Shown here: positions 1 to 64,000 of the stretch, piece after piece
Layout of the letters: every line of letters begins with the position of its first letter
How positions within the stretch are numbered: the first letter of the stretch is position 1
IMG/VR virus record: IMGVR_UViG_3300046333_000120
DNA length: 64,000 nucleotides
Origin: a virus
Reading direction: 5' to 3' (one strand)
The notes under the pieces: generated by a model
The model's database searches: none
Told to the model about the DNA's origin: nothing
Seen by the model: the letters and a program-made list of their open reading frames with translations, nothing else
Translations under genes and position numbers: made by a program

Positions 1-2
1 TG

Positions 3-1262
3 CAAGAAGTTAATGGCACACAAAGAAGTATAACGTATAATACGACAAGTAATATTGCAACAATTCCAGCATATACTATAACTTATAAATTTATAGATGA
101 GAATACAAACAATGGAGTTCCGACTGTTCAAATAACAAATACAGGTGTTGCAGGTTCTTCTACTATACCATTAGGTAATGTTCTTATTAGTGCAGCATCA
201 CTTAGTCCAGGAATGCATTGGACTTCTGTTCCAACGTTTACTACTCCCGCAGGAAGTGGGCTAAGTTTTAGTGCAACCATAGATACCACGGATACGACTG
301 ATAAAACAATAAAAATAGCAACAAGTGTTACTAGCCAACCAGCTGATGGAGCATTTAGTGGAAATATAGTAGAAATTAAATATAATTCACTTGCATTTAA
401 AGTATATGACACAGTATCTTTAACCTTAACTAGAGCAAATTCTCCAGCATTTGTATCTATTACAACGCCGCCTGTTAGTAACTCAATAACTAATTTCCAT
501 TATCAAAATGGTTGGACCGGAAATGTTATTATCAATGCAAACTCAGGATATACATATAGTAGTCCGAATGATGTTAATATGTATAGTAAAGATACATACC
601 AACCTGGAGATACATATTCAAATGGACCAACATGGGATAGTTTAGAGTATATAATTAATTCTAGAGTATGGACTCCAAGTACTACTGTAGGAAAATCAAT
701 TACAATGAATATTACCATTAAAGGCGATTTATCGGCAGGTTCAACATATTATTATGGAATAGCAGGAAACCCTGTATTGACATCAATATTTACCTTTGTT
801 TCACATGTAGGTGATCCTCAGACTTCATCGTCAGGTCCTATTGTTAGTGCAAGTACTAATGGTGGAAATTATTCATATAGTGGAATTAATATTGTTGATA
901 TGAATGGAACTACAAATCAATATGTACACTTAGTATTGGATGGAAACAGACCAGTGGGTCTCTTTGGTGGAACTAGAGCTGGAACCCTTAACATATCAGT
1001 GGAGCCAGGATATGCTGGTAGTGTAATAGTTGTACCTAATGGAACTCCTACTCCATTTTCGATATCAGGCGAAGATTTAGAGGCTACACCAACTGCTAGT
1101 GTTGGATCATTCTATCTATCACCAGGAAGATACCGTGTAACTATGACTGCTTCAGTATCTAATGCACCAACTAGTCAATACGGACAGAACTCTAGTGCTG
1201 TTTCATATTTATATATGTCAAATAATAATACTAATCCATGGACATTGATTGGAACATGGTAA
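3..1262 (+). CDS. 5'-truncated virion structural protein (tail fibre/appendage-like, Ser/Thr/Gly/Asn-rich)
   Basis: The frame of the 213..1262 ORF is open back to position 3, so the gene starts upstream of the window. Composition is beta-rich and T/S/G/N-rich. Confidence 0.55.
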   Translation, partial: QEVNGTQRSITYNTTSNIATIPAYTITYKFIDENTNNGVPTVQITNTGVAGSSTIPLGNVLISAASLSPGMHWTSVPTFTTPAGSGLSFSATIDTTDTTDKTIKIATSVTSQPADGAFSGNIVEIKYNSLAFKVYDTVSLTLTRANSPAFVSITTPPVSNSITNFHYQNGWTGNVIINANSGYTYSSPNDVNMYSKDTYQPGDTYSNGPTWDSLEYIINSRVWTPSTTVGKSITMNITIKGDLSAGSTYYYGIAGNPVLTSIFTFVSHVGDPQTSSSGPIVSASTNGGNYSYSGINIVDMNGTTNQYVHLVLDGNRPVGLFGGTRAGTLNISVEPGYAGSVIVVPNGTPTPFSISGEDLEATPTASVGSFYLSPGRYRVTMTASVSNAPTSQYGQNSSAVSYLYMSNNNTNPWTLIGTW

Positions 1263-1277
1263 AATAAATAATAATTC

Positions 1278-2114
1278 ATGAATAAAATTAATCAATACGT
1301 AGAATATTTAAAAAATCTAAAGTCTAAAATTTCAAGAACAACCCTAATTTTTATTGGGGTTGTTCTTCTTGTTTTATTACTATTACAACAATGCGATTCT
1401 AATGCTTCTCTTAGACGTGAAATTAAACAAGTTCAATTAGTAGCAGATAGGGAACTTAATAATTATAAAGCAAGTCTAGATACTATTAAAATCGAAAGAA
1501 ATAAAAATAATGATTTAGTTGCAATCAAAAAAACATATGAATTTGATATAAATTCATTAACTGCAGATAATAAAAAACTAATTACAAATTATCAAAGTGC
1601 TCTTAATCTTTCAAAGGAATTTAAAGATATTAACTCATTATTGAAAATAGAAATTAAAAGTAAGGATTCTATTATTAATGCTAAATCAAATGTATCATAT
1701 GTTAATGATACATTAAGTATTATTAATTTTACCGATGAAAAAAATTGGGATAAATATAATTGGAGAAGATTCAATGGAAAGGTTGGAGTATTTAGAAATA
1801 GTAAGACAAATTTTTTATTGGTTCAATCTAGTCAATTTAATTTTGAACAAGGAATTGAATTAAAGGCTGCAATACTAAGTGAAAATGGAGTGAGAACATT
1901 AAAGATAAGTACACCTTATTCTGGAATTACTTTCACTAATATAGAAAATATAAATTTAGTTAATGATAAACTAAATGAAAAAAATGAAAAAAAAGCAGGT
2001 TGGTCAATAGGAGTTGGTTTAGGATATGGAATAAACCTTGGAAATGGAGTATTAACCCTAGGACCATCTCTTAACGTAGGTATATTATGGTCACCAAAAT
2101 GGCTTAGATTTTAA
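1278..2114 (+). CDS. membrane-anchored coiled-coil protein with C-terminal beta-hairpin (candidate spanin-like lysis protein)
   Basis: N-terminal hydrophobic helix (TLIFIGVVLLVLLLLQQC), coiled-coil region, and C-terminal amphipathic Gly-rich strands GWSIGVGLGYG...SLNVGILW ending in F. Confidence 0.45.
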   Translation: MNKINQYVEYLKNLKSKISRTTLIFIGVVLLVLLLLQQCDSNASLRREIKQVQLVADRELNNYKASLDTIKIERNKNNDLVAIKKTYEFDINSLTADNKKLITNYQSALNLSKEFKDINSLLKIEIKSKDSIINAKSNVSYVNDTLSIINFTDEKNWDKYNWRRFNGKVGVFRNSKTNFLLVQSSQFNFEQGIELKAAILSENGVRTLKISTPYSGITFTNIENINLVNDKLNEKNEKKAGWSIGVGLGYGINLGNGVLTLGPSLNVGILWSPKWLRF

Positions 2115-2128
2115 AAAACAATAAAGAA

Positions 2129-4192
2129 ATGGCAAAATCATCAAGATTCTTAAGAATAGACGAAGATGTATTATTAGAATTCATCTATCACGATCAATCG
2201 AATTCCGATCAGGTTAAGATTGAAAATGATAATAATGGAACTCAAATTAAATACTTAAATACAGTCGATGGAGACAATAGTGCTTCAAGATTCTTAATTA
2301 GCGAGCTAGGTGCAGATGTTGTTGAGTTTACAGTTACAACTTCAAGTGGATATGTTATAATAAATAGTTTTGCAAGTAGACAACTTTTACTTAGAAATGG
2401 TAAAACATATAAATTCGATTTAACAGATTCAAGTATTAATAATGTAGCTGGATTTACAATTCCAGGAGGTGCAGGTTATTTAAATGGACAAATATACGTC
2501 TATACCCCAACAACAAATGGAACATTTAAATATGAATATACTGATTTAGCTGAAACTAGTTTTATTGGAGGTCAAATTGAAGTTTCAAATAGAGCAAGTT
2601 CTCTTTTTTCAGTTCCAGAAGCACAAACTGGAAATGATATTAAAACAGCACCTGGAGAATCTGGTAGATATTATGCAGTTCCTACTGATACTAGTGGAAC
2701 CTTAGCACTATTAAATAATTCATTAAATTATCTAGATTCAACAGAATGGTTAGGAACTAATTCAAGTTCTCTTAGTGTAATTCCTACTTCAACTGTAAAT
2801 GCAGTGTGGTATGATACAATAAGACTTCATTTGCGAACTGGTTATTCTTTTTCCGGAAGAGGATATGATGGATTTTTATTTCAAACAAAGATTAAAAGGC
2901 ATTCTGGCATTTATAATTATTTTAATTCTACAGTTTACTTAAACTCTTCAAGTTTTGAACTTCAAAATCCAAATCCATTTATTTTAGCAGATACTTCATA
3001 TTCAAAATATATTGAGATTAAAGTACCTACTTTAGTAAGTATGTATGACCCTACTAAAAATTTAGAATTTGAAGAAAGTTTCTTTGGAACTACAGGTTCT
3101 TTAGATGCAATTAATCCTTCAATAAATTATGAAATTGATTTTAAATTAATCAATGAAGTAGTTACAATAGGAGGATATGATTATATTCAAGTGGCTGAAG
3201 GTAACTCTCTTACTCTTTCACAGGAAGACGAGTATGTTGATATTTCATTAAATGTAGAACATTCAACCGAAGGTGACTATTTTGAAATATATGGAACTAA
3301 AGATGGTTCTACTGCAGGATTTGAAAGTTATATTAATGGAAGGATGCAAACATCTGGAGATGATTTAACTATTTTCTATGAAGTACAAGTAAGCGAACAG
3401 TTAGGTCTTAATTATATTAATACCTTTTCAAATACATTTACACAAACATCACAGTTCGATCAACCTATTGTATTTAGACCAGTGATTATGAACTCATCTA
3501 TTTCAAATAACTTTACAATTACGGTAAATATGAGAATTTATAATGAGACAGATAATACCCAGATATTAAAAGTAGCATCATTAATTTATAGTCAACCTAA
3601 AAAGTATGGTAAAAAATTATTGAAGTTAAATTTAAACTCAAGTTTTTCACCAACTGTGGTTTATAATACATTACCAAATACATCAGTTAATAGAGAATTA
3701 AATCAATTTGTTAATTCAATAAGACCATCCATAGGAGAAACTAAATATGTTCCAGTTGCATTAGATACATACGGTATTGTTGCATCAAATAGTAAAATAT
3801 CAACAGATGGCGCAGACGTAACATCAACGGCAGACATTAAATATGATACAGAAGGAAATGGTATTATTACATTGTCAAAGGTATCAGATAACTTTATTAA
3901 ATTTAAAGTTGCAAAACCAGGGGATGGAGTTCTTAATGCAATAAGTCTTGTAAATGCAGAAGACATGATATTAATTATTAAGAGTGGAACTATAGAAGAA
4001 AGAATTTCACATGACCCTTCATTTCCAGGAGTGGATATGGGTAATGGAGAAGTTTTCTTTAAAATTGCAAAGAGTACAGCAGTTAGATTTGACCAATCAG
4101 ATACAAATCAAAATGCCGATAAATTTTATATTAACATAAAAAATGGTGGTACTGAATCTTTATTGTACTACGGAAAAGTTAACATTATATAA
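2129..4192 (+). CDS. hypothetical virion structural protein (687 aa, probably baseplate/tail associated)
   Basis: Long ORF with beta-rich composition, translationally coupled (TAATG) to a tail-tube-fold gene. Confidence 0.45.
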   Translation: MAKSSRFLRIDEDVLLEFIYHDQSNSDQVKIENDNNGTQIKYLNTVDGDNSASRFLISELGADVVEFTVTTSSGYVIINSFASRQLLLRNGKTYKFDLTDSSINNVAGFTIPGGAGYLNGQIYVYTPTTNGTFKYEYTDLAETSFIGGQIEVSNRASSLFSVPEAQTGNDIKTAPGESGRYYAVPTDTSGTLALLNNSLNYLDSTEWLGTNSSSLSVIPTSTVNAVWYDTIRLHLRTGYSFSGRGYDGFLFQTKIKRHSGIYNYFNSTVYLNSSSFELQNPNPFILADTSYSKYIEIKVPTLVSMYDPTKNLEFEESFFGTTGSLDAINPSINYEIDFKLINEVVTIGGYDYIQVAEGNSLTLSQEDEYVDISLNVEHSTEGDYFEIYGTKDGSTAGFESYINGRMQTSGDDLTIFYEVQVSEQLGLNYINTFSNTFTQTSQFDQPIVFRPVIMNSSISNNFTITVNMRIYNETDNTQILKVASLIYSQPKKYGKKLLKLNLNSSFSPTVVYNTLPNTSVNRELNQFVNSIRPSIGETKYVPVALDTYGIVASNSKISTDGADVTSTADIKYDTEGNGIITLSKVSDNFIKFKVAKPGDGVLNAISLVNAEDMILIIKSGTIEERISHDPSFPGVDMGNGEVFFKIAKSTAVRFDQSDTNQNADKFYINIKNGGTESLLYYGKVNII

Positions 4193-4743
4193 TGATTTTA
4201 AATAGTAGAAATAATTTATTCAATTTCAAATTCCCTAGGACTTTTATTCCTAAGGAAGTTGCTGACAAATATCGAAAGTATTTGAATAGAATGCCAGGTA
4301 ATTTAATTTCAGAACCAATTGATTTTATAAATTATTCAATTCAGGGTGTTAATCTTCCGGGTATTACATTTGATCCTATTGAAGTAGCACCCAATGATGG
4401 AACAATAACATATCATAGAGGTTCGATTCCAATACAAAATACAATTGATAGACAATTTAAAGTTACAATGCAACTTTTAGATGGTTATATTAATTATTGG
4501 ATTATGCAAGATACTTTACTTTATTATTATTCAAAAACAGTAAGGGAACCATGGTTAAACGATATTAAACTCCAAATAATGGATGCTGAAGGTATTCATA
4601 TAATGAGTGCTGTATTTGAAAAACCAATTATGAACTCAATATCTGAACTTGATTTAAATATGAGTTCAAATATTGCAGAGTTTACTACATTTGATTTAAA
4701 CTTCTATTATAACAAGTTTAATATTCAATTAGAAATAGATTAA
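4192..4743 (+). CDS. tail tube-fold protein (T4 gp3/gp19-like tail completion protein)
   Basis: YSIQGVNLPGITF motif and C-terminal FTTFDLNFYY pattern typical of the gp3/gp19 fold; 183 aa. Confidence 0.55.
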   Translation: MILNSRNNLFNFKFPRTFIPKEVADKYRKYLNRMPGNLISEPIDFINYSIQGVNLPGITFDPIEVAPNDGTITYHRGSIPIQNTIDRQFKVTMQLLDGYINYWIMQDTLLYYYSKTVREPWLNDIKLQIMDAEGIHIMSAVFEKPIMNSISELDLNMSSNIAEFTTFDLNFYYNKFNIQLEID

Positions 4744-4752
4744 GATATATAA
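4744..4752 (+). promoter_or_regulatory. putative late promoter GATATATAA (representative copy)
   Basis: Exact copies at 4744, 6207, 10785, 21675, 22065, 26406, 29016, 38423, 39273, 43666, 45498, 47114, 57201, 59807 and 61919. All lie at gene boundaries, mostly upstream of virion genes. Confidence 0.75.
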
Positions 4753-4755
4753 AGT

Positions 4756-5061
4756 ATGAAAACATTTGATGATTATATAAACGAAGGAAAGGTTACTATA
4801 GATAACCTAACATTTGCAATACAGACTATTGTAGATAGAAAGGGATTAGCTATAACATTTATACCTGATTCAAAAACATTAGATACAATTCATATTAATG
4901 GTAAAAACACTATTGTAGATATTATTGAAAAGAAAATGGCTAAAAGTTCTCCACTAATATCAACATGTATGTGGTTTGAAGCTGGTCATGACGCTGCAGG
5001 ATTTACGTTTAGAATTGATCCTACTGAATTAACTGACGAATTAACTAAAGCATTTAAATAA
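4756..5061 (+). CDS. small putative internal head protein with capsid-targeting-like N-terminus
   Basis: Begins MKTFDDYINE, resembling the T4 IP leader MKTYQEFIAE; late motif immediately upstream. Confidence 0.5.
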   Translation: MKTFDDYINEGKVTIDNLTFAIQTIVDRKGLAITFIPDSKTLDTIHINGKNTIVDIIEKKMAKSSPLISTCMWFEAGHDAAGFTFRIDPTELTDELTKAFK

Positions 5062-5429
5062 TGAAAACATTTTTAGATTATATTAAAGAGGAAAATATAT
5101 CCGATAAAGAATTAGCAATATTAACAGAATCTCTACAAACAGAGTGGACTGAAGAATTAGAAGCTAAAGTTGATGCTGCAATTGAAGAGTTTGCTTCAAC
5201 ATATAAAAATCTGGATGGTACTTATGATATTCATGCCTTTAATGAAGAGCTTACAAACGAAGGAGTATTAGGAAGCATATTTGGTGGATTGGCAGGTTTT
5301 GCACTTGGTAAAACTATTGGTAAAACACTGGCAAATATTCTTGGGATTACTTCAGGTATTATGTATGATATGTTAACTTCGAGATTAGTAGGAGCTGCAT
5401 TAGGTTCTTCGCTTGGTAACAAAATATAA
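5061..5429 (+). CDS. putative internal head protein with acidic N-half and C-terminal glycine zipper
   Basis: Begins MKTFLDYIKEE; LTNE|G precedes GVLGSIFGGLAGFALG...GAALGSSLG. Confidence 0.5.
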   Translation: MKTFLDYIKEENISDKELAILTESLQTEWTEELEAKVDAAIEEFASTYKNLDGTYDIHAFNEELTNEGVLGSIFGGLAGFALGKTIGKTLANILGITSGIMYDMLTSRLVGAALGSSLGNKI

Positions 5430-5430
5430 T

Positions 5431-6087
5431 ATGAATTTTGTAACCATTGACTTTTCCCTTAACTCTCCTGGAATCTGTATATTTAAAGATAACAAATATA
5501 ATTTTATTGGTTATTTAAAACCAAAGACAGGAACTAAAAAGGAACAAATATTACAAGAGGAACTTAATCTTCTTGAAGATACTCAGATCTCACATCAACC
5601 TGATTGGACAAATAATGAGTCCTATTCAAAGAGTGAGATGATTAAAATCCAAAGACATACTCAGACTGCAAAAGACATTATTGATATGGTTATTGAAATC
5701 ACAGGTAATGATTCTCCTTTCGTTATTGCATTTGAAGGATCTTCTTATGGTTCTTCTGCAGGTACTAATAATATTATTGACATGGCAGCAGGAGCAGCAA
5801 TCTTAAAGATGGAAATGATGTCAAGACTTGAAGTCTTAGAAATGATGACCATTGCACCTTCAACCATTAAGAAACACGCAGGAAAAGGTTCCATGAAAAA
5901 GGATGAGCTTTGGCTTAAATTTCTAGAAAACATTCTTGATGATTCTTCTTTAGCATCCTCGTCTCTTCTTAAATTCTGTAAAGACAATATAGGAGAGGTA
6001 AAGAATATACCTAAACCAATGGATGATTTAGTAGATGCATATTTCTTAAACCATTTATCTAGAAGTTTATTTTACCCCAAGGCTTAA
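5431..6087 (+). CDS. RuvC-like Holliday junction resolvase
   Basis: RNase H-fold acidic motifs IDFSLNSPG, AFEGSSY and DDLVDAY, plus PSTIKK. ATG at 5431 is preferred over the annotated 5413 start. Confidence 0.75.
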   Translation: MNFVTIDFSLNSPGICIFKDNKYNFIGYLKPKTGTKKEQILQEELNLLEDTQISHQPDWTNNESYSKSEMIKIQRHTQTAKDIIDMVIEITGNDSPFVIAFEGSSYGSSAGTNNIIDMAAGAAILKMEMMSRLEVLEMMTIAPSTIKKHAGKGSMKKDELWLKFLENILDDSSLASSSLLKFCKDNIGEVKNIPKPMDDLVDAYFLNHLSRSLFYPKA

Positions 6088-6247
6088 AGACTTAAGTTAT
6101 ATTGTCAGGGTACTGGATTGTTTCAGTAAAACTAAAAATAATTTAAAATAGTTTTCAAGTACCTATAAAAAGAATTAAAAATAGTACTGAAACTAAATTA
6201 AATAAAGATATATAATACATGTACTAATATTTAAAAATGTATCATAG

Positions 6248-6436
6248 ATGAATTCTTTCAATACAACCGAGCACTTTAATTTATTCAAAGCTCTAAGTAA
6301 ACTAGTAACGTTAGGTAAAATCTCTAGAGATGAAATGGAAAACTTACTTACTAAATCAGGTCTATCTAAAATAGATAAAAACCAATATAAAGATGATTCA
6401 GGTAATATTTTAACTATAGGTCGTGAAACATTTTAA
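6248..6436 (+). CDS. hypothetical protein (62 aa)
   Basis: Short ORF downstream of GAAAC-N17-TATAA and GATATATAA motifs (6189-6215). Confidence 0.5.
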   Translation: MNSFNTTEHFNLFKALSKLVTLGKISRDEMENLLTKSGLSKIDKNQYKDDSGNILTIGRETF

Positions 6437-6452
6437 GGGTATCAGTATATAA
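6425..6452 (+). promoter_or_regulatory. putative middle promoter (G/T/A)AAAC-N17/18-TATAA (representative copy, upstream of gp32)
   Basis: Same bipartite motif with fixed spacing at 6189, 6425, 7447, 19915, 20199, 22047, 30031, 33825, 40142, 48812 and 51119, mostly upstream of replication/metabolism genes. Confidence 0.7.
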
Positions 6453-6494
6453 TTAACAAATTAAAGTATTAACAAAAATTAAAGTATTTAAGAC

Positions 6495-7412
6495 ATGGCA
6501 GAATTTGACATTTTTAACTTAGGTGTAGCAGATGTAGACACACATGAAACACAAGCTTCTTCAGGAAGTGACCTTTACAAACCAACAGCAGACGATGGTA
6601 AAGACGGAACTTACAAAGCAATTATTCGTTTTGTTCCAAACCCATCAAATCCCCGAAACTCTTTAGTAAAAAAATACGTACACTGGCTTACAAACGCAGG
6701 CGGTGATGGTAAAATGGTAGATTCCCCTTCAACAGTAGGAGAAAAATGCCCAATAGCTGATGTATTTTTTAAATTACGTAAAAGTGATTCAGCAGTTGAT
6801 CGTAAAATGAGTGATAAACTTAAAAGACGTGAGCAGTACTTTGCTCTAGTTAAAGTTATTAAAGATCCTCAAAACCCAGATTTAGAAGGACAATACAAAA
6901 TCTTCAAATTTGGTTATAAAATCAAAGAAAAAATTGACGAAGAATTGAAACCAGCGTTTGGTGAACCAACTCAAGTATTTGACCTATTTGCAGGTAAAAA
7001 CTTTGAATTGATTATATCAAGACAAGGAGATTTCAATAACTACGATAAATCAAAATTCTCATCTTCAACCAGTGCTATTGACATGGCAGGTTCTCCAGCA
7101 GAAAGAACTAAAGAAGTTATGACAACAATCAAAACTGAATTGGATGCTGCACCTTCATTAGAACCTTACGAGTACAAAACATGGGATGAAGAAACCAGAG
7201 ATTTTGTTAATAATATCTTAAGAAATTATTTAAATCCAGGTGATTCAATGGACTCTGTTATTTCAAAACCAGCAGCTAAAAAACCAGCAGCTAAAACTGA
7301 AAGTGCAAATACATCAAGTGACTTTGAATTTCCAAGCGAAATGACTTCAAGTCCAAATTCTGCAAGTGATGCAGATGATTTAGATGATTTTCTAAATGAT
7401 TTAGGAGTTTAA
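6495..7412 (+). CDS. single-stranded DNA-binding protein, T4 gp32-like
   Basis: AIIRFVP, CPI, IFKFGYKIKEKI, GKNFEL and NYDKSKF motifs; acidic tail DDLDDFLNDL. Confidence 0.9.
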   Translation: MAEFDIFNLGVADVDTHETQASSGSDLYKPTADDGKDGTYKAIIRFVPNPSNPRNSLVKKYVHWLTNAGGDGKMVDSPSTVGEKCPIADVFFKLRKSDSAVDRKMSDKLKRREQYFALVKVIKDPQNPDLEGQYKIFKFGYKIKEKIDEELKPAFGEPTQVFDLFAGKNFELIISRQGDFNNYDKSKFSSSTSAIDMAGSPAERTKEVMTTIKTELDAAPSLEPYEYKTWDEETRDFVNNILRNYLNPGDSMDSVISKPAAKKPAAKTESANTSSDFEFPSEMTSSPNSASDADDLDDFLNDLGV

Positions 7413-7432
7413 TCTTAAAATATAGTTAAATT

Positions 7433-7465
7433 AAATGGGTCAGGTGTAAACTTGACCCATTTTTT
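7433..7465 (+). terminator. intrinsic terminator after gp32 (overlaps the primase promoter motif)
   Basis: AAATGGGTCAGG / CTTGACCCATTT stem followed by a T-run. Confidence 0.75.
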
Positions 7466-7479
7466 ATATATAATATTAT

Positions 7480-8604
7480 ATGACAAGCCCAAAAATTACA
7501 GAAGAATTAAAATCAAAGATACGAAGTTTAGTTAAAGAAGCGATTGTTAAAGCCCATAATGAACCTTCTAAACATATGCTTAAGGAAATGCCAGGTAGGA
7601 TTACAATGGCATGTCCATTTTGTGGTGATTCCAGTTCTGACCATAAGAAGAAGAGAGGTAATTTATACTGGGACACTCTACAATATCATTGTTTTAATTG
7701 TGGTACTCACTCGAATGCATACCAATTACTTAAGGAACATCATGTAAAATTTAAAAATACAGACGATTCAATCCAGGTTATTGATTACATTCAAGAACAT
7801 AAGATGGAAACAAATCATATTGAAGTCTTAGAACATGACGTATTTAAATTAGCATATGATTTATCTCCAACAAGAACAGAACTTAAACAATGGTTTGACT
7901 TTTATGAAATACAACCAGGAGATCCTGCATTTTTCTATTTAAGAAATAGATTACTATCTTCAAAATTAGATAGGTTTATGTATTCGCCAAAGGATAAAAG
8001 AATTGTAGTTCTTAATCTTGCACCAAAGGATAAAGTTATTGGATTTCAAACGCGCTCACTTATTAAAAAAGCAAATTCAAGATATTTAACATATGACCTT
8101 GAAAAAATATATGAAGAGGCAGGAAAGGAACTTGTAATATCTGAAGAAGAATTAGTAAGTGTTAAAAAGGTTTCGACATTATTTAATGTAATGATGGTTG
8201 ATTTCGAAAGAGAAGTAACTATGTTTGAAGGACCTATTGACTCAATGTTTATACCAAACTCTATTGGACTTGCAACCGCAGGTAGATCTACAGAGGAATT
8301 CGATGAAATTCCAACTATTAGATATATGTTCGATAATGATGTTACTGGTAAAAAGAAGATGATGGAAAAATTAAAAAGAGGTAGAAAGATATTTATATGG
8401 GAAAAATTCTTAAAAGAAACATCAATTGAAAAGGATTGGGATAATTTCCTTAAAAATATTGATAAAAATAATAGAGATAAATATCCTAAACAAATAGGTG
8501 ATTTAAACGATTTGGTTATTGCGGCGTGGCTAACTAAGAATAAATGTTTAAGCAAATTGATGGATTATTTTACTAACTCTAAACTTGATGCATATCACTT
8601 ATGA
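7480..8604 (+). CDS. DNA primase, T4 gp61-like
   Basis: Zn finger CPFCGDS...YHCFNCG; TOPRIM motifs FEGPIDSMF and FDNDVTG, plus DLND. Confidence 0.9.
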   Translation: MTSPKITEELKSKIRSLVKEAIVKAHNEPSKHMLKEMPGRITMACPFCGDSSSDHKKKRGNLYWDTLQYHCFNCGTHSNAYQLLKEHHVKFKNTDDSIQVIDYIQEHKMETNHIEVLEHDVFKLAYDLSPTRTELKQWFDFYEIQPGDPAFFYLRNRLLSSKLDRFMYSPKDKRIVVLNLAPKDKVIGFQTRSLIKKANSRYLTYDLEKIYEEAGKELVISEEELVSVKKVSTLFNVMMVDFEREVTMFEGPIDSMFIPNSIGLATAGRSTEEFDEIPTIRYMFDNDVTGKKKMMEKLKRGRKIFIWEKFLKETSIEKDWDNFLKNIDKNNRDKYPKQIGDLNDLVIAAWLTKNKCLSKLMDYFTNSKLDAYHL

Positions 8605-8819
8605 TAAAAAAAGAATTTTTACAAATGATCGAAGAGCAATTCGAGGACTTTGAAAATGAGAGAAGTAAAAGAAAAAATCTAAAACTAATTATAGATTTTA
8701 CATCCACTAGTATCTCACACGAAGGCAAGGAATTTACAATAACAAAACCAAAACTTAAGGCTAAGTTTAATAGTTCAGTGTATATTAAAGACAATAAAAA
8801 AGGAACCTCATTATTTTAA
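8601..8819 (+). CDS. hypothetical protein (72 aa)
   Basis: ATGA overlap with the primase stop codon. Confidence 0.55.
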   Translation: MIKKEFLQMIEEQFEDFENERSKRKNLKLIIDFTSTSISHEGKEFTITKPKLKAKFNSSVYIKDNKKGTSLF

Positions 8820-8830
8820 ATAAGACTAAT

Positions 8831-9259
8831 ATGTCAGAAACAATTGATAAAATACAACAGTTAGATGATTACTTAAGTAAACAAAGAACTGACTGGACTT
8901 CTAAAATAAAGGCATTGACTGAACAATTAAAGTTAGGTAATAATTTAGAAGAGGTTAGTGCATATACATTAAGTTACCGCCAAATATTAGTAGAACATTT
9001 GGCTACTATGGGAAATCGCATTAAATCGCAAAAGGCAACTGTAGATAAAAGGTATAGAGATAAATGGATCGAATACTTTAGTTATGATTATAAGCTTACC
9101 GATAAAATGCGCGAAAAATTTGTTGAAGCTGATATTTCAGACGATACACAAATCCTTGAGTTATTAATTACTCAAAAAGGGTTTATTGAGGGATCAGTAA
9201 AAACACTTGATAATATGGGCTTTGCAATAAAGAATCGCCTAGATATTTCAAAGCTCTAG
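8831..9259 (+). CDS. uvsY: recombination mediator, UvsY-like
   Basis: 142 aa helical protein with C-terminal KTLDNMGFAIKN motif, adjacent to UvsW. Confidence 0.7.
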   Translation: MSETIDKIQQLDDYLSKQRTDWTSKIKALTEQLKLGNNLEEVSAYTLSYRQILVEHLATMGNRIKSQKATVDKRYRDKWIEYFSYDYKLTDKMREKFVEADISDDTQILELLITQKGFIEGSVKTLDNMGFAIKNRLDISKL

Positions 9260-9284
9260 GGCTTAAAAAAGATCATAATGAGAT

Positions 9285-10793
9285 TTGATTTTAACATTAA
9301 CGGAAGACAATCAATTTTTAAGAATTGATGAATCAACTGAACTTGAGTTAGAGCAGATTAGAATTTCTTTAACAAAACGTATTGACTCTTGGAGATTTAA
9401 TCCTTTAGTCAAACGAGGTGTGTGGGATGGTTATGTAACATATATTAAAGATGATAAATGGATTCCTGCAGGTCTATGGCGATATGTCATGGGAATATGT
9501 AAAGACTATAGATTTGAATTAAAAATTAATGGAATCAAACGATTAATAGATCCAAATATAAATGCAGAAACATTCGAAACATGGGCATATGGCCTATTTG
9601 AAGGTTCTAAGATAACTCCAAGGGATTACCAAGTAGATGCTGCATATAATATATTAAAATTTAGAAAGTGTCTTGCTGAACTCGCAACATCAGCAGGTAA
9701 GACCCTAATTAGTTTTCTTACAATATCTTATATGCTAGAAAAAGGAACAGCATCTAAGATATTATTTATAGTACCAAACGTTTCGCTAGTAGTACAAGCA
9801 CATGAGGATTTTCATGACTATAACTTTAAAAATAGAATTGACTTAAGAATTCAACAAATTTTTGCAGGACAAAAGATCAAATCTAATAAGAATATAGTTA
9901 TTGGTACTTACCAATCGTTAATCAAAAAGGATAAAGAATATTTTGAACAATTCGATGCAGTAATTGTAGATGAAACACATAAGGCAAAATCAGCAAGTAT
10001 TAAAACGATTTTACAAAAATGTACTAATGCTAAATATAGATTTGGTCTTTCAGGTACAATTCCAAAGGATGGAACTTTAGACAAATTAACATTAATGAGT
10101 CAAACTGGTCCTGTAATTGCAGAAGTTAAAGCAAGTTTTTTACAAAAAGAAGGACACATTGCCAAATGTGCAGTTAAAGTAATTGAAATGGATTATGCAA
10201 CTGACAAGCAAAAAACAGCATTAATGGAATTAGCTCAAAATAAATATGAGAATAAAGATGTATTTGCACTAGAACAAAACTTTGTTATAAATAATGCAGC
10301 ACGACTTGATTTTATTTCAAATGTAATAGGTAGAGTACCAAAGAATAGTTTAGTACTTTTTCATAGAATAGAGCATGGTCAAAGGCTTTATGAAAAACTT
10401 AGGCAAGAAACTAATAAGAGAGTATTTTATGTAGACGGTGGAACTGCAACTGATATTAGAGAGGAATACAAAAAGAAAATGGAATCCGGAGAAGAAATTG
10501 TTATTGTTGCAAGTTATGGAACCTTTTCAACAGGTATATCAATTAAGAAAATTCATAATATATTTTTTACAGAATCTTTTAAATCTGAAGTGATAATTAG
10601 ACAATCAATTGGACGTGGACTTAGACAACATGAATCAAAGGACAAGGTATTAATTGTAGATTTTGTGGATAATATTAGAACAGTAGAATGGGATAATTAT
10701 TTGTATAGACATGGCAAAGCAAGACAAGCAATATACAAACAAGAGAAATTTGAATACACCATAAAGAAAGTCAATTTTGAAGGAGATATATAA
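9285..10793 (+). CDS. uvsW: SF2 DNA helicase, UvsW-like
   Basis: PRDYQ, ATSAGKT, VDETH, GLSGT and QSIGRGLR motifs; TTG start. Confidence 0.9.
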   Translation: MILTLTEDNQFLRIDESTELELEQIRISLTKRIDSWRFNPLVKRGVWDGYVTYIKDDKWIPAGLWRYVMGICKDYRFELKINGIKRLIDPNINAETFETWAYGLFEGSKITPRDYQVDAAYNILKFRKCLAELATSAGKTLISFLTISYMLEKGTASKILFIVPNVSLVVQAHEDFHDYNFKNRIDLRIQQIFAGQKIKSNKNIVIGTYQSLIKKDKEYFEQFDAVIVDETHKAKSASIKTILQKCTNAKYRFGLSGTIPKDGTLDKLTLMSQTGPVIAEVKASFLQKEGHIAKCAVKVIEMDYATDKQKTALMELAQNKYENKDVFALEQNFVINNAARLDFISNVIGRVPKNSLVLFHRIEHGQRLYEKLRQETNKRVFYVDGGTATDIREEYKKKMESGEEIVIVASYGTFSTGISIKKIHNIFFTESFKSEVIIRQSIGRGLRQHESKDKVLIVDFVDNIRTVEWDNYLYRHGKARQAIYKQEKFEYTIKKVNFEGDI

Positions 10794-10825
10794 ATATAAT
10801 AACGTAATAAAAAAACAAATTAAAA

Positions 10826-12775
10826 ATGGCAGAAGTTAATAGAATCTCATCATTTAAAAGTTTTTCAGAGATTAAATCTCAAGAAAATGAAACTAAATTA
10901 AGAGAAGAAAACAATCTAAAGAAACAAGAAACACTATCTAAAATTGAAGAAATTTTAGATGAGATGGGATTAACAAATCTATCTGAAATCGATGAAGATT
11001 CTCAGACAGCTTTCATATCTAAATTGTTAGGTAAAGAAACGAATGAAGGTAATGCATTTGTATATGCTGCAGGTAAAGCTAAGGCAGATGGGAAAAAAGA
11101 ATTTGAATTTAATGGTAAAACTTATAAAGTAACTATTAAAGACACTGGCATCAAAGAAGATAATGAGATTATCGATGAAGCAATTAGCAGAAGTATATAT
11201 GATAGAATGGATGGACTTCACAATATTAAAGCTATGAAATCTTTAATTGATTCTGCGAAGACTATCTTTGATGATTTATCTGAAGAAATGTTTGAATTTG
11301 ATGAAATCTGTGATTTCATTGTAATGAAAATAAAGAAAAGTAAATTAGCAGGAATGTATGAATCTGTAAATGAAGCAAGAATTAAAGCTCCTACTGCACT
11401 TCAAGAAATTATTGATGGCAATACATCAAGAGCTGAAGGTATTAAATTATCAAAACCAATGGCTGAACATATATTGAATTGGATTAATACATCAGCGTAT
11501 GGTAAAAAGTATGGCAAAGATTTACCGTTAAACATGGTTATTAAGGCTTCATTTAGTTGGGGTATTGAAAGAGGTTTAGATCCTAAATTGAAATCTGAAT
11601 TAGATACATTAAAAGATAGTATTAAAGAATCTGTAATCAATGAAGCCAAAGTTAAGCAATTTGATGCTGACTTTAATGACATGGTTAAAAATATCAAATC
11701 AGGTTATGGTTGGATTGATCCAGAATATGTCGCAGATACTTGGGAAAATTCAAGTGACTCTGTTGATTTTGAATTAGTTAAAGGAGAAATCTACAAAAGA
11801 TTAATTGCAGCAGGTTTATTAGCATATCCAAATCCAGATGATGAAGAAAAGAAAGGTGTGCCTGTTAGAAAATTGCAAGAACTTGGTATTAAAGAATCTA
11901 TTACAAACGAAGCAACTGTTGAAGTAGATGCAACAGATCCTAAAGATAAAAACCTTGCAAAACTATTAAAGAAACATAAAGTTTCGTTGGAAGTAATCAA
12001 TAAAAATGGACCATCCGGATGGCCTGAAGTTAAATTAACAGGAGATATTAAAGATCTTAAAGCAGTTTTAGCAGATTCTGAATATGGATGGGATGATGAA
12101 GGCTTAGCAGATTATATTGAAGAATCAGTAGTTAATGAAGCTGAGAAATTTAAAAGTACTAAAGACTTTGAAGATTTCTTAGAAGAAATTGATGGTATGC
12201 CAGAGAACAGAATCAAAAGAATCATGGGTAAAGATTATATCGATACTCCAGGTGGATATAGAGATGAAGCTGATGATTATGATAACGATATTACAGAATA
12301 CATGATTTCTAACATGGGTAAATCTGATTTTAATGAACTTAAAACATGGTGGGAAACCAATGTTGCTGAATCATTTATTAGTGAATCAAGTATGGGAGAA
12401 ATCGATCAAATGGCACAAGATGCTAAAGATTTCAAATCATTTGTAAAAGAATTTACAAAAAAATACCATGATTTATCCAATACAGGAGAACCTGGACAAT
12501 TTAAAGAATGGTTACAATCTGCTTATGATGCAGCAAAAGAAAACATGGATGAATCATCAGTTACTGAAGCTGAAGTTAGTTCTGATGATGAATTTAAAGA
12601 ATATGCAATGGCTGTTTTGAAAAAAGCATTTGGAGAAGACTTTGATGAAGCTAAGGCTGGTGAAGTAGTTGATGGAATTCTTAAAAAATGTGATGGAGAC
12701 TATGGCGCATGTGTTGGAATGCTAACAAGTTCTCTTGGAGAATCGAATGATACCACATCATCTCAAGAATCTTAA
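10826..12775 (+). CDS. multidomain putative internal head polyprotein (649 aa)
   Basis: About 9 unrelated 45-90 aa segments separated by ES-x-x-(N/S/T)E|A linkers; late motif at 10785. Confidence 0.6.
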   Translation: MAEVNRISSFKSFSEIKSQENETKLREENNLKKQETLSKIEEILDEMGLTNLSEIDEDSQTAFISKLLGKETNEGNAFVYAAGKAKADGKKEFEFNGKTYKVTIKDTGIKEDNEIIDEAISRSIYDRMDGLHNIKAMKSLIDSAKTIFDDLSEEMFEFDEICDFIVMKIKKSKLAGMYESVNEARIKAPTALQEIIDGNTSRAEGIKLSKPMAEHILNWINTSAYGKKYGKDLPLNMVIKASFSWGIERGLDPKLKSELDTLKDSIKESVINEAKVKQFDADFNDMVKNIKSGYGWIDPEYVADTWENSSDSVDFELVKGEIYKRLIAAGLLAYPNPDDEEKKGVPVRKLQELGIKESITNEATVEVDATDPKDKNLAKLLKKHKVSLEVINKNGPSGWPEVKLTGDIKDLKAVLADSEYGWDDEGLADYIEESVVNEAEKFKSTKDFEDFLEEIDGMPENRIKRIMGKDYIDTPGGYRDEADDYDNDITEYMISNMGKSDFNELKTWWETNVAESFISESSMGEIDQMAQDAKDFKSFVKEFTKKYHDLSNTGEPGQFKEWLQSAYDAAKENMDESSVTEAEVSSDDEFKEYAMAVLKKAFGEDFDEAKAGEVVDGILKKCDGDYGACVGMLTSSLGESNDTTSSQES

Positions 12776-12791
12776 AATAATTTGAATAAAT

Positions 12792-12827
12792 AATATGACC
12801 TGGATTTTTTCTAGGTCATATTTTTTT
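12792..12827 (+). terminator. intrinsic terminator
   Basis: AATATGACCTGG / CTAGGTCATATT stem followed by a T-run. Confidence 0.75.
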
Positions 12828-12841
12828 ATTATATTTACAAT

Positions 12842-14128
12842 ATGAAATCAAAAATCCTTAATTTTAATCAGTTTTTAACTGAAAAATACGAAGTAAGATT
12901 AAATGAACAACTCCTATTAGAAGGAGGTGCTGCAGGACATATGTCTCATCCATTTGATGAAAGAGACCTTACATTTAGTGACTTTAAGAAAATAATCGAA
13001 GCAGGTCTTTCGGGAGATTTAACATTTGAAGAAGATCCAACTGAAAAAACAGATGGACAGAATGTCTTTGCTACTGTCCAAGATGGTCAAGTTAAATTTG
13101 CAAGAAATAAAACTGAACTTAAGAATCCAATGGATCTTAATACATTTAAACAGAAATTTACAGGACATCCAAGCAAAATGGTTGAAGAGACATTTCAATT
13201 TGCTGCAGAAGATTTAGCACATGCACTTATTAAATTGTCAGCCAAAGATTTAGAAGCATTTGATAATGGTAAGAATTTCATGAATATGGAGCTTATATAT
13301 TCTAAGAATCCTAATGTTATTTATTACGATAGAGACATCATACAGTTTCATGGGATTAAAATAACTGACGGTGAGGGTAATATTATCGGAGATGATAATA
13401 AATATGCTAGATCTATTGCAAAGGCCTTAGAAGATGTCAAGGCACACATAGGAAAGGTATTTACTATTATTCCTCCACAAATTATCAAGATAGGTAAGGA
13501 TATAGATTTTAATATTAATAAATCCAAATTTATTAAAAAGGTAGAAGACTTAAAGAATCGTTATAAATTAACAGATGCCGATGAGGTTTCTAAATATCAT
13601 GAAATGTGGTGGAGAGAATTAATAGACCAAAATTTCCCAGATTTAACACAGGATTTTAAAGAAGGTTTATTATTAAGATGGGCATATGATGATAAGAAAA
13701 CTCTTAATTTAAGAAGTTTAGATAAAGAACTTGGAAAAGATAAAGCAGAACTTATTAAGAAGTTTGATAAAGAAGATGTTAAAAAGAAATATAAAGAAAA
13801 CATTAGACCATTTGAGGATTTATTTCTTGAATTAGGAAGTGTTATCTTAAAGAATGCAAGTAACTTTGTTGCTGCAAACCCAAAGGCAGAAATGCAAAGA
13901 TTACATACCCAGATTAGAACAGAAGCTGAAAATATTAAATTGAATGGTGATACTGCTCAAATTGATAAAGTAATGTCAGAGCTTGAAAGACTTGATAGAA
14001 TTGGAGGTATTGAATCAATTATTCCTACTGAAGGTATTGTATTTGTTTACAAAGGAAAAACTATGAAACTTACAGGTACATTTGCTGCCATCAATCAATT
14101 AATGGGTATCATTAAGTATGGTAGATAA
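12842..14128 (+). CDS. ATP-dependent ligase-like nucleotidyltransferase (RNA ligase/capping superfamily) with capsid-targeting-like leader
   Basis: Motif I EKTDGQN, motif III-like NMELIY, motif IV EGIVF, motif V MKLT. Leader MKSKILNFNQFLTE...LLLE|GG. Confidence 0.6.
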   Translation: MKSKILNFNQFLTEKYEVRLNEQLLLEGGAAGHMSHPFDERDLTFSDFKKIIEAGLSGDLTFEEDPTEKTDGQNVFATVQDGQVKFARNKTELKNPMDLNTFKQKFTGHPSKMVEETFQFAAEDLAHALIKLSAKDLEAFDNGKNFMNMELIYSKNPNVIYYDRDIIQFHGIKITDGEGNIIGDDNKYARSIAKALEDVKAHIGKVFTIIPPQIIKIGKDIDFNINKSKFIKKVEDLKNRYKLTDADEVSKYHEMWWRELIDQNFPDLTQDFKEGLLLRWAYDDKKTLNLRSLDKELGKDKAELIKKFDKEDVKKKYKENIRPFEDLFLELGSVILKNASNFVAANPKAEMQRLHTQIRTEAENIKLNGDTAQIDKVMSELERLDRIGGIESIIPTEGIVFVYKGKTMKLTGTFAAINQLMGIIKYGR

Positions 14129-14146
14129 ATAAAATAAATAATAGAC

Positions 14147-14464
14147 ATGAAATATACACAAGCGTTTGAATCATTTATTAATGAAGCTACTGATAAACCA
14201 ACTTTAGATTCTTCAACTGGATTAATCTATTACTTCGATATTCCTTTCACATCAGAAGATATGGAAGAATTATTAAGTGCAAGTAAAATGGTATTAAATG
14301 GAAAATTTACTCCAAATAAACAGTTTGAAATCCAACCGATGATTTTTATTAAAGATAAAGTTAATGGTGGAGAACATACATTTAGTGTTACACAAATTGG
14401 ATTATTAGGCTCTTTTTATAATAAGAACAAAGACAGTGTTGCATCTAGATCAGATTTCAATTAA
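14147..14464 (+). CDS. small putative internal head protein
   Basis: Begins MKYTQAFESFINE|A; GATAAATAA at 14124. Confidence 0.5.
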   Translation: MKYTQAFESFINEATDKPTLDSSTGLIYYFDIPFTSEDMEELLSASKMVLNGKFTPNKQFEIQPMIFIKDKVNGGEHTFSVTQIGLLGSFYNKNKDSVASRSDFN

Positions 14465-14479
14465 TATAATTTAATAAAA

Positions 14480-16375
14480 ATGGCATTACAAAAATTAAGA
14501 GAGTATTTTAACGAAACCAATAGAGAAAATTTTATTGAAATGTTAAAAAGTAGGGTGTTAGTGACTGAAAAGATTGCAGCACCATCTTTTCTTTTTAAAA
14601 GAAATACAGATGGATTTGAGTTTTATAAGTCTTCAACATCAGATAAATTAAATTTTATTGATAGAACAGTTATATCACTATATGAAATGGCAATTAATCA
14701 TTTACAGAGTTTACCAAGCGATGTAAAATCTCAGTTTCCATTAGATTGGAAATTTGGATTTGAATATTTACCAGAAACCAAAGCGTCTAATATAGATTAT
14801 GCCACAACTCCAACCAATAGTTTAATTCTTACACACATTCAACAATTGAGTGAAGGTGGAAAACTTAGAAAAACTATTAATGATCCATTAATTTTAAATA
14901 AATGGGCTAAATTATTAGAAGTGCAATCTCCCAGTGTTATTTTTGATGGTTATATGTCACAACAACAAAGAGATGAACTTCTAACCGTATTATCAATGAG
15001 TGATAGAGAATTCTCAGATTCATTTGATTACGCAATAGAAACTGAAGATAAAACAAGTTTCACTTCAAAGATATTTAAGATGTTTAATCCAAATATCTAT
15101 TCAACTGCACTAAATCCAGATCTTGAAACTGAAATTGATGGATTAGTTATAAACTTCATAGAAGCAAAAACAATGAAGTCATTTAAACTTGAAGATTTTT
15201 TAAGAGCTTCCGCTGATAAAAGAGATTTAAGAGCTTCTAGCCATACTTACCAAATTGCTGTAACTGATTTCTTAGAGTATATCATACAGCAAGATCTGAA
15301 CGATATTAATTTAGAAGATGAACATGCCGATCATAGATACTTAGAATTAATGTCAGTTTTATTTAATGGATATATTGATAAAAATTCTTCAAAATATATT
15401 GGTGTTAATTTTGAAAGTGCAGAATTTTCAGAAGCACAATCATTTAGATTAAATACCAAATATATTAAAAATGAAAAAACATTAAAATTTGTAAATAATG
15501 AAGTACTTGCTGAATTATTTAAAATGGTTTTAAGTTCTTTTAGAAAGAAAAGAACTAAAGAATCAGACTTAATTGACAAAGATACAATGTCAAGAATGAA
15601 TGAAATTATTGATGCAATTAATGAAAAGATATTTGTAGAAAATACAGATGAAAATGCAATATACGATTATACTAATTTTATGTTACATAATAAGATTAAA
15701 TCTTCAGTAAATTTAAATGAAGCTCTTACAGTAAAACACATGGAACAAGGTAAACAACCCGTAAATATGTTTGTTGGTAGATTTCAACCATTCACATTAG
15801 GGCACGCTAAGGTATTAGAAACAATGAATAAGGAAAATGGATTTCCAGTAGTTGTATTTTTAGTTAAATCTAAGGTTAAAAAGGGCGAGGAGTTTAGTAA
15901 ACCATACGATGAAAAAACACAAGTTGATATGTTTAATCATGTCAAAAAACAATATCCTTTTTTAAAGGAAATATATGTTGTTCCTAATGCTGCAATCGAT
16001 ACATTATATAATGAGATGAGACCGAAATATGAACCAGTATTATGGGGAACAGGATCTGATAGAATGAAAGGATATGGATATATGGTTAATAATGATTCTT
16101 ATAGAGACCAATTAAATGCTAGGGCAGATTTTGGATTATTTGAGATTCCAAGAACAGACGATAATATTTCAGCAACCAAGGTTAGAAACGCAATGTTAGA
16201 TGGAAATGAAAAAGATTTTCAGACAATGACACCTAAAGCTATTCATGGAATGTATAAAGAATTAAAGTCAAAATTAGAAGATGCTATTGGAGTTGTTCAC
16301 GAAAATATTGAAAATTCAGAAGAAATCATGACATTTGAACAATTCATAAATAAATCTAAATATATAATCTTATAA
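14480..16375 (+). CDS. two-domain protein: degenerate ligase-like N-domain plus HxGH-family (cytidylyl/NMN-adenylyl) nucleotidyltransferase
   Basis: C-domain has VGRFQPFTLGH, GTGSDR and ISATKVR. N-domain has VTEKI and EIDGLVI, which resemble ligase motifs I and IV but lack the KxDG Asp-Gly. Confidence 0.65.
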   Translation: MALQKLREYFNETNRENFIEMLKSRVLVTEKIAAPSFLFKRNTDGFEFYKSSTSDKLNFIDRTVISLYEMAINHLQSLPSDVKSQFPLDWKFGFEYLPETKASNIDYATTPTNSLILTHIQQLSEGGKLRKTINDPLILNKWAKLLEVQSPSVIFDGYMSQQQRDELLTVLSMSDREFSDSFDYAIETEDKTSFTSKIFKMFNPNIYSTALNPDLETEIDGLVINFIEAKTMKSFKLEDFLRASADKRDLRASSHTYQIAVTDFLEYIIQQDLNDINLEDEHADHRYLELMSVLFNGYIDKNSSKYIGVNFESAEFSEAQSFRLNTKYIKNEKTLKFVNNEVLAELFKMVLSSFRKKRTKESDLIDKDTMSRMNEIIDAINEKIFVENTDENAIYDYTNFMLHNKIKSSVNLNEALTVKHMEQGKQPVNMFVGRFQPFTLGHAKVLETMNKENGFPVVVFLVKSKVKKGEEFSKPYDEKTQVDMFNHVKKQYPFLKEIYVVPNAAIDTLYNEMRPKYEPVLWGTGSDRMKGYGYMVNNDSYRDQLNARADFGLFEIPRTDDNISATKVRNAMLDGNEKDFQTMTPKAIHGMYKELKSKLEDAIGVVHENIENSEEIMTFEQFINKSKYIIL

Positions 16376-16391
16376 AATAAAATTAAAATAA

Positions 16392-18500
16392 ATGAGCACA
16401 TTTGATAAATATCTAAATGACATGAATAATACGTTAAATGAGAGGTCAATTAACAAAATTCAAGCAGAATTTACAGATGTAGTAACTAAAATGTCAGCAA
16501 TGGCAAAAGAATATGCTACTACAGAAGGAGATGAAAAAACAAATATTCTTACAGAATTAAAAGGATTAACTGCAAAGAAAAATGAGTTAATAAAGGAACT
16601 CGATAATGCAGTAGCAGGAAAGGATAAAGATGTCCAATTAGCTATTAAAGAATCTGAAATTAATGAAGCATATGGAAGCTCTAATCCTCATGCAAAACCA
16701 GCGGGTCTTGATAAAGAAGAAACTATGGTTATAGCTCAAAAATTTGCAGATGCAATGTCTAAAGCAGAAGGAGCTAAAGTTACTGTAAATAAAAGAACAT
16801 TAGAGGAAGATTCATTTGATTTAGATTACAATGGAGAAGAATTTGATGGAGGTTCATATAACATCTACCAAAATGGAAATGTTATGAATATGGCATTAAG
16901 AGATAATCCAGTATATGGTAGAAAAAACGATAGTGTAGATACTATTGCAAAGAATATGAAAAAATTCATGAGCGAATCAGTAGCTAATGAAGGTAGACAT
17001 ATTACTCTTAAAAGACAATACACTGGAAACCATCCTGCAACCACCGTTGGAAAAATTGCAGCTGTTAGAAATAAAGTGTTAGAGGCAATTAAAGATGGTA
17101 AAATACCACAAGAACAATTTGAAAAAATAGTTTCTGAAATTTCTAATAACTCTAAAAGATGGACAAAAAATAACTCAAAATATTTTACAATATCAGAAGA
17201 CGGTGTTTCACTTTCTGGTTTTGGTAAAAAAGTACTTTCAAGTATAACAGTTAATGAAGCAGATTTTAAAGAATTTCCAAAAGGTTATAATCCAGAAATA
17301 TGGGTACCTGGTAATTTTGATAAAGCTATTTCCAAATATTCAAATGCAAAATTAACTAGAAAAATTGTATTGGATGCTGCTAAAAAATGGGATGTTACAC
17401 CCGAAGATGCTATTAATTATGTAGAATTTGGATGGCATGTAGATTTATCAGAAAATATAAATATAAATATAAATATGAAAACAAAATTTATTTACGAATC
17501 ATTTAGCGAATTCATTGGAGCTTTAAATGAATCTAATGAAATATTAAATGAAGCATTTGCTTCTACAAAACTTGCAAGTCTTTTAACAGGCGCAAATGCA
17601 ATGCCAAAGGATCTTCCTGCTGCATTCTATAATATGTCAAAATTAGCTCTTGACAAAATTCAAGACATTGATATTCTAGAAATGACACCAGATCAAGCAA
17701 AGAAAGAAAAAAGAACAAAGGCAATTTATTTATATTTTACAACAAATGAAAAAGAAAACCCATATGCGGGTAGCCGCTCCGGAGCAGCAAATGCATTAAT
17801 CCCATCAAACACATTATTAGCTATCACTGATGGTTCTAATGAATGGATGAATACTGAATGGACTAGAAAATTTACCAGTAAATCATCAAAAACTTTGAAA
17901 ACTACAAAAAGAGATGATTCCGCTGGATTTAGTAAATCAGGAGCAAGCGATCAATATGGTACTGGTATTTCAAGTATGAAACAAGTTGCTGAACTTGCAG
18001 ATAGAGCATATTGCTTAGACCTTACCATTTTGCAAGCAAGATATTCTACACAAAATCTTAAAGATGAAAGAGATGCTGCAAGAAAAGGTGCTACTGCATT
18101 CATGAATGATAAGGAATTTAAAGCTGAAAACAAAGCAAGGTACAATGATATTTTAGCAACTAAAGCATCATCAATGCCAATGGATTCTGTAGTTTCAGGT
18201 GCTATCGATACTCTTTCTTTACAGATTAAAAACGCAATAGCTAAAGGTGAAAAAGGAAGATATGGAGATCTTTTAATTGGATTAGATCCACGCGGAAAAG
18301 AAGTTAAACTATCAGATGCTTCTAATTTAATGAGAAATATTTTAGATACCTATTCAAGATATGTTGGAGATGTTGCTAATGATGAAAAAGAAAAAGCAGC
18401 AGGATATACTGGAAATTATTATGCAGGTAGTTTAAAAAACCATGCAAAAGATATACAGGACAATGTTAAAAAAATAGATACACTAAGTTACGGTTGGTAA
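16392..18500 (+). CDS. multidomain putative internal head polyprotein (702 aa)
   Basis: Leader MSTFDKYLND...TLNE; linkers ESEINE|A, ESVANE|G, ITVNE|A and EILNE|A; a second internal leader at 17475. Confidence 0.55.
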   Translation: MSTFDKYLNDMNNTLNERSINKIQAEFTDVVTKMSAMAKEYATTEGDEKTNILTELKGLTAKKNELIKELDNAVAGKDKDVQLAIKESEINEAYGSSNPHAKPAGLDKEETMVIAQKFADAMSKAEGAKVTVNKRTLEEDSFDLDYNGEEFDGGSYNIYQNGNVMNMALRDNPVYGRKNDSVDTIAKNMKKFMSESVANEGRHITLKRQYTGNHPATTVGKIAAVRNKVLEAIKDGKIPQEQFEKIVSEISNNSKRWTKNNSKYFTISEDGVSLSGFGKKVLSSITVNEADFKEFPKGYNPEIWVPGNFDKAISKYSNAKLTRKIVLDAAKKWDVTPEDAINYVEFGWHVDLSENINININMKTKFIYESFSEFIGALNESNEILNEAFASTKLASLLTGANAMPKDLPAAFYNMSKLALDKIQDIDILEMTPDQAKKEKRTKAIYLYFTTNEKENPYAGSRSGAANALIPSNTLLAITDGSNEWMNTEWTRKFTSKSSKTLKTTKRDDSAGFSKSGASDQYGTGISSMKQVAELADRAYCLDLTILQARYSTQNLKDERDAARKGATAFMNDKEFKAENKARYNDILATKASSMPMDSVVSGAIDTLSLQIKNAIAKGEKGRYGDLLIGLDPRGKEVKLSDASNLMRNILDTYSRYVGDVANDEKEKAAGYTGNYYAGSLKNHAKDIQDNVKKIDTLSYGW

Positions 18501-18514
18501 AAAATAATAAAATT

Positions 18515-19066
18515 ATGAAACATATTAAATTATATGAAGACTTTTTAATAACTGAAAAGGCGTATCAATTAACAGGATCTTATGGTGCAAAGGGTATTAT
18601 TGGAAAAGTTGCATTTGCATTTAAAAAAGAAGTTGAACGTACTCAATATGATGGAAATGTTAAATCAACGATAGATGACTTAAACGATGTATGGTCTATT
18701 TGGGCAAATAAAGATGGTTCTAAAATAATTGAAGCTGAAGTAATGAAGCAAGTTAAAAATAAAGAATCCATTGTTTATATTATGGCTACATTAAATAATT
18801 ATAAATGGATCGCAGATAAGGTTAATGGAGTAAATAACCCAGAACGGGCAGAATTATTATCAAGATTTCCTGGAGATTTTGTAATTAATGTGGGATTTGC
18901 GGATGATGTAAATGCTAATAAATATTCAAAAAAATTAGGTGGTATGGCAAATACTGCACTAGCTTCAAGCGCAGATACTGAAGTTCTAGGAAGATTTGAT
19001 GCTTCTGTAGGATATAATAATGTTGAAATCAGAGGATCTTTATTTTTAACAATAGATGCAAAATAA
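18515..19066 (+). CDS. putative internal head protein
   Basis: In-frame ATG at 18515 gives MKHIKLYEDFLITE; preferred over the overlapping TTG start. Confidence 0.55.
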   Translation: MKHIKLYEDFLITEKAYQLTGSYGAKGIIGKVAFAFKKEVERTQYDGNVKSTIDDLNDVWSIWANKDGSKIIEAEVMKQVKNKESIVYIMATLNNYKWIADKVNGVNNPERAELLSRFPGDFVINVGFADDVNANKYSKKLGGMANTALASSADTEVLGRFDASVGYNNVEIRGSLFLTIDAK

Positions 19067-19077
19067 ATAAATAAACA

Positions 19078-19461
19078 ATGAAACACTTTAAACTATTTGA
19101 ACAATTTGTAAATGAAAATTTAAATCTAAGTTCAGCGGATTTCGCAAAGTATATAATAGATACTGTTGCTAAAAAATACCCATGGGCAGAGGTTACCAAA
19201 CAGGAATTAGGTAGGGCGCCTTACCCAGATTCAATCACATTTGACGGTGCTGTTGAAATTTATTGGATGGAAGGACCTGATAATCAAACAAACTCTATGA
19301 TTGGAGTAGTATCTAAAGGAAAATGGCAAAGAAATAGTGATAGACCAACATTTGGTCCTGAAATCCAAAAAACCACTAAATGGAATAGACAGGATATTGG
19401 GGTAAAAAACTTATTAGCTGCATTAAAGACAAATAGTTCAAATTCACCTGTAAATAACTAA
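19078..19461 (+). CDS. putative internal head protein
   Basis: Begins MKHFKLFEQFVNE. Confidence 0.55.
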   Translation: MKHFKLFEQFVNENLNLSSADFAKYIIDTVAKKYPWAEVTKQELGRAPYPDSITFDGAVEIYWMEGPDNQTNSMIGVVSKGKWQRNSDRPTFGPEIQKTTKWNRQDIGVKNLLAALKTNSSNSPVNN

Positions 19462-19463
19462 TC

Positions 19464-19829
19464 ATGCCAAGTACTAGTATAGCGCAACAGCATCTAATGG
19501 GTATGGCATATTCTCTTAAAAAAGGAGAAATGGATCCTAAAGATGCAAGTCAAGAAGTAAAGGATCTTTCAGATTCTATGACACTTCAACAATTAAAGGA
19601 TTTTGCAAGTACAAAACATGAAGGACTTCCAAAGAAGGCAGATGAAGGAGTTTCTTCTGAAAGCATTGGAGGTATGGGAGCGACTTTATTGCCTACTGCA
19701 ACTCAACCAGGATCTGGGGATGTTCTATCAGGGGCAGGTGATGCAGAAGAGGAATACAAGAAAAAGAAAAGAAAGCGAGAAGGTATGTTAAAAACCTTTG
19801 AACAGTTTATAAATGAACAATATAATTAA
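19464..19829 (+). CDS. DUF3008-like protein with C-terminal targeting-like motif
   Basis: MPSTSIAQQHLMGMA...SMTLQQLKDFASTKHEGLP matches the DUF3008 pattern; ends MLKTFEQFINEQYN. Confidence 0.6.
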   Translation: MPSTSIAQQHLMGMAYSLKKGEMDPKDASQEVKDLSDSMTLQQLKDFASTKHEGLPKKADEGVSSESIGGMGATLLPTATQPGSGDVLSGAGDAEEEYKKKKRKREGMLKTFEQFINEQYN

Positions 19830-19880
19830 TAATTTGAGTATCATCGAATTAACCCCTCCATAAATAGTATTTATGGACCG

Positions 19881-19912
19881 AAGACCCTAAGAAATTAGGG
19901 TCTTTTATTTTT
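19881..19912 (+). terminator. intrinsic terminator closing the internal-protein cluster
   Basis: AAGACCCTAA-GAAA-TTAGGGTCTT followed by a T-rich tail; a second hairpin CCATAAAT/ATTTATGG at 19858-19876. Confidence 0.8.
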
Positions 19913-19964
19913 ATGAAACAATTTAAATAACTATTATATAAGTATAACATTTAACTTATATCAT

Positions 19965-20225
19965 ATGAATTATATTTTTAGGCCGGAAAACTGGAGTAAA
20001 TGGTCAGTTTTAGCAATCGATAAAATAAATAAAACAATAGATTCATGCTCTACTCAGGAACATTTGAATGTTGCCAAGGTAATGGTTGATAACTTTATAA
20101 TAATAACTGCCTTAGAAGATAATATAACAGAGAAAGATCTAGAAGATGTTATGAAATTGTTTTGGTTAAAATTAGACTTACAAAATCAATTAATTTTTGA
20201 AACAAATTTAAAAGTATTAGTATAA
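19965..20225 (+). CDS. hypothetical protein (86 aa)
   Basis: ORF downstream of GAAAC-N17-TATAA at 19915. Confidence 0.6.
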   Translation: MNYIFRPENWSKWSVLAIDKINKTIDSCSTQEHLNVAKVMVDNFIIITALEDNITEKDLEDVMKLFWLKLDLQNQLIFETNLKVLV

Positions 20226-20249
20226 ATTAAGAATATAAAAAATAACACA

Positions 20250-21674
20250 ATGAAATTTGTAGACGCTTTAAGACAAGAAGACATTTTAACAGAAAATGGA
20301 ATGGCAACAAATTCAACTTCGTTGAATGCATGCGTTGATTTATTCTTTAATATTGGTGCAATGCGAGGTCAAGATAAACAACGTTTACTTGCAACTTTCT
20401 CTAAAGCTTTCAATGAAGACCCTAAGCGTGCTATGAAACTTTTGTTTTGGGCAAGAGATGTTAGAGGTGGAGCAGGAGAACGCCAGATATTTAAGGATAT
20501 TTTAGTTTATTTAGCTGAAAATCACGATTTGGCTTTAAAACCAAATTTAGATTTAATTGCAGAGTATGGTCGTTTTGATGATTTATTATCTTTATTAGGA
20601 ACTTATTTAGAAAATGATGCTTTACGAATTATATCAGATGCACTTAACACTGAAAATGGATTATGTGCAAAATGGATGCCTCGTAAGGGTCAAAATGCAG
20701 AAAAAATCCGTGCATTCTTAAAATTATCACCAAAACAGTATCGTAAAACTTTAGTTAATTTAACGAATGTTGTTGAAACTAAAATGTGTGCTAAAGAATG
20801 GGACACTATTGATTTTGGTAAATTACCATCAGTAGCTTCTGCAAGATATCAAAAAGCTTTTGGTAAAAATGCATACACAAGTTACTCTGCTTATATAGAA
20901 TCCCTTGTAAAGGGAGAAGCTAAAATAAATGCAGGTGCTATTTATCCTTATGATGTTACTAAGTCATTAACACATGGTAATGCAAAGGTAGCAAACGAAC
21001 AATGGAAAGCCCTTCCAAATTATCTAGAAGGTGCAAACGATATGATTTTACCAGTAGTGGATGTTTCAGGTTCAATGTCATCTCCAGCAGGTGGTAGTAA
21101 AACTGTAACTTGTATGGATGTTGCTATCTCTTTGGGTCTTTATATTTCTGAAAGAAATGAAGGTGCTTTTAAGGATGCTTTTATTACATTCTCAAGTAAT
21201 CCACAACTACAATTATTAAGTGGTTCATTAAGTGAGCGTTATGCACAAATGTCAAATGCAGATTGGGGAATGTCTACAAATCTGGAGTCAACCTTTAAAT
21301 TAATTTTAAATCAAGCGACTAAACATAATTTATCTCAAGCTGAAATGCCAAATAAAATTCTAATATTATCAGATATGGAATTTAATCAAGCAACTTCAAC
21401 TGGTTGGAGAAATGAAGCATCATGGAACCCAACAGCTCAACAAGTAATTAACGACATGTATGAGTCTTCAGGTTACAAAATGCCTCAAATTGTTTATTGG
21501 AACATTCAATCCAGAAATGGAGGAGTACCAGTTGCATTTGATACAGCAGGAACTGCATTAATTTCAGGATTCTCTCCAGCAATTATGACAAGCTTACTTG
21601 GAGGAGATATTGAATCTCCACAGCAAATCATGGATAAAACAATTTTGAGTGAGAGATACGCTCCAATTGTTTAA
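20250..21674 (+). CDS. DUF2828-family protein: helical N-region plus vWA domain (Ro60/TROVE-like architecture)
   Basis: TENG, RDVRGGAGER, YGRFDDL and AKWMPR motifs; MIDAS motifs VVDVSGSM and ILSDMEF, plus YWN. Confidence 0.8.
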   Translation: MKFVDALRQEDILTENGMATNSTSLNACVDLFFNIGAMRGQDKQRLLATFSKAFNEDPKRAMKLLFWARDVRGGAGERQIFKDILVYLAENHDLALKPNLDLIAEYGRFDDLLSLLGTYLENDALRIISDALNTENGLCAKWMPRKGQNAEKIRAFLKLSPKQYRKTLVNLTNVVETKMCAKEWDTIDFGKLPSVASARYQKAFGKNAYTSYSAYIESLVKGEAKINAGAIYPYDVTKSLTHGNAKVANEQWKALPNYLEGANDMILPVVDVSGSMSSPAGGSKTVTCMDVAISLGLYISERNEGAFKDAFITFSSNPQLQLLSGSLSERYAQMSNADWGMSTNLESTFKLILNQATKHNLSQAEMPNKILILSDMEFNQATSTGWRNEASWNPTAQQVINDMYESSGYKMPQIVYWNIQSRNGGVPVAFDTAGTALISGFSPAIMTSLLGGDIESPQQIMDKTILSERYAPIV

Positions 21675-21688
21675 GATATATAATAAAA

Positions 21689-21748
21689 TTGGTTCTTTAC
21701 AGCAAATAATAAACAAGCAAAACAATTAGCAACTACGATTAGAACCAG
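21689..21748 (+). ncRNA. putative small structured RNA 1 (Y-RNA-like architecture)
   Basis: 5' TGGTTCT pairs with 3' AGAACCA; TACAGCAAA lies one nt after the 5' arm; starts just after the late motif at 21675. Confidence 0.5.
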
Positions 21749-21750
21749 GT

Positions 21751-21985
21751 GGATCGGTACAGCAAAAAGTACAAACACAGATATGATAGCCAACGTATTA
21801 CAGAGATAGCATCAAGTATAACAGGCAAATGGAAGTTTACCAGTATAAAAAATGGACAAACGTCATACCACCTCAATAGGTGACAAGTAGGATGGGTCGA
21901 AGTTTAGTAGACGCTCACGAAAGTCAAAGCCGAAGACGTAAAAACAAGGTTATTCTGCCGAGAAGAAAATCACGAACAACGATCC
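21751..21985 (+). ncRNA. putative structured RNA 2 (Y-RNA-like architecture, ~235 nt)
   Basis: 5' GGATCG pairs with 3' CGATCC; TACAGCAAA lies one nt after the 5' arm; internal hairpins; GC-richer than other intergenic DNA; followed by a terminator. Confidence 0.5.
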
Positions 21986-21996
21986 CGTTATAATTT

Positions 21997-22023
21997 AATC
22001 CAGACTTAAGTCTGGATTTTTTT
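21997..22023 (+). terminator. intrinsic terminator after the non-coding unit
   Basis: AATCCAGAC-TTAA-GTCTGGATT followed by a T-run. Confidence 0.8.
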
Positions 22024-22090
22024 ATGCAAATATTCCATTTAGTTTCGAAACAAATTATCAATTCGATATATAATAACTAAACACGAATTT

Positions 22091-22363
22091 ATGAATAATA
22101 TTTTAGAAGAAGCAAATCAAATTGTTAATCGCAGGTCAGAAGAAGCTGATCGTAATTATGGTCCATTTTCAGAAGGAATGGATAGAGCTGCCTTAATTTT
22201 TCAAGGTATGACTGGAATTGAAGTTACAGGAGAACATATGTTTAAGGCACTTATTGCTCTTAAGTTTTCAAGGGAATCTTATAACCATAAGAAAGATAAT
22301 TTATTAGATGCAGTTGCGTATATCCAAGGATTAGATAACTACATTAACGAAAAACAAGTTTAA
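22091..22363 (+). CDS. small all-alpha dNTP diphosphohydrolase-like protein (DUF6378-like)
   Basis: ILEEA...DRNYG...LKFSRE...DNLLDAVAY pattern. Confidence 0.55.
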   Translation: MNNILEEANQIVNRRSEEADRNYGPFSEGMDRAALIFQGMTGIEVTGEHMFKALIALKFSRESYNHKKDNLLDAVAYIQGLDNYINEKQV

Positions 22364-22364
22364 T

Positions 22365-23459
22365 ATGAAAATACTTTTTACAGGGTGTACCGCAAAACAA
22401 ATAGATGATGATGCTTATAAAAGAGCAAGAGTAAAAAGAATTGATGACAGTTCCATTATTTGTAATTCTTTAAGAAAACAAGGATATTCAGTAGATCGTA
22501 AACCTGTTAAATGGGGAGAAGATCTTTCAGAATATGGATTAGCAATTATTGGAGTTGGACAATTTGGTTCAAACAATTACTCTGGAGAAATCTTCAATGT
22601 TCTATATGCACTTAAAACAGTAAAGAATGTTATTATATTTCATGAAGATTGGAAAATCGATGGAACTATGAAATCTTGGGCAGGCATGTTAAATCAAGAA
22701 ACATTCGATAAATCAATTGCAAAAAAATGGAGTGATGGCAAATATTTTTATGGAGGTGTAGATAATCCAAATTTCAATCCAACTGAAGCAATTGAAGTTA
22801 TTCGCAAAGTTGTTAATGGGGAATTTGAAAATGCATTAATTCCTGCATTTGATTGGGGAGATAAAGAAAAGGTTAGAGATATTATTAAAGTAAAAAATAT
22901 ATTTAATATAGATCTAACTCCTTATGTATTAGACACATGGAATATTAAATTAGATGTAGAACCACAGGTAAAGGAGAAAAAACATATGCTTGCTTCACTT
23001 GTTGACCATCGACCATGGGTTCGAAGGAATAAATTAAAATGGCAAGTAGATTATTTTGGTGCAAAGAGTATTAAAGAGGCTAGTCAGTTGGCAACAGAAA
23101 CTGACGTATTCGAAGCGTGTGGAAAGTATTGGGGAATTTTATGTCCAGAATATCCTCATGCAGGTTCAGGTTGGTTTAGAATTAGATGGATTTATGCTGC
23201 AATTCAAAAATCAGTATTATTATCCTCACCGAAAGACCTAGAGGCACTTGGATTACCACAGAGTAACATTGAGATGTTGAGTGATAATCAACTAGAAGAA
23301 TATGCAAAGTTACAGTCTGACACTGTATTGTCTTATATGTGGAGCAAAAACGCATTTGATGAAAAGGTTGCAGGAATGGTAGAAATATTATGTGATACTT
23401 TGTCTAAAGATACTGAAACTAAAGTTGCAGCACCGCTTAAACAAAACGCACTTTTTTAG
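22365..23459 (+). CDS. GT-B glycosyltransferase, candidate DNA glycosyltransferase (T4 beta-glucosyltransferase-like)
   Basis: MKILFTG start; IIFHEDWK and GWFRIRWIYAAIQKSVLL segments resemble BGT/GT-B patterns; 364 aa; flanked by nucleotide pyrophosphatases. Confidence 0.5.
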   Translation: MKILFTGCTAKQIDDDAYKRARVKRIDDSSIICNSLRKQGYSVDRKPVKWGEDLSEYGLAIIGVGQFGSNNYSGEIFNVLYALKTVKNVIIFHEDWKIDGTMKSWAGMLNQETFDKSIAKKWSDGKYFYGGVDNPNFNPTEAIEVIRKVVNGEFENALIPAFDWGDKEKVRDIIKVKNIFNIDLTPYVLDTWNIKLDVEPQVKEKKHMLASLVDHRPWVRRNKLKWQVDYFGAKSIKEASQLATETDVFEACGKYWGILCPEYPHAGSGWFRIRWIYAAIQKSVLLSSPKDLEALGLPQSNIEMLSDNQLEEYAKLQSDTVLSYMWSKNAFDEKVAGMVEILCDTLSKDTETKVAAPLKQNALF

Positions 23460-23482
23460 TACAACTATTATATAAAAAACTT

Positions 23483-23950
23483 ATGGCAAATATAGATAAC
23501 GAATGTAAAGACCTGGAAGTTAATGACTTCTACAATGAATCAACAACCCACTTAGCGGATATTATGGAAAACCAAAAGAAGATGCAAGAGCAGACTTATG
23601 GTTTTAATTTTGAAGATATGACGCTTAGAGAGATTATGAACTTTTGGCATGTTAATACACATGCAGTAATTGATGAAATTCACGAGATGACTGATGCATT
23701 AGGAGGTATTAAAGACGGTAGTGGAAATGCAGTATGGAAATATTGGAAAAAAGACTTTGCCAAATACGAAACCTTAAAAATTAGTGACCTATCAGAAGGT
23801 GATAAAAAGGAATTGTATATGGAATGGGTCGACATCATGCACTTCTTTATAAATTATGCAGCGTCTATTGGGCTAGATGCAAAAACTGCATACAATTATT
23901 ACTTTGCAAAAGCAGAGGCAAATGTTCAACGTCAGAAAAACAACTATTAA
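23483..23950 (+). CDS. dimeric dUTPase/dCTPase (MazG-like, T4 gp56-like)
   Basis: DEIHE, WKYWKK, EWVDIMHF and K...N..RQ..NY motifs. Confidence 0.8.
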   Translation: MANIDNECKDLEVNDFYNESTTHLADIMENQKKMQEQTYGFNFEDMTLREIMNFWHVNTHAVIDEIHEMTDALGGIKDGSGNAVWKYWKKDFAKYETLKISDLSEGDKKELYMEWVDIMHFFINYAASIGLDAKTAYNYYFAKAEANVQRQKNNY

Positions 23951-25347
23951 TGATATTAGATATCGAGCAAAGAGAAAAGGATATCATCATATCCTATTAT
24001 AATGACAAAGGTGAAGTAGCATTTAAACAATATCCTATTGACAAATTCCAAAATTGGTATGTGTGTGACGACAAAGATAAAGCAGCAAGTACACAATTTA
24101 AAAATTGGGATGGTCGTAAAGTTAAACTAGGATATGGTAGACAATTTAATAAGTTTTCAATTCTTTACTTTTTAGATTCTCTTTCTGAGAAAGATAAAAA
24201 AGAATTGACAGCATACAATATGCCAAAGACTTACTTCGTCGATATCGAAACTGAAATTGTTGATGGCTTTCCAAAGGCAGAAGAAGCTAAAAGTAGAATT
24301 CTTTCCTTTTCAATTATTACACCAGAACGTAAAGCAATCGTATTAGGTCTTGAAGACATGGATTCAGATAGTATTAAAAAAATACAAGATGATACCAATG
24401 AATATTTCAAAGATTTTGACCAAGATTGGGAATTTAAATATTATAAATTTAAATCCGAATATGATATGGTATACACATTCTTAATGAAGTTCCTACCTAA
24501 ATTCCCAATGATGACAGGTTGGAACTTTATAAACTATGACTGGCAATATATCGTAAATCGATGCAAAAGATTACAAATTGATATTAGTGAAGTTAGTATG
24601 ACAAAGGAGGTTGATAAATCTGATAGTAGACCTCTTCATATTGGAATTCTAGATTACATGCAATTATATGATAAGTATGATAGAAGTGTTAAGGTAAAAG
24701 AATCTAATTCTCTTGATTATGTTTCAAGTCAAGTATTAAAGGTTAATAAGATTAAATTCACTGGATCTTTACAAGATCTTTACAGAGATAATTTTACAAA
24801 GTATATTTACTACAATGTAGTCGATTCTGTATTGGTTTATTATATTGACCAAAAACTAAAATCAATGGAAGTACTTTTAACACTTGCAAATATCACAAAC
24901 ATGCCATTATATAAGGCAAGTTCTCCTGTGGCAGTTACAGAAGCTATTATGGCCAGAAAACTCGCAGAACAAGGAATGAGAATTGGCAGTGAGGAAAAGA
25001 AAGATTCTAACAAAGATGGTCAATATGCAGGTGCATTTGTAAAAGAACCAATACTTGGATTTTATGAAGGTGTAAGTGCATTCGATTTTGCTTCCCTATA
25101 TCCTTCAATCATGAGGCAGTTTAATATTTCACCAGATGCATATATTGAAAAAATAAGTAAAAGCGAAATTGCTGAACGAAGAAAGGATAAAGACATAATT
25201 GTATGTGACAATGGAGTTGTATATAATAATGAAGATTCTATTCTCAGAAAAATATTAAGTGACTTATATGAACAACGTAAAGATTACAAAAAAACATCGT
25301 ATGAATACTATTCAAAGGCAGATCATTTAAAAAAAATGCTCAAATAA
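23950..25347 (+). CDS. family B DNA polymerase, N-terminal subunit (exonuclease + motif A; gp43A-like)
   Basis: ExoI VDIETE, GWNFINYDW, YNVVDS and motif A DFASLYPSIM; ends after RKDYKK. The true start is the ATG overlapping the dCTPase stop (TAATG). Confidence 0.9.
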   Translation: MILDIEQREKDIIISYYNDKGEVAFKQYPIDKFQNWYVCDDKDKAASTQFKNWDGRKVKLGYGRQFNKFSILYFLDSLSEKDKKELTAYNMPKTYFVDIETEIVDGFPKAEEAKSRILSFSIITPERKAIVLGLEDMDSDSIKKIQDDTNEYFKDFDQDWEFKYYKFKSEYDMVYTFLMKFLPKFPMMTGWNFINYDWQYIVNRCKRLQIDISEVSMTKEVDKSDSRPLHIGILDYMQLYDKYDRSVKVKESNSLDYVSSQVLKVNKIKFTGSLQDLYRDNFTKYIYYNVVDSVLVYYIDQKLKSMEVLLTLANITNMPLYKASSPVAVTEAIMARKLAEQGMRIGSEEKKDSNKDGQYAGAFVKEPILGFYEGVSAFDFASLYPSIMRQFNISPDAYIEKISKSEIAERRKDKDIIVCDNGVVYNNEDSILRKILSDLYEQRKDYKKTSYEYYSKADHLKKMLK

Positions 25348-25386
25348 AGATTATATATAACTAACAAAAAAATTACTAAATACACA

Positions 25387-26367
25387 ATGAGCGGAAATAT
25401 CTTTGAAAAACGAATAAATATTTTACCTTACGAATACCCCCAACTTTTAGCATATAAAGATGCAATAAGACATTCATATTGGATTCACACAGAATTCAAT
25501 TTCACAACAGATATTGATGATTTTAAAACAAAAATCTCTAGTGAAGAACGAGAAGTTATCAAAAGATCAATGTTAGCGATCGCACAAATCGAAGTTAATG
25601 TTAAAACATTTTGGGCAGATCTTTATAAAAGAATGCCAATTACAGAAATTGGAGATGTTGGTATGACATTTGCAGAATCTGAAGTAAGACACAAGGATGC
25701 TTACGCACAATTATTAAGAATCCTGGGATTAGAAGATGAATTCCAACATGTGGTAGAAATTCCGGCAATTAAAGACAGAATAGCATATTTATCAAAATAC
25801 TTAGATGGTACAAGAAGTAAGGACAATAAAATGTATACAAAATCCGTATTGTTATTTTCATTGTTTATTGAACATGTTAGTTTATTTAGCCAATTCTTCA
25901 TCATGATGTCTTTCAACAAAGAGAAAAACTTATTTAAAGGTATTTCAAATGTAGTTGAAGCAACAAGTAAAGAGGAAGAAATCCATGGAAACTTTGGCTC
26001 TGAATTAATTAACATTATTAAGAAAGAAAATCCAGAATGGTTTGATGAGGAGTTTGAACAACTTATAGATTCTGCATGTAAAAAAGCATATCTAGCAGAG
26101 GTTAAAATCCTTGATTGGATTTTTGAAAATGGAGAACTTGATTTTCTATCAAAGGAAACAATTAAACAGTTTATTCAAAATCGTTTTAATAATTCTTTAC
26201 AAAGAATTGGAATGAAACCAATATTTGATGTTGATTTTACAGAGGTAGAGAAATCTTTATGGTTTGACGTTGAGATTCTTTCAACTAAAGAGGGAGACTT
26301 TTTTTATAAGAAGCAAATTGATTATTTTAAGAAAGGTAAATCAATAACTGAAGATGATTTGTTTTAA
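25387..26367 (+). CDS. nrdB: ribonucleotide reductase class I beta subunit
   Basis: Diiron motifs ESEVRHKDAY, EHVSLFSQF and KEEEIH. Confidence 0.92.
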   Translation: MSGNIFEKRINILPYEYPQLLAYKDAIRHSYWIHTEFNFTTDIDDFKTKISSEEREVIKRSMLAIAQIEVNVKTFWADLYKRMPITEIGDVGMTFAESEVRHKDAYAQLLRILGLEDEFQHVVEIPAIKDRIAYLSKYLDGTRSKDNKMYTKSVLLFSLFIEHVSLFSQFFIMMSFNKEKNLFKGISNVVEATSKEEEIHGNFGSELINIIKKENPEWFDEEFEQLIDSACKKAYLAEVKILDWIFENGELDFLSKETIKQFIQNRFNNSLQRIGMKPIFDVDFTEVEKSLWFDVEILSTKEGDFFYKKQIDYFKKGKSITEDDLF

Positions 26368-26436
26368 TTAATGTCCTTTTTTGATAAAAAAATTCAAATG
26401 ATTGAGATATATAAACTATAAAAATATCTTAATCAA

Positions 26437-27258
26437 ATGAATTGGACAATCATATATAAAAACCTAATAGATAATGCAATCTTAGAAAAAAGAACTAAAA
26501 GTACTGAAATATATTATGAAAATCATCATATTGTTCCAAAACACATGGGAGGTGATAATTCTAATAATAATTTAGTACTTTTAACATTTAGAGAGCATGT
26601 ATTAGCACACTATTTATTATGGAGAATCCATGGATATGAAGGTGATAAATTAATGTATTCTCTTAGAAATCTTCAAACAGAAGAAGCTCAAAGATTAAGA
26701 GTTAAACTAGCAGTTGAGGCAAATAGAAATGGAGGTAAAGGATTTAGACTATGGGATGGTGATAAAAATCCAATGAAAGATCCATTAAAGGTTAAGCAAG
26801 CATTAGAAAGTAAGAGAGAAAAGTACGATGGTGGTGTAATGTCGATGGAAGCCAAGAAACAATGGCTTCCTAAAATTAAGATGAGAATGCAAGAAATGGC
26901 AAAGGACCCTGAAATACAAGAAAAACGTTCTAAAACTATTAAACAAATTAATGCAACCCTAACTCCGGAAGAATTTGCACTAAAATATAATAATGCTGGT
27001 AAAAATAATGGAAATTATGGTTGGATTAAAGGGTATTATGATGTAATTGACCCTGATGGAAATGTTACAAAATATGAAAGTCAAGAGAACATTATAAAGG
27101 AGTTAAATATATCTCAATCATTTTTAGTTAGGAATAGAAACAAAGGAGTTTTATTCACAAAACCAAAGAAAAATGCCGGACAATGGAACGGATGGACTTT
27201 TAATTACTTTAAACTTCCATGTCCAACTACTGGTAGAATACAAAAAGAACACAAATAA
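26437..27258 (+). mobile_element. free-standing HNH homing endonuclease (Mob-like) between nrdB and nrdA
   Basis: N-terminal YYENHHIVPKHMGG...NLVLLTFREHVLAH motif and a basic C-terminal DNA-binding region. Confidence 0.85.
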
Positions 27259-27284
27259 TAAAATTTAAAAACAAAGCAAACTAA

Positions 27285-28910
27285 ATGGAATATGAAAAGA
27301 ATTACTGGCTTAATGAAGACAGTAGAACATTTTTATCTAGAGGTTATATTAAAGAATCTCCAGAACAGCGAATTAAAGATGTAGCAAACACAGCAGAAAG
27401 ACAATTAAAAATTGAAGGGTTTGCAAAAAAGTTTGAGGACTATATGACAAGAGGTTTTTATAGTTTATCAACTCCAGTTTGGATTAATTATGGAAAAGAT
27501 AAAGGACTTCCAGTAAGTTGTTATGGTAGCAATGTCGATGATACTTTAGATAGTATCTTAAATGGAAGTAGAGAAATTGGAATGATGTCAAAATATGGAG
27601 GAGGAACTTCCGTATTTTTAGGAAACATCAGAGCAAGAGGAACTAAAATCTCAACGGGAGGAACTGCAGATGGACCAGTCCACTATGCTAGAATGTATGA
27701 TACTACTGTTGATGTATGTAAACAATCAGAAGCAAGAAGAGGAGCATGTGCAGCATGGTTACCTATTGAACATAATGATATTTTAGAATTTTTAGATATG
27801 GGTTCAGACGGAAATCCAATTCAAAATTTACAATATGGAGTTACTGTAACTGATCAATGGTTAGACGAAATGAAAGCGGGAGATGCTGATAAACGTAAAG
27901 TTTGGGCTAAAGTAATTCAAAGACGTAATGAGTTTGGTTTTCCATACATTATGTTTAAAGATAATTCAAACAACAATTCACCGTATAAAGAATTAGGACT
28001 TGAAATTACAGCAAGTAATCTTTGTTCAGAGATTCAATTACCAACGGATTCATTTAATTCATTTGTATGTTGTTTAGGTTCTATTAACCTATTACATTGG
28101 GATGAAATTAAAGAAACAGATGCAATCGAAACTTATGTTTTATTTTTAAATGCAGTAATGGATGAGTTCATTAAGAAATCATATAATATGCCAGGAATGA
28201 AACGAGCACATCGTTTTGCAGAACAACATAGAGCATTGGGACTTGGAGTATTAGGTTACCATTCATTGTTCCAATCTAAATTAATTACATTTGATTCATT
28301 ACAGGCTAAGGCAATCAATCGCGATTTTTTTTCAACACTAAAAGAAAGAAGTGACGCAGCATCTAAATGGCTGCATGATGAAAAAGGTTACCGTTCAATT
28401 AGACCAGGATATGCAAATACTACATTAGTAGCGATTGCACCAACAAAAAGTAGTTCATTTATTCTAGGACAGGTAAGTATGGGAATTGAGCCAATTAAAT
28501 CTAACTATTTTATTAAAGATTTAGCAAAATCAAAAACTATTTACAAAAATCCTTTCTTAATTGAAGAACTTGAAAAATATGGTTTAAATACACCAGATGT
28601 TTGGGAAGGAATCTTAAAAAGAGATGGTAGTGTTCAACATTTAGATTTTCCAACAAAAGAAGTTTTTAAATCATTTGTTGAAATCAGTCCAAAGGAAATA
28701 GTATTACAAGCGGCTCAAAGGCAACATTTTATTGACCAATCACAGTCATTAAATTTAATGATACATCCTTCAGTTTCAGCCAAAGATATTAATACATTGT
28801 ATCTATATGCACATGAGGAAGGAGTTAAAACATTATACTACCAATTTAGCCAAAGTTCAGCCCAATCATTTGCAAGAGATATTTTAGATTGTGCAAGTTG
28901 TGAGGCATAA
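27285..28910 (+). CDS. nrdA: ribonucleotide reductase class I alpha subunit (no ATP cone)
   Basis: PVSCY, SKYGGGT, RRGA, SNLCSEI, IAPTKSSS and KTLYY motifs; C-terminal CASCE. Confidence 0.92.
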   Translation: MEYEKNYWLNEDSRTFLSRGYIKESPEQRIKDVANTAERQLKIEGFAKKFEDYMTRGFYSLSTPVWINYGKDKGLPVSCYGSNVDDTLDSILNGSREIGMMSKYGGGTSVFLGNIRARGTKISTGGTADGPVHYARMYDTTVDVCKQSEARRGACAAWLPIEHNDILEFLDMGSDGNPIQNLQYGVTVTDQWLDEMKAGDADKRKVWAKVIQRRNEFGFPYIMFKDNSNNNSPYKELGLEITASNLCSEIQLPTDSFNSFVCCLGSINLLHWDEIKETDAIETYVLFLNAVMDEFIKKSYNMPGMKRAHRFAEQHRALGLGVLGYHSLFQSKLITFDSLQAKAINRDFFSTLKERSDAASKWLHDEKGYRSIRPGYANTTLVAIAPTKSSSFILGQVSMGIEPIKSNYFIKDLAKSKTIYKNPFLIEELEKYGLNTPDVWEGILKRDGSVQHLDFPTKEVFKSFVEISPKEIVLQAAQRQHFIDQSQSLNLMIHPSVSAKDINTLYLYAHEEGVKTLYYQFSQSSAQSFARDILDCASCEA

Positions 28911-28969
28911 GGAACCGGCAATCTGAAATACGATTGCATTTTAGGACCGGGACTAGTTCACGGAGGTGT

Positions 28970-29001
28970 AAAGCAGGGAATTCGCTACTCCCTGCTTTTT
29001 T
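28970..29001 (+). terminator. intrinsic terminator after nrdA
   Basis: AAAGCAGGGA-ATTCGCTAC-TCCCTGCTTT followed by a T-run. Confidence 0.8.
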
Positions 29002-29103
29002 ATTTGTAAAAAAAAGATATATAATAAAAATAATCAATAAAATATTTTCATATATCAAATAAAATGATTATTATATTTATATAAACAAAATAAAACAAAA
29101 ATT

Positions 29104-29960
29104 ATGAAACACATTCAATTATTTGAACAATTTGTTAATGAGGCAAAATTAACCAAAAAAGTCCAGGATACGCAGAAGCGTTAGAAACTATTAAAACTAA
29201 AGATGCTTTAGAAAATTTCTTTTTAAAAAATAAGAAGAAGATGGAATCTCTTCCAATGGAACAATTCACAAAACCATCGACAACCTCCGAGTTAGCACCG
29301 AAAGTACTTCCAGAATTAATGAACCATTTACAAGGAAAATTAAAAAATAGTATTGTTGACATGGACAACGGCGATATCAAAGTTAGTTCGCCAGAAGTCA
29401 ATACTAATCAATATTACAATACTAAATTTCCATGTATTTTGTTGGGGTATCGTCATAACGATTTTTATCCGATGGTAGGTCAAGTATCACCGGATCATAA
29501 TGGTTATTGGAAACAATATACTAAAAATATTGTCATAAAAACGGAAATTGAGACAGATAAATTAAATCGATGGTCTTCCAAAGGTGAGTCGATATTGCAT
29601 GCTTCAAATACTAATGCAATCATTGATTTTTTAATTAGTTCTTCCACATTTAGTAATCTTTTACAAAAACACGTAAATGCTTGTACTGCTTATATAAAGG
29701 CAGTAAATGCTTATGAAGTTCCAGATAAAGAAAAACTAAAATTAGAAGCTGAAGAGGTAATATCTGAATTCGCATGGGAAGTATCTAACCAAATTGAAAA
29801 AGCTAATCAACATGATAAACACTTTAAATCTTCTAAATTTTCAGAGGAAAAAATGGAAAAATACTTTAAAAGTATGACTAAAGGATGGACATCTGAAGAA
29901 ATTATATCAAATCTTACAGATTATAATTGGAGAGTTCATACGTATGAATTAGGTTTATAA
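29104..29960 (+). pseudogene. frameshifted putative internal head protein (targeting leader out of frame with the body)
   Basis: ATG 29104 encodes MKHIQLFEQFVNEAKLTKK and stops at 29184. The -1 frame is open from 29142 to 29960. An A6 run lies at 29155-29160. Confidence 0.6.
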
Positions 29961-30001
29961 CCACACATGATAGAATCGAAGGACCGACTCATAATAGTTT
30001 C

Positions 30002-30028
30002 AACCTGTCAGTAATGGCAGGTTTTTTT
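30002..30028 (+). terminator. intrinsic terminator
   Basis: AACCTGTCA-GTAA-TGGCAGGTT followed by a T-run. Confidence 0.8.
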
Positions 30029-30087
30029 ATGAAACAAAACCTCTATTTTCATTATAATATCTAAATAATCAAATTTAAATAAAAAAT

Positions 30088-30849
30088 ATGAAAATTAAAA
30101 TTGACAAAGTAGATCAAAACAATTTCATTGGTTTTGTGAACAGACTTAAAGTAATAGATACCTTTATCTATTTTAAAATTAAAGATGGAGTAGTACAGGC
30201 TTCTGCATATCTTCCACAACGTGATGCAGTTAAACATCACAGGGTTCCGGTTTCACATGTATTCCAATTAGAAGAAGGAACTATGGAAGCTGCAGGTTCT
30301 AAGGAATTAAAAATTGCATTTTTTGATGCGTCTAGGTTAACAGACGCCTTTAAACAATTTGAATTTGGTAATGTTCGCGCTGAAATAGAATTCGTAGAAA
30401 ATGAAGAAGATTTTGTTGCAACTGAATTTAGAGTTTTTAACGAAGAACTTGAAATTAAATTATCATGTTCAGAGCCATCATTAGGTTATAAAGATCTTAC
30501 TGATTCTCAAATTGCTGCAATCTTTAATGTAGAGTCAGCGAACTATGTATTTGATATGGACTACACTGCAATTTCTAAAGTACGTTCATTATTTGGATTG
30601 GATAAAGAAGAAACATTCTCAATTACAACAAGTAAGGATGGAGTTAGAATGAAAGGAAAAACATATAACTATTTAGTTACTGATGGATTCGAAGGAACTA
30701 ATGGTACTGATGTAACTCTTTTCAAAAAATATCTAAACCTTTTAGATAAAGAAGATTATTCGGCAAACGTAATGGACAATCGTGTTGTTTTACGTTCTAA
30801 AGATTCTGAAACACTTTTAACAATCGCTACTTGCCAAACTGCTGAATAA
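30088..30849 (+). CDS. probable sliding clamp (gp45-like)
   Basis: 253 aa, acidic, alternating beta/alpha pattern, directly upstream of the polymerase C-subunit; no diagnostic motif. Confidence 0.5.
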   Translation: MKIKIDKVDQNNFIGFVNRLKVIDTFIYFKIKDGVVQASAYLPQRDAVKHHRVPVSHVFQLEEGTMEAAGSKELKIAFFDASRLTDAFKQFEFGNVRAEIEFVENEEDFVATEFRVFNEELEIKLSCSEPSLGYKDLTDSQIAAIFNVESANYVFDMDYTAISKVRSLFGLDKEETFSITTSKDGVRMKGKTYNYLVTDGFEGTNGTDVTLFKKYLNLLDKEDYSANVMDNRVVLRSKDSETLLTIATCQTAE

Positions 30850-30852
30850 TAT

Positions 30853-32049
30853 ATGACAATAGATGAATTAATACTAAAGCCAGAGAGTGATCTGACACAG
30901 GAAGAGATTAAAATCTTGGTAGAGCATTATTCAACGTTGTCTGCCAAATATACTGCATATGAGCAGGCGGTTAAGGTAATGCTTAACTCAATCTATGGAG
31001 CATTTGGTAATAAATGGTTTCACTTTTTCAATATAGATATCGCAGAATCTATTACCCTACAGGGTCAATCTGCGATTCTATATTCTGAAAAGATTCTTAA
31101 TAAGTATTTTCAAGAATTCTGGCATAAAGATACTGCAGTACATGAATTTCTTAATATCCAAGTAAAGAATAAAATAGTAAGACCATCTGTTGTTTATATC
31201 GATACCGATTCATGTTATGTACAATTTGAAGAAATGTATGAATCTATTGAGTGGTTAGAAACTAAACTAACAATTGATGATTTCATTATGAAAATATACA
31301 ACTTCAGACTTAAAGAGTATATTTTTAAATGCATGGAAAAATATGCAGCAGCAACAAATACTGAGAATTTCCTTACATTTGAACTTGAAACCATAGCATA
31401 CTCAGGTATTTGGTTAGCCAAGAAAAAGTATTTACAAAACATTGCATGGGAAGATAAAATAGGAATTGATGAAAGATATCCATCTCTTAAAAAGATTAAA
31501 ACAATCGGGTATGACACAATTCAAAGTTCTACTCCTGCAATTGCGCGCAAACACTTAACAGAAGCATTAAAATTAATTCTTTCAGAAAAACCGACAGCAT
31601 CTTTGTTAAAAAGACTTGTTGATTATTTAAAACAATGTAAGAAGGAATTTCAATTAGCAAGTGTTGATGAAATATGCTTTAATAAGAGAACAAATAATAT
31701 TGAAAAATATATCGTAGATGATACAATAGAATTCCAGTATGGTCTTAAGTGTCCTCCTAATGTAAAGGCTGCAGGGTTTTATAACTTCTTAATGAATACT
31801 AATCCAAAGTATAAAAACAAGTACAAAATGATTGGTAATGGTGAGAAGTTAAAATTGTATCACTGTAAACATAATGTTTGTGAAATATTTGCATATCAAC
31901 CAGGCGCACATCCTTATGAAATAGCTCCTCCGATAGATTATGAATTGCAATTTGAAAAAAGTGTAATAGATCCATTAAACAGAGTATTAGTTGCAGTAGG
32001 GTTACATTCATTAAATAGAAACTTAATTTATTCAACATCATTATTTTAA
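30853..32049 (+). CDS. family B DNA polymerase, C-terminal subunit (motifs B and C, thumb; gp43B-like)
   Basis: KVMLNSIYGAFG, YIDTDSCY and KKKY motifs; C-terminal SLF clamp-binding-like end. Confidence 0.9.
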   Translation: MTIDELILKPESDLTQEEIKILVEHYSTLSAKYTAYEQAVKVMLNSIYGAFGNKWFHFFNIDIAESITLQGQSAILYSEKILNKYFQEFWHKDTAVHEFLNIQVKNKIVRPSVVYIDTDSCYVQFEEMYESIEWLETKLTIDDFIMKIYNFRLKEYIFKCMEKYAAATNTENFLTFELETIAYSGIWLAKKKYLQNIAWEDKIGIDERYPSLKKIKTIGYDTIQSSTPAIARKHLTEALKLILSEKPTASLLKRLVDYLKQCKKEFQLASVDEICFNKRTNNIEKYIVDDTIEFQYGLKCPPNVKAAGFYNFLMNTNPKYKNKYKMIGNGEKLKLYHCKHNVCEIFAYQPGAHPYEIAPPIDYELQFEKSVIDPLNRVLVAVGLHSLNRNLIYSTSLF

Positions 32050-32050
32050 T

Positions 32051-32242
32051 ATGAAAATAACACAGGAACATATTGTTAACTTGGTAAAACAAAATCCAAA
32101 TGACGCAGTCCTAGGATCTGCAGTAAGAGAACTCGTACTTAAATCTCAAAATACAAATGAGATTCAGATAGATCCCCAACAAATAAGTTTATTAGATTCT
32201 ATTAATGAAGTAACAAATAGTGGAGATGGATATAAATATTAG
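32051..32242 (+). CDS. hypothetical protein (63 aa)
   Basis: Tightly packed ORF in the operon; contains PNDAVLGSAVR. Confidence 0.55.
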   Translation: MKITQEHIVNLVKQNPNDAVLGSAVRELVLKSQNTNEIQIDPQQISLLDSINEVTNSGDGYKY

Positions 32243-32417
32243 TAAATTAACAGATGAGCAACTATCAATGGTAGGATCTTATAAAAGAATCAATCAACGA
32301 CTTGAAACTTTACAAAAACAAATGACCATAATTCAGTATGAGGCGCAAGGTCTTATAGAAGAGTTAGAGGATTTACGAAAAAAAGAAAATAAAACAATTA
32401 ACGATGGCAAAAAATAA
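32220..32417 (+). CDS. hypothetical coiled-coil protein
   Basis: Fills the gap before uvsX; heptad pattern. Confidence 0.5.
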   Translation: MEMDINISKLTDEQLSMVGSYKRINQRLETLQKQMTIIQYEAQGLIEELEDLRKKENKTINDGKK

Positions 32418-33513
32418 CTTTACGTTTGACGATTTAAATAAAGAATTAGCAAGTTTAAATCCACTTGGTTCTGTAATGGACCAATCTAATTTCTCAGAAG
32501 TTACGGAATGGATTCACACTGGCAATTACCACTTAAATGCATGTGTTAGTGGTTCTCTTTTTAGAGGTTGGCCAAATAATAGATCTTGTTCAGTTGCAGG
32601 TCCTTCTGGAACTGGAAAGACTTTCCTTACTCTTAACTCAGTAAGAGAAGCAATCAATATGGGTTACATGGTAATCTATTATGATTCAGAAGCTGCAGTA
32701 GATAAAGAGCAAATGGTCAAATTTGGAATTGATACTTCTAAAGTAAATTACCAACCTGTAAATACTGTACAAGATTTTAGAACATCAATTACAACAATTA
32801 CACAAAAGATGCAAGATATTAAACGTAAAGGTGGTGAAATTCCAAAACTTATGATTATCTTGGATTCTGCAGGTAACTTAGCAACACAAAAAGAAATTGA
32901 TGATGCTGCAACCGGATCTGATAAAGCGGATATGACTCGTTCTAAAATTCTTAAATCAATCTTTAGAATTATAATGACTCCATTGGCTGATTTAAAGATT
33001 CCATTTATCTTTACAAACCACACATACCAATCTCAATCTTTTATTCCACAACAAATCGCAGGCGGTGGAACAGGACCAGAGTATGCTGCTTCAATCGTTC
33101 TTATGTTAGGTAAGGCACAATTAAAGGATGGAGCTGATAAGGTTGGAATTATTGTAACTGCAAAACCAAGTAAAAACCGTTTTGCAAAACCAACTCCAAT
33201 TAAATTCCACCTTGATTTTAGTAAAGGTATGAATCCATATGTTGGATTAGAATTATATGCGACATGGGATATTTGTGGAATTACACGAGGTTCTATTGAA
33301 AAAGGAGTTAAAGTTCCAAAGGCAACTGCAAGAGGTTGGATCTGCGAGCATCTTGATGATGTAGTTTCCAATGGCGAATTCTTTACTGAAAAGGTATTTA
33401 CCAAAGAAGTACTTGAAAGAATTGATGCGTATATTCAACCAATCTTTAATTATAATTCAGATGCAGGTGGATTAGATATTGAAGAAATGTTAGAAAATTC
33501 AATGGAAGACTAA
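32404..33513 (+). CDS. uvsX: RecA-like recombinase UvsX
   Basis: GPSGTGKT, YYDSE, ILDSAGNL, TNHTY, GGGTGPEY and KNRF motifs. Confidence 0.9.
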   Translation: MAKNNFTFDDLNKELASLNPLGSVMDQSNFSEVTEWIHTGNYHLNACVSGSLFRGWPNNRSCSVAGPSGTGKTFLTLNSVREAINMGYMVIYYDSEAAVDKEQMVKFGIDTSKVNYQPVNTVQDFRTSITTITQKMQDIKRKGGEIPKLMIILDSAGNLATQKEIDDAATGSDKADMTRSKILKSIFRIIMTPLADLKIPFIFTNHTYQSQSFIPQQIAGGGTGPEYAASIVLMLGKAQLKDGADKVGIIVTAKPSKNRFAKPTPIKFHLDFSKGMNPYVGLELYATWDICGITRGSIEKGVKVPKATARGWICEHLDDVVSNGEFFTEKVFTKEVLERIDAYIQPIFNYNSDAGGLDIEEMLENSMED

Positions 33514-33514
33514 T

Positions 33515-33826
33515 ATGGAGTTAAATCTTTTTAAAATTAACGAAGATAAACTACCTATAAAATATGTACTAGGCATCCAGGAAGAACTTGAAACCTTTCC
33601 GGATGCCTTTGACATTGTACATATTTATATTGTAGAAAATATCAATAGGCCAACTAGACCACAGACTGGATTTTCAAAGGCATCTTTATTAAAATATCAT
33701 GCAAAAGATAATATCGAAAATACTGAAAAAGGAATAAATCAGGCAATTAATTTGGGTTTAATAGAACAAACCAAATTTGAAGAAGGTAAGGAAACATATA
33801 CTATAAAGATTAATCCATTCCAATAA
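33515..33826 (+). CDS. hypothetical protein, possible winged helix
   Basis: C-terminal LGLIEQ...ETYTI wing-like pattern. Confidence 0.5.
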   Translation: MELNLFKINEDKLPIKYVLGIQEELETFPDAFDIVHIYIVENINRPTRPQTGFSKASLLKYHAKDNIENTEKGINQAINLGLIEQTKFEEGKETYTIKINPFQ

Positions 33827-33871
33827 AACTAATTCATATATTTTAATATAATTAGTATAAAAACAAACTAA

Positions 33872-35185
33872 ATGAAATTCGGACAAGATTTTGAAAAAAT
33901 ATTCTTTAAGTTATCTTTGGCAAAACCAAAATACTTAGAAAAAATACATAAAGGATTTTACACATCTGAGGAAATAGATACAATGCATTTTTTAGCTACT
34001 AAGTTTCATGAAAAATTTCATGAATCACCAAAGGCTGAACAAATGAAAATTCTTGTACAAAGCCCTAAATTTAAAGGTAAGGTAGAAGATTCAATCATAG
34101 AATTGGTTTACAATACAGATCTGACACAGTATGATGATGAGTGGTTAATATCAACAGCAGAGGCTTGGATTAAATGGAGAACATTTGATAACACCCTGAT
34201 TGATACAATCGAATATATTAAAACTACTGATGTTAATCCGGATAATGTAGAGTCAATTATTACTAAGGTTAAAACCTTAATTAATGATAGAAACTCCATC
34301 GTATTTAACTCAGATATTGGTTTGGATTTCTTTAATCCAGATGACCACTATCAAGAAGGTAGAGTAAAGATTTCCACAGGATATTCATTCCTTGATAGAT
34401 TACTTTCAGGTGGATATGATAAAGATGGTTCATTAGTAGTTTATGTTGGAGAACAAAATATTGGTAAGTCAATTTATTTAGCAAATGACGCTGCAAATTT
34501 TGTTAAGATGGGAGTTAATACTGCGTTTGTTTCTGCAGAGATGGCAGCTCATAAAGTTTTAAAAAGAATTGGTGCAAATATGTTGACAATTCCAATGAGT
34601 GAATATGAAACTAAAGCAAAAAACAAAGAGTTAATTAAAAGAAAACTTGAAAATGTTGGTGATGGATTAACTCCACCTGGACAATTATTCGTAAAACAAT
34701 TTCCAACATCTCAAGCGACTGTATTAGATATTGAAGCATATTTAAAACAAATTGAAGAGGAAAGAAAAATTAAGCTAGGATGTATTGTAATTGATTATAT
34801 TAACATCTTATCAAATTATAGAAATCCAAACTCTGAAAATATGTACCTTAAAATCAAGCAAATTGCTGAAGATTTAAGAGCGATGGGAGTACGTAATGGA
34901 TGGTTAATAGTAACAGCAACCCAGATTAATAGAAATGGTTATAATTCAAGTGATATCGGGATGGGAGATGTTGCAGAATCCGCTGGACTTTCACATACTG
35001 CTGATTTAATGCTCGGAATTATTCAAGATGATTTAATGAGAGCCTCTAATGAATACTGGCTTAAAGTATTAAAAATTAGAGATGGAGAAGGAAAAGGAGT
35101 TAAATGTAAATTAGACATAAATTATAATTACATGAGACTTACAGAAACAGATGACGTAACAAATTCAAATATACACAATTTATAA
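33872..35185 (+). CDS. replicative DnaB-like helicase, T4 gp41-like
   Basis: GEQNIGKS, SAEM, VIDYINI, TATQINR, AESAGL and KIRDG motifs. Confidence 0.9.
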   Translation: MKFGQDFEKIFFKLSLAKPKYLEKIHKGFYTSEEIDTMHFLATKFHEKFHESPKAEQMKILVQSPKFKGKVEDSIIELVYNTDLTQYDDEWLISTAEAWIKWRTFDNTLIDTIEYIKTTDVNPDNVESIITKVKTLINDRNSIVFNSDIGLDFFNPDDHYQEGRVKISTGYSFLDRLLSGGYDKDGSLVVYVGEQNIGKSIYLANDAANFVKMGVNTAFVSAEMAAHKVLKRIGANMLTIPMSEYETKAKNKELIKRKLENVGDGLTPPGQLFVKQFPTSQATVLDIEAYLKQIEEERKIKLGCIVIDYINILSNYRNPNSENMYLKIKQIAEDLRAMGVRNGWLIVTATQINRNGYNSSDIGMGDVAESAGLSHTADLMLGIIQDDLMRASNEYWLKVLKIRDGEGKGVKCKLDINYNYMRLTETDDVTNSNIHNL

Positions 35186-35628
35186 TGAGAACACAAAGAG
35201 ATAAAATATTCGACAATACATTCGAAGATAGCGAGTTTGAAATGGATCCTACCTTCTCATTTGCAATTGCACCTAGTTATGCAGACAATAGAGATGAAGA
35301 GGATAAAATAGAAACAAGTATTATTATATCAAAAATACATGAGCTTATAGAAGCTTCTAGGTTTAAGAAGTTTAATAATATTAATGAATTTGAACAAACT
35401 GTAAAACTAAAAAAGATTGAAATTAATGAAATCTATGAATATCTTTCGGATGAACTTAGGCCTAATCATTCAATCATTGAAATATTCTCGGAAGTATGTG
35501 ATTATTTCAATATAAATCCAACCAAGTTCTATCAATCTCTTGGAAATAAATTCAAAGAAGAATTAATTGAAACACTTGATAGAAAAACAAACATTCTTAA
35601 GAAAAAGAATATAAATAGATTATTCTAA
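35185..35628 (+). CDS. hypothetical protein, possibly a gp33-like late transcription co-activator
   Basis: C-terminal IIEIFSEVCDYFNINPTKFYQSLGNKFKEEL resembles the gp33 helical pattern; weak similarity. Confidence 0.4.
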   Translation: MRTQRDKIFDNTFEDSEFEMDPTFSFAIAPSYADNRDEEDKIETSIIISKIHELIEASRFKKFNNINEFEQTVKLKKIEINEIYEYLSDELRPNHSIIEIFSEVCDYFNINPTKFYQSLGNKFKEELIETLDRKTNILKKKNINRLF

Positions 35629-35632
35629 CAGT

Positions 35633-36745
35633 ATGATTGATAATGCAATTTTAGATAAACCCGTAAAAAGAATATGGATTCTTGGAGACATGCACTTAGG
35701 TGTTAGGTCTAATTCATTGGAGTGGTTAGAAATGCAGAAAGATTTCTACGATAATCAATTTATTCCAACACTTCTTGAAAACTACGAAGATGGAGATATT
35801 TTAGTTCAAGTCGGAGATGCATTCGATAATAGACAAAGTATTAATATTAAAGTACTTCATTATTCGGTAGATCTTTTTGAAAGACTTGGTAAAATATTGC
35901 CAACCCACGTAATTTGCGGAAATCATGATATTTGGGCAAAGAAGAGTAATGAAGTAAGTTCTATTGATGCATTAAAATGGATTCCTAATGTTCAAATTTA
36001 TAAGGAACCAAGGACATTTAATTGGGGTGGTAGAGAAATATTATTAATGCCATGGAGAAGAGATACTCCACATGAAGTTGAAACTTTACAAGAATATCCA
36101 AAGGCAGAAATTGTATTTTGCCATTCAGAGGTTAGAGGTATTAAATTAAATAGCAAAGTAGATAATCATCACGGTACTGATTCAGAATCATATGATAGAT
36201 TTATTGCAGTTTATTCAGGACATATTCATTATAGACAACGCAGAGGAAAACTTAGAATGGTAGGAACTCCATATGAATTAACTCGATCCGATATGGATAA
36301 TATAAAAGGATTTGACCTGGTTAATTTAGAGGACATGCAAGAAACTTTCTTTGAAAATAGCATATCTCCTAAGTTTGTTAGATTTAATTTAACACAGTTA
36401 TATAATGTGCCTCTAGGGGAGTTTAAAGAAAAGATTAGAAATAATTATGTAGATCTTTATGTTCCATCTAATATCGCAACAACATCTGCGTTATCTAGGC
36501 TTATAAATAAAATACAAAAAATAAGTAGAAAAATAGATCCAAACATATATGAGCAAGATTCGTATATTGACGGTGAAATGTATGATATGGAGCAAATTGA
36601 AGATCTTTATAAGAACTATAATATTTTGCATCTCTGTAATATTTATGTGGATAGTTTATCGCATGATGAAAATACAAAGACACAAATAAAGGATAGATTA
36701 AAGAAACTTCATGACTTTCATGCATATAATAATCAAACAGATTAA
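35633..36745 (+). CDS. Mre11/SbcD-like nuclease, T4 gp47-like
   Basis: GDMHLG, GDAFD, GNHD and SGHIH metallophosphoesterase motifs. Confidence 0.9.
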   Translation: MIDNAILDKPVKRIWILGDMHLGVRSNSLEWLEMQKDFYDNQFIPTLLENYEDGDILVQVGDAFDNRQSINIKVLHYSVDLFERLGKILPTHVICGNHDIWAKKSNEVSSIDALKWIPNVQIYKEPRTFNWGGREILLMPWRRDTPHEVETLQEYPKAEIVFCHSEVRGIKLNSKVDNHHGTDSESYDRFIAVYSGHIHYRQRRGKLRMVGTPYELTRSDMDNIKGFDLVNLEDMQETFFENSISPKFVRFNLTQLYNVPLGEFKEKIRNNYVDLYVPSNIATTSALSRLINKIQKISRKIDPNIYEQDSYIDGEMYDMEQIEDLYKNYNILHLCNIYVDSLSHDENTKTQIKDRLKKLHDFHAYNNQTD

Positions 36746-36748
36746 TTT

Positions 36749-38422
36749 ATGAAAATACAAAGCATAGAATTAAAAAACTTTGCTTCTTACGGAAATAAGA
36801 TTCAAAAGATTGAGTTTGACGAGGATAAATCAGAATTATTCCTAACTCTAGGAAAAAATGGAGAAGGTAAGACTACTATTGCTAACGCGATAGTTTTTGC
36901 CTTATATGGTAAAGTGGAAGGAGTTAAGATGTCAGATTTACCAAATAGAATTAATAAAGAGCTATGGGTACGAATTAAATTACAATGCAAATCCACAACA
37001 GTTGTTATTGAAAGAGGACTTGCGCCTGGTATTTTTAAAGTATTATTAAATGGAGTTGAATTCGACAAGGCAGGAAAGAAATCAGTACAAGATTATTTAG
37101 AAGAGGAAATATTTGGTATACCTTACCATGTATTTAAGAACATTATTATTCTATCAGTTAATGATTTTAAGTCTTTCTTAACAATGAGTAGTAATGATAA
37201 AAGACAAATCATTGATAAGATGTTTGGTTTCTCAATCATTAATGAAATGCAAACTGCAATCAAAGATGAACGAAGAGCACTGAAGAGTGATATTGATTTA
37301 TTTACTAGAGAACTTAGTCAAATAAATGAAAATGTAGAATCTGTTAGAGAGAAATTAGAATTATTAATGGTTGAAAGCCAAGAAAAAGATAAGCAAAAAA
37401 TACAAGAACTTAAAGATTCTCTTATTAAATATGATGAAAATAAAAAGAAACTTGAAGATGCACAAATAAAAATAACAGAAAATCTTGGAAATTTTGCAAC
37501 TGATTTACAAGTAAAGCAATCTACTGAATCTGAATTAAAATATAAACTGGCAGAACTTAGAAAGAAACTAGAACTTTATGAAAATAATACATGTCCAACA
37601 TGTGAAAGTACGTTAAGTGGAGATTTCCATATTGAAAGAAAGGGTGAAATTGAAAATGAATTAGACACTATTCCTGAAAGATTAGAAAAAGTAACAATCG
37701 AGGTTGATGCTGTTAAAGAATCTATTATAGATTTAAGAACAAAGGATAGGGCAGTTAGAGATAAAGTATCAACATTAAATACAAATATACGAAATTTTAA
37801 AAATGAATTGTTAAGAATTAAAGATGCAATTCAAGGTACTGCTGATTTTTCGCATCTTGAACAAATTATAAAAGATTTCGAAATTCAAGAAAAACAAAAG
37901 GAAATATCTAAAGATGAAAAATCAAATGACTATGTATTTCTAGAAATGATAGAAGAGGTTCTTGGAGAAGATGGAGTTAAAAATCTTGCAATCAAAACTA
38001 TTTTACCAGGATTAAATGCAAATATTGCAGTAATGGTACAGACAATGCACCTTCACTTTCATATTCGATTTGATGAGAAATTTAATTGTATTATTAATCA
38101 TTTAGGCGAGGAAATTAATCCAATGACTCTTTCCACAGGAGAACGTAAAAAGGCAGATTTTATTATTATTATTGCAATAATAAAAATTCTTAAGTTAAGA
38201 TTCCCTCAATTAAACCTATTATTTTTAGATGAGTTGTTAAGTTCAGTTGATGCTGATGGAATTCATAACATACTTAAGATCTTAAGCCAGGTTATAAAAG
38301 AGAGTAAGATAAATACATTTGTAATTAATCACACTCCATTACCAAGAGAAATCTTTGATGCAGAGGTACAAATATACAGAGAGAATGGATTTTCCAAATT
38401 TGATGTAATAAAAATAGATTAA
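36749..38422 (+). CDS. Rad50/SbcC-like ATPase, T4 gp46-like
   Basis: GKNGEGKTT, coiled coil, CPTC zinc hook, LSTGE, FLDE and INH motifs. Confidence 0.9.
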   Translation: MKIQSIELKNFASYGNKIQKIEFDEDKSELFLTLGKNGEGKTTIANAIVFALYGKVEGVKMSDLPNRINKELWVRIKLQCKSTTVVIERGLAPGIFKVLLNGVEFDKAGKKSVQDYLEEEIFGIPYHVFKNIIILSVNDFKSFLTMSSNDKRQIIDKMFGFSIINEMQTAIKDERRALKSDIDLFTRELSQINENVESVREKLELLMVESQEKDKQKIQELKDSLIKYDENKKKLEDAQIKITENLGNFATDLQVKQSTESELKYKLAELRKKLELYENNTCPTCESTLSGDFHIERKGEIENELDTIPERLEKVTIEVDAVKESIIDLRTKDRAVRDKVSTLNTNIRNFKNELLRIKDAIQGTADFSHLEQIIKDFEIQEKQKEISKDEKSNDYVFLEMIEEVLGEDGVKNLAIKTILPGLNANIAVMVQTMHLHFHIRFDEKFNCIINHLGEEINPMTLSTGERKKADFIIIIAIIKILKLRFPQLNLLFLDELLSSVDADGIHNILKILSQVIKESKINTFVINHTPLPREIFDAEVQIYRENGFSKFDVIKID

Positions 38423-38446
38423 GATATATAAAAATAAAAGATATCA

Positions 38447-39256
38447 ATGGCATCATATAACCAGAAATTTAATGGAGACGATAGTGTGATAAGACACCTA
38501 ATCATTGGATTTCTTGCTGATTTAAATAACAAAGTATATTTTCACAGACAACTTTCAAATGATGAAAGAGTTATAGTGGATGTTCCTTTCTATTATTCGA
38601 TATCAGGAGACGATCAATTCCTTAGAGATCAATTTTTATTTTCTACAGCAAGTGGACCAGATTGTTCGCCTGACAAAGGATTTGCAGATGGAAATTATGA
38701 TTCAATTCCAAGAGGAGTTGCTAATCTAACATCAATGTCAATAGACTCAGGTAAACTTGTTAATAAAAGAACAACTGGAAGTTACACTAAAATGAATGCA
38801 GAAGGAGCAATGGAAGGTTACACTGCAGAATTTGATATGATTCCAATTACCATGGGATTTGATATTGAAATATTGGTATCTTCTACACTGGATTCTTTTA
38901 AAATAACAGAATCAATTATCAAAAGGTTATATAAGTCAAACTATTTTAATGTAGAAGTTGGACATTTAAATGAAGGTACATACCGAATTGCATCTTATTA
39001 TGCATTCCCAGAGGATTACACACAAGAAAGACCAATTGATTATACATTTGAAGATAAGGATCAATATAAAATAACATTTGCAATAGAGGTAAATTCATTT
39101 ATACCTTCATTTGCATGGGGTAATGAGGCAGGGGTTGGTACTACTGAACGACATGTTGCAAATCGAATGTTTAGTATACAAAGTAATGCTATTAATACTA
39201 ATGCTAATCAATATAATATCAGGAACATCGATGAAACTGATATTGATAATAGATAA
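38447..39256 (+). CDS. tail sheath terminator/completion protein, T4 gp15-like
   Basis: IRHLIIGF...VPFYY...PRG...IDSGK...PITMGFDIEI pattern; late motif at 38423. Confidence 0.65.
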   Translation: MASYNQKFNGDDSVIRHLIIGFLADLNNKVYFHRQLSNDERVIVDVPFYYSISGDDQFLRDQFLFSTASGPDCSPDKGFADGNYDSIPRGVANLTSMSIDSGKLVNKRTTGSYTKMNAEGAMEGYTAEFDMIPITMGFDIEILVSSTLDSFKITESIIKRLYKSNYFNVEVGHLNEGTYRIASYYAFPEDYTQERPIDYTFEDKDQYKITFAIEVNSFIPSFAWGNEAGVGTTERHVANRMFSIQSNAINTNANQYNIRNIDETDIDNR

Positions 39257-39303
39257 CGCTATCAAAATAAAGGATATATAATAAAAGAAATAAATTAAAC
39301 AAT

Positions 39304-40065
39304 ATGACAACTAACATTCTTGCACCATTCGCAAAAGTAGAAGAGTCTTTTCAATTTTATGTAAATGGAAGAGTCTTTGAAATGAATAACAATGAAATTA
39401 AGGAAGTTGAAGTTTTAACTAACTCAACACTAATCAATGCTATTAATGCATTTGAATCTTTTGAATTTTCTAATGATTCTATTAAATGGTTCCATGGACC
39501 AAGTAAATTTATTTACAATTTAATAGAAAGTAAATTCCAACATAACACTATGTTAATTGAAGGAAGCACATTCTCAAATCATGTTTTAGCAGCAGGATTG
39601 GTAAGATATAATGAAAAAGCAAAGGCTGATTTATTTGAATCTATTCCATCATTACTTGAAAATTTTGTAAATTTAGATTTTGCAGCATCATTCAAAGGAA
39701 ATAATATTAATGTAGAATTATTTAAAATTGAAGAATCTATATTTGTTGCTCGTCTTAATAATGAAACAAGAATTTCTAAATTCTTTAAGGCTGTAAATGC
39801 AAATGAAGCATTAGAGTATGTAATGAATGAAACTGGTGAATCAGCACATTCTTTCTTAAAATCTTTATTAGAAGGAGAAGAAGCTGGTATTGCTGAAAAA
39901 CAAGAAAAAATTGAAACCTACGAATCAATGATTGCTTTCTTAAAAGACCAAAAAGGTTTATTATCTGAGTCAGATAGAAATCATGAGATAATTAAAGAAG
40001 CTGAAGGGTTAATTAATACTGAAATTAAAGAATGGGAATCTAAAATTGCAGATTTAAATGCATAA
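39304..40065 (+). CDS. hypothetical late protein
   Basis: 253 aa ORF with late motif at 39273 and a C-terminal coiled coil. Confidence 0.6.
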   Translation: MTTNILAPFAKVEESFQFYVNGRVFEMNNNEIKEVEVLTNSTLINAINAFESFEFSNDSIKWFHGPSKFIYNLIESKFQHNTMLIEGSTFSNHVLAAGLVRYNEKAKADLFESIPSLLENFVNLDFAASFKGNNINVELFKIEESIFVARLNNETRISKFFKAVNANEALEYVMNETGESAHSFLKSLLEGEEAGIAEKQEKIETYESMIAFLKDQKGLLSESDRNHEIIKEAEGLINTEIKEWESKIADLNA

Positions 40066-40084
40066 TATTTTACCAAATTAAATT

Positions 40085-40112
40085 AAAAAGGGTCGTTTAC
40101 GTCCCTTTTTTT
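40085..40112 (+). terminator. intrinsic terminator
   Basis: AAAAAGGG...CCCTTTTT stem followed by a T-run. Confidence 0.65.
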
Positions 40113-40193
40113 ATGCCTTATTTTCACAAGGTATTAAGAATGAAACAAACCTTATATTTCTTATATAATTTCTAACAATTAAACAAATTAAAA

Positions 40194-40568
40194 GTGGCTA
40201 AAACTAAAAACTATTTAAACAATAAGGATTTGCATACGGCAATGTCTGAATCTAAGGATTTAGGAGAATTGACCCCTATCGCGCAAAAAATGTTAATATT
40301 ACTAGCTGAACGTGCAATTAATAAAATGTCATATGTTAATAACGATGATAGACAAGATTGCTTACAATTTGCAATATTAGATTTATTAAAATATTGGAGA
40401 AATTTTAATCCAGATTATCCAAATGCATTTGCGTATTTTACAGAGATTGCAAAGAGAGGATATGCAAAGGGATGGAATAAAATTCATCCATTAAAATATA
40501 AAGGAACTATTTCAATTGATAGTACTTCATCTAGTGGAGAAGATGGCAGTGGAATTTATACAATATAA
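40194..40568 (+). CDS. late-transcription sigma factor, T4 gp55-like (short, 124 aa)
   Basis: NYLNNKDL, YWRNFNP and NAFAYFTEIA motifs; GTG start. Confidence 0.8.
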   Translation: MAKTKNYLNNKDLHTAMSESKDLGELTPIAQKMLILLAERAINKMSYVNNDDRQDCLQFAILDLLKYWRNFNPDYPNAFAYFTEIAKRGYAKGWNKIHPLKYKGTISIDSTSSSGEDGSGIYTI

Positions 40569-41056
40569 TGTCAATTAAAAACATCAAACCAACAAAAAAC
40601 TCAGGATTTAATCAAGGTTATTTTAACCCAAAGAATCCTGAAAAATATGCAGGACCATCTCCTATTATATATAGAAGCTCCTGGGAATATAAGTTTATGA
40701 TATGGTGTGATATTAATGACAAGGTTTTAGTGTGGTCAAGTGAACCTGTTGAAATCAAATATTGGTCTAGACAGGGAGATAAGCAACGAAAGTATTATCC
40801 TGATTTTTATTTTAAAATATTAAAACAGGATGGAAGTACTGAAGAATTTCTAGCTGAAATAAAACCAAAGGCTCAAATACAAAAGCCACAAATTCCAACA
40901 AAAATGTCTAAAAAAGCAATTGAATCCTATAAATTTCTTGCAGAACAGTATGTAAAAAATATGGATAAATATAATGCAGCTAAGCAATACGCAGTTGAAA
41001 GGAACTGGAAATTCATAGTTCTTACCGAAGATACTATTAAAAATGGGTTACGTTAA
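40568..41056 (+). CDS. head completion nuclease, T4 gp4-like (TnsA-like)
   Basis: QGYFNPKNPEKY, YRSSWE, WSSE, YYPDF and EIKP motifs. Confidence 0.88.
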   Translation: MSIKNIKPTKNSGFNQGYFNPKNPEKYAGPSPIIYRSSWEYKFMIWCDINDKVLVWSSEPVEIKYWSRQGDKQRKYYPDFYFKILKQDGSTEEFLAEIKPKAQIQKPQIPTKMSKKAIESYKFLAEQYVKNMDKYNAAKQYAVERNWKFIVLTEDTIKNGLR

Positions 41057-41642
41057 AAAACGAATAAATGAACTTTCAAAAGAACATGGAGGAAAGATAA
41101 AGGCCTCCAGTTTTTGTGAGAACTGGTTTGAAGAGTCTCTTAAGGATAGAAAGATAATAGAATCACAAATCACCAGAACTCGATTTCAAGCAGGAAAGAT
41201 TTATGTATTTGGATATATGCCAAAATATAAAGATGAGCTTCCATGGTTTGATCAGAATCCAGTTGTCCTAGCAATAGAACAAATAGGTGGAAACGATTTC
41301 GGAGTTAATTTAAATTTATTGCCAGTTCCAGTAAAGGAACAATTATTGGATGATTTATATTCAAGACTAGGAGGACCTATGCTTGCTACATCTAAAGAAA
41401 AATCAAATCCATTGAGAGAAAAACCCTTGAGAATAACATACCAAGGAATGAAAGCTTATTTAGAAAAACATGGATGTGATTTTGCATTAAGACAATATAT
41501 ACCATCTAGAAAAATAAATCAGGCAGTTGTAAGTTATTCTAAATGGCCTGAAATCGCATTGTGTAATTTTATGGAATTAAATGGCACGAATTATATGCAA
41601 ATCAGAATACAATTTAATGACTATTTTAAAAAGAATATATAA
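41043..41642 (+). CDS. DNA end protector, T4 gp2-like
   Basis: GKIYVFGYMPKYK...LPWFDQNP and GVNLNLLP motifs. Confidence 0.75.
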   Translation: MGYVKKRINELSKEHGGKIKASSFCENWFEESLKDRKIIESQITRTRFQAGKIYVFGYMPKYKDELPWFDQNPVVLAIEQIGGNDFGVNLNLLPVPVKEQLLDDLYSRLGGPMLATSKEKSNPLREKPLRITYQGMKAYLEKHGCDFALRQYIPSRKINQAVVSYSKWPEIALCNFMELNGTNYMQIRIQFNDYFKKNI

Positions 41643-41664
41643 CTAAAATTAATATTATAATATA

Positions 41665-43266
41665 ATGGCAGGATTCGTACAAAGAAATGGACCATTGAGT
41701 ACAAACAAAATACCATTTAAACTAAGTGATACACTAAAGAAGTTATCTTCTTTTGGAATGTATTACGATGATTTGGTACTTAGACAATCACAGGCAATTG
41801 GACCAGTAGAGGATGCTTTTGGATATGGTGGAATGAATCCACTGGGACTGGATAGTGATGATATGTATGGTGCATTTGCAGCTCTTTCAATGGCTGATAC
41901 CACAATGCGTAAAAATATACCATTCTTTGACCAAAACTATAAAGGTAAAAGAGAGGAACTTAGAAAATTTTCGCAACATGATGAAATTGAAGACATCTTA
42001 GATATTCTTTGTGATGAAACCATTGTATTCGATAATAAAAACTTTATAGCCAATCCTGAAATTATTGGTATGGAAGTTTCTGAAGAGGTACAAAAATATC
42101 TTAATAAAGCATACAGAGACATCTATCAATATTTTGGATTTGCGGCAGATCAATCTGCATGGTATTTTTTTAGAAAATGGTTAATTGATGGTTATCTTTC
42201 ATTCGAGATTATTTACAATCCAGAAATGAGTGAAATTATTGGTTTCAAAGAAATTGACCCAATAACATTAGTACCAGGATATAACCATGAAGATGGTAAG
42301 AAAGTTTGGATTCAGTTTAAAGATGATCCAATGAAAGAGAGAAAATTATATGATTCTCAAATTATATACATTTCTTACTCTTCGATTACTACAGCATCAA
42401 GGGTTTCTTACCTTGAAAGATTAGTTCGTTCATTTAACTTAATGAGAATCATGGAACATACCAGAGTTATTTGGGCTGTTACAAATTCATCTTATAGAAT
42501 GAAATTTATTATTCCAGTTGGAGGTAAATCAAAAACTAGAGCAAAACAATCTCTTTCTCAATTAATGGGTAACTACAAGGAAGTTGTAGATTTTGATTGG
42601 GACAGTGCATCTCTGACAACAAACGGAAAACCTATGTTACAATTCAACAAGGAATATTGGTTACCTAGCAAGGACGGTGAACAACCTGAGATTGAAACAT
42701 TAGGAGGTGAAGGACCAGAATTAAGTGATACCGAATCATTAAAATATTTCTCAGATAAACTTAAAGCAGTTTCTAAAATTCCATACTCTAGATTTATGTA
42801 TGAAGATGGCGGTGGAGATTTTGCAATGGAAGCCGATGGAATGATTAGAGATGAAATTAAATTTGCTAAATTCATCAATAGATTGCGTAGTTCATTCCAA
42901 GAAATATTAGTTAAACCATTATGGTTACAAATGTGTCTTAAATATCCTGAATTTAAAGATGACCCAGGATTTAAAACTCAAATCGCATTAAGATATAATG
43001 AGGAAAACATGTTTGCTGAATTAAAGCAAATGGAAATCATGAGTAAAAGACTTGATTTCATTGGAACTATGAAAGATTCTCTTGTTAAAACTGACCCAAT
43101 TACCATGGAAGAAACTCCATACTTTGATATGGAATTCTTAGTTGACAGATATTTAAAATTATCACCAGATGATAAAGCTGCAAATGAAGCATACAAGTCA
43201 AGAACAGCAGCAGCAAAGGCAGCTGAACCTGAAACTGAAGATCCAATGGCAGCAATGGGAATGTAA
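41665..43266 (+). CDS. portal protein, T4 gp20-like
   Basis: FRKWLIDG, EYWLP...IETLGG, SKIPYSR and RDEIKFAKFINRLR motifs. Confidence 0.92.
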   Translation: MAGFVQRNGPLSTNKIPFKLSDTLKKLSSFGMYYDDLVLRQSQAIGPVEDAFGYGGMNPLGLDSDDMYGAFAALSMADTTMRKNIPFFDQNYKGKREELRKFSQHDEIEDILDILCDETIVFDNKNFIANPEIIGMEVSEEVQKYLNKAYRDIYQYFGFAADQSAWYFFRKWLIDGYLSFEIIYNPEMSEIIGFKEIDPITLVPGYNHEDGKKVWIQFKDDPMKERKLYDSQIIYISYSSITTASRVSYLERLVRSFNLMRIMEHTRVIWAVTNSSYRMKFIIPVGGKSKTRAKQSLSQLMGNYKEVVDFDWDSASLTTNGKPMLQFNKEYWLPSKDGEQPEIETLGGEGPELSDTESLKYFSDKLKAVSKIPYSRFMYEDGGGDFAMEADGMIRDEIKFAKFINRLRSSFQEILVKPLWLQMCLKYPEFKDDPGFKTQIALRYNEENMFAELKQMEIMSKRLDFIGTMKDSLVKTDPITMEETPYFDMEFLVDRYLKLSPDDKAANEAYKSRTAAAKAAEPETEDPMAAMGM

Positions 43267-43288
43267 TTAAATAAAAACAAAAATAAAA

Positions 43289-43639
43289 ATGAAAATAATT
43301 AAAACATTCGAAGAATTTACAGGTTCATTGCAGGAAGATGCAATTGACGCCGGCGAAGATTCAAAGGTAGTGGTTGATGATGTATCATTAGATTCAGGTA
43401 AAGAAATTAAATCTACTGAAATTTTAGGAGCTATATTATCTTCTAAAACTGAAAAAGAATTTAAAGAATATTTCTATGATAATTATGGAAATGGTGCATT
43501 TACTGAAGAAGATCTTTTTACTTTAACTAAATTTTATACAGATTACCAAGAGGAAATCAATACAAAAGAAAAAGAAGAAGAAAAAGATAAAAAAGAAAAA
43601 GATAGTGGAGATAAAGAAGACCCACTAGCAGGACTATAA
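43289..43639 (+). CDS. small acidic prohead core protein (gp67/gp68 position)
   Basis: Lies between portal and protease; begins MKIIKTFEEF; highly charged. Confidence 0.55.
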   Translation: MKIIKTFEEFTGSLQEDAIDAGEDSKVVVDDVSLDSGKEIKSTEILGAILSSKTEKEFKEYFYDNYGNGAFTEEDLFTLTKFYTDYQEEINTKEKEEEKDKKEKDSGDKEDPLAGL

Positions 43640-43698
43640 CTTTAATTTTTTCACAAAATTAAAGTGATATATAATAGAAATATAATAAAATAATAATT

Positions 43699-45447
43699 AT
43701 GACTAAAAACTTACTGATCCTAGAAAGATCGTCTACGGAGTTAGAGTTTAAACAAGATGGTGGGACCTATGTTCTAGAAGGTATCTTTGGAGAAATCGAT
43801 AAGAAAAATCGTAATAACCGAATTTATACAGAAGATGAGTATCTTCCACAGATTGAAGCTCTACAGGCAAAAATTAAATCTTCAAAATTATTAGGTGAAT
43901 TAGACCACCCAAGTAACTTTGATGTTTCGCTTAAAAATGTTTCGCATATCATCGAAGAACTTACTTATGATAAAGATACTAAACAAGTTAAAGGACGTAT
44001 TCGATTACTAGATACGGATGCTGGAAGACAGGCAAAAGCTCTTGTTGATGCGGGAGTTCCTTTACAAATTTCAAGTAGAGCTGCAGGCGCAGTTGAATCT
44101 AATGGAACTGTAAAAATCAAACAATTATTTACTTATGATTTAGTGGCAGATCCTGGGTTTGAGAATGCTGAATTAAAAAGAGTTAATGAGTCTTATGGAT
44201 TTATTAATGAAGGAAACGACCTATTTATTTACGAGATAAATAATACAAATGAAAAACAAACAATCGAAAATATAAACGAAACAAAAATGGCAGAGTCAAA
44301 ATTCATTACGACCGAGGATTTTAACAAGTACTCTAAATATCTTTCTGAAGAAATTAAATCTATTAAAGAAGGTATGAATTCTTTAACAGAATCAGAGTCA
44401 AACAGTTCTCAATTAGAATCATTAAAAGAATACACAGATTATTTAGCTAAGAAATTAGATGAATCAATTACATATTCAGAACACATTGCTGAAAAAGCAG
44501 ATCAAGGTATTGCTTACTCAGAAAAACTTGCTGAAACTATGGATAATTCTATTCAATATTCAGAGCACATCGCAGAAAGTGTTGAAGCTATTAAAAACTA
44601 CACTAACTATTTAGCTGAATCTTATAATGAAGGTTCTACTTCTTATGATAACTTAATTAAATATACTGAATATTTAAGAGAGAACTTAGAGAAAGTAACT
44701 GAATATGCTGAATATGTTGCAGAAACTGTAAACTCTAACTTATTATTAGAAGATGAAGCAGGTATTCCAGCTGAAGATATTAAAGATGAAACTGAAGATG
44801 TTTCTCCTGATGTAGTTGATGCGGATGGTAATAAATATGATTCTGAAGAAGTTGAAAATAAAGAAGGTGACTTAGAGCTTAAAGGTGAAGGTGATGCTGC
44901 TGGTAAAGACGTTGATGCTATGGAAGCTTACAAAAATTCAATCTCTTCTAAATTAGAAGCATTAGTTGAAAAAGTTAACGCTAAGAAAAATGAAGGACCA
45001 ACATTCTTTAAATTTATTTCTGAAGAAAAGGTAAATGAATTTAATTCATTAAATGAAGAAGAAAAAACTAAAATTGTAAATGCAATTGAAGGTAAAGGTT
45101 ATTTAACAGAAGGACAAATCCTAGGATTATGGGCTAATTCATTAATGGGTGCAGTTCAAACACCAAGTACTCTTCCTGTTATTTCAATGATGCCTACTGA
45201 ATACCATTCAACTTGGACTAAATTATCTGAAGGTAAAAAACACCAAATAATGGCACAAGCTAAAATGGTTAAATTAGAAACAGCATATCAAGTTGCAAAC
45301 TTCTGGCAAACAAGAGACCTTAGAGAATCTGCTCCAGTTTTAGAAAAAATATCAATGATTAATGAAGCTGCTCCAGTAGAAGTTAAAACTATTGGATATG
45401 ATACTACTGATATTGCAGAACAAATTGCAAAAAGATTTAAAAAATAA
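43699..45447 (+). CDS. prohead protease (gp21-like) fused to scaffold (gp22-like)
   Basis: KNRNNRIY, GELDHP, ISSRAAG and YDLVADPGF in the first ~165 aa, followed by a helical region with YxExxAE repeats. Confidence 0.88.
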   Translation: MTKNLLILERSSTELEFKQDGGTYVLEGIFGEIDKKNRNNRIYTEDEYLPQIEALQAKIKSSKLLGELDHPSNFDVSLKNVSHIIEELTYDKDTKQVKGRIRLLDTDAGRQAKALVDAGVPLQISSRAAGAVESNGTVKIKQLFTYDLVADPGFENAELKRVNESYGFINEGNDLFIYEINNTNEKQTIENINETKMAESKFITTEDFNKYSKYLSEEIKSIKEGMNSLTESESNSSQLESLKEYTDYLAKKLDESITYSEHIAEKADQGIAYSEKLAETMDNSIQYSEHIAESVEAIKNYTNYLAESYNEGSTSYDNLIKYTEYLRENLEKVTEYAEYVAETVNSNLLLEDEAGIPAEDIKDETEDVSPDVVDADGNKYDSEEVENKEGDLELKGEGDAAGKDVDAMEAYKNSISSKLEALVEKVNAKKNEGPTFFKFISEEKVNEFNSLNEEEKTKIVNAIEGKGYLTEGQILGLWANSLMGAVQTPSTLPVISMMPTEYHSTWTKLSEGKKHQIMAQAKMVKLETAYQVANFWQTRDLRESAPVLEKISMINEAAPVEVKTIGYDTTDIAEQIAKRFKK

Positions 45448-45618
45448 TATAAATTTCATTATTTTTTGATTTTTTTAAAAAAGTCACAAATAATAAGGAT
45501 ATATAATAATATTAAAACATATTCGATCATCAGTTAAGAAGCAGAAAACTGAAATTATATCGAAAACTCGTAAAATACGAAAATAATAAAAACCATTAAA
45601 AAAATAAATTAAACAAAA

Positions 45619-47019
45619 ATGGCAAATTTAATCAATGAATCAGAAATCAGAGCAACATGGTCTCCGATTATCGAATCTGCGACAGGAATCAACGACGCTA
45701 GCAAATTAGCTTGGATGTCAGAATACTGTCACAATCACAAATTATATGAAGATGCATCTACAATGTCTTTAGGACTTGCAGGAAATATCTTTGGTATGGG
45801 AGCAACTACATTACCTTCTGCAATTGGTGCAGGTGGAGTTTCTACTGTAAATGGTTCTGGAGATAAATCTCCTTCATTATTACCTTTAGCAATGCAAGTT
45901 GCTGCACAAACTGTAGGTTTAGATTTAGTACCTGTAGTTCCTATGGCTGGACCAATGGGATTATTATCTTATTTAGACTTCGTTTATGAAGGTGGTAAAG
46001 TAGCTGGTTCTACTGCTCCAACCTATATTAAAACATCTTTAGCTGTTGATGCTGCTGATACTTTAGTAGGTACTTCAAGAATTGATGGTAAAAATATAGT
46101 AAAAGTAAGTGCTGCAACTGAAGCTGCTGGTGTTATTACTGATACTTATGCTGATGCAGAATTAGTAAAAGCATTAGAAGATCACATTAAAGGATTTGTA
46201 GCTGCAGACAACGCAGGTAACCCATTCTCAAGAGAAGCAGGTGAACAAACTCCAGACAAAGTAATGGGTCTTTCTTTATTCTCTAAATCAGTTTCAGCTG
46301 AAACTTTCCAAGTTGCTGCTGCTGTAACAAGAGAACAAGTTCAAGATTTAAAACAATTCGGAGTTGACGCTGTTGCTCAAGTTGAAGCTGTTTTAACTAA
46401 TGAATTAACTCAATCAATTAATCAATACATCTTAGGCAGATTAAGAACGTTAGGTACAACTAACATTACTAATGCTTTCGGTGCATCTACTGATTTCGAT
46501 TTAGAATTAGATGCTGCTGCATCATTAACAGGTGGTGAAACTTTACCATCAGTTCACAGAAGAATTTTATCTCAAGTATTAGCTGCTGCTAACTTAATTG
46601 CTAACAGAGGTAGAAGAGGTGCTGGTAACTTCGCTGTAGTTGGACCACAAACTGCAACTGTATTACAGTCAATCGCTGGATTCATTGCTAACCCAATGGC
46701 TAACACATTCGCACAAGCTGCTGGAGCTATCTATCCATTAGGATCTGTTGCAGGTATTAATATCTACACTGACCCAACAATGAACTGGGGAGATTATTCA
46801 GTAACTGTAGGTAGAAAAGGTGACGGAAACGGACCAGGTGTTGTATTTATGCCTTACTTAATGGCTGAATCAGTTCAAACAATCGCTGAAGGAACTATGG
46901 CTCCTAAAGTTGCTGTTAAATCTAGATTCGCATTAGTTGATGCAGGTTTCCACCCAGAAACTCAATATGTTACATTCGCAGTAACTGGAACATGGACTAA
47001 CTTATTAACATTAGCTTAA
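45619..47019 (+). CDS. major capsid protein, T4 gp23-like
   Basis: WSPIIE, DLVPVVPMAGP, QDLKQ, RGRRGAGNF and FMPY motifs; strong codon bias. Confidence 0.92.
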   Translation: MANLINESEIRATWSPIIESATGINDASKLAWMSEYCHNHKLYEDASTMSLGLAGNIFGMGATTLPSAIGAGGVSTVNGSGDKSPSLLPLAMQVAAQTVGLDLVPVVPMAGPMGLLSYLDFVYEGGKVAGSTAPTYIKTSLAVDAADTLVGTSRIDGKNIVKVSAATEAAGVITDTYADAELVKALEDHIKGFVAADNAGNPFSREAGEQTPDKVMGLSLFSKSVSAETFQVAAAVTREQVQDLKQFGVDAVAQVEAVLTNELTQSINQYILGRLRTLGTTNITNAFGASTDFDLELDAAASLTGGETLPSVHRRILSQVLAAANLIANRGRRGAGNFAVVGPQTATVLQSIAGFIANPMANTFAQAAGAIYPLGSVAGINIYTDPTMNWGDYSVTVGRKGDGNGPGVVFMPYLMAESVQTIAEGTMAPKVAVKSRFALVDAGFHPETQYVTFAVTGTWTNLLTLA

Positions 47020-47052
47020 TATTTAAATAGAATTTAACATTCTAAATATATT

Positions 47053-47111
47053 TAAGGGAACTGAGAAATCAGTTCCCTTATAAGGGAACTGAGAAATCAG
47101 TTCCCTTTTTT
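47053..47111 (+). terminator. tandemly duplicated terminator hairpin after the capsid gene
   Basis: TAAGGGAACTGA-GAAA-TCAGTTCCCTT(A) occurs twice with a 28 bp period, then a T-run. Confidence 0.85.
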
Positions 47112-47157
47112 ATGATATATAATTAACATTTATAACATATAAAATAAACAAATAACT

Positions 47158-48300
47158 ATGAAAAAAACACAATCATTTAACGAATGGAATTCATCGTTTA
47201 ACGAAAATGATACTATAGCGGCAGATGTTGAAGTAGCATCTACTACAAATGTTGAAATTTCGAAAGATGTTGATACTATTATTAATTCATTAGAAACTTT
47301 AGCAAATGAATTATCTGAAGATTTAAATGCTATGCAACTTGATGAAGCAGAGGCGGTTGATTTTATTAAATCATGGATTATGAGTATTAAGGCAACAAAT
47401 GCACAAAGAAAGGTTAATAAAATTAAAATGAATTCAGTGGATCTTGAATTTGCAGCAAAAAAAGCAGAAGGAGATAAACAATCTGCATTAGAGGATAAAA
47501 GTGAATTGGTAAAGGCTCAATCAAATGAGTTACAGAAAATGGTAAATGATAGATTTTCAGGCAAAGGTTCATTAGTAGATAGTAAATTATCAAAGGCTAA
47601 AATTGAAGGTCAACTTGAAATTATTAAAAGAACATCCGGAATGGAAGATGACCCTGCTCGAAAATCAGATCTTAAAACAAAGATGAAAGAACTTGCAGAT
47701 AAATATAGAGAAGAAGAAGCAGCTATTGCTAAACTAGAAGATGATAATAAAGATGTAATAGAAGCTGAAAAAGAAAGAATTAACAAAGAAGCTGAAAATA
47801 AAAAGAGTAGCAAAACTGATTCTAACCCAGAAGATACCCAAGCCACTAAGGATGCAGAAGATGCTCAAGCAGCTAAGGATGCAGAAGATGCTCAAGCAGC
47901 TAAGGATGCAGAAGATGCTCAAGCAGCTAAGGATCCAAAGGTAAAAGCGCTAGAGGATGAAATTGCTAAGTTAGAACAAGAATTAACAACTGCCGAAAAT
48001 TCTCCAAATAAGAATAAAGAAGGTATATCAGTATTACAAGCTTCAATTGTTGGTAAAAAGAAATCATTAAAAACTTTAAAAGATAAAGTGCAAGATTCTT
48101 TAATTATTCGAGCAAATTCAAATGGATTAAATGAATTAGCGGTAGAAATAGGGTCAAAATTAGATTGGCAAGTTTCTGAAGGAACTGCGTTATATCTTAA
48201 GTATGATGAAATTATTAAAAAAGCAGAATATACAAATACATTAAATGAATCTCGATATAATAATTTAAGTATTAAGGATAGATTCGCAAGATTGTTATAA
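47158..48300 (+). CDS. charged coiled-coil putative internal head protein
   Basis: Leader MKKTQSFNEWNSSFNE; LDE|A and LNE|S sites; late motif at 47114. Confidence 0.55.
   Translation: MKKTQSFNEWNSSFNENDTIAADVEVASTTNVEISKDVDTIINSLETLANELSEDLNAMQLDEAEAVDFIKSWIMSIKATNAQRKVNKIKMNSVDLEFAAKKAEGDKQSALEDKSELVKAQSNELQKMVNDRFSGKGSLVDSKLSKAKIEGQLEIIKRTSGMEDDPARKSDLKTKMKELADKYREEEAAIAKLEDDNKDVIEAEKERINKEAENKKSSKTDSNPEDTQATKDAEDAQAAKDAEDAQAAKDAEDAQAAKDPKVKALEDEIAKLEQELTTAENSPNKNKEGISVLQASIVGKKKSLKTLKDKVQDSLIIRANSNGLNELAVEIGSKLDWQVSEGTALYLKYDEIIKKAEYTNTLNESRYNNLSIKDRFARLL
47828..47934 (+). repeat. 27-bp in-frame tandem repeat (AKDAEDAQA x3 plus partial copies)
   Basis: CTAAGGATGCAGAAGATGCTCAAGCAG at 47846, 47873 and 47900. 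Confidence 0.95.
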
Positions 48301-48798
48301 TCTTTTAGAATTCTTAAGAGCTAATCTCATAAACTCCTGTTGTTGATTCAATAGGAGTTTTTTTATGTGTTCTTGAAAGGCAATAGATGATTTTAAAATC
48401 CTGCCATCTATCATACCTCCGCCTAGTGTGCCATGATAATCAGGGTGTACAAAGTTCTCTACACTGAAATTATTAATATTAGAACGAATGGGTTCACCAG
48501 AGAGTGCGCAGGTCCAATCTATCGTATCGTAGTTTTCATATAATTCCTCCATTTTCATGAAATCGCCAGTAGACCAATCATAATAATATCGATTCTTTGA
48601 TGTTTGGTTCTTATATTTACTAACTTCAAATAAGATTTGTAAAAACTGATCATCTTGGGCTCTTTCCTTTATTAATGGATTTTCCAATAATAATCTACGT
48701 TGTTGTCGTGAGAGACCTTCGTAACATACACCATACCTATTTCTTGGATTTGGTCCACCTGTTCTTTTAATATTTGGATATTTATTATTGTATGCCAT
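48295..48798 (-). CDS. hypothetical protein (167 aa), the only credible minus-strand gene
   Basis: Fills the gap with no competing + ORF; strand composition flips here. Confidence 0.75.
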   Translation of the reverse strand: MAYNNKYPNIKRTGGPNPRNRYGVCYEGLSRQQRRLLLENPLIKERAQDDQFLQILFEVSKYKNQTSKNRYYYDWSTGDFMKMEELYENYDTIDWTCALSGEPIRSNINNFSVENFVHPDYHGTLGGGMIDGRILKSSIAFQEHIKKLLLNQQQEFMRLALKNSKRL

Positions 48799-48864
48799 GT
48801 TATATTTATTTGAAACTTATTATATTCATTTTATATAATATCTATAAAACTAAGCAAAAAATAT

Positions 48865-49815
48865 ATGATTCACAAGTTATTTACTGAGAAATACAGACCT
48901 AAAAATCTTGAAGATTTAATTCTACCTGAAAGAGTAATGTCTAAATTTAAAGATGGACTAACACAAAATATGTTATTGGCAGGAAGCCCTGGAACTGGCA
49001 AAACATCAACAGCAAAGGCAATTGTTCAACAATTTGAATTACCATATCTTTATATTAATGCATCGACAGATACGTCGGTTGATGTTATTCGTACTAGAAT
49101 AACAGACTTCTGTTCTACTATGTCAATATTGGATGATAGAGGAAAATTTAAAGTAGTTATATTAGATGAGGTTGATGGAGTATCTGATCAATTTTTTAAA
49201 GCTTTGCGTGCAACTATGGAAACATTTGCTGCAAACTCTAGATTTATTGCAACTTGTAATTATGTAAATAAAATTCCAGATCCAATTCTTTCAAGATTTG
49301 AAGTAATTAATTTTGATTTTGATAAATCAGAAGAAAGCGAATTAACAAAAAAATATATTAGAAGAGTATATGATATATGTGGAAAGGAAAACATGACAAT
49401 TGAAAAACCAGCATTGGTAGAATTTGTTAAAAGAAACTTTCCAGATTTAAGAAGTACTCTTAATAAATTACAAGGTTACAAAACACAAGGAACTACGAAT
49501 ATTACAGAAACAGATGTAAAGAAATTTAACTCGGTTTATAAAGATGTATTTGAGTTAATTTTCAATGAGATGGACCCTATTACAAATTATAAACATTTAG
49601 TTGGAGAGTATTCAAATAGAGTTGATGATGTTTTACAAACATTAGGAGAAGAATTTATTGAATATATTCAAACTGAAAAACCACAAAATGCTAGACATGT
49701 TCCACAAATTGCAATCTGTGTTGCAGAGCATCAAGCGCAAAGAACGCTTGTAATAGATCCTGTCATCACGTTACTATCCTGTGTTTATAAAATTCAGGAA
49801 ATAGTAAGAGGTTAA
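48865..49815 (+). CDS. clamp loader AAA+ subunit, T4 gp44-like
   Basis: EKYRP, GSPGTGKT, INAS, ILDEVD, SRF and FPDLR motifs. Confidence 0.92.
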   Translation: MIHKLFTEKYRPKNLEDLILPERVMSKFKDGLTQNMLLAGSPGTGKTSTAKAIVQQFELPYLYINASTDTSVDVIRTRITDFCSTMSILDDRGKFKVVILDEVDGVSDQFFKALRATMETFAANSRFIATCNYVNKIPDPILSRFEVINFDFDKSEESELTKKYIRRVYDICGKENMTIEKPALVEFVKRNFPDLRSTLNKLQGYKTQGTTNITETDVKKFNSVYKDVFELIFNEMDPITNYKHLVGEYSNRVDDVLQTLGEEFIEYIQTEKPQNARHVPQIAICVAEHQAQRTLVIDPVITLLSCVYKIQEIVRG

Positions 49816-49829
49816 AAAATAAATTAATA

Positions 49830-49865
49830 AATATTTTCACGGGTCGCCGGAATTGATTATATTTA
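49830..49865 (+). promoter_or_regulatory. putative host-type (early) promoter AATATTTTCA...TATATTTA
   Basis: Shared with 29041-29079 (AATATTTTCA-N14-TGATTA) and partly with 12806-12837; resembles the Bacteroidota -33 TTTG / -7 TAnnTTTG consensus. Confidence 0.4.
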
Positions 49866-49885
49866 CATAAATAAAAAGATACAAT

Positions 49886-51118
49886 ATGAAATTAGGTAAA
49901 CATACTTTGATAATTGATGGAAACTACTTTGTACATAGTAGATTATTTGTCTTGCCACGCCCTAAAGGTGAGCAATTATTAGGTGACAGAGATGGTCAAG
50001 AACAATTCATGCGAAAGCTATGTATTGATTTTGCTAGTGAAGTTCGTAAGATGACTCCATTTGTCGATCAAATAGTAGTTGCAGTAGATTCAAAGTCTTG
50101 GCGTAAAGATTTATTTCCAGCAGCAGAATACAAAGGTACTAGAGTTGCTGATAGTTCTGTTAATTGGGAAAATGTATTTAATGTATACACTGAATTTCAA
50201 GATATTCTTGCAAAATATGGTGTAATTATACATAAAGTGCCAGGCGCAGAAGCAGATGATATTCTATTTGGATGGTCGACTCAATTAAATAATGAAGGTA
50301 AGAATTGTATAGTGTGGACAGGAGACCGAGATTTAATTCAATTGGTTAATTATAATAATGTAACCGATTCATACACTCTATGGTACTATAATTCTCAAAG
50401 AAAATTATTAGCGTTTGAAGGATTTGAAGATCTTTTAAAAGGTAATAATGATACGTTAATTAGTAATGATGACCTATTATTTAATATGTCTTCTAATGAA
50501 GTAATGGGAGATAAACTTAAATCAGATTTTGTATCATGGATTTCTAAGAATACTGTTAAGATTGAAGAAATTAATTGTGATGATTTTATATTTTCTAAAA
50601 TACTGCAAGGTGATAAGAGTGATAATATAAGATCAGTTGTTACATGGACTAAAAGAACATCAACAGGTTCTATTCGTAACTACTCGATCACTGAAAAACA
50701 TGCCACACAAATACTAGAAAAGTACAGAGAAACTGAAGGTAATTTTCATATCGATCATTTCTTTTCAGCAAATCAAGTAGATATTATTGTAAACTTAATT
50801 CATGAAATTGTAGGTAAATCTACAACAGAAGAAATTCGTATTGCATTCAATCAAAATTTAGATCTAATGTTATTGCATTTTAATACAATACCTGCATCTA
50901 TTCAGAAATGTATTTACAAGGAAATAGACAATGATTTTAATGTATGTACTCAACTTATTAATCTTGTACAGATGGAAAGAATTCTTGAAGGAACTTCATG
51001 GAATACATCAACCAAAAAAGGTAATAGTGCACCAAAATCCTATGATGTTTTTTCTACACTAAATTTAGATGAAATTTCAAAAGAACCAGCCACAAAAAAA
51101 CTAAATACATTATTTTAA
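49886..51118 (+). CDS. 5'-3' exonuclease / T4 RNase H-like
   Basis: IIDGN, SWRK...YKGTR, EADD, TGDRDLIQL and GDKSDNI motifs. Confidence 0.9.
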   Translation: MKLGKHTLIIDGNYFVHSRLFVLPRPKGEQLLGDRDGQEQFMRKLCIDFASEVRKMTPFVDQIVVAVDSKSWRKDLFPAAEYKGTRVADSSVNWENVFNVYTEFQDILAKYGVIIHKVPGAEADDILFGWSTQLNNEGKNCIVWTGDRDLIQLVNYNNVTDSYTLWYYNSQRKLLAFEGFEDLLKGNNDTLISNDDLLFNMSSNEVMGDKLKSDFVSWISKNTVKIEEINCDDFIFSKILQGDKSDNIRSVVTWTKRTSTGSIRNYSITEKHATQILEKYRETEGNFHIDHFFSANQVDIIVNLIHEIVGKSTTEEIRIAFNQNLDLMLLHFNTIPASIQKCIYKEIDNDFNVCTQLINLVQMERILEGTSWNTSTKKGNSAPKSYDVFSTLNLDEISKEPATKKLNTLF

Positions 51119-51150
51119 TAAACAAATATTAAATAATCCATATAATTAAC

Positions 51151-51579
51151 ATGTTAGACGAAACTAAACTATTTGATTTTATTAAAATACTTTTTACAAA
51201 ACCGAATGATTACAAAAATATAACAAATCATAATAAAAGAAGACATCATTTTATGATTAATAGATTTTTTGCAATTAAGTTTCCTGCAAATGCACAATTA
51301 TTTAATAAGAATGGAATAAATCCCATTGCAGTTATTGATAGTTGGGCTCTGGTTGGATCTAGATTTAAAGGAGTTCCTGGTTGGATTTATACCAAAACAA
51401 AAAAACCAGTAGTTACGCCTTCTTCGAAAAGCAAATATATACCATCAGAAACCGCAATTCAATTCTTTATGGAAAAGAATGAAATCGGTAAGAGAGAATT
51501 TAAAGAACTTGAAAAATTTGCTAAAGAAGACTTATATGCTAATTTAAAAAGGCTAGAAGATTCAATGCAAGTTTACTAA
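51151..51579 (+). CDS. possible clamp loader small subunit (gp62-like)
   Basis: 142 aa with FMINRFF and W..K motifs reminiscent of gp62; near gp44. Confidence 0.45.
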   Translation: MLDETKLFDFIKILFTKPNDYKNITNHNKRRHHFMINRFFAIKFPANAQLFNKNGINPIAVIDSWALVGSRFKGVPGWIYTKTKKPVVTPSSKSKYIPSETAIQFFMEKNEIGKREFKELEKFAKEDLYANLKRLEDSMQVY

Positions 51580-51591
51580 TAATGTAAATTT

Positions 51592-52248
51592 ATGCAAACA
51601 TACGATTTAAGTCTAGTGCCAACTGCAGTAGATGTTACACTACACAAATATAATTATATCGATAATAAATTATGGACTCAAATCCATAATGAAATTGATT
51701 TTATACAAAATCCAGATGGTTCTATAATGACATCAACTAATCAAATAAGAACTATATTGGATAGACATTATATTAATATTATTAATAAAATTAAAACAGT
51801 AGGTTCTGAGGTTATCTATAAGGAAATAAATAGTGTTTATTTCCTATATCAGATGGTTTTGGAAATGGAAAATCTCCAGTATATTAAGTTCAATCTAAAT
51901 ATGGATAAGAGTTATAATAGGTTAGTTGAATCGGATGGAAGTAAAATGTTACAATTTGGATTTAAAGTGCTTACAGCAACCATAAGGCTTTCTGATATTT
52001 ATGAAGATGACGAACTTGAATTAGTTAATACCGTTTTAAATAAAATAGGAATATTTAAAAATAATCAAAACTACACAAGAATATTCGCAAAGGATTTAGC
52101 AGATGCGATAGATTCACATTTAATATTGTTAGAAGAAAGTACAGAAAACGAACTAGAAGAAGATTCAATTATCACAGATATTTTAGATATTCTTGAAACT
52201 AAATTAGAACCTGAAAATTCATTAATACTTTTGATAACAGACTACTAG
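51592..52248 (+). CDS. hypothetical protein (218 aa)
   Basis: ORF only. Confidence 0.6.
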   Translation: MQTYDLSLVPTAVDVTLHKYNYIDNKLWTQIHNEIDFIQNPDGSIMTSTNQIRTILDRHYINIINKIKTVGSEVIYKEINSVYFLYQMVLEMENLQYIKFNLNMDKSYNRLVESDGSKMLQFGFKVLTATIRLSDIYEDDELELVNTVLNKIGIFKNNQNYTRIFAKDLADAIDSHLILLEESTENELEEDSIITDILDILETKLEPENSLILLITDY

Positions 52249-52286
52249 ATTTTTCGAATATATAGTATAGAAAAATAACTATATTA

Positions 52287-52694
52287 ATGAAATTTTTTAG
52301 TAACTTTGGAAAAAGAGAAGGTCTAGTATACATAATAGTATTATTATGGATTACAATGGGACTTCTAGGAGCATACAAAAACGCAAGCTTCTCAGACCTT
52401 GCGATTTATTTTGGGTCTTTAACTGCATATGCAGCCACATATATTTGGGCAGAAGCAAAAAGACCAAGTGCAAAATCAAGAATATTTGCAAAAGGTCCAA
52501 ACTCTCGCAGAGAAGTAATGATATATGTTGTCGTTATTATTTGGGCAATGGCAGGCGCTGGGGCTATTTGGTTTAAAGCAAATATTGGAGAACTTGCACT
52601 TTACTTTGTTTCATTAACAGGATTTGTTGCATCTTGGATTGCAGGAGAAGTTTATACTCCACAAGACGAGGTTAATAAAAATAAAGAGGTATAA
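52287..52694 (+). CDS. 4-TM membrane protein with internal duplication (holin candidate)
   Basis: Two copies of RExxxYxxVxxW...LAxYFxSLT...(W/Y)IxxE. Confidence 0.55.
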   Translation: MKFFSNFGKREGLVYIIVLLWITMGLLGAYKNASFSDLAIYFGSLTAYAATYIWAEAKRPSAKSRIFAKGPNSRREVMIYVVVIIWAMAGAGAIWFKANIGELALYFVSLTGFVASWIAGEVYTPQDEVNKNKEV

Positions 52695-54655
52695 TGATAA
52701 CAGGATATACTGCAAATGCGTATGGTGATTACTTAATAGCATCATTACAAGAACCAATCGCTAATATACCTAATATATTAGATTGGGAAATTATGGTAGG
52801 TCTTAAGACACCAACAATGACAGGTACTATTTCTTGTGTAGCAGGAAGTAATTTTATACATGGTGATTTAACCCAATTTACACAATCATTTATTATTGGA
52901 GATTCTATAATTATTGGAAATATTTCATATGAAATATTTGAAGTAGTTTCAGCAAATGAAATAACATTAACTGAACAGTTTCCAATAACAGTAAATGCTG
53001 TCCAATATTATAAAGAACCTAATTCTATTAATTTCTTTGAATATGAATATAGATGGTCTCAGACTAATACTATATTTTCACAATTTAATCCATTAAATAA
53101 TGGAACTTCGTATGGCGATTTAAAGGCAATTAACTTCGATATAACAAAACCAGTTTGGATAGATGTAAAACTAGAAGTTGCTGGTTTATCACCAGGAAAT
53201 TCACTTACACTTCTTTCGGTAGATTACATGTATGATGCAGGAGAAGGTCAAGTAGTATCTTGTCCAAATTTTTGTGTTGAATGCACTGATCCATTTGCAA
53301 TGAATGGTTGTGCTAATATTCAAGTTTCATGTACTGAAAATACATTTAATCCATATGCTCTTACTAAATCAGTAAGTATCTACAAACAACTTCAAAATAT
53401 TGTAACTGGAATTTTTGGCCATGAAGTTAATTATTTTAGAACAGAACCAGATACAAGAACAAGTGATGTTATCTTAATGGAATATTCATTATATAATGTA
53501 GTGGATAATCAAACAGTAAAGGTATTAGTACCCGATAACGAATTTCCAACAGAGGCAAATACGTATGATATATTTGGAATAGAACTTGCAGATTTTGAAG
53601 TACATATTACTGCAGCAGAATTTGAATCTAGATTTGGTCTTGGAAAAACTCCAAGAAATAAAGATTATATGTTTATTCCAATAATTAATAGAATGTATGA
53701 GATTAGTTCAGTTTCTTTAGCAGATGAATTTAATAGATCTCATTCATACTGGAGAGTTAAACTTGTTAAATATCAAGATAGAAGCGACGTTATTAAAGGA
53801 CAGTTTGATATGGCAACTGATGTATTAGTTACTGGAATTGAAGAAATATTTGGAGAAAAGATTCAAGAAGAATACACTAAAAATTTAAAAGAAGATCAAT
53901 TCCAAACGTTATCTTCATCATATAGGGATGGTATCAGAGAATTTGTTAATAGAAGATTAAAAATTATAGATTATGATTTAAAAAACAGATGGACAGTTGT
54001 TAGTAAAAATTACTATGACTTTACTGAAATGAACTTAAATGAAATAGCATTATTTTATGGTACACGTTCTAAAGTTGAATTAAATAAAAACGCAGCGTTT
54101 ACTGGATGGTTTTCTCCAAAATTTGCTTTAACATCAAATATAGATTATTATTTATTTGGAGATAACGATGCGATAAATGGATTCAAATTAACTTTAAGTA
54201 ATACCGAATTTAAATTAAATGTTAATGGAATAACTGAAGTATTTACACATGGAATTACATTAGATAAAAATAAATGGTATGCCTATATTGTAAATATTAA
54301 TAATGCGTTCATGCAATTAGAGATTAATATCTATAGTTTAGATCCTAATAGTAATCTCATTACACAAGTAGGTGGTTCTAATATAATGCCTCAATTATCT
54401 TCAAATAACCTGGTACCTGAGTTTCATGAAAATAGACTAATGACATTCCAAATTGCATGGGAATCATCATCAAATTATACATTAAGAGCAAATGACATGC
54501 TTATGACAAACATCAGAGTATTTAATACTCCAATAGAGTTTGAACAACATTCAAATGTATTAAATCAATATGTTGTTAGAGATAATCAATTAGCAACAAT
54601 TATTGATAATGCAATTCCGTCATTAGGTTTTCAAAAATATTCTAACGCTAGATAA
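52694..54655 (+). CDS. neck protein (gp14-like core) with added N- and C-terminal domains
   Basis: Central FGHEVNYF...D.IL.EY...FGI...F...P...D...IP..NRMYEI pattern; C-terminal LamG-like region. Confidence 0.6.
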   Translation: MITGYTANAYGDYLIASLQEPIANIPNILDWEIMVGLKTPTMTGTISCVAGSNFIHGDLTQFTQSFIIGDSIIIGNISYEIFEVVSANEITLTEQFPITVNAVQYYKEPNSINFFEYEYRWSQTNTIFSQFNPLNNGTSYGDLKAINFDITKPVWIDVKLEVAGLSPGNSLTLLSVDYMYDAGEGQVVSCPNFCVECTDPFAMNGCANIQVSCTENTFNPYALTKSVSIYKQLQNIVTGIFGHEVNYFRTEPDTRTSDVILMEYSLYNVVDNQTVKVLVPDNEFPTEANTYDIFGIELADFEVHITAAEFESRFGLGKTPRNKDYMFIPIINRMYEISSVSLADEFNRSHSYWRVKLVKYQDRSDVIKGQFDMATDVLVTGIEEIFGEKIQEEYTKNLKEDQFQTLSSSYRDGIREFVNRRLKIIDYDLKNRWTVVSKNYYDFTEMNLNEIALFYGTRSKVELNKNAAFTGWFSPKFALTSNIDYYLFGDNDAINGFKLTLSNTEFKLNVNGITEVFTHGITLDKNKWYAYIVNINNAFMQLEINIYSLDPNSNLITQVGGSNIMPQLSSNNLVPEFHENRLMTFQIAWESSSNYTLRANDMLMTNIRVFNTPIEFEQHSNVLNQYVVRDNQLATIIDNAIPSLGFQKYSNAR

Positions 54656-54691
54656 TTTAGATAAATATAATATCTAATAAAACTAGTAAAT

Positions 54692-55339
54692 ATGTCAGAA
54701 AAGAAGAGTATAAAAGAACAGGCTGAAGATATAAGAAGAGATCTTGATGAATTAATCGGCAATGATAATTCAAAGGAAATTTCAGATGTTATTGAAACAG
54801 ATCCACAACTTCCTGCAAAAAGGCAAGAATCTTATATGTCATTTAGTGAACTTAAAGAAAATTCTACTAAAAAAGCAAAGAAAACTATTTCCGCCTTAAT
54901 GAAATTTTATCTTGATGAAGATATTATAGAAAGAGATGAGTATATTCAAGCCAAAAAGAAAATGGACGAAATGACAATGAGTTCATTAGTTTATCAATTA
55001 CAGGCAGGAGAACGCGCACTAACAACCTTGTTAGAAGCAATAGAAGATGGTGAAGTTGCGCCTAGAATGTTTGAAGTTCTTGCAACGTTACAAAAATCAA
55101 TGCTAGATATTATTAAATCCCAAACAATGTATTTAATGGCAACTGAAGAAAGTGCCAAGAGAATTGCAAGAGATATTGAAATTTATAGAAAGCGAGATGA
55201 CGTTAGAGAAATTGAGATTTCTGGAGGAGATTCAACTTCTGGAAATATGCAACGAGGAACTAAGGATTTAATGCGAATGATTAGAGCGGGTATTGACGAT
55301 AATGAGCATAACATTGAAGATGTTGAAATAACAGAATAA
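54692..55339 (+). CDS. probable terminase small subunit
   Basis: Helical protein with PRMFEVLATL and GTKDLM motifs, directly upstream of terL. Confidence 0.65.
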   Translation: MSEKKSIKEQAEDIRRDLDELIGNDNSKEISDVIETDPQLPAKRQESYMSFSELKENSTKKAKKTISALMKFYLDEDIIERDEYIQAKKKMDEMTMSSLVYQLQAGERALTTLLEAIEDGEVAPRMFEVLATLQKSMLDIIKSQTMYLMATEESAKRIARDIEIYRKRDDVREIEISGGDSTSGNMQRGTKDLMRMIRAGIDDNEHNIEDVEITE

Positions 55340-55340
55340 T

Positions 55341-57173
55341 ATGGCAAACGACAATTACGTGGGTGATAATAAATGGATCCCCTCCGGAGAATCTGACAAA
55401 GATGCACAAAAACTAGTATGGTCTACAAAATCAGTAAATGATTTGGTGGTAGCACTTGATAAAGGATATAGACCTCAGGTAAGTATGCCATTTTATGAAG
55501 GTAAACAATTTCTAAGAAGAGGAAATATTGTATTTGAATATACTAATGCTGAAATATCCGAAATAGCGAAATGTGCAAACGATATTGTATATTTTGCAGA
55601 AAAGTATGCAGTAGTAATGACGGATAATGGTATTCAAAGGGTTATACTTAGGGAATACCAAAAACAATTGCTTAGAGATTTTCAAAATAATAGATTTAAT
55701 ATTGTTTTGGCATCTAGGCAAATGGGTAAAACAGTAACTGCCAGTATTTTTAATGCATGGTATCTTACATTTAATTATGATAAAACAACGTTGCTTTTGG
55801 CAAATAAGGCAGAATCAACCAAGGAGATTATCGATAAAGCAAAGGTTGTTATTGAGCATCTTCCATTTTTCATGAAGCCTGGAATTCTTAAATACGATGT
55901 TATGAATGTTAGAGGAGATAATGGATGTCGTTTAGTAGGTCAATCAACAACTGCAAAATCAGGTATTGGTTTTACTATTCATAATTTATATCTTGATGAG
56001 TTTGCTCACGTACATCCTACTATTGTTGATGCATTTTATGAAAACGTTTATCCTACTCTTTCTGCATCAAAAATTTCAAGGATAAATATTACATCTACAC
56101 CAAATGGATTTAATAAGTTTTACGAAATTTATGCAGATGCCGAAAAGGGAAATAACGAATATACTCCAACTAGAATTGATTGGTGGCAACATCCTGATAG
56201 AGACGATGCCTGGTATAAAAGAGAACTTGGAAATTTAGGTTCGGAAGATGCATTTAATAGACAATACGGAAATGAATTTACAAGTTCATCTAGTTTATTA
56301 TTGAGTCCAGGTACAATGAAAAATATTAGGAAGAATGCAAAGAAATTTGAATTTTACGATTTAGAAGAATTTGAAAATATACATATTGCTACTGAAGGAT
56401 TTTTATCATTTGACCCTGATTTTGATGTTGAAAGCGCATCGAATTCTGACAAGTATTACTTATTTTCAGTGGATATTGCCGAAGGTAATGGAGGAGATTA
56501 CTCTGTTATCAACGTGTTTGAAGTAGATGCAATGGAAGATATTGATATTGAAAATTCAATAAGTCCAGGGGCAATGTATGATTTTTTTAAATTAAATCAA
56601 GTTGCAGTATTTAGAAGTAATGAGCATCCTATTGAGGATTTTGCAAAAGTACTATATACATTAGCACTAGATATTTTCAATCCTGAGAACGTTAAGATGA
56701 TTATAGAGTACAATACGTATGGAAGTATATTATTACAGTACTTAAGCACTGTGTTTCCAGGGCGTAATGAATTTGAAGATGAGATGGTACTTAGATTTAA
56801 ACATAGACATGATTCAAAGGTATTAAAACCCGGAATTAGATTAAAATCAGATAATAAGTCAGTTTTCTGCCAAAACTTTAAAAAACTCATTGAAACAAAT
56901 AGAATTAAAGTAAATGATATAATAACAGTCCAGGAGGCAAGTTTATTTGGTACTTTAAGAAATGGAAGTTATGGCGCGCAAATGGGAAATGATGATACAA
57001 TAATGACATGTATTACTGCAACTGAATTTTTAGGAACAAGTGATTATGCTGATTATGTTGAAGAATTATTAGATATTATAGATCCTGAGAAGCATCTATT
57101 AATGGAAAGAATACTTTATAAAGATAACGATATTCAAGGAGATCTCCAATACGATATCTACGATTTGCTTTAA
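55341..57173 (+). CDS. terL: terminase large subunit, T4 gp17-like
   Basis: LREYQ, SRQMGKT, LDEFAH, TSTPNG, VDIAEG and NDDTIM motifs. Confidence 0.93.
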   Translation: MANDNYVGDNKWIPSGESDKDAQKLVWSTKSVNDLVVALDKGYRPQVSMPFYEGKQFLRRGNIVFEYTNAEISEIAKCANDIVYFAEKYAVVMTDNGIQRVILREYQKQLLRDFQNNRFNIVLASRQMGKTVTASIFNAWYLTFNYDKTTLLLANKAESTKEIIDKAKVVIEHLPFFMKPGILKYDVMNVRGDNGCRLVGQSTTAKSGIGFTIHNLYLDEFAHVHPTIVDAFYENVYPTLSASKISRINITSTPNGFNKFYEIYADAEKGNNEYTPTRIDWWQHPDRDDAWYKRELGNLGSEDAFNRQYGNEFTSSSSLLLSPGTMKNIRKNAKKFEFYDLEEFENIHIATEGFLSFDPDFDVESASNSDKYYLFSVDIAEGNGGDYSVINVFEVDAMEDIDIENSISPGAMYDFFKLNQVAVFRSNEHPIEDFAKVLYTLALDIFNPENVKMIIEYNTYGSILLQYLSTVFPGRNEFEDEMVLRFKHRHDSKVLKPGIRLKSDNKSVFCQNFKKLIETNRIKVNDIITVQEASLFGTLRNGSYGAQMGNDDTIMTCITATEFLGTSDYADYVEELLDIIDPEKHLLMERILYKDNDIQGDLQYDIYDLL

Positions 57174-57235
57174 AATACGTAAATAATCACAATTAAAATA
57201 GATATATAATAAAAGAAAAAAATACAATTAAAATT

Positions 57236-59803
57236 ATGGCATTAAGTCCTCAATTATTAAATTTTAAGAGCTCAGGTGTTTATAGACTTGAGTTTGATAA
57301 ATCTCAGACCGCTAACGTTAACACTGAGACTCTTAGATTAGTTGTAGGTCACTCTAAAAAAGGACCTTACAATACTCCAGTTTTGATTGATTCACAAGAA
57401 ACATTTAACAATGTTTTTGGTTCAATTGATAAAGGATTAGAAAAGAAAGGAATGTTTTTCCACAGATCATGTTTAGAAGCTCTTACAAGAGGTCCTATCT
57501 TGGCATTAAACTTAGCTAAATTTACTGCAACAGTAGATGTTGCAAATTATCAATCTCTTTCAACAAATGGTTCAGTTGATGGAAATACGTCATCAGAAGG
57601 AACTGGTGATTATAGCAAATTCTTTGATAACGATAAATTTATGACACCTTCAGATACTGCTACATTAGCAGAAATTGCGAATGGTGACAATAACTTATTA
57701 AATTTTGTAAATATTAAACAAGATTCAATTACTATTATAGTAAGACAAGCTGCCTCTGTTAAAGAATTTGATTTAACAACAAGAGAATGGTATGGTGAAG
57801 GAAATGTTCCAGAGCATTTAAATAACTTTGATAAAATGTCAGATTTTATGATTGATGTTTTTGTATTTAAAGGAGAATTTGATGCTGCAACGATGGCAAA
57901 CGATCCAATTTATTCTGCGTATTTCACAGAACAGGGAATTAACAAAAATAAATTAAATGAATTTGCAAATTTAAGACAAGTTAGTTTAATTGCACAGTAC
58001 ACTGGTTCTATTTTACCAGGATTTAAAGATCTTGAAGGTAGAAACTTATATATTGAATCAATTATCAATGCCGAAGCAAGAAGAACAGGTTTATTTTGTG
58101 CGGTTGATGAAAATGCGGTATTAGACGAAACTGGAACTAAAATTGATTTAGTTGGACACATCGTTGATTCATATCAAGATTATGAAATTTTATCACACGT
58201 TACTAAGCAAAACGCAATAGCATCACAACATGATATTGAATTTGATGGCGGTGAAGAAGTAACAGTTTCCGGAAACACTTTAGTAATTACAGATTTAGAT
58301 GTATCCCATGTGAACGATATTACTGAAGGAGAAGATTCATTATACGCGACAGCATCTGGAGAATACACAATAGTTACCAATGTTAATTATGATTCATTAA
58401 CTTCTACATTAACAGTAACATGCTCATCTAATATTAGTATAGCATATAATGGAATTAAAGTAGTAGGAGATACTCTTAACACATTCCACGTATCAAATGA
58501 TAGAGTAACTGCATATATTTTTAATGACTATAACGGTACTTATACAAATGGACTTAATGGAAGCACAAGTTTCACAGTTACTTATTTAAATGCAAACGCT
58601 CCAACAACTTTTCCAATCACAATTGGAGATTATGTAGATGCAGCTGCAAACGATAGAATTGCAAGAGTTAATAGAATCGCAAAAGAAATAGGAACAACAA
58701 ATACTATTTATACAATAGTAACTGATGTTGAACCATCTTACAACGATAGAATAATTAAATCATTTGCAAATGCATCTGATTATTACAAAACATTTGTTCT
58801 TGGAAAAGCTGAAATTACCGTAAAAGAAATAAACCAATATTTATCAGTTCTTTCTTCTGGTAATGGAATTTACAATGCACTTGTTGACAAAGATATTATA
58901 GATTTTAGATATGTTGTAGATACATTTACATCGTATGATGTGACTGGATTAATTAATAAATCAAATCTTTCACAATTAGCTAAAGATAGACAAAATGCTT
59001 CAGCTATATTAAATGCACCAACAATCGAAGATTTTAAAAAATCAAATGATCCTTCGTTCACTGATGAAAATGGAGCATTTAATACATTATATGTAACAAC
59101 AGGAGGAAATCAAGATAAAAATCCTACTAAAGTTTATTCATTACCTAGTATTGCACAAGGAGCAAATTACGCATTCTATTATGGTCCAGGATTAATTGTA
59201 TCGGATAATGGAAAAGATATTATCGTTCCGCCGGCAGCATACATATCTAATAACTTTTTAGATAAATATTCAAACGCATTGCCATGGTCAATTGTTGCAG
59301 GTCCAAGACGTGGAGTTGTTGCAGGTACAAATGTTAAAGGAGTTGAATATTCATTTGATAAAAATGATAGAGATTACCTAGAGCCATTCGGAATTAACCC
59401 TATCGTATTCCAAAGAGGAGTAGGTTTAACTATCTTAGGAAATAAAACAGCACAACAATCTATTAAATCAGCTCTTTCTTCAGCACATGTTAGAGAAGCA
59501 CTTATTTATATTCAAGATGGTATGGCTAATATCTTAAAGGACTATGTATTTGAATTTAATAATACACAAACTAGATTAGAAATTAAAACTCTTGCAGATT
59601 CATTCTTACAAGGTGTTAAACAGGATGGTGGTGTTTATGAATTTAAAAATGTAATGGATAGTACTAATAATACCAATGAAGTTATCGATAACAATATCGG
59701 AATCATCGATACATATGTTGAGCCTGTTAAAGGTTTGGAAATTGTTGTTCACAGAACTACTATTCTTAACACAGGTGAAATACAATCTGGTAACCTAGGT
59801 TAA
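57236..59803 (+). CDS. tail sheath protein, T4 gp18-like
   Basis: SSGVY, KGPYNTP, AGPRRG, INPI, GNKT and FEFN motifs. Confidence 0.92.
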   Translation: MALSPQLLNFKSSGVYRLEFDKSQTANVNTETLRLVVGHSKKGPYNTPVLIDSQETFNNVFGSIDKGLEKKGMFFHRSCLEALTRGPILALNLAKFTATVDVANYQSLSTNGSVDGNTSSEGTGDYSKFFDNDKFMTPSDTATLAEIANGDNNLLNFVNIKQDSITIIVRQAASVKEFDLTTREWYGEGNVPEHLNNFDKMSDFMIDVFVFKGEFDAATMANDPIYSAYFTEQGINKNKLNEFANLRQVSLIAQYTGSILPGFKDLEGRNLYIESIINAEARRTGLFCAVDENAVLDETGTKIDLVGHIVDSYQDYEILSHVTKQNAIASQHDIEFDGGEEVTVSGNTLVITDLDVSHVNDITEGEDSLYATASGEYTIVTNVNYDSLTSTLTVTCSSNISIAYNGIKVVGDTLNTFHVSNDRVTAYIFNDYNGTYTNGLNGSTSFTVTYLNANAPTTFPITIGDYVDAAANDRIARVNRIAKEIGTTNTIYTIVTDVEPSYNDRIIKSFANASDYYKTFVLGKAEITVKEINQYLSVLSSGNGIYNALVDKDIIDFRYVVDTFTSYDVTGLINKSNLSQLAKDRQNASAILNAPTIEDFKKSNDPSFTDENGAFNTLYVTTGGNQDKNPTKVYSLPSIAQGANYAFYYGPGLIVSDNGKDIIVPPAAYISNNFLDKYSNALPWSIVAGPRRGVVAGTNVKGVEYSFDKNDRDYLEPFGINPIVFQRGVGLTILGNKTAQQSIKSALSSAHVREALIYIQDGMANILKDYVFEFNNTQTRLEIKTLADSFLQGVKQDGGVYEFKNVMDSTNNTNEVIDNNIGIIDTYVEPVKGLEIVVHRTTILNTGEIQSGNLG

Positions 59804-59837
59804 TAAGATATATAAAAAAATAAAACATTAATAAAAC

Positions 59838-60392
59838 ATGGCTTTACCACATTATTCACAAGATCAGACATCTAGAAAAGGTAGAAACTTCGAACCTGTA
59901 CAAGGTAATTTATTTGAAGTTACAATTTTACCTCCATCTGGAATCTCAGATGCGCCATTGATGCTTCAACATATTAATTCTATCGGAGGATTAGAATTAT
60001 ATAAAGGAGTTGAAGCGGTAGCACAAAAATATAAATTCGCAACACGTTCATTCGCAGGTATGCCTGGAGAAACATCAGTCGATATTACCCTTAATTTCTC
60101 ATTAAACTTAAATGAAGCAAATCAAGCTTACCTTTACAAGTCAATGAGACAATGGTATAACAAACAATATGATCCTCAAACAGGTGCAATGGGACTTAAA
60201 AGAGATTACGTAGGTACTATTGTTATTGTACAGTTCAATAGAGCTGGAGATATTTATAGAACAGTAACTCTTGAAGATTGTCTTATTACTTCAGGATTAG
60301 GTTTCACAAATGACTTATCATATGATTCAGCAGATCCTGCAACATTAGAGGTAGGTTTTAGATGTGACGTTTGGAAAGAAGATTTAGCATAA
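59838..60392 (+). CDS. tail tube protein, T4 gp19-like
   Basis: NLFEV, QWY...YDP, KRDY and LSYD motifs; follows the sheath gene. Confidence 0.85.
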   Translation: MALPHYSQDQTSRKGRNFEPVQGNLFEVTILPPSGISDAPLMLQHINSIGGLELYKGVEAVAQKYKFATRSFAGMPGETSVDITLNFSLNLNEANQAYLYKSMRQWYNKQYDPQTGAMGLKRDYVGTIVIVQFNRAGDIYRTVTLEDCLITSGLGFTNDLSYDSADPATLEVGFRCDVWKEDLA

Positions 60393-60403
60393 TTATTTCA
60401 TAG

Positions 60404-60436
60404 ATGGGGGATATTTTTAATTATCCCACATTTTTT
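60404..60436 (+). terminator. intrinsic terminator after the tube gene
   Basis: ATGGGGGATA / TATCCCACAT imperfect stem followed by a T-run. Confidence 0.6.
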
Positions 60437-60484
60437 GTGAAACAAAAACATAATATAATGATAATATAATATATAGAAAGTTAA

Positions 60485-60700
60485 ATGGATAAACTTACAA
60501 AAAAGTTACAAGTACTTCTCTCAGAAGACGAAGTATCTTTGATTAATCGAATTATCCTTAATGAAGCAATTGAAAGTGGAGAAAGACCAATTTCAATTTC
60601 TGCATTTATAAGGGAAGTAATAAGAAAAGAAATAGAAGAGAAGGTAAAAGATGACAAGCCTTTTGAAAAAATTGACATTAGAAAACTTAAAGACAAATAA
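60485..60700 (+). CDS. ribbon-helix-helix DNA-binding protein
   Basis: KKLQVLLSEDE strand-helix and SISAFIREVI helix. Confidence 0.6.
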   Translation: MDKLTKKLQVLLSEDEVSLINRIILNEAIESGERPISISAFIREVIRKEIEEKVKDDKPFEKIDIRKLKDK

Positions 60701-60702
60701 AT

Positions 60703-61668
60703 ATGAATAACGAAAATGATTTAAATTTGGAGGATCAATATAAGAATATTGTTCAATCAGATGAGAATACACAAAGCGAAGAAGTTCAAGATAAATCAGT
60801 TAATCCTAATTTAGGTAAGGTTAATATGGAACGTTTTGCAAATCAACGTGCTGAAGGTGCAGATTTCCATTTAGGATATCACGCGATTCCAGTTATTTCA
60901 TTACCATCAGGTGGAATGTTCTATCCTGAAGGAACTGAAATTTCAATACGTTCTGCGAAAGTCGCAGAAGTTAGACACTTTTCAACCATTGATGAAACTA
61001 ATGTATTAGACATTGATGAAAAATTAAATCAAGTTGTAGAATCATGCATACGAATTACATGTACAACTAAAAGATTATCTTACAAAGATATTTTAGAAGA
61101 AGATAGATTCTTTATTATTTTATCTATTAGGGAATTAACATTTCCTGAGCCAGAATCAAGTTTAAAAATTGAACATACTGATAAAAAAGGAGAGAAACAT
61201 GATGTTGAAATTAAAAAAGATTATTTTCAATACTTTAAAATTCCAAGTGAATTAGATAAATATTACGATAACGATGAAAGATCTTTCTTAATTGAAACAA
61301 AATCATTCGGTACTATTTCAATGAGACCACCTGTTATTGGAGTGATGCAAAAGATTACAGGGTATATCAAAGAAAAACAACAAAAGGGTGAAAAGGTAGA
61401 TCAGTCTGTATTACAGATTATACCATATCTTCATCATGATTGGAGAGGATTTAATGACAAAACGTTATTTGATTTTGAAGTTGAATTAAACGGATGGTCA
61501 AGTAAAAAATACAATTTAGTATATACGCTAGCAGAAAAGATGAAAATCGGTATTCAACCAAATATGTTAGTATACTTAGGGGACGAGGAGGAAGAGGTTC
61601 CCATTAGTTTTCGTGACGGCATCAAATCTCTTTTCATTGTTCAAGATATCGCTGGAGAACTTCTTTAA
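60703..61668 (+). CDS. baseplate hub / tail assembly chaperone (gp26-like)
   Basis: LPSGGMFY, DRFFIILSIRELT and MRPP motifs; lies between tube and tape measure. Confidence 0.65.
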   Translation: MNNENDLNLEDQYKNIVQSDENTQSEEVQDKSVNPNLGKVNMERFANQRAEGADFHLGYHAIPVISLPSGGMFYPEGTEISIRSAKVAEVRHFSTIDETNVLDIDEKLNQVVESCIRITCTTKRLSYKDILEEDRFFIILSIRELTFPEPESSLKIEHTDKKGEKHDVEIKKDYFQYFKIPSELDKYYDNDERSFLIETKSFGTISMRPPVIGVMQKITGYIKEKQQKGEKVDQSVLQIIPYLHHDWRGFNDKTLFDFEVELNGWSSKKYNLVYTLAEKMKIGIQPNMLVYLGDEEEEVPISFRDGIKSLFIVQDIAGELL

Positions 61669-61885
61669 GACAAAATTTCATATTTATCTTAAATTACATA
61701 TTCAACCAAGTGAACTTGAGAATTTGGAATATTACGAATTCCATTATTTAGTGAAAGACTTAATAGAGCATATTAAGGCGGAGAATAAACAGAACGAAGG
61801 GCAACAAGATGCAACATCAGGAATGATGGGCAACATGAAAATGCCAAACATGAAAATGCCAAACATGAAAATGCCAAAAATGTAA
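61613..61885 (+). CDS. small tail assembly chaperone-like ORF overlapping the upstream gene (+1 frame; start uncertain)
   Basis: SLENFFKTKF...PSELENLEYYEF pattern typical of small gp51/GT-like proteins. Confidence 0.6.
   Translation: MTASNLFSLFKISLENFFKTKFHIYLKLHIQPSELENLEYYEFHYLVKDLIEHIKAENKQNEGQQDATSGMMGNMKMPNMKMPNMKMPKM
61832..61876 (+). repeat. 15-bp tandem repeat x3 encoding NMKMP
   Basis: AACATGAAAATGCCA repeated three times. Confidence 0.95.
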
Positions 61886-61887
61886 TT

Positions 61888-61913
61888 AAAGGATCCCAAG
61901 TGGATCCTTTTTT
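61888..61913 (+). terminator. intrinsic terminator
   Basis: AAAGGATCC-CAAGT-GGATCCTTT followed by a T-run. Confidence 0.75.
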
Positions 61914-61964
61914 ATTTAGATATATAATGATAGATATTGTATATAAAAAAAAATAGAAACAATA

Positions 61965-64000
61965 GTGACTAACAATTCAAAACAACTTTCAATATTATCA
62001 TCTCCTTTACAGAGAATTGCGGATGCAACAGAATCTTCATCCAATACACTTTTGCAAATTAATCAAGTAGTTGTTAGTATAAATACATATGCTCTTGAAA
62101 CTGTACAAGAACTTAAAAAGCAAACATCAGTTTTATTAGATATTAGAAGCATATTAACAAGACAAAATAAACAATTAGAGAGAGGTGTTGCATCAAAGGG
62201 AGGTCCAACTAATAAAATGTTTAGCCCAATGGATGCCAAAGATGTAGGACTTACTGCATTAATGATAATAGGGGTTGCTGGTGCTATAGTAGGAGCCGCT
62301 GCAATATTCTCACTAATTCCGGTAATAACCATACCACAATTACTAACAGTGTTAGCGGTTGCTGGAGTATTTGCGTTAATTGCTCCATTATTTGTTAGAA
62401 TATCAGATACTCTTGCTAAAAATGCAAGTTTATTGGCAGGAACTAGTGGAGCAGGAAATATAAATCCTGCAAAAACAAGTTCTTTATTTTCATTAGTAGG
62501 TTCAACTGCATTAGTTTTAATGGCGATAGCAGGATCTTTAGTTTTATCTGCTGCAATATTTTCATTAATGCCTATAATTAATCCTGCACAATTATTAATG
62601 GCATTAGCGGTTAGTGTTATAATGATACCTGCTGCGTTTGCATATAGTATGATTTTAAAAGCAACCAAAGATATTAAAAGAGAACAATTAATATTTGCAT
62701 CATTGGCAATTCCATTAATGGCACTTGGTATTGTTGGTGCTGCATATGCATTTATGTTATTACCAACAGGTGATAAGCTTAAAGCTCCTGATCCTTTATG
62801 GGTTCTTAAATCTGCCTTTGCAATTGGATTATATTCTGTTGGATTTTATTTTATCATGAAAGCAATTAAAGGTGCAACTATTAAAGAGCTTGTATATGGA
62901 GCTATTGCAATTCCATTAATGGCACTTGGTATTATGGGAGTTGCTGCAATATTTCAGAATCTCTCACCAGTAGATCAAAGCATGGCCCCTGATCCAATAT
63001 GGGTTCTTAAATCTGCATTTGCAATAGGATTATTTGCTGTAGGATTTTACTTTATTATGAAAGCAATCAAAGGTGCGAGTATTCCTGAACTTATATATGG
63101 AGCTATTGCAATTCCATTAATGGCACTTGGAATTTTAGGTGTTGCATTAATTTTCCAAGGATTATCTGCAATTTCTGAATACATTGCGCCAGATCCAATG
63201 TGGGTTTTAAAGGCTGGATTTGCATTATTAGTATTTAGTATTCCATTCTATTTAGTGTCTAAGTCAGTTAAAGGAATGAATTTAAAAGAGATGCTATTTA
63301 TGGCAATTGCAATACCTATCGTTGCATTTGGAGTTCTTGCAACTGCATGGATTTTTCAAAGTCTTGCAGGAATTAAATTTGAATCACCGGATGCAACATG
63401 GACATTAAAGGCAGGATTATCAATGGTTATATTTGGAGCAATGTTATATTTATCTAGTAAAACAGTTGGAAGATTAAGCCTTAAAGATTTAACAATGGCC
63501 CTTATTGGTGTAGTTGTTACATCATTTGCCATAGTGGCAGTAGCATGGTTATTTCAATTATTACCAAGTAATATGATTACACCTCCACTGGATTGGACTA
63601 CAAATACTGCATTAGCATTAGGTTTAATGGGTGCCGCTATTGTTGTAATGGGAATTGCAGTAACTGCACTAACACCAGCAACCTTATTATTAGGTGCACT
63701 TGGTATTATAGTTGCCGCAATTACAATATTAGCAGTTGGTTGGATTTTATCTGCATTAGCCCCTGCAATGCCAAATTTAGTTACAGTCGCACAGGGAATA
63801 ACATCAGCATTGTTAACACCAATCAATGGTATTATTGATGTATTTGCAAGATTTAAAAATGAAATAGGTATCGAAAACATGATTGGTCTTGCGACTGGTG
63901 TTGCTGCATTAGGAGGAGCATGGTTAATATTCTCAGCCGCGATGGGTGGAGCTAGTGTTGTGGGTGGAATAGGTACTGCAATAGGCGGTTTATTTGAAGG
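61965..64000 (+). CDS. probable tape measure protein, 3'-truncated (absent from the ORF track)
   Basis: GTG at 61965 opens a frame (MTNNSKQLSILSSPLQRIADA...) that appears to run off the window end. It is Ala/Gly/Ile-rich with 67-aa repeats, follows the chaperone genes, and has a late motif at 61919. Confidence 0.7.
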   Translation, partial: MTNNSKQLSILSSPLQRIADATESSSNTLLQINQVVVSINTYALETVQELKKQTSVLLDIRSILTRQNKQLERGVASKGGPTNKMFSPMDAKDVGLTALMIIGVAGAIVGAAAIFSLIPVITIPQLLTVLAVAGVFALIAPLFVRISDTLAKNASLLAGTSGAGNINPAKTSSLFSLVGSTALVLMAIAGSLVLSAAIFSLMPIINPAQLLMALAVSVIMIPAAFAYSMILKATKDIKREQLIFASLAIPLMALGIVGAAYAFMLLPTGDKLKAPDPLWVLKSAFAIGLYSVGFYFIMKAIKGATIKELVYGAIAIPLMALGIMGVAAIFQNLSPVDQSMAPDPIWVLKSAFAIGLFAVGFYFIMKAIKGASIPELIYGAIAIPLMALGILGVALIFQGLSAISEYIAPDPMWVLKAGFALLVFSIPFYLVSKSVKGMNLKEMLFMAIAIPIVAFGVLATAWIFQSLAGIKFESPDATWTLKAGLSMVIFGAMLYLSSKTVGRLSLKDLTMALIGVVVTSFAIVAVAWLFQLLPSNMITPPLDWTTNTALALGLMGAAIVVMGIAVTALTPATLLLGALGIIVAAITILAVGWILSALAPAMPNLVTVAQGITSALLTPINGIIDVFARFKNEIGIENMIGLATGVAALGGAWLIFSAAMGGASVVGGIGTAIGGLFE
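62690..63480 (+). repeat. 201-bp (67-codon) degenerate tandem repeat in the tape measure gene
   Basis: GCAATTCCATTAATGGCACTTGG at 62706, 62907 and 63108, with a degenerate copy at 63309; the PDP codons recur at 62787, 62988 and 63189. Confidence 0.85.

Follow-up and report, generated by a model that had tools for sequence, protein, structure and literature searches.

The capsid targeting sequence (CTS) of phage T4, taken here from PMC8442874, has its functions divided between positions, residues 4 and 7 being responsible for targeting and residues 8 and 10 directing processing, and an Asp in position 10 blocks cleavage (PMC9026906). In the giant phages phiKZ, 201phi2-1 and SPN3US a gp21-related protease cuts some inner-head proteins after Glu at several sites, and the propeptides probably target the proteins to the prohead (PMC5694885, PMC10052503). 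Polyvalent proteins, described by Iyer et al. in 2017, join 2-15 unrelated domains in one polypeptide with variable architectures, and the proposal is that they accompany the invading DNA and are freed by proteolysis, giving several counter-defence options at once (PMC5512222). PeSLs in the hyperplastic regions of T4-type phages are short repeats that flank small non-essential ORFs and are joints for insertion, deletion or replacement among closely related phages, and the IP loci have been noted as similarly variable (PMC2839356).

The phage products that host defences encounter first are the proteins delivered by the virion, and these are hard to recognise outside T4 and a few giant phages. 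The DNA studied here, called the window throughout, is a stretch of 64,000 nucleotides from a T4-like phage (IMGVR_UViG_3300046333_000120; parent contig 142 kb) with a GC content of about 30% and with nearly all genes on the + strand. It holds a gene that is made up of small modules separated by a recurring linker, and this gene is compared below with its relatives and with the systems just described.

The polyprotein gene and its linkers

10826..12775 (+), polyprotein ORF, 649 aa

The frame is open and encodes a protein of 73 kDa with a pI of 4.6. Eight linkers had been proposed for this ORF in the initial annotation and all were recovered at the nucleotide positions given there (11036, 11156, 11360, 11627, 11894, 12122, 12368 and 12551), corresponding in the same order to linker starts at residues 71, 111, 179, 268, 357, 433, 515 and 576. 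Six copies of a strict motif, E-[ST]-x(1,2)-[NTS]-E with A, G or S after it, were counted in the ORF, where 2000 residue shuffles gave an expectation of 0.08 and never more than 2; for a looser T4-type motif, h-x-E|small, the count was 12 and the expectation 3.5. A hydrophobic P3, Glu in P1 and a small P1′ were found together by the sequence motif test in seven of the eight linkers. The linker between S1 and S2, E-T-N-E|G, has Thr in P3, a position that is Leu in most relatives. Cuts after Glu 74, 118, 183, 273, 362, 438, 520 and 581 define the segments S1-S9, eight of which are acidic. They show no significant similarity to each other outside the linker tails, as had been claimed.

S1, 10826..11047 (+), aa 1-74, constant N-terminal helical head piece and candidate targeting region
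S2, 11048..11179 (+), aa 75-118, small and beta-containing, in 1-4 tandem copies in relatives
S3, 11180..11374 (+), aa 119-183, helical, with terminal linker E-S-V-N-E|A
S4, 11375..11644 (+), aa 184-273, helical, the sole basic module (pI 8.9)
S5, 11645..11911 (+), aa 274-362, three helices and a beta hairpin, weakly winged-helix-like
S6, 11912..12139 (+), aa 363-438, alpha/beta, matching phrog_5922
S7, 12140..12385 (+), aa 439-520, missing in genome L084 and present in the second polyprotein gene of genome L085
S8, 12386..12568 (+), aa 521-581, helical and rare in relatives
S9, 12569..12775 (+), stop codon included, aa 582-649, helical and very acidic

S1 contains a nearly invariant I-S-S-F-K-S-F-x-E (aromatic-x-x-aromatic-x-E) and may, by analogy with the T4 CTS (PMC9026906), be the region that targets the protein. 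In the polyprotein the aromatic-x-x-aromatic-x-E lies at residues 10-15, without the canonical spacing and without a canonical leader and cleavage site.

Linkers and N-terminal leaders end alike

4756..5429 (+), two small leader genes, whose first ten residues follow the T4 CTS pattern M-K-T-aromatic-x-x-aromatic-I-x-E
14147..14464 (+), single-module gene with a CTS-like leader ending in F-E-S-F-I-N-E|A, a form identical to the internal linkers

The linker signature had been reported to recur in small neighbouring genes, and leaders carrying it were indeed found at 4756, 5061, 14147 and 19078 and in the ligase-like gene at 12842. Some leaders in the lineage equal the T4 CTS at seven of its ten positions, with both aromatics in matching places, and in relatives too the small genes adjoining the polyprotein bear such leaders. 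Leaders or sites are also present on enzymes, on the ligase-like product of 12842 and before the nucleotidyltransferase domain of 14480.

In many short relatives of the polyprotein a leader of 13-14 aa, M-K-x-x-I-x-T-F-E-x-F-h-N-E, runs straight into the first residue of S4, S5 or S7 (examples of a leader with a single module are P0138, P0173, P0182, P0183 and P0194), and the end of the leader coincides exactly with the end of the linker. S4 is found alone directly behind CTS-like leaders in P0182 and P0195 among others, S5 stands alone behind leaders in, for example, P0183, and S7 does so in many relatives. A consensus taken from the residues upstream of 354 distinct module starts gave Glu in P1 in 97%, V, L or I in P3 in 88%, Asn in P2 in 58% and Glu in P6 in 55% of the junctions, with Ala or Gly in P1′ in 90%, and it was independent of the preceding module. 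N-terminal leaders have Phe in both P7 and P4, whereas the internal linkers are without these two and keep P1, P2, P3, P5 and P6. The aromatics of the leader are thus lost and its processing positions kept, so that the internal linker corresponds to the half of the leader that serves processing, the half for targeting being gone, which is what is expected if tandem leader-bearing genes fused and cleavage alone was still selected. This split agrees with the T4 CTS genetics, targeting positions being found in the leaders and processing positions in the linkers. It is firmly established that the linker is conserved as a functional element and is identical to the leader ends.

Relatives and modular architecture

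A word-indexed search found 638 relatives of 356-1136 aa among its 8000 best-scoring candidates, and 246 shorter relatives were counted separately. In an exhaustive HMMER search 1052 clusters at 50% identity matched the ORF, 599 of them at E ≤ 1e-10, and none of 50,697 deposited phage genomes was matched by the ORF in tblastn.

Architectures were compared in 120 long and 120 short relatives, S1-S9 being searched with BLAST against the 120 long ones. In these the segment matches start and stop at linkers. S1 comes first in nearly all long relatives and is followed by S2 in 1-4 copies, and S9 is near-universal, usually close to the C-terminus. After S9 most relatives carry a terminal module of 81-83 aa, which the window copy is without. 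Between these the order varies: S5-S7 or S7-S5, and S6-S9 or S9-S6, S6 being sometimes located near the N-terminus, while S7 is doubled in some relatives and unrelated modules are interleaved. The prediction that segments would occur alone or in other orders with breakpoints at the linkers was therefore borne out, with differing copy numbers in addition, and the homologues are far from the invariant colinear architecture that would have spoken against a modular protein. When long proteins were split at the motif and the single-module-sized pieces clustered, 131 long proteins yielded about 50 module families of 35-115 aa. Many unrelated domains are thus combined in one polypeptide with architectures that vary across relatives, as in polyvalent proteins. 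An array of independent cassettes is what this protein is, and we regard this as firmly established.

The families themselves resemble little that is known. Pfam searches of the ORF and ten long relatives gave nothing significant, and the sole PHROG match of the ORF was that of S6 to phrog_5922, an 85-aa phage family of unknown function. The repertoire of conflict-related enzymatic and DNA-binding domains and the embedded peptidase that characterise polyvalent proteins were not found in the ORF by Pfam, PHROGs or Foldseek, searches that distant homology may have escaped.

Predicted structure

AlphaFold2 modelling of the ORF from a 71-sequence alignment gave a mean pLDDT of 65.8 and a pTM of 0.26. 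All eight linkers lie in, or at most 3 residues from, stretches with pLDDT below 50, such stretches making up 24% of the chain. In this model the linkers are found between confidently folded units, as predicted by the initial annotation, which had expected them not to fall inside folded domains. A separate model of S4 and S5 reached a pLDDT of 86.5 and a pTM of 0.52 with a dip to 64 at the linker. One uninterrupted helix was modelled through the S4|S5 linker, and some linkers may therefore be helical rather than exposed loops.

A wide search with VIA-align showed S5 to be weakly like winged-helix domains, with Z at most 5.1, which we take as a lead only. Foldseek gave no match at E ≤ 0.001, neither for the whole model against the PDB nor for the S4 and S5 model against BFVD, and for S9 the ESM Atlas returned only unnamed viral clusters below a useful score. 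Taken over Pfam, PHROGs, Foldseek and VIA-align, no known fold or family was found for the modules beyond phrog_5922.

Cassette exchange at the linkers

16392..18500 (+), second polyprotein gene, 702 aa, with the same linkers and trading cassettes with the first

The second polyprotein gene preserves a fusion of leader-bearing genes; an (AATATA)n run is read through in frame in it, and then follow an in-frame ATG and a complete leader. The first polyprotein gene always lies directly after UvsW in an otherwise syntenic frame, with a product of 584, 643, 649, 700 or 1029 aa.

Recent exchange was seen in near-identical genomes. Over gp32, UvsW and the genes for the ligase-like protein and the nucleotidyltransferase, L084 and the window share 98% identity, and the first polyprotein of L084 nevertheless differs from that of the window in missing S7, in having an extra 53-aa module between S8 and S9 and in having an extra 81-aa terminal module, the left junction of which is a linker. 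An extra 60-aa module is found in the second polyprotein of L084. A base-by-base reading of the three internal L084 indels showed that in each case homology changes over precisely between the codon for the linker Glu and the one that follows. L085 has 90% identity, and here it is the second polyprotein gene that contains the S7 cassette, 89% identical and together with the linkers on either side. It is firmly established, too, that the gain, loss, reordering and exchange of cassettes take place exactly at linkers.

At the DNA level the linkers are imperfect direct repeats, 19-35 nt long and 67-95% identical. A microhomology that could allow shuffling had been suggested for them, and the indels of near-identical genomes do break there, but the similarity is largely dictated by the peptide motif and AT-rich codons. 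Since the repeats follow from the motif and the codon bias, they give no independent evidence of a signal at the DNA level. The repeats may promote recombination, or selection may merely keep the linker-joined products. As a short coding motif shared by all ends every module, recombination or indels at the linkers give products that are in frame and can still be processed.

Protease, capsid and late-promoter-like element

41665, portal gene
43699..45447 (+), prohead protease of the gp21 type (Peptidase_S77) with a long scaffold-like tail, between portal and capsid
45619..47019 (+), gp23-like major capsid protein with a variable N-terminal L-I-N-E|S
10786..10793 (+), ATATATAA late-promoter-like element, 40 nt upstream of the polyprotein start

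The protease at 43699 matches PF03420 with an E value of 4e-12, and its N-terminal domain is matched by phmmer to the T4 gp21 structure 5jbl with an E value of 8e-5. A gp21-family protease is thereby encoded by the same phage, as in the T4 internal-protein system. The T4-type motif is densest in the polyprotein, in the protease-scaffold tail and in ORF 39304.

Conservation of protease and capsid was assessed in IMG/VR loci. In 81 protease-scaffold sequences of relatives two linker-motif sites are nearly invariant, V-N-E|S at aa 162-165, immediately behind the protease domain, and V/I-N-E|S/A at aa 554-557, about 25 residues before the C-terminus. Three sites had been listed for this protein, and conservation separates them: R-V-N-E|S and M-I-N-E|A are conserved but F-I-N-E|G is not. 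C-terminal self-processing is known in this protease family (PMC5694885, PMC9026906), and the two conserved sites fit it. The capsid N-terminal L-I-N-E|S, also named as a site, is present in the window but in just 59 of the 79 relatives, and the capsid I-I-E|S at aa 18-21 is conserved in 75 of the 79. Among deposited sequences the best relative of the capsid is from an uncultured 462-kb phage (51% identity), followed by Lak phages (38%).

Homologues of gp32 and UvsW lie upstream of the polyprotein. The + strand has 20 copies of the ATATATAA element. In 16 of them the distance to the start of the gene downstream is 11-45 nt, and one more copy lies 120 nt before the capsid gene. The portal and protease genes, further structural genes, the leader-bearing gene at 4756 and the two polyprotein genes all have the element in front of them, as do some non-structural genes. 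It presumably acts as a promoter.

Proposed function of the polyprotein

The reading that we favour, and hold to be rather probable, is that the ORF encodes a cassette-array precursor of head cargo which enters the prohead by its N-terminal piece and is cut by the protease, the modules being retained and injected. The precursor would begin with the constant S1 and continue as a string of variable composition, made of 45-90-aa modules that each fold on their own, and the linker E-S-h-h-N-E, followed by A or G, would be the processing half of a T4-type capsid targeting sequence. Expression would take place together with the head genes, the N-terminal region would carry the whole chain into the prohead core, and the protease at 43699 would cut after each linker Glu, releasing about nine mini-proteins of 5-10 kDa. 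These would remain in the head and enter the host with the DNA, like the T4 internal proteins. Over time modules would be added, dropped, duplicated and reordered, and moved among the two polyprotein genes and the single-module genes. Cleavage, packaging and injection of the modules are what we infer. The modules may have an anti-defence or host-takeover role, the grounds for this proposal being the analogy with T4 IPI and the pace of diversification.

Several observations speak against the cargo reading. The gene lies among replication-type genes (gp32, UvsW, ligase-like) and outside the head module. T4 internal-protein genes are likewise outside the head module. The T4 internal proteins are basic, in contrast to eight of the nine modules here, which are acidic. 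The N-terminus of the polyprotein is without a canonical leader, the S1|S2 site has Thr in P3, the S4|S5 linker is helical in the model, and the capsid site is missing in a quarter of the relatives. The ATATATAA element is not confined to structural genes.

That the protein is instead a disposable scaffold or core component, like gp22, gp67 and gp68 of T4, cut so that its pieces exit the prohead before DNA packaging and with modules that are spacers, seems unlikely. The overall acidity of the polyprotein (pI 4.6) and a density of h-x-E|small like that of the protease-scaffold protein and ORF 39304 would suit such a component, and the core proteins of T4 are cleaved to multiple fragments that leave the head (PMC9026906, PMC5694885). 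T4-like scaffold and core genes are however conserved (PMC9026906), whereas module content differs here between genomes that are 98% identical, and the architecture is accordingly not the stable one of such genes, with relatives of 395-1116 aa. A gene that draws on about 50 module families, modules that are modelled as confidently folded units of 5-10 kDa, and the same modules encoded singly behind leaders in the manner of T4 internal proteins all argue against spacers, and the protease already bears a separate scaffold-like tail.

The leaders, which match the T4 capsid targeting sequence position by position (PMC8442874, PMC9026906), also bear on the proposal of a cytoplasmic, unpackaged polyprotein from which the phage protease or another Glu-specific protease would free host-takeover proteins in the producing cell. 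This is improbable, as the prohead protease is the sole enzyme in the window that was found to have a fitting specificity and its T4 counterpart acts inside assembled proheads (PMC5694885), and as the promoter-like element is common to the head genes; in its favour are the position among early/middle-type replication genes and the presence of leaders also on enzymes (12842; site in 14480), which are not necessarily virion cargo. An uncleaved beads-on-a-string protein, an intact multivalent binder in head or cytoplasm with linkers that are helix caps or spacers, would explain the AlphaFold helix that runs through at least one linker, but it is quite unlikely considering that the motif also ends the 13-14-aa leaders of single-module proteins, where there is nothing to space, that P1 is Glu in 97% with a small P1′ whatever modules flank the junction, and that the motif coincides with the known cleavage preference of the protease family to which the phage's own enzyme belongs, an enzyme that itself carries the motif at conserved sites. 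With both the stand-alone leader-bearing copies and the hypervariability, all three alternatives are less consistent than the cargo precursor.

A wider proposal is possible, though in our judgement somewhat short of likely. It holds that the polyprotein genes work as a cassette array at the level of protein, which for the injected mini-proteins amounts to an "integron without integrase", that one motif is at the same time scissile site, remnant of the targeting leader and recombination joint, and that one targeting head piece would load any set, quickly reshuffled, of members of dozens of mini-effector families, which are exchanged between two arrays and single-module genes throughout a large clade of environmental phages.

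The sequence grammar of leader, module and linker flags dozens of candidate head-cargo families in an abundant uncultured T4-like clade, and these candidates are reassorted on very short evolutionary timescales. If cleavage and delivery hold true, the array would show a dsDNA phage encoding its injected arsenal, and varying it, in a new manner, its modules would be a catalogue of mini-proteins for screening against defence systems, and the precursor would be a natural design for bringing several cargo proteins into T4-type capsids from one construct.

Comparison with known systems

PeSLs are intergenic promoter/terminator cassettes that move whole genes, whereas the joints described here are coding linkers of about 20 nt inside an ORF and what is moved is a protein module. 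In the giant phages the cuts are located in long N-terminal propeptides that are discarded, one mature protein being left, and the motif is A/S/G-x-E; cassette shuffling at those cleavage sites was not found described in the literature. Polyvalent proteins have recognisable enzymatic or DNA-binding domains and often a peptidase of their own, in contrast to the mini-domains found here, which contain no Pfam domain and no embedded peptidase and the release of which would need a separate prohead protease acting at a uniform linker.

The closest likeness is to the T4 internal proteins. T4 IPI, IPII, IPIII and Alt share with this lineage a short leader with aromatics three apart, I/L/V-x-E and a small residue (PMC8442874). 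The likeness includes a gp21-family protease in the same genome and cargo of about 8-20 kDa that is diverse, non-conserved and encoded outside the head module. In both, the loci differ strongly from one related phage to the next (PMC2839356, PMC9026906). In the literature searched no cargo polyprotein was found in which cleavage-site linkers double as cassette joints, and we therefore read the polyprotein as a variant form of the T4 internal-protein system. It differs from the T4 proteins in that its modules are mostly acidic and none is like IPI, IPII or IPIII. T4 cargo is one protein per gene with a single cut and is varied by gene replacement, whereas up to a dozen units are joined here in one frame and cassettes are exchanged in frame within the gene.

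Enzymes and a second polyprotein with cleavage-type sites

Linkers as in the first polyprotein were also found in a second polyprotein gene, and a leader or cleavage-type site in enzymes. The genes considered are the following, where CTS is the T4 capsid targeting sequence and L085 a related IMG/VR locus:

12842-14128, ligase-like protein with a K-x-D-G motif and a CTS-like leader at its start
14480-16375, neighbour of the ligase-like gene, 631 aa, with a cytidylyltransferase/NMNAT-like domain (PF01467)
16392-18500, second polyprotein gene, 702 aa
19464-19829, DUF3008 protein (PF11450, E 3e-10), closing the cluster of cargo genes
39304-40065, ORF of 253 aa with a ATATATAA element upstream
L085 533-1222, NUMOD3-domain ORF upstream of gp32

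The 631-aa protein has a V-N-L-N-E/A site (the slash marking the putative cleavage point) immediately ahead of its PF01467 domain, and this site and the leader on the ligase-like protein suggest that enzymes, too, may be head cargo or protease substrates. Inside the second polyprotein gene an (AATATA)n run including TATAAATA is read through in frame (detail at 17453-17530); downstream of it come an ATG in the same frame and an entire CTS-like leader. The arrangement resembles the relic of a gene fusion, or else an internal promoter with a restart.

DUF3008 occupies the corresponding position in the related loci L001 and L003. The NUMOD3-domain ORF, probably a homing endonuclease, has no counterpart in the window.

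Promoter-like signatures

Two promoter-like signatures occur across the window (e.g. 38424, 41635, 43667, 57202 and 59808). (G)ATATATAA lies 11-45 nt upstream of structural genes and some others, and other genes (20199, 22047, 30031, 40142, 48812 and 60439) are preceded, at a distance of about 45-60 nt, by GAAAC-N(15-24)-TATAAT-like sites. Gene starts in the window have A-rich leaders around them and are without Shine-Dalgarno sequences.

Candidate core protein and capsid N-terminus

With 8 h-x-E/small sites (3.2 per 100 aa), the 253-aa ORF showed the highest density of such sites in the window. Neither Pfam nor PHROG gave a match for it; it is a candidate for a core or scaffold protein of the prohead. 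In the capsid, the Glu of the putative site is missing from the first seven residues in 20 of 79 relatives (loci L004-L083). The second of the two capsid sites, I-I-E/S at residues 18-21, is nearly universal in these relatives and may be the true maturation site. The capsid (45619-45700 in the window) is without a long T4-style propeptide.

What the first reader, a model, noticed from the sequence alone, without database searches (positions are those of the whole stretch)
20250..22023. Ro60-like (DUF2828) gene followed by its own non-coding transcription unit with two end-paired TACAGCAAA RNAs
Seen: after the DUF2828 stop comes the longest intergenic region in the window (~415 nt). It is bounded by a GATATATAA motif (21675) and a strong terminator (21997). 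It holds two adjacent elements with the same design but different stem sequences. Element 1 is TGGTTCT-t-TACAGCAAA...AGAACCA (21690-21747). Element 2 is GGATCG-g-TACAGCAAA...CGATCC (21751-21985). Element 1 has two more AGCAA copies in its loop. Element 2 encloses further hairpins (CACCT/AGGTG within CGTCATAC/GTAGGATG, and a GGAA-capped stem). Known: Ro60/Rsr proteins are a helical ring plus vWA domain and bind Y RNAs, which are encoded beside the gene and defined by 5'/3' end pairing next to a conserved motif; they are linked to RNA decay and repair. DUF2828 is uncharacterised. Inference: DUF2828 is a Ro-like RNA-binding protein and these are its cognate RNAs, a ribonucleoprotein with a binding motif unlike canonical Y RNAs. 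The protein has a middle-type promoter (20199) and the RNAs a late-type one.
Basis: partly seen in the sequence, partly recalled or inferred. Interest (0 to 1): 0.85.

Follow-up and report, generated by a model that had tools for sequence, protein, structure and literature searches.

The report
Phage Ro60-like protein with partner RNAs
A phage gene for a ring protein that folds like the RNA-surveillance protein Ro60 is followed by its own small transcription unit holding two folded RNAs with one shared "handle". The same handle sits beside this gene in very different phages and matches the unexplained Class I RNAs of the amoeba Dictyostelium.

Summary
The 416-nt gap after the DUF2828 gene (20250-21674) is non-coding. 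It is framed by a promoter-like box (21675) and a terminator (21997-22025). It holds two RNA modules, E1 (21689-21748) and E2 (21749-21987). Each has an end-pairing stem followed by NNN-CAGCAA.

About 48 related phage contigs keep the unit, with compensatory changes in the stems. A covariance model of the short module hits only next to DUF2828 genes or in the adjoining tRNA arrays, and on the gene's strand. This held in the window's relatives, a Felix O1-type phage, KVP40, and Campylobacter, Listeria and mycobacterial phages. It also held in 23 of 33 independent MAG loci. Five phages without DUF2828 gave nothing.

The predicted protein matches Ro60 structures over its full length (Z 14-19). 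In mycobacteriophage LeBron one such handle encloses a weak YrlA (tRNA-like Y RNA) match.

My best reading is a divergent Ro60/Y-RNA-type particle whose handle is CAGCAA rather than GNCGAA. Binding itself is inferred, not shown. The handle equals the published Dictyostelium Class I RNA pattern.

I found no paper or Rfam family describing this pairing. This scan has reported the same system before on other DNA.

The parts
20250..21674 (+). DUF2828/DUF7788 gene, 474 aa: Ro60-like helical ring plus vWA domain with an intact MIDAS motif (D271, S273, S275, T343, D375 invariant)
   Evidence: Pfam. AF2 model, pLDDT 75.9. Foldseek top 13 hits are all Ro60. VIA-align Z 18.7 to phiLo Ro60 and 17.5 to Xenopus Ro60. 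Invariant columns in A2.
21675..21685 (+). Promoter-like box GATATATAATA; it would place the transcript start at about the first base of the E1 stem
   Evidence: 15 copies, + strand only, against 2.9 expected. Usually 24-44 nt before ORF starts. An A/T-rich box is kept at the same place in relatives.
21689..21748 (+). E1: short handle RNA (60 nt). Stem 21689-96/21741-48, linker UUA, CAGCAA 21700-05, A/C-rich loop.
   Evidence: Only R1 hit in the 64-kb window, E 2e-12. Stem covariation.
21749..21987 (+). E2: long handle RNA (239 nt). Stem 21749,21751-56/21980-86, linker GUA, CAGCAA 21760-65, cargo of about 210 nt.
   Evidence: Closing stem GGAUCG/CGAUCC changes to GGAUAG/CUAUCC and GGAACG/CGUUCC in relatives.
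21757..21772 (+). GUAC-AGCAAAAA-GUAC hairpin that overlaps the E2 handle motif
   Evidence: 4 pairs, 97.7% paired, one pair with double changes.
21953..21964 (+). UUCU-GCCG-AGAA hairpin in the E2 cargo
   Evidence: All 4 pairs covary; 16 double changes at the innermost pair.
21895..21937 (+). Two conserved GNCGAAG strings (GGUCGAAG 21895-902, GCCGAAGAC 21929-37) inside the E2 cargo; meaning unknown
   Evidence: Nearly invariant in A1. Same consensus as the YrlA Rsr-site motif, but not kept in L012, L047 or L049.
21997..22025 (+). Intrinsic terminator ending the RNA unit
   Evidence: 9-bp stem followed by a T run.
22065..22075 (+). Second copy of the promoter-like box, serving the next gene (22091, DUF6378)

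Best explanation
The DUF2828 protein is a divergent Ro60-type ring protein. The unit downstream encodes its two partner RNAs.

The unit is probably transcribed from its own promoter-like box as one RNA of about 335 nt, ending at the terminator, and may be cut between E1 and E2. Each RNA presents a 'handle': a 6-8 bp helix joining its 5' and 3' ends, followed on the 5' strand by NNN-CAGCAA. I infer that the protein grips this handle, as Ro60 grips the end-paired helix of Y RNAs.

E1 is a minimal RNA, comparable to YrlB or a Class I RNA. E2 carries a cargo of about 210 nt. By analogy with Y RNAs, the cargo would tether or decoy a host factor. The vWA/MIDAS face of the protein would hold a protein partner.

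The likely purpose is to control host RNA decay or repair, or to counter defence, during infection.

Shown here:
- The RNAs are conserved, structured and non-coding.
- They are genetically linked to DUF2828 across phage families.
- The protein is predicted to have the Ro60 fold.

Inferred:
- Direct binding.
- Processing of the transcript.
- The host target.
For: Protein fold:
- The top 13 Foldseek matches in the PDB are Ro60, Rsr or phiLo Ro60.
- VIA-align gives Z 18.7, 17.9 and 17.5 over about 390 residues. vWA-only matches stop at about 11.
- The MIDAS residues are invariant.

RNA reality:
- The unit is kept in about 48 related contigs.
- Covariation is seen on a sequence-only alignment.
- No ORF is conserved.

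Linkage to DUF2828:
- Model R1 over 275 kb gave 29 hits at E<1e-3. All lie on the gene's strand and next to DUF2828. The window had a single hit.
- In whole genomes, Listeria LMTA-148 has 3 hits, all abutting the gene. LeBron has 3 hits, all in the gap after gp53. The Felix O1-type phage mio has 3, and KVP40 has 2, all in gaps of the tRNA array by the gene.
- In 33 independent MAG loci, 46 of 47 hits are on the gene's strand, and 23 loci have a hit at E<0.01.
- T4, T5, SPO1, phiKZ and N4 lack DUF2828 and give no hit below E 0.3.

Tie to Y RNAs:
- LeBron's second handle encloses a YrlA-like T arm and D arm (RF02553, 39.8 bits, E 1.6e-7, below the gathering cutoff).

Literature:
- Bas63 gp130 is reported as structurally Ro60-like and as a counter to the ppl defence system.
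- Thermus phage Ro60 binds two neighbouring Yrl RNAs and attenuates PNPase.
Against: - No binding, expression or end-mapping data exist for this phage.
- Sequence searches do not link the protein to TROVE. Pfam returns only DUF2828 and DUF7788. The PDB profile hit to phiLo Ro60 has E 1.1.
- The window's RNAs match neither Rfam YrlA, tRNA nor Y_RNA.
- The E2 cargo has little supported structure. The single-sequence fold gives z -1.4 and the alifold consensus is sparse.
- Ten of the 33 test loci show no module within 2.5 kb, though some of those are truncated.
- Co-location could reflect shared regulation rather than binding.
Confidence: 0.7

Rival explanations
1. The handle RNAs are real small RNAs that work with a host factor or another phage protein, such as a tRNA-processing or repair enzyme. 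They sit near DUF2828 only because both belong to the phage's tRNA and RNA-repair neighbourhood.
For: In mio and KVP40 the modules lie inside tRNA arrays, in KVP40 6-7 kb from the gene. RtcB lies near the Listeria gene. Published pull-downs of Dictyostelium Class I RNA name an RRM protein as the direct binder.
Against: This window has no tRNA at all, yet the modules abut the gene. LeBron likewise has them in the gap right after gp53. Hosts span Actinobacteria, Firmicutes, Campylobacterota and Proteobacteria, which argues for a phage-borne partner. T4 and T5 have tRNA arrays but lack both the gene and the modules.
Confidence: 0.14
2. The elements act in cis on the DUF2828 message, as a 3'-UTR stabiliser or an operator for autoregulation, rather than as free partner RNAs.
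For: They start 15 nt after the stop codon. In KVP40-type phages a handle hairpin encloses the ribosome-binding site and start codon of the gene.
Against: The unit has its own promoter-like box. In some relatives it is separated from the gene by an insert of about 390 bp; in L050 and L051 an ORF of 86-91 aa fills the corresponding gap. In other phages it lies upstream of the gene or kilobases away in tRNA arrays. A cis operator would itself imply that the protein binds the handle.
Confidence: 0.08
3. The region encodes one or more small peptides, or is a DNA-level element (a binding site or repeat), and the apparent RNA structure is incidental.
For: GTG-started ORFs of 44 and 37 aa exist at 21749-21883 and 21880-21993.
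Against: Stops occur in all frames, and the longest ORF shifts place and frame among relatives. Compensatory changes keep the pairing. All hits lie on one strand.
Confidence: 0.03

Closest known systems
Ro60 (Rsr, TROVE + vWA) with Y RNAs: Xenopus/human Ro60-Y RNA, Deinococcus Rsr-Yrn1, Salmonella and Mycobacterium Rsr-YrlA/YrlB (Chen et al. 2014, PMC4201824; Rfam RF02553), Thermus phage phiLo Ro60-Yrl1/Yrl2 (PMC12135203)
   Same: Ring plus vWA fold. One to several small RNAs are encoded beside the gene on the same strand, each with paired 5' and 3' ends and a short conserved motif on the 5' strand. There is one small and one cargo-bearing RNA, as with YrlB and YrlA. In LeBron the cargo is a YrlA-like tRNA mimic.
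   Different: No TROVE signature by sequence. The handle motif is NNN-CAGCAA instead of GNCGAA(N)G or GGUCCGA. The window's cargo is not tRNA-like. No Rfam family reaches its cutoff.
Dictyostelium Class I RNAs (Rfam RF01414; Aspegren 2004; Kjellin et al. 2021, PMC7919456; search pattern in PMC5054030)
   Same: Design: about 60 nt, a 6-bp stem joining the ends, and an 11-nt motif next to the 5' strand. The published pattern is GTTGRCCTTACAGCAA...GTCAACTG. T3, C6, C9, A10 and A11 are invariant, with start AAG and end CUGU. E1 of relatives reads GGTTCC-TTACAGCAA, the exact 11-mer. The consensus of independent hits is AAGG....NU(A)CAGCAA....CCUG(U). RF01414 scores 25-29 bits on E1 of L047, L050 and L005.
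   Different: Class I RNAs are eukaryotic genes with a DUSE promoter and were reported as unique to Dictyostelia. The known direct binder is the RRM protein Rnp1A. The scores are below the cutoff of 41.5, and the window's own E1 gave no RF01414 hit at E<=10. Homology and convergence cannot be told apart here.
Bas63 gp130 (Felix O1-type phage; PhageMaP preprint 10.1101/2024.10.10.617714)
   Same: By its description and position (Ro60-like structure, directly upstream of the tRNA genes) gp130 appears to be the Bas63 counterpart of this protein, as in the related phage mio. I did not check its sequence. The authors report that it counters the ppl defence system.
   Different: The authors guessed that some of the adjoining tRNA genes are its Y RNAs. 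In the related phage mio the candidates are instead separate CAGCAA-handle RNAs lying in the gaps between tRNAs.

Membership tests
Ro60/TROVE proteins | Helical (HEAT) ring followed by a vWA domain | tested here: met
   AF2 model compared with the PDB: Z 18.7 (9kop), 17.9 (9l5y), 17.5 (1yvr) and 13.7 (2nvo) over about 380-400 residues. The Foldseek top 13 are all Ro60. This rests on a predicted model with pLDDT 75.9.
Ro60/TROVE proteins | TROVE sequence signature (Pfam PF05731) or significant sequence similarity to Ro60 | tested here: not met
   Pfam returns only DUF2828 and DUF7788 at E<=0.01. phmmer and hmmsearch against PDB sequences give no significant Ro60 hit; phiLo TROVE scores E 1.1.
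Ro60/TROVE proteins | MIDAS motif in the vWA domain | tested here: met
   The DVSGS motif (D271, S273, S275) plus T343 and D375 are invariant in 26 homologues.
Ro60/TROVE proteins | Binds Y RNA and misfolded RNA | not testable with these tools
   No RNA-protein prediction or experiment is available here.
Bacterial/phage Y RNA (YrlA, RF02553) | 5' and 3' ends pair; encoded by the Ro gene on the same strand | tested here: met
Bacterial/phage Y RNA (YrlA, RF02553) | GNCGAA(N)G motif near the 5' end, at the Ro-binding helix | tested here: not met
   The handle carries CAGCAA at that place. Two GNCGAAG strings lie deep in the E2 cargo and are not kept in all relatives.
Bacterial/phage Y RNA (YrlA, RF02553) | tRNA-like domain (T and D arms); Rfam score at or above 69 bits | tested here: not met
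   The window has no tRNA or YrlA hit. Nine distant loci have none at E<=0.05. Only LeBron gives 39.8 bits.
Dictyostelium Class I RNA (RF01414) | Short stem joining the ends, plus the 11-nt motif (T3, C6, C9, A10, A11) next to the 5' strand | tested here: met
   E1 reads CUUUACAGCAA and relatives read CCUUACAGCAA, matching the published pattern.
Dictyostelium Class I RNA (RF01414) | Length 42-65 nt; conserved ends AAG... and ...CUGU | tested here: inconclusive
   E1 is 60 nt but begins UUGG and ends CCAGGU. E2 is 239 nt. The consensus of other clades is AAGG...CCUG(U).
Dictyostelium Class I RNA (RF01414) | Rfam gathering score of 41.5 bits | tested here: not met
   E1 of L047, L050 and L005 scores 28.8, 28.1 and 24.9 bits. 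The window's E1 is not reported at E<=10.

The most novel reading that the evidence does not exclude
The phage CAGCAA-handle RNAs and the Dictyostelium Class I RNAs are one RNA family whose conserved partner is a DUF2828 (Ro60-like) protein. If so, the long-unexplained Class I RNAs would be the Y RNAs of a second, widespread Ro-type particle shared by phages, bacteria and eukaryotes. A concrete test exists. The DdR-21 pull-down recovered a protein of unknown function, DDB_G0281243, conserved in all Dictyostelia. I could not look up its domains. If it carries DUF2828/DUF7788, the link would gain experimental support.
Probability: 0.25. Interest if true: 0.92.

Novelty: new variant of a known kind. 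Interest (0 to 1): 0.78.

Why it matters
- Ro60/Y-RNA particles are a classic RNA-surveillance system. Their bacterial and phage versions are known only for TROVE-type proteins with GNCGAA-type RNAs.
- Here a second protein family with the same predicted fold is paired with a different RNA handle. tblastn found this family in 710 phage records.
- That gives a testable partner and a binding-site hypothesis for a large 'domain of unknown function'.
- It points to the small RNAs that probably act with a reported anti-defence gene (Bas63 gp130).
- It offers an unexpected lead on the Dictyostelium Class I RNAs, which were thought unique to social amoebae.
- It also flags unannotated RNA genes hidden in the gaps of phage tRNA arrays.

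Tried and rejected
- Rfam at gathering cutoff on the window and on 21 loci gave only tRNAs.
- The weak L10_leader hit over the E2 3' part (22.9 bits) did not recur in nine relatives. It leaned on the terminator, so I dropped the idea that E2 mimics the L10 site.
- blastn of E2 against E. coli genomes gave no match, so there is no sign of an rRNA or tRNA copy.
- An nhmmer profile of the E2 cargo finds it only in this clade (L001-L055, L106).
- A simple regex-plus-6-bp-stem scan was far too loose, with about 50 hits per strand in the window. I replaced it with covariance models.
- An all-against-all column pairing screen and alifold on E2 sub-blocks added no well-supported helices.
- The third TACAGCAAA (63033, minus strand) lies inside a long + frame and is chance.
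- The genome search prefilter missed the two Campylobacter CPX modules that cmsearch finds on L083.
- Attempts to learn what DDB_G0281243 is all failed. Only one preprint names it. Avesson 2011 is not held. A search for long homologues returned only fungal DUF2828 proteins. The Atlas search returned only viral clusters.
- The gap at 28911-29240 behind another GATATATAA box showed nothing RNA-like on inspection.
Full report
**What is there.**

The + strand ORF 20250-21674 encodes a 474-aa protein that matches Pfam DUF2828 and DUF7788. Directly after its stop codon comes a 416-nt gap before the next gene at 22091, which is DUF6378.

The gap opens with GATATATAA at 21675 and closes with a 9-bp hairpin plus T run at 21997-22025. 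A second GATATATAA at 22065 precedes the next gene.

This box occurs 15 times in the window, only on the + strand and only between genes, against 2.9 expected. Eleven of the 15 copies lie 24-44 nt before an ORF start. It therefore behaves as this phage's promoter element. Its temporal class cannot be told from sequence. The sigma-70 scan found nothing at 20199.

The box at 21675 would place a transcript start at about the first base of E1.

**The two elements.**

- E1 (21689-21748) is UUGGUUCU-UUA-CAGCAA-loop-AGAACCAG.
- E2 (21749-21987) is G-U-GGAUCG-GUA-CAGCAA-cargo-CGAUCC-C-G.

The window has no tRNA gene and no Rfam family at gathering cutoff.

**Is it real, and is it RNA?**

A protein-guided scan of IMG/VR returned 80 loci at 59-95% protein identity. 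The intergenic unit is recognisable by blastn or nhmmer in about 48 of them, at 66-99% nucleotide identity.

In several relatives an insert of about 390 bp separates the gene from the unit. In L050 and L051 an ORF of 86-91 aa fills the corresponding gap. The unit keeps an A/T-rich box in front of it.

On a MAFFT alignment built without regard to structure (A1):

- The E1 stem varies as GGUUCU/AGAACC, GGUUCC/GGAACC, GGUUAU/AUAACC and GGUUUC/GAAACC. Its outer pair switches between U-A and A-U.
- The E2 closing stem varies as GGAUCG/CGAUCC, GGAUAG/CUAUCC and GGAACG/CGUUCC.
- A UUCY-GCCG-RGAA hairpin covaries at all four pairs.

Counted on four helices, 98.7% of cells pair against 91.1% in shuffles. 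Ten pairs and 53 cells carry double changes, and 0 of 500 shuffles reach this. Slid controls give 3 or fewer.

Every homologue has 3-17 stop codons in each frame, and the longest ORF moves in place and frame. The region is a conserved, structured, non-coding unit.

Apart from the handle, the GUAC hairpin and that one hairpin, the E2 cargo has little supported structure.

**The motif generalises.**

In loci at 59-63% protein identity, where the DNA no longer aligns, the sequence right after the stop codon again shows one to three modules. Each is a stem, then 3-4 nt, then C[AU]GCAA, and then the complementary strand followed by NG. The stem sequences are unrelated to the window's.

The same modules turned up in five other phage groups:

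- Mycobacteriophage LeBron, in the 360-nt gap after gp53, which is annotated 'Ro-like RNA binding protein'.
- The Felix O1-type phage mio, in the gaps between tRNA genes downstream of the gene.
- Campylobacter phage CPX, just upstream of the gene.
- Listeria phage LMTA-148, just upstream of the gene.
- KVP40 (see the whole-genome searches below).

Twenty-five short modules aligned on an 8-bp stem are 95.5% paired against 69.8% in shuffles. Seven of the eight pairs carry double changes. The distant modules were picked partly by their ability to pair, so this count is not independent for them.

**Specificity.**

- A covariance model (R1) searched over 275 kb including the whole window gave 29 hits at E<1e-3. 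All lie on the gene's strand and next to a DUF2828 gene. The window gave exactly one, E1 at E 2e-12, and its next best hit had E 2.6.
- A rebuilt model (R2) was run on whole phage genomes. It gave three hits in Listeria LMTA-148, all abutting the gene. It gave three in LeBron, all in the gap after gp53. It gave three in mio, and two in KVP40, all in tRNA-array gaps on the gene's strand.
- Thirty-three DUF2828 loci from prokaryote-genome contigs played no part in model building. They are mostly MAG contigs at 33-69% identity. There, 46 of 47 hits at E<=1 are on the gene's strand, and 23 loci have a hit at E<0.01.
- T4, T5, SPO1, phiKZ and N4 have no PF11443 match and no hit better than E 0.3 in 774 kb. 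The same Pfam search rings in all five positive genomes.

The consensus of the independent hits is (A)AAGG-N4-5-NU(A)-CAGCAA ... N4-5-CCUG(U).

**The protein.**

tblastn finds homologues in 710 phage records. An AlphaFold2 model (26-sequence alignment, pLDDT 75.9) has as its 13 best Foldseek matches only Ro60, Rsr and Thermus phage phiLo Ro60.

VIA-align gives Z 18.7 and 17.9 to phiLo Ro60, 17.5 to Xenopus Ro60 and 13.7 to Deinococcus Rsr, over about 380-400 residues. vWA-only proteins follow at about 11. The MIDAS residues are invariant.

By sequence there is no TROVE signal. The family is therefore Ro60-like in predicted fold but is not a sequence-level member of TROVE.

**Relation to Y RNAs.**

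Canonical bacterial and phage Y RNAs carry GNCGAA(N)G near the 5' end at the presumed Ro-binding site. YrlA also carries a tRNA-like domain.

In LeBron the second handle (UGGACUC...GAGUCCA, with CAGCAA just inside) encloses a clear T arm and D arm. It matches Rfam YrlA at 39.8 bits, E 1.6e-7, which is below the cutoff of 69. At least one member of this RNA family is thus a YrlA-like RNA with a different handle.

The window's own E2 shows no such likeness. Nor do the first modules of nine other loci. E2 does contain two conserved GNCGAAG strings, but they lie in the cargo and are not universal. I leave them unexplained.

**Relation to Class I RNAs.**

The published search pattern is GTTGRCCTTACAGCAA...GTCAACTG. 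The published description is:

- about 60 nt long;
- a 6-bp stem joining the ends;
- an 11-nt motif next to the 5' strand with T3, C6, C9, A10 and A11 invariant;
- start AAG and end CUGU;
- said to be unique to Dictyostelia.

E1 of the window's relatives contains the exact 11-mer CCTTACAGCAA, and the cross-phage consensus shares the end sequences. Rfam's RF01414 model scores E1 of three relatives at 25-29 bits over its full length, against a cutoff of 41.5. It does not report the window's own E1.

The preprint version of that study lists four proteins pulled down with Class I RNA DdR-21. One is DDB_G0281243, of unknown function and conserved in all Dictyostelia. I could not find out what it is.

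**How it most likely works.**

Shown:

- a self-contained, conserved, structured RNA unit;
- strict genetic linkage of its handle to DUF2828 genes;
- a predicted Ro60 fold.

Inferred by analogy with Ro60/Y RNA:

- The protein binds the handle.
- E1 is a minimal RNA and E2 a cargo-bearing RNA, like YrlB and YrlA.
- The cargo and the vWA face engage host factors.

Published hints at purpose are that the Bas63 homologue counters the ppl defence system and that phiLo Ro60 with its Yrl RNAs damps host PNPase.

A side observation fits direct binding. In KVP40 and two relatives a small handle hairpin (GACAU-NNNA-CAGCAA...AUGUC-AG) encloses the ribosome-binding site and start codon of the DUF2828 gene itself, behind a sigma-70-like promoter. 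This looks like an autoregulatory operator.

**Novelty.**

I found no paper on DUF2828-associated RNAs and no Rfam family. Earlier agents of this scan reported the same system many times on other DNA. This window is a further, clean instance with no tRNA genes nearby. The DDB_G0281243 lead was not in those notes.

Noticed in passing
L082 1931-1975 (KVP40); also L125 and L127, just before the DUF2828 start codon: A small handle hairpin (GACAU-NNNA-CAGCAA...AUGUC-AG) encloses the ribosome-binding site and ATG of the DUF2828 gene, behind a TTTACA-17-TATAAT promoter. It is kept in three Schizotequatrovirus phages although the loop differs. It may be an autoregulatory operator. Aeromonas phiAS5 and Synechococcus phage B3 lack it.
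   Followed up: partly
L084 3496-3604 (mycobacteriophage LeBron): A YrlA-like tRNA mimic (Rfam RF02553, 39.8 bits, below cutoff) is nested inside a CAGCAA handle, in the unannotated gap after gp53. It is flanked by two short handle RNAs at 3410-3470 and 3612-3664.
   Followed up: partly
L081 4210-4283, 4377-4437, 4793-4867 (phage mio); KVP40 record 175978-176099 and 176661-176725: Unannotated handle RNAs fill gaps between tRNA genes. A further R2 hit in mio (record 75763-75894) overlaps the annotated minus-strand CDS mio_111, which may be a miscall.
   Followed up: partly
L085 463-1014 (Listeria phage LMTA-148): A near-cutoff ROOL RNA match (RF03087, 90 bits against 99.1, E 4e-17) lies about 1 kb upstream of the handle RNAs and the DUF2828 gene. 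RtcB lies about 1.3 kb downstream of the gene.
   Followed up: no
window: 15 sites, e.g. 4744, 6207, 10785, 22065, 26406, 38423, 57201: GATATATAA(T/A)A occurs only on the + strand, always between genes, and mostly 24-44 nt before a start codon. It is the phage's main promoter-like element.
   Followed up: partly
L054 4445-4625, L056 4405-4545, L057 4440-4600, L065 1555-1725, L077 (first module after the gene): The first, larger module has a second outer helix beyond a small internal loop. In L056 this reads GGAAAAAUUGGUUU-AUAA-GGAAUG...CAUUCU-GA-AACCAAUUUUUCC. L064 and L070 carry a T-arm-like hairpin (GACAGGUUCAAACCCUGUC) in the cargo.
   Followed up: no
L005, L009, L013, L027, L032, L038, L055 (about 390 bp after the gene); L050 4451-4711, L051 4447-4722: In some relatives an insert of about 390 bp lies between the DUF2828 gene and the RNA unit. 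In L050 and L051 an ORF of 86-91 aa fills the corresponding gap. This shows that the RNA unit is separable from the gene.
   Followed up: no
literature: bioRxiv 10.1101/2020.04.05.026054: DDB_G0281243 is a protein of unknown function pulled down with Dictyostelium Class I RNA DdR-21 and conserved in all Dictyostelia. Whether it is a DUF2828 protein could not be checked here.
   Followed up: partly
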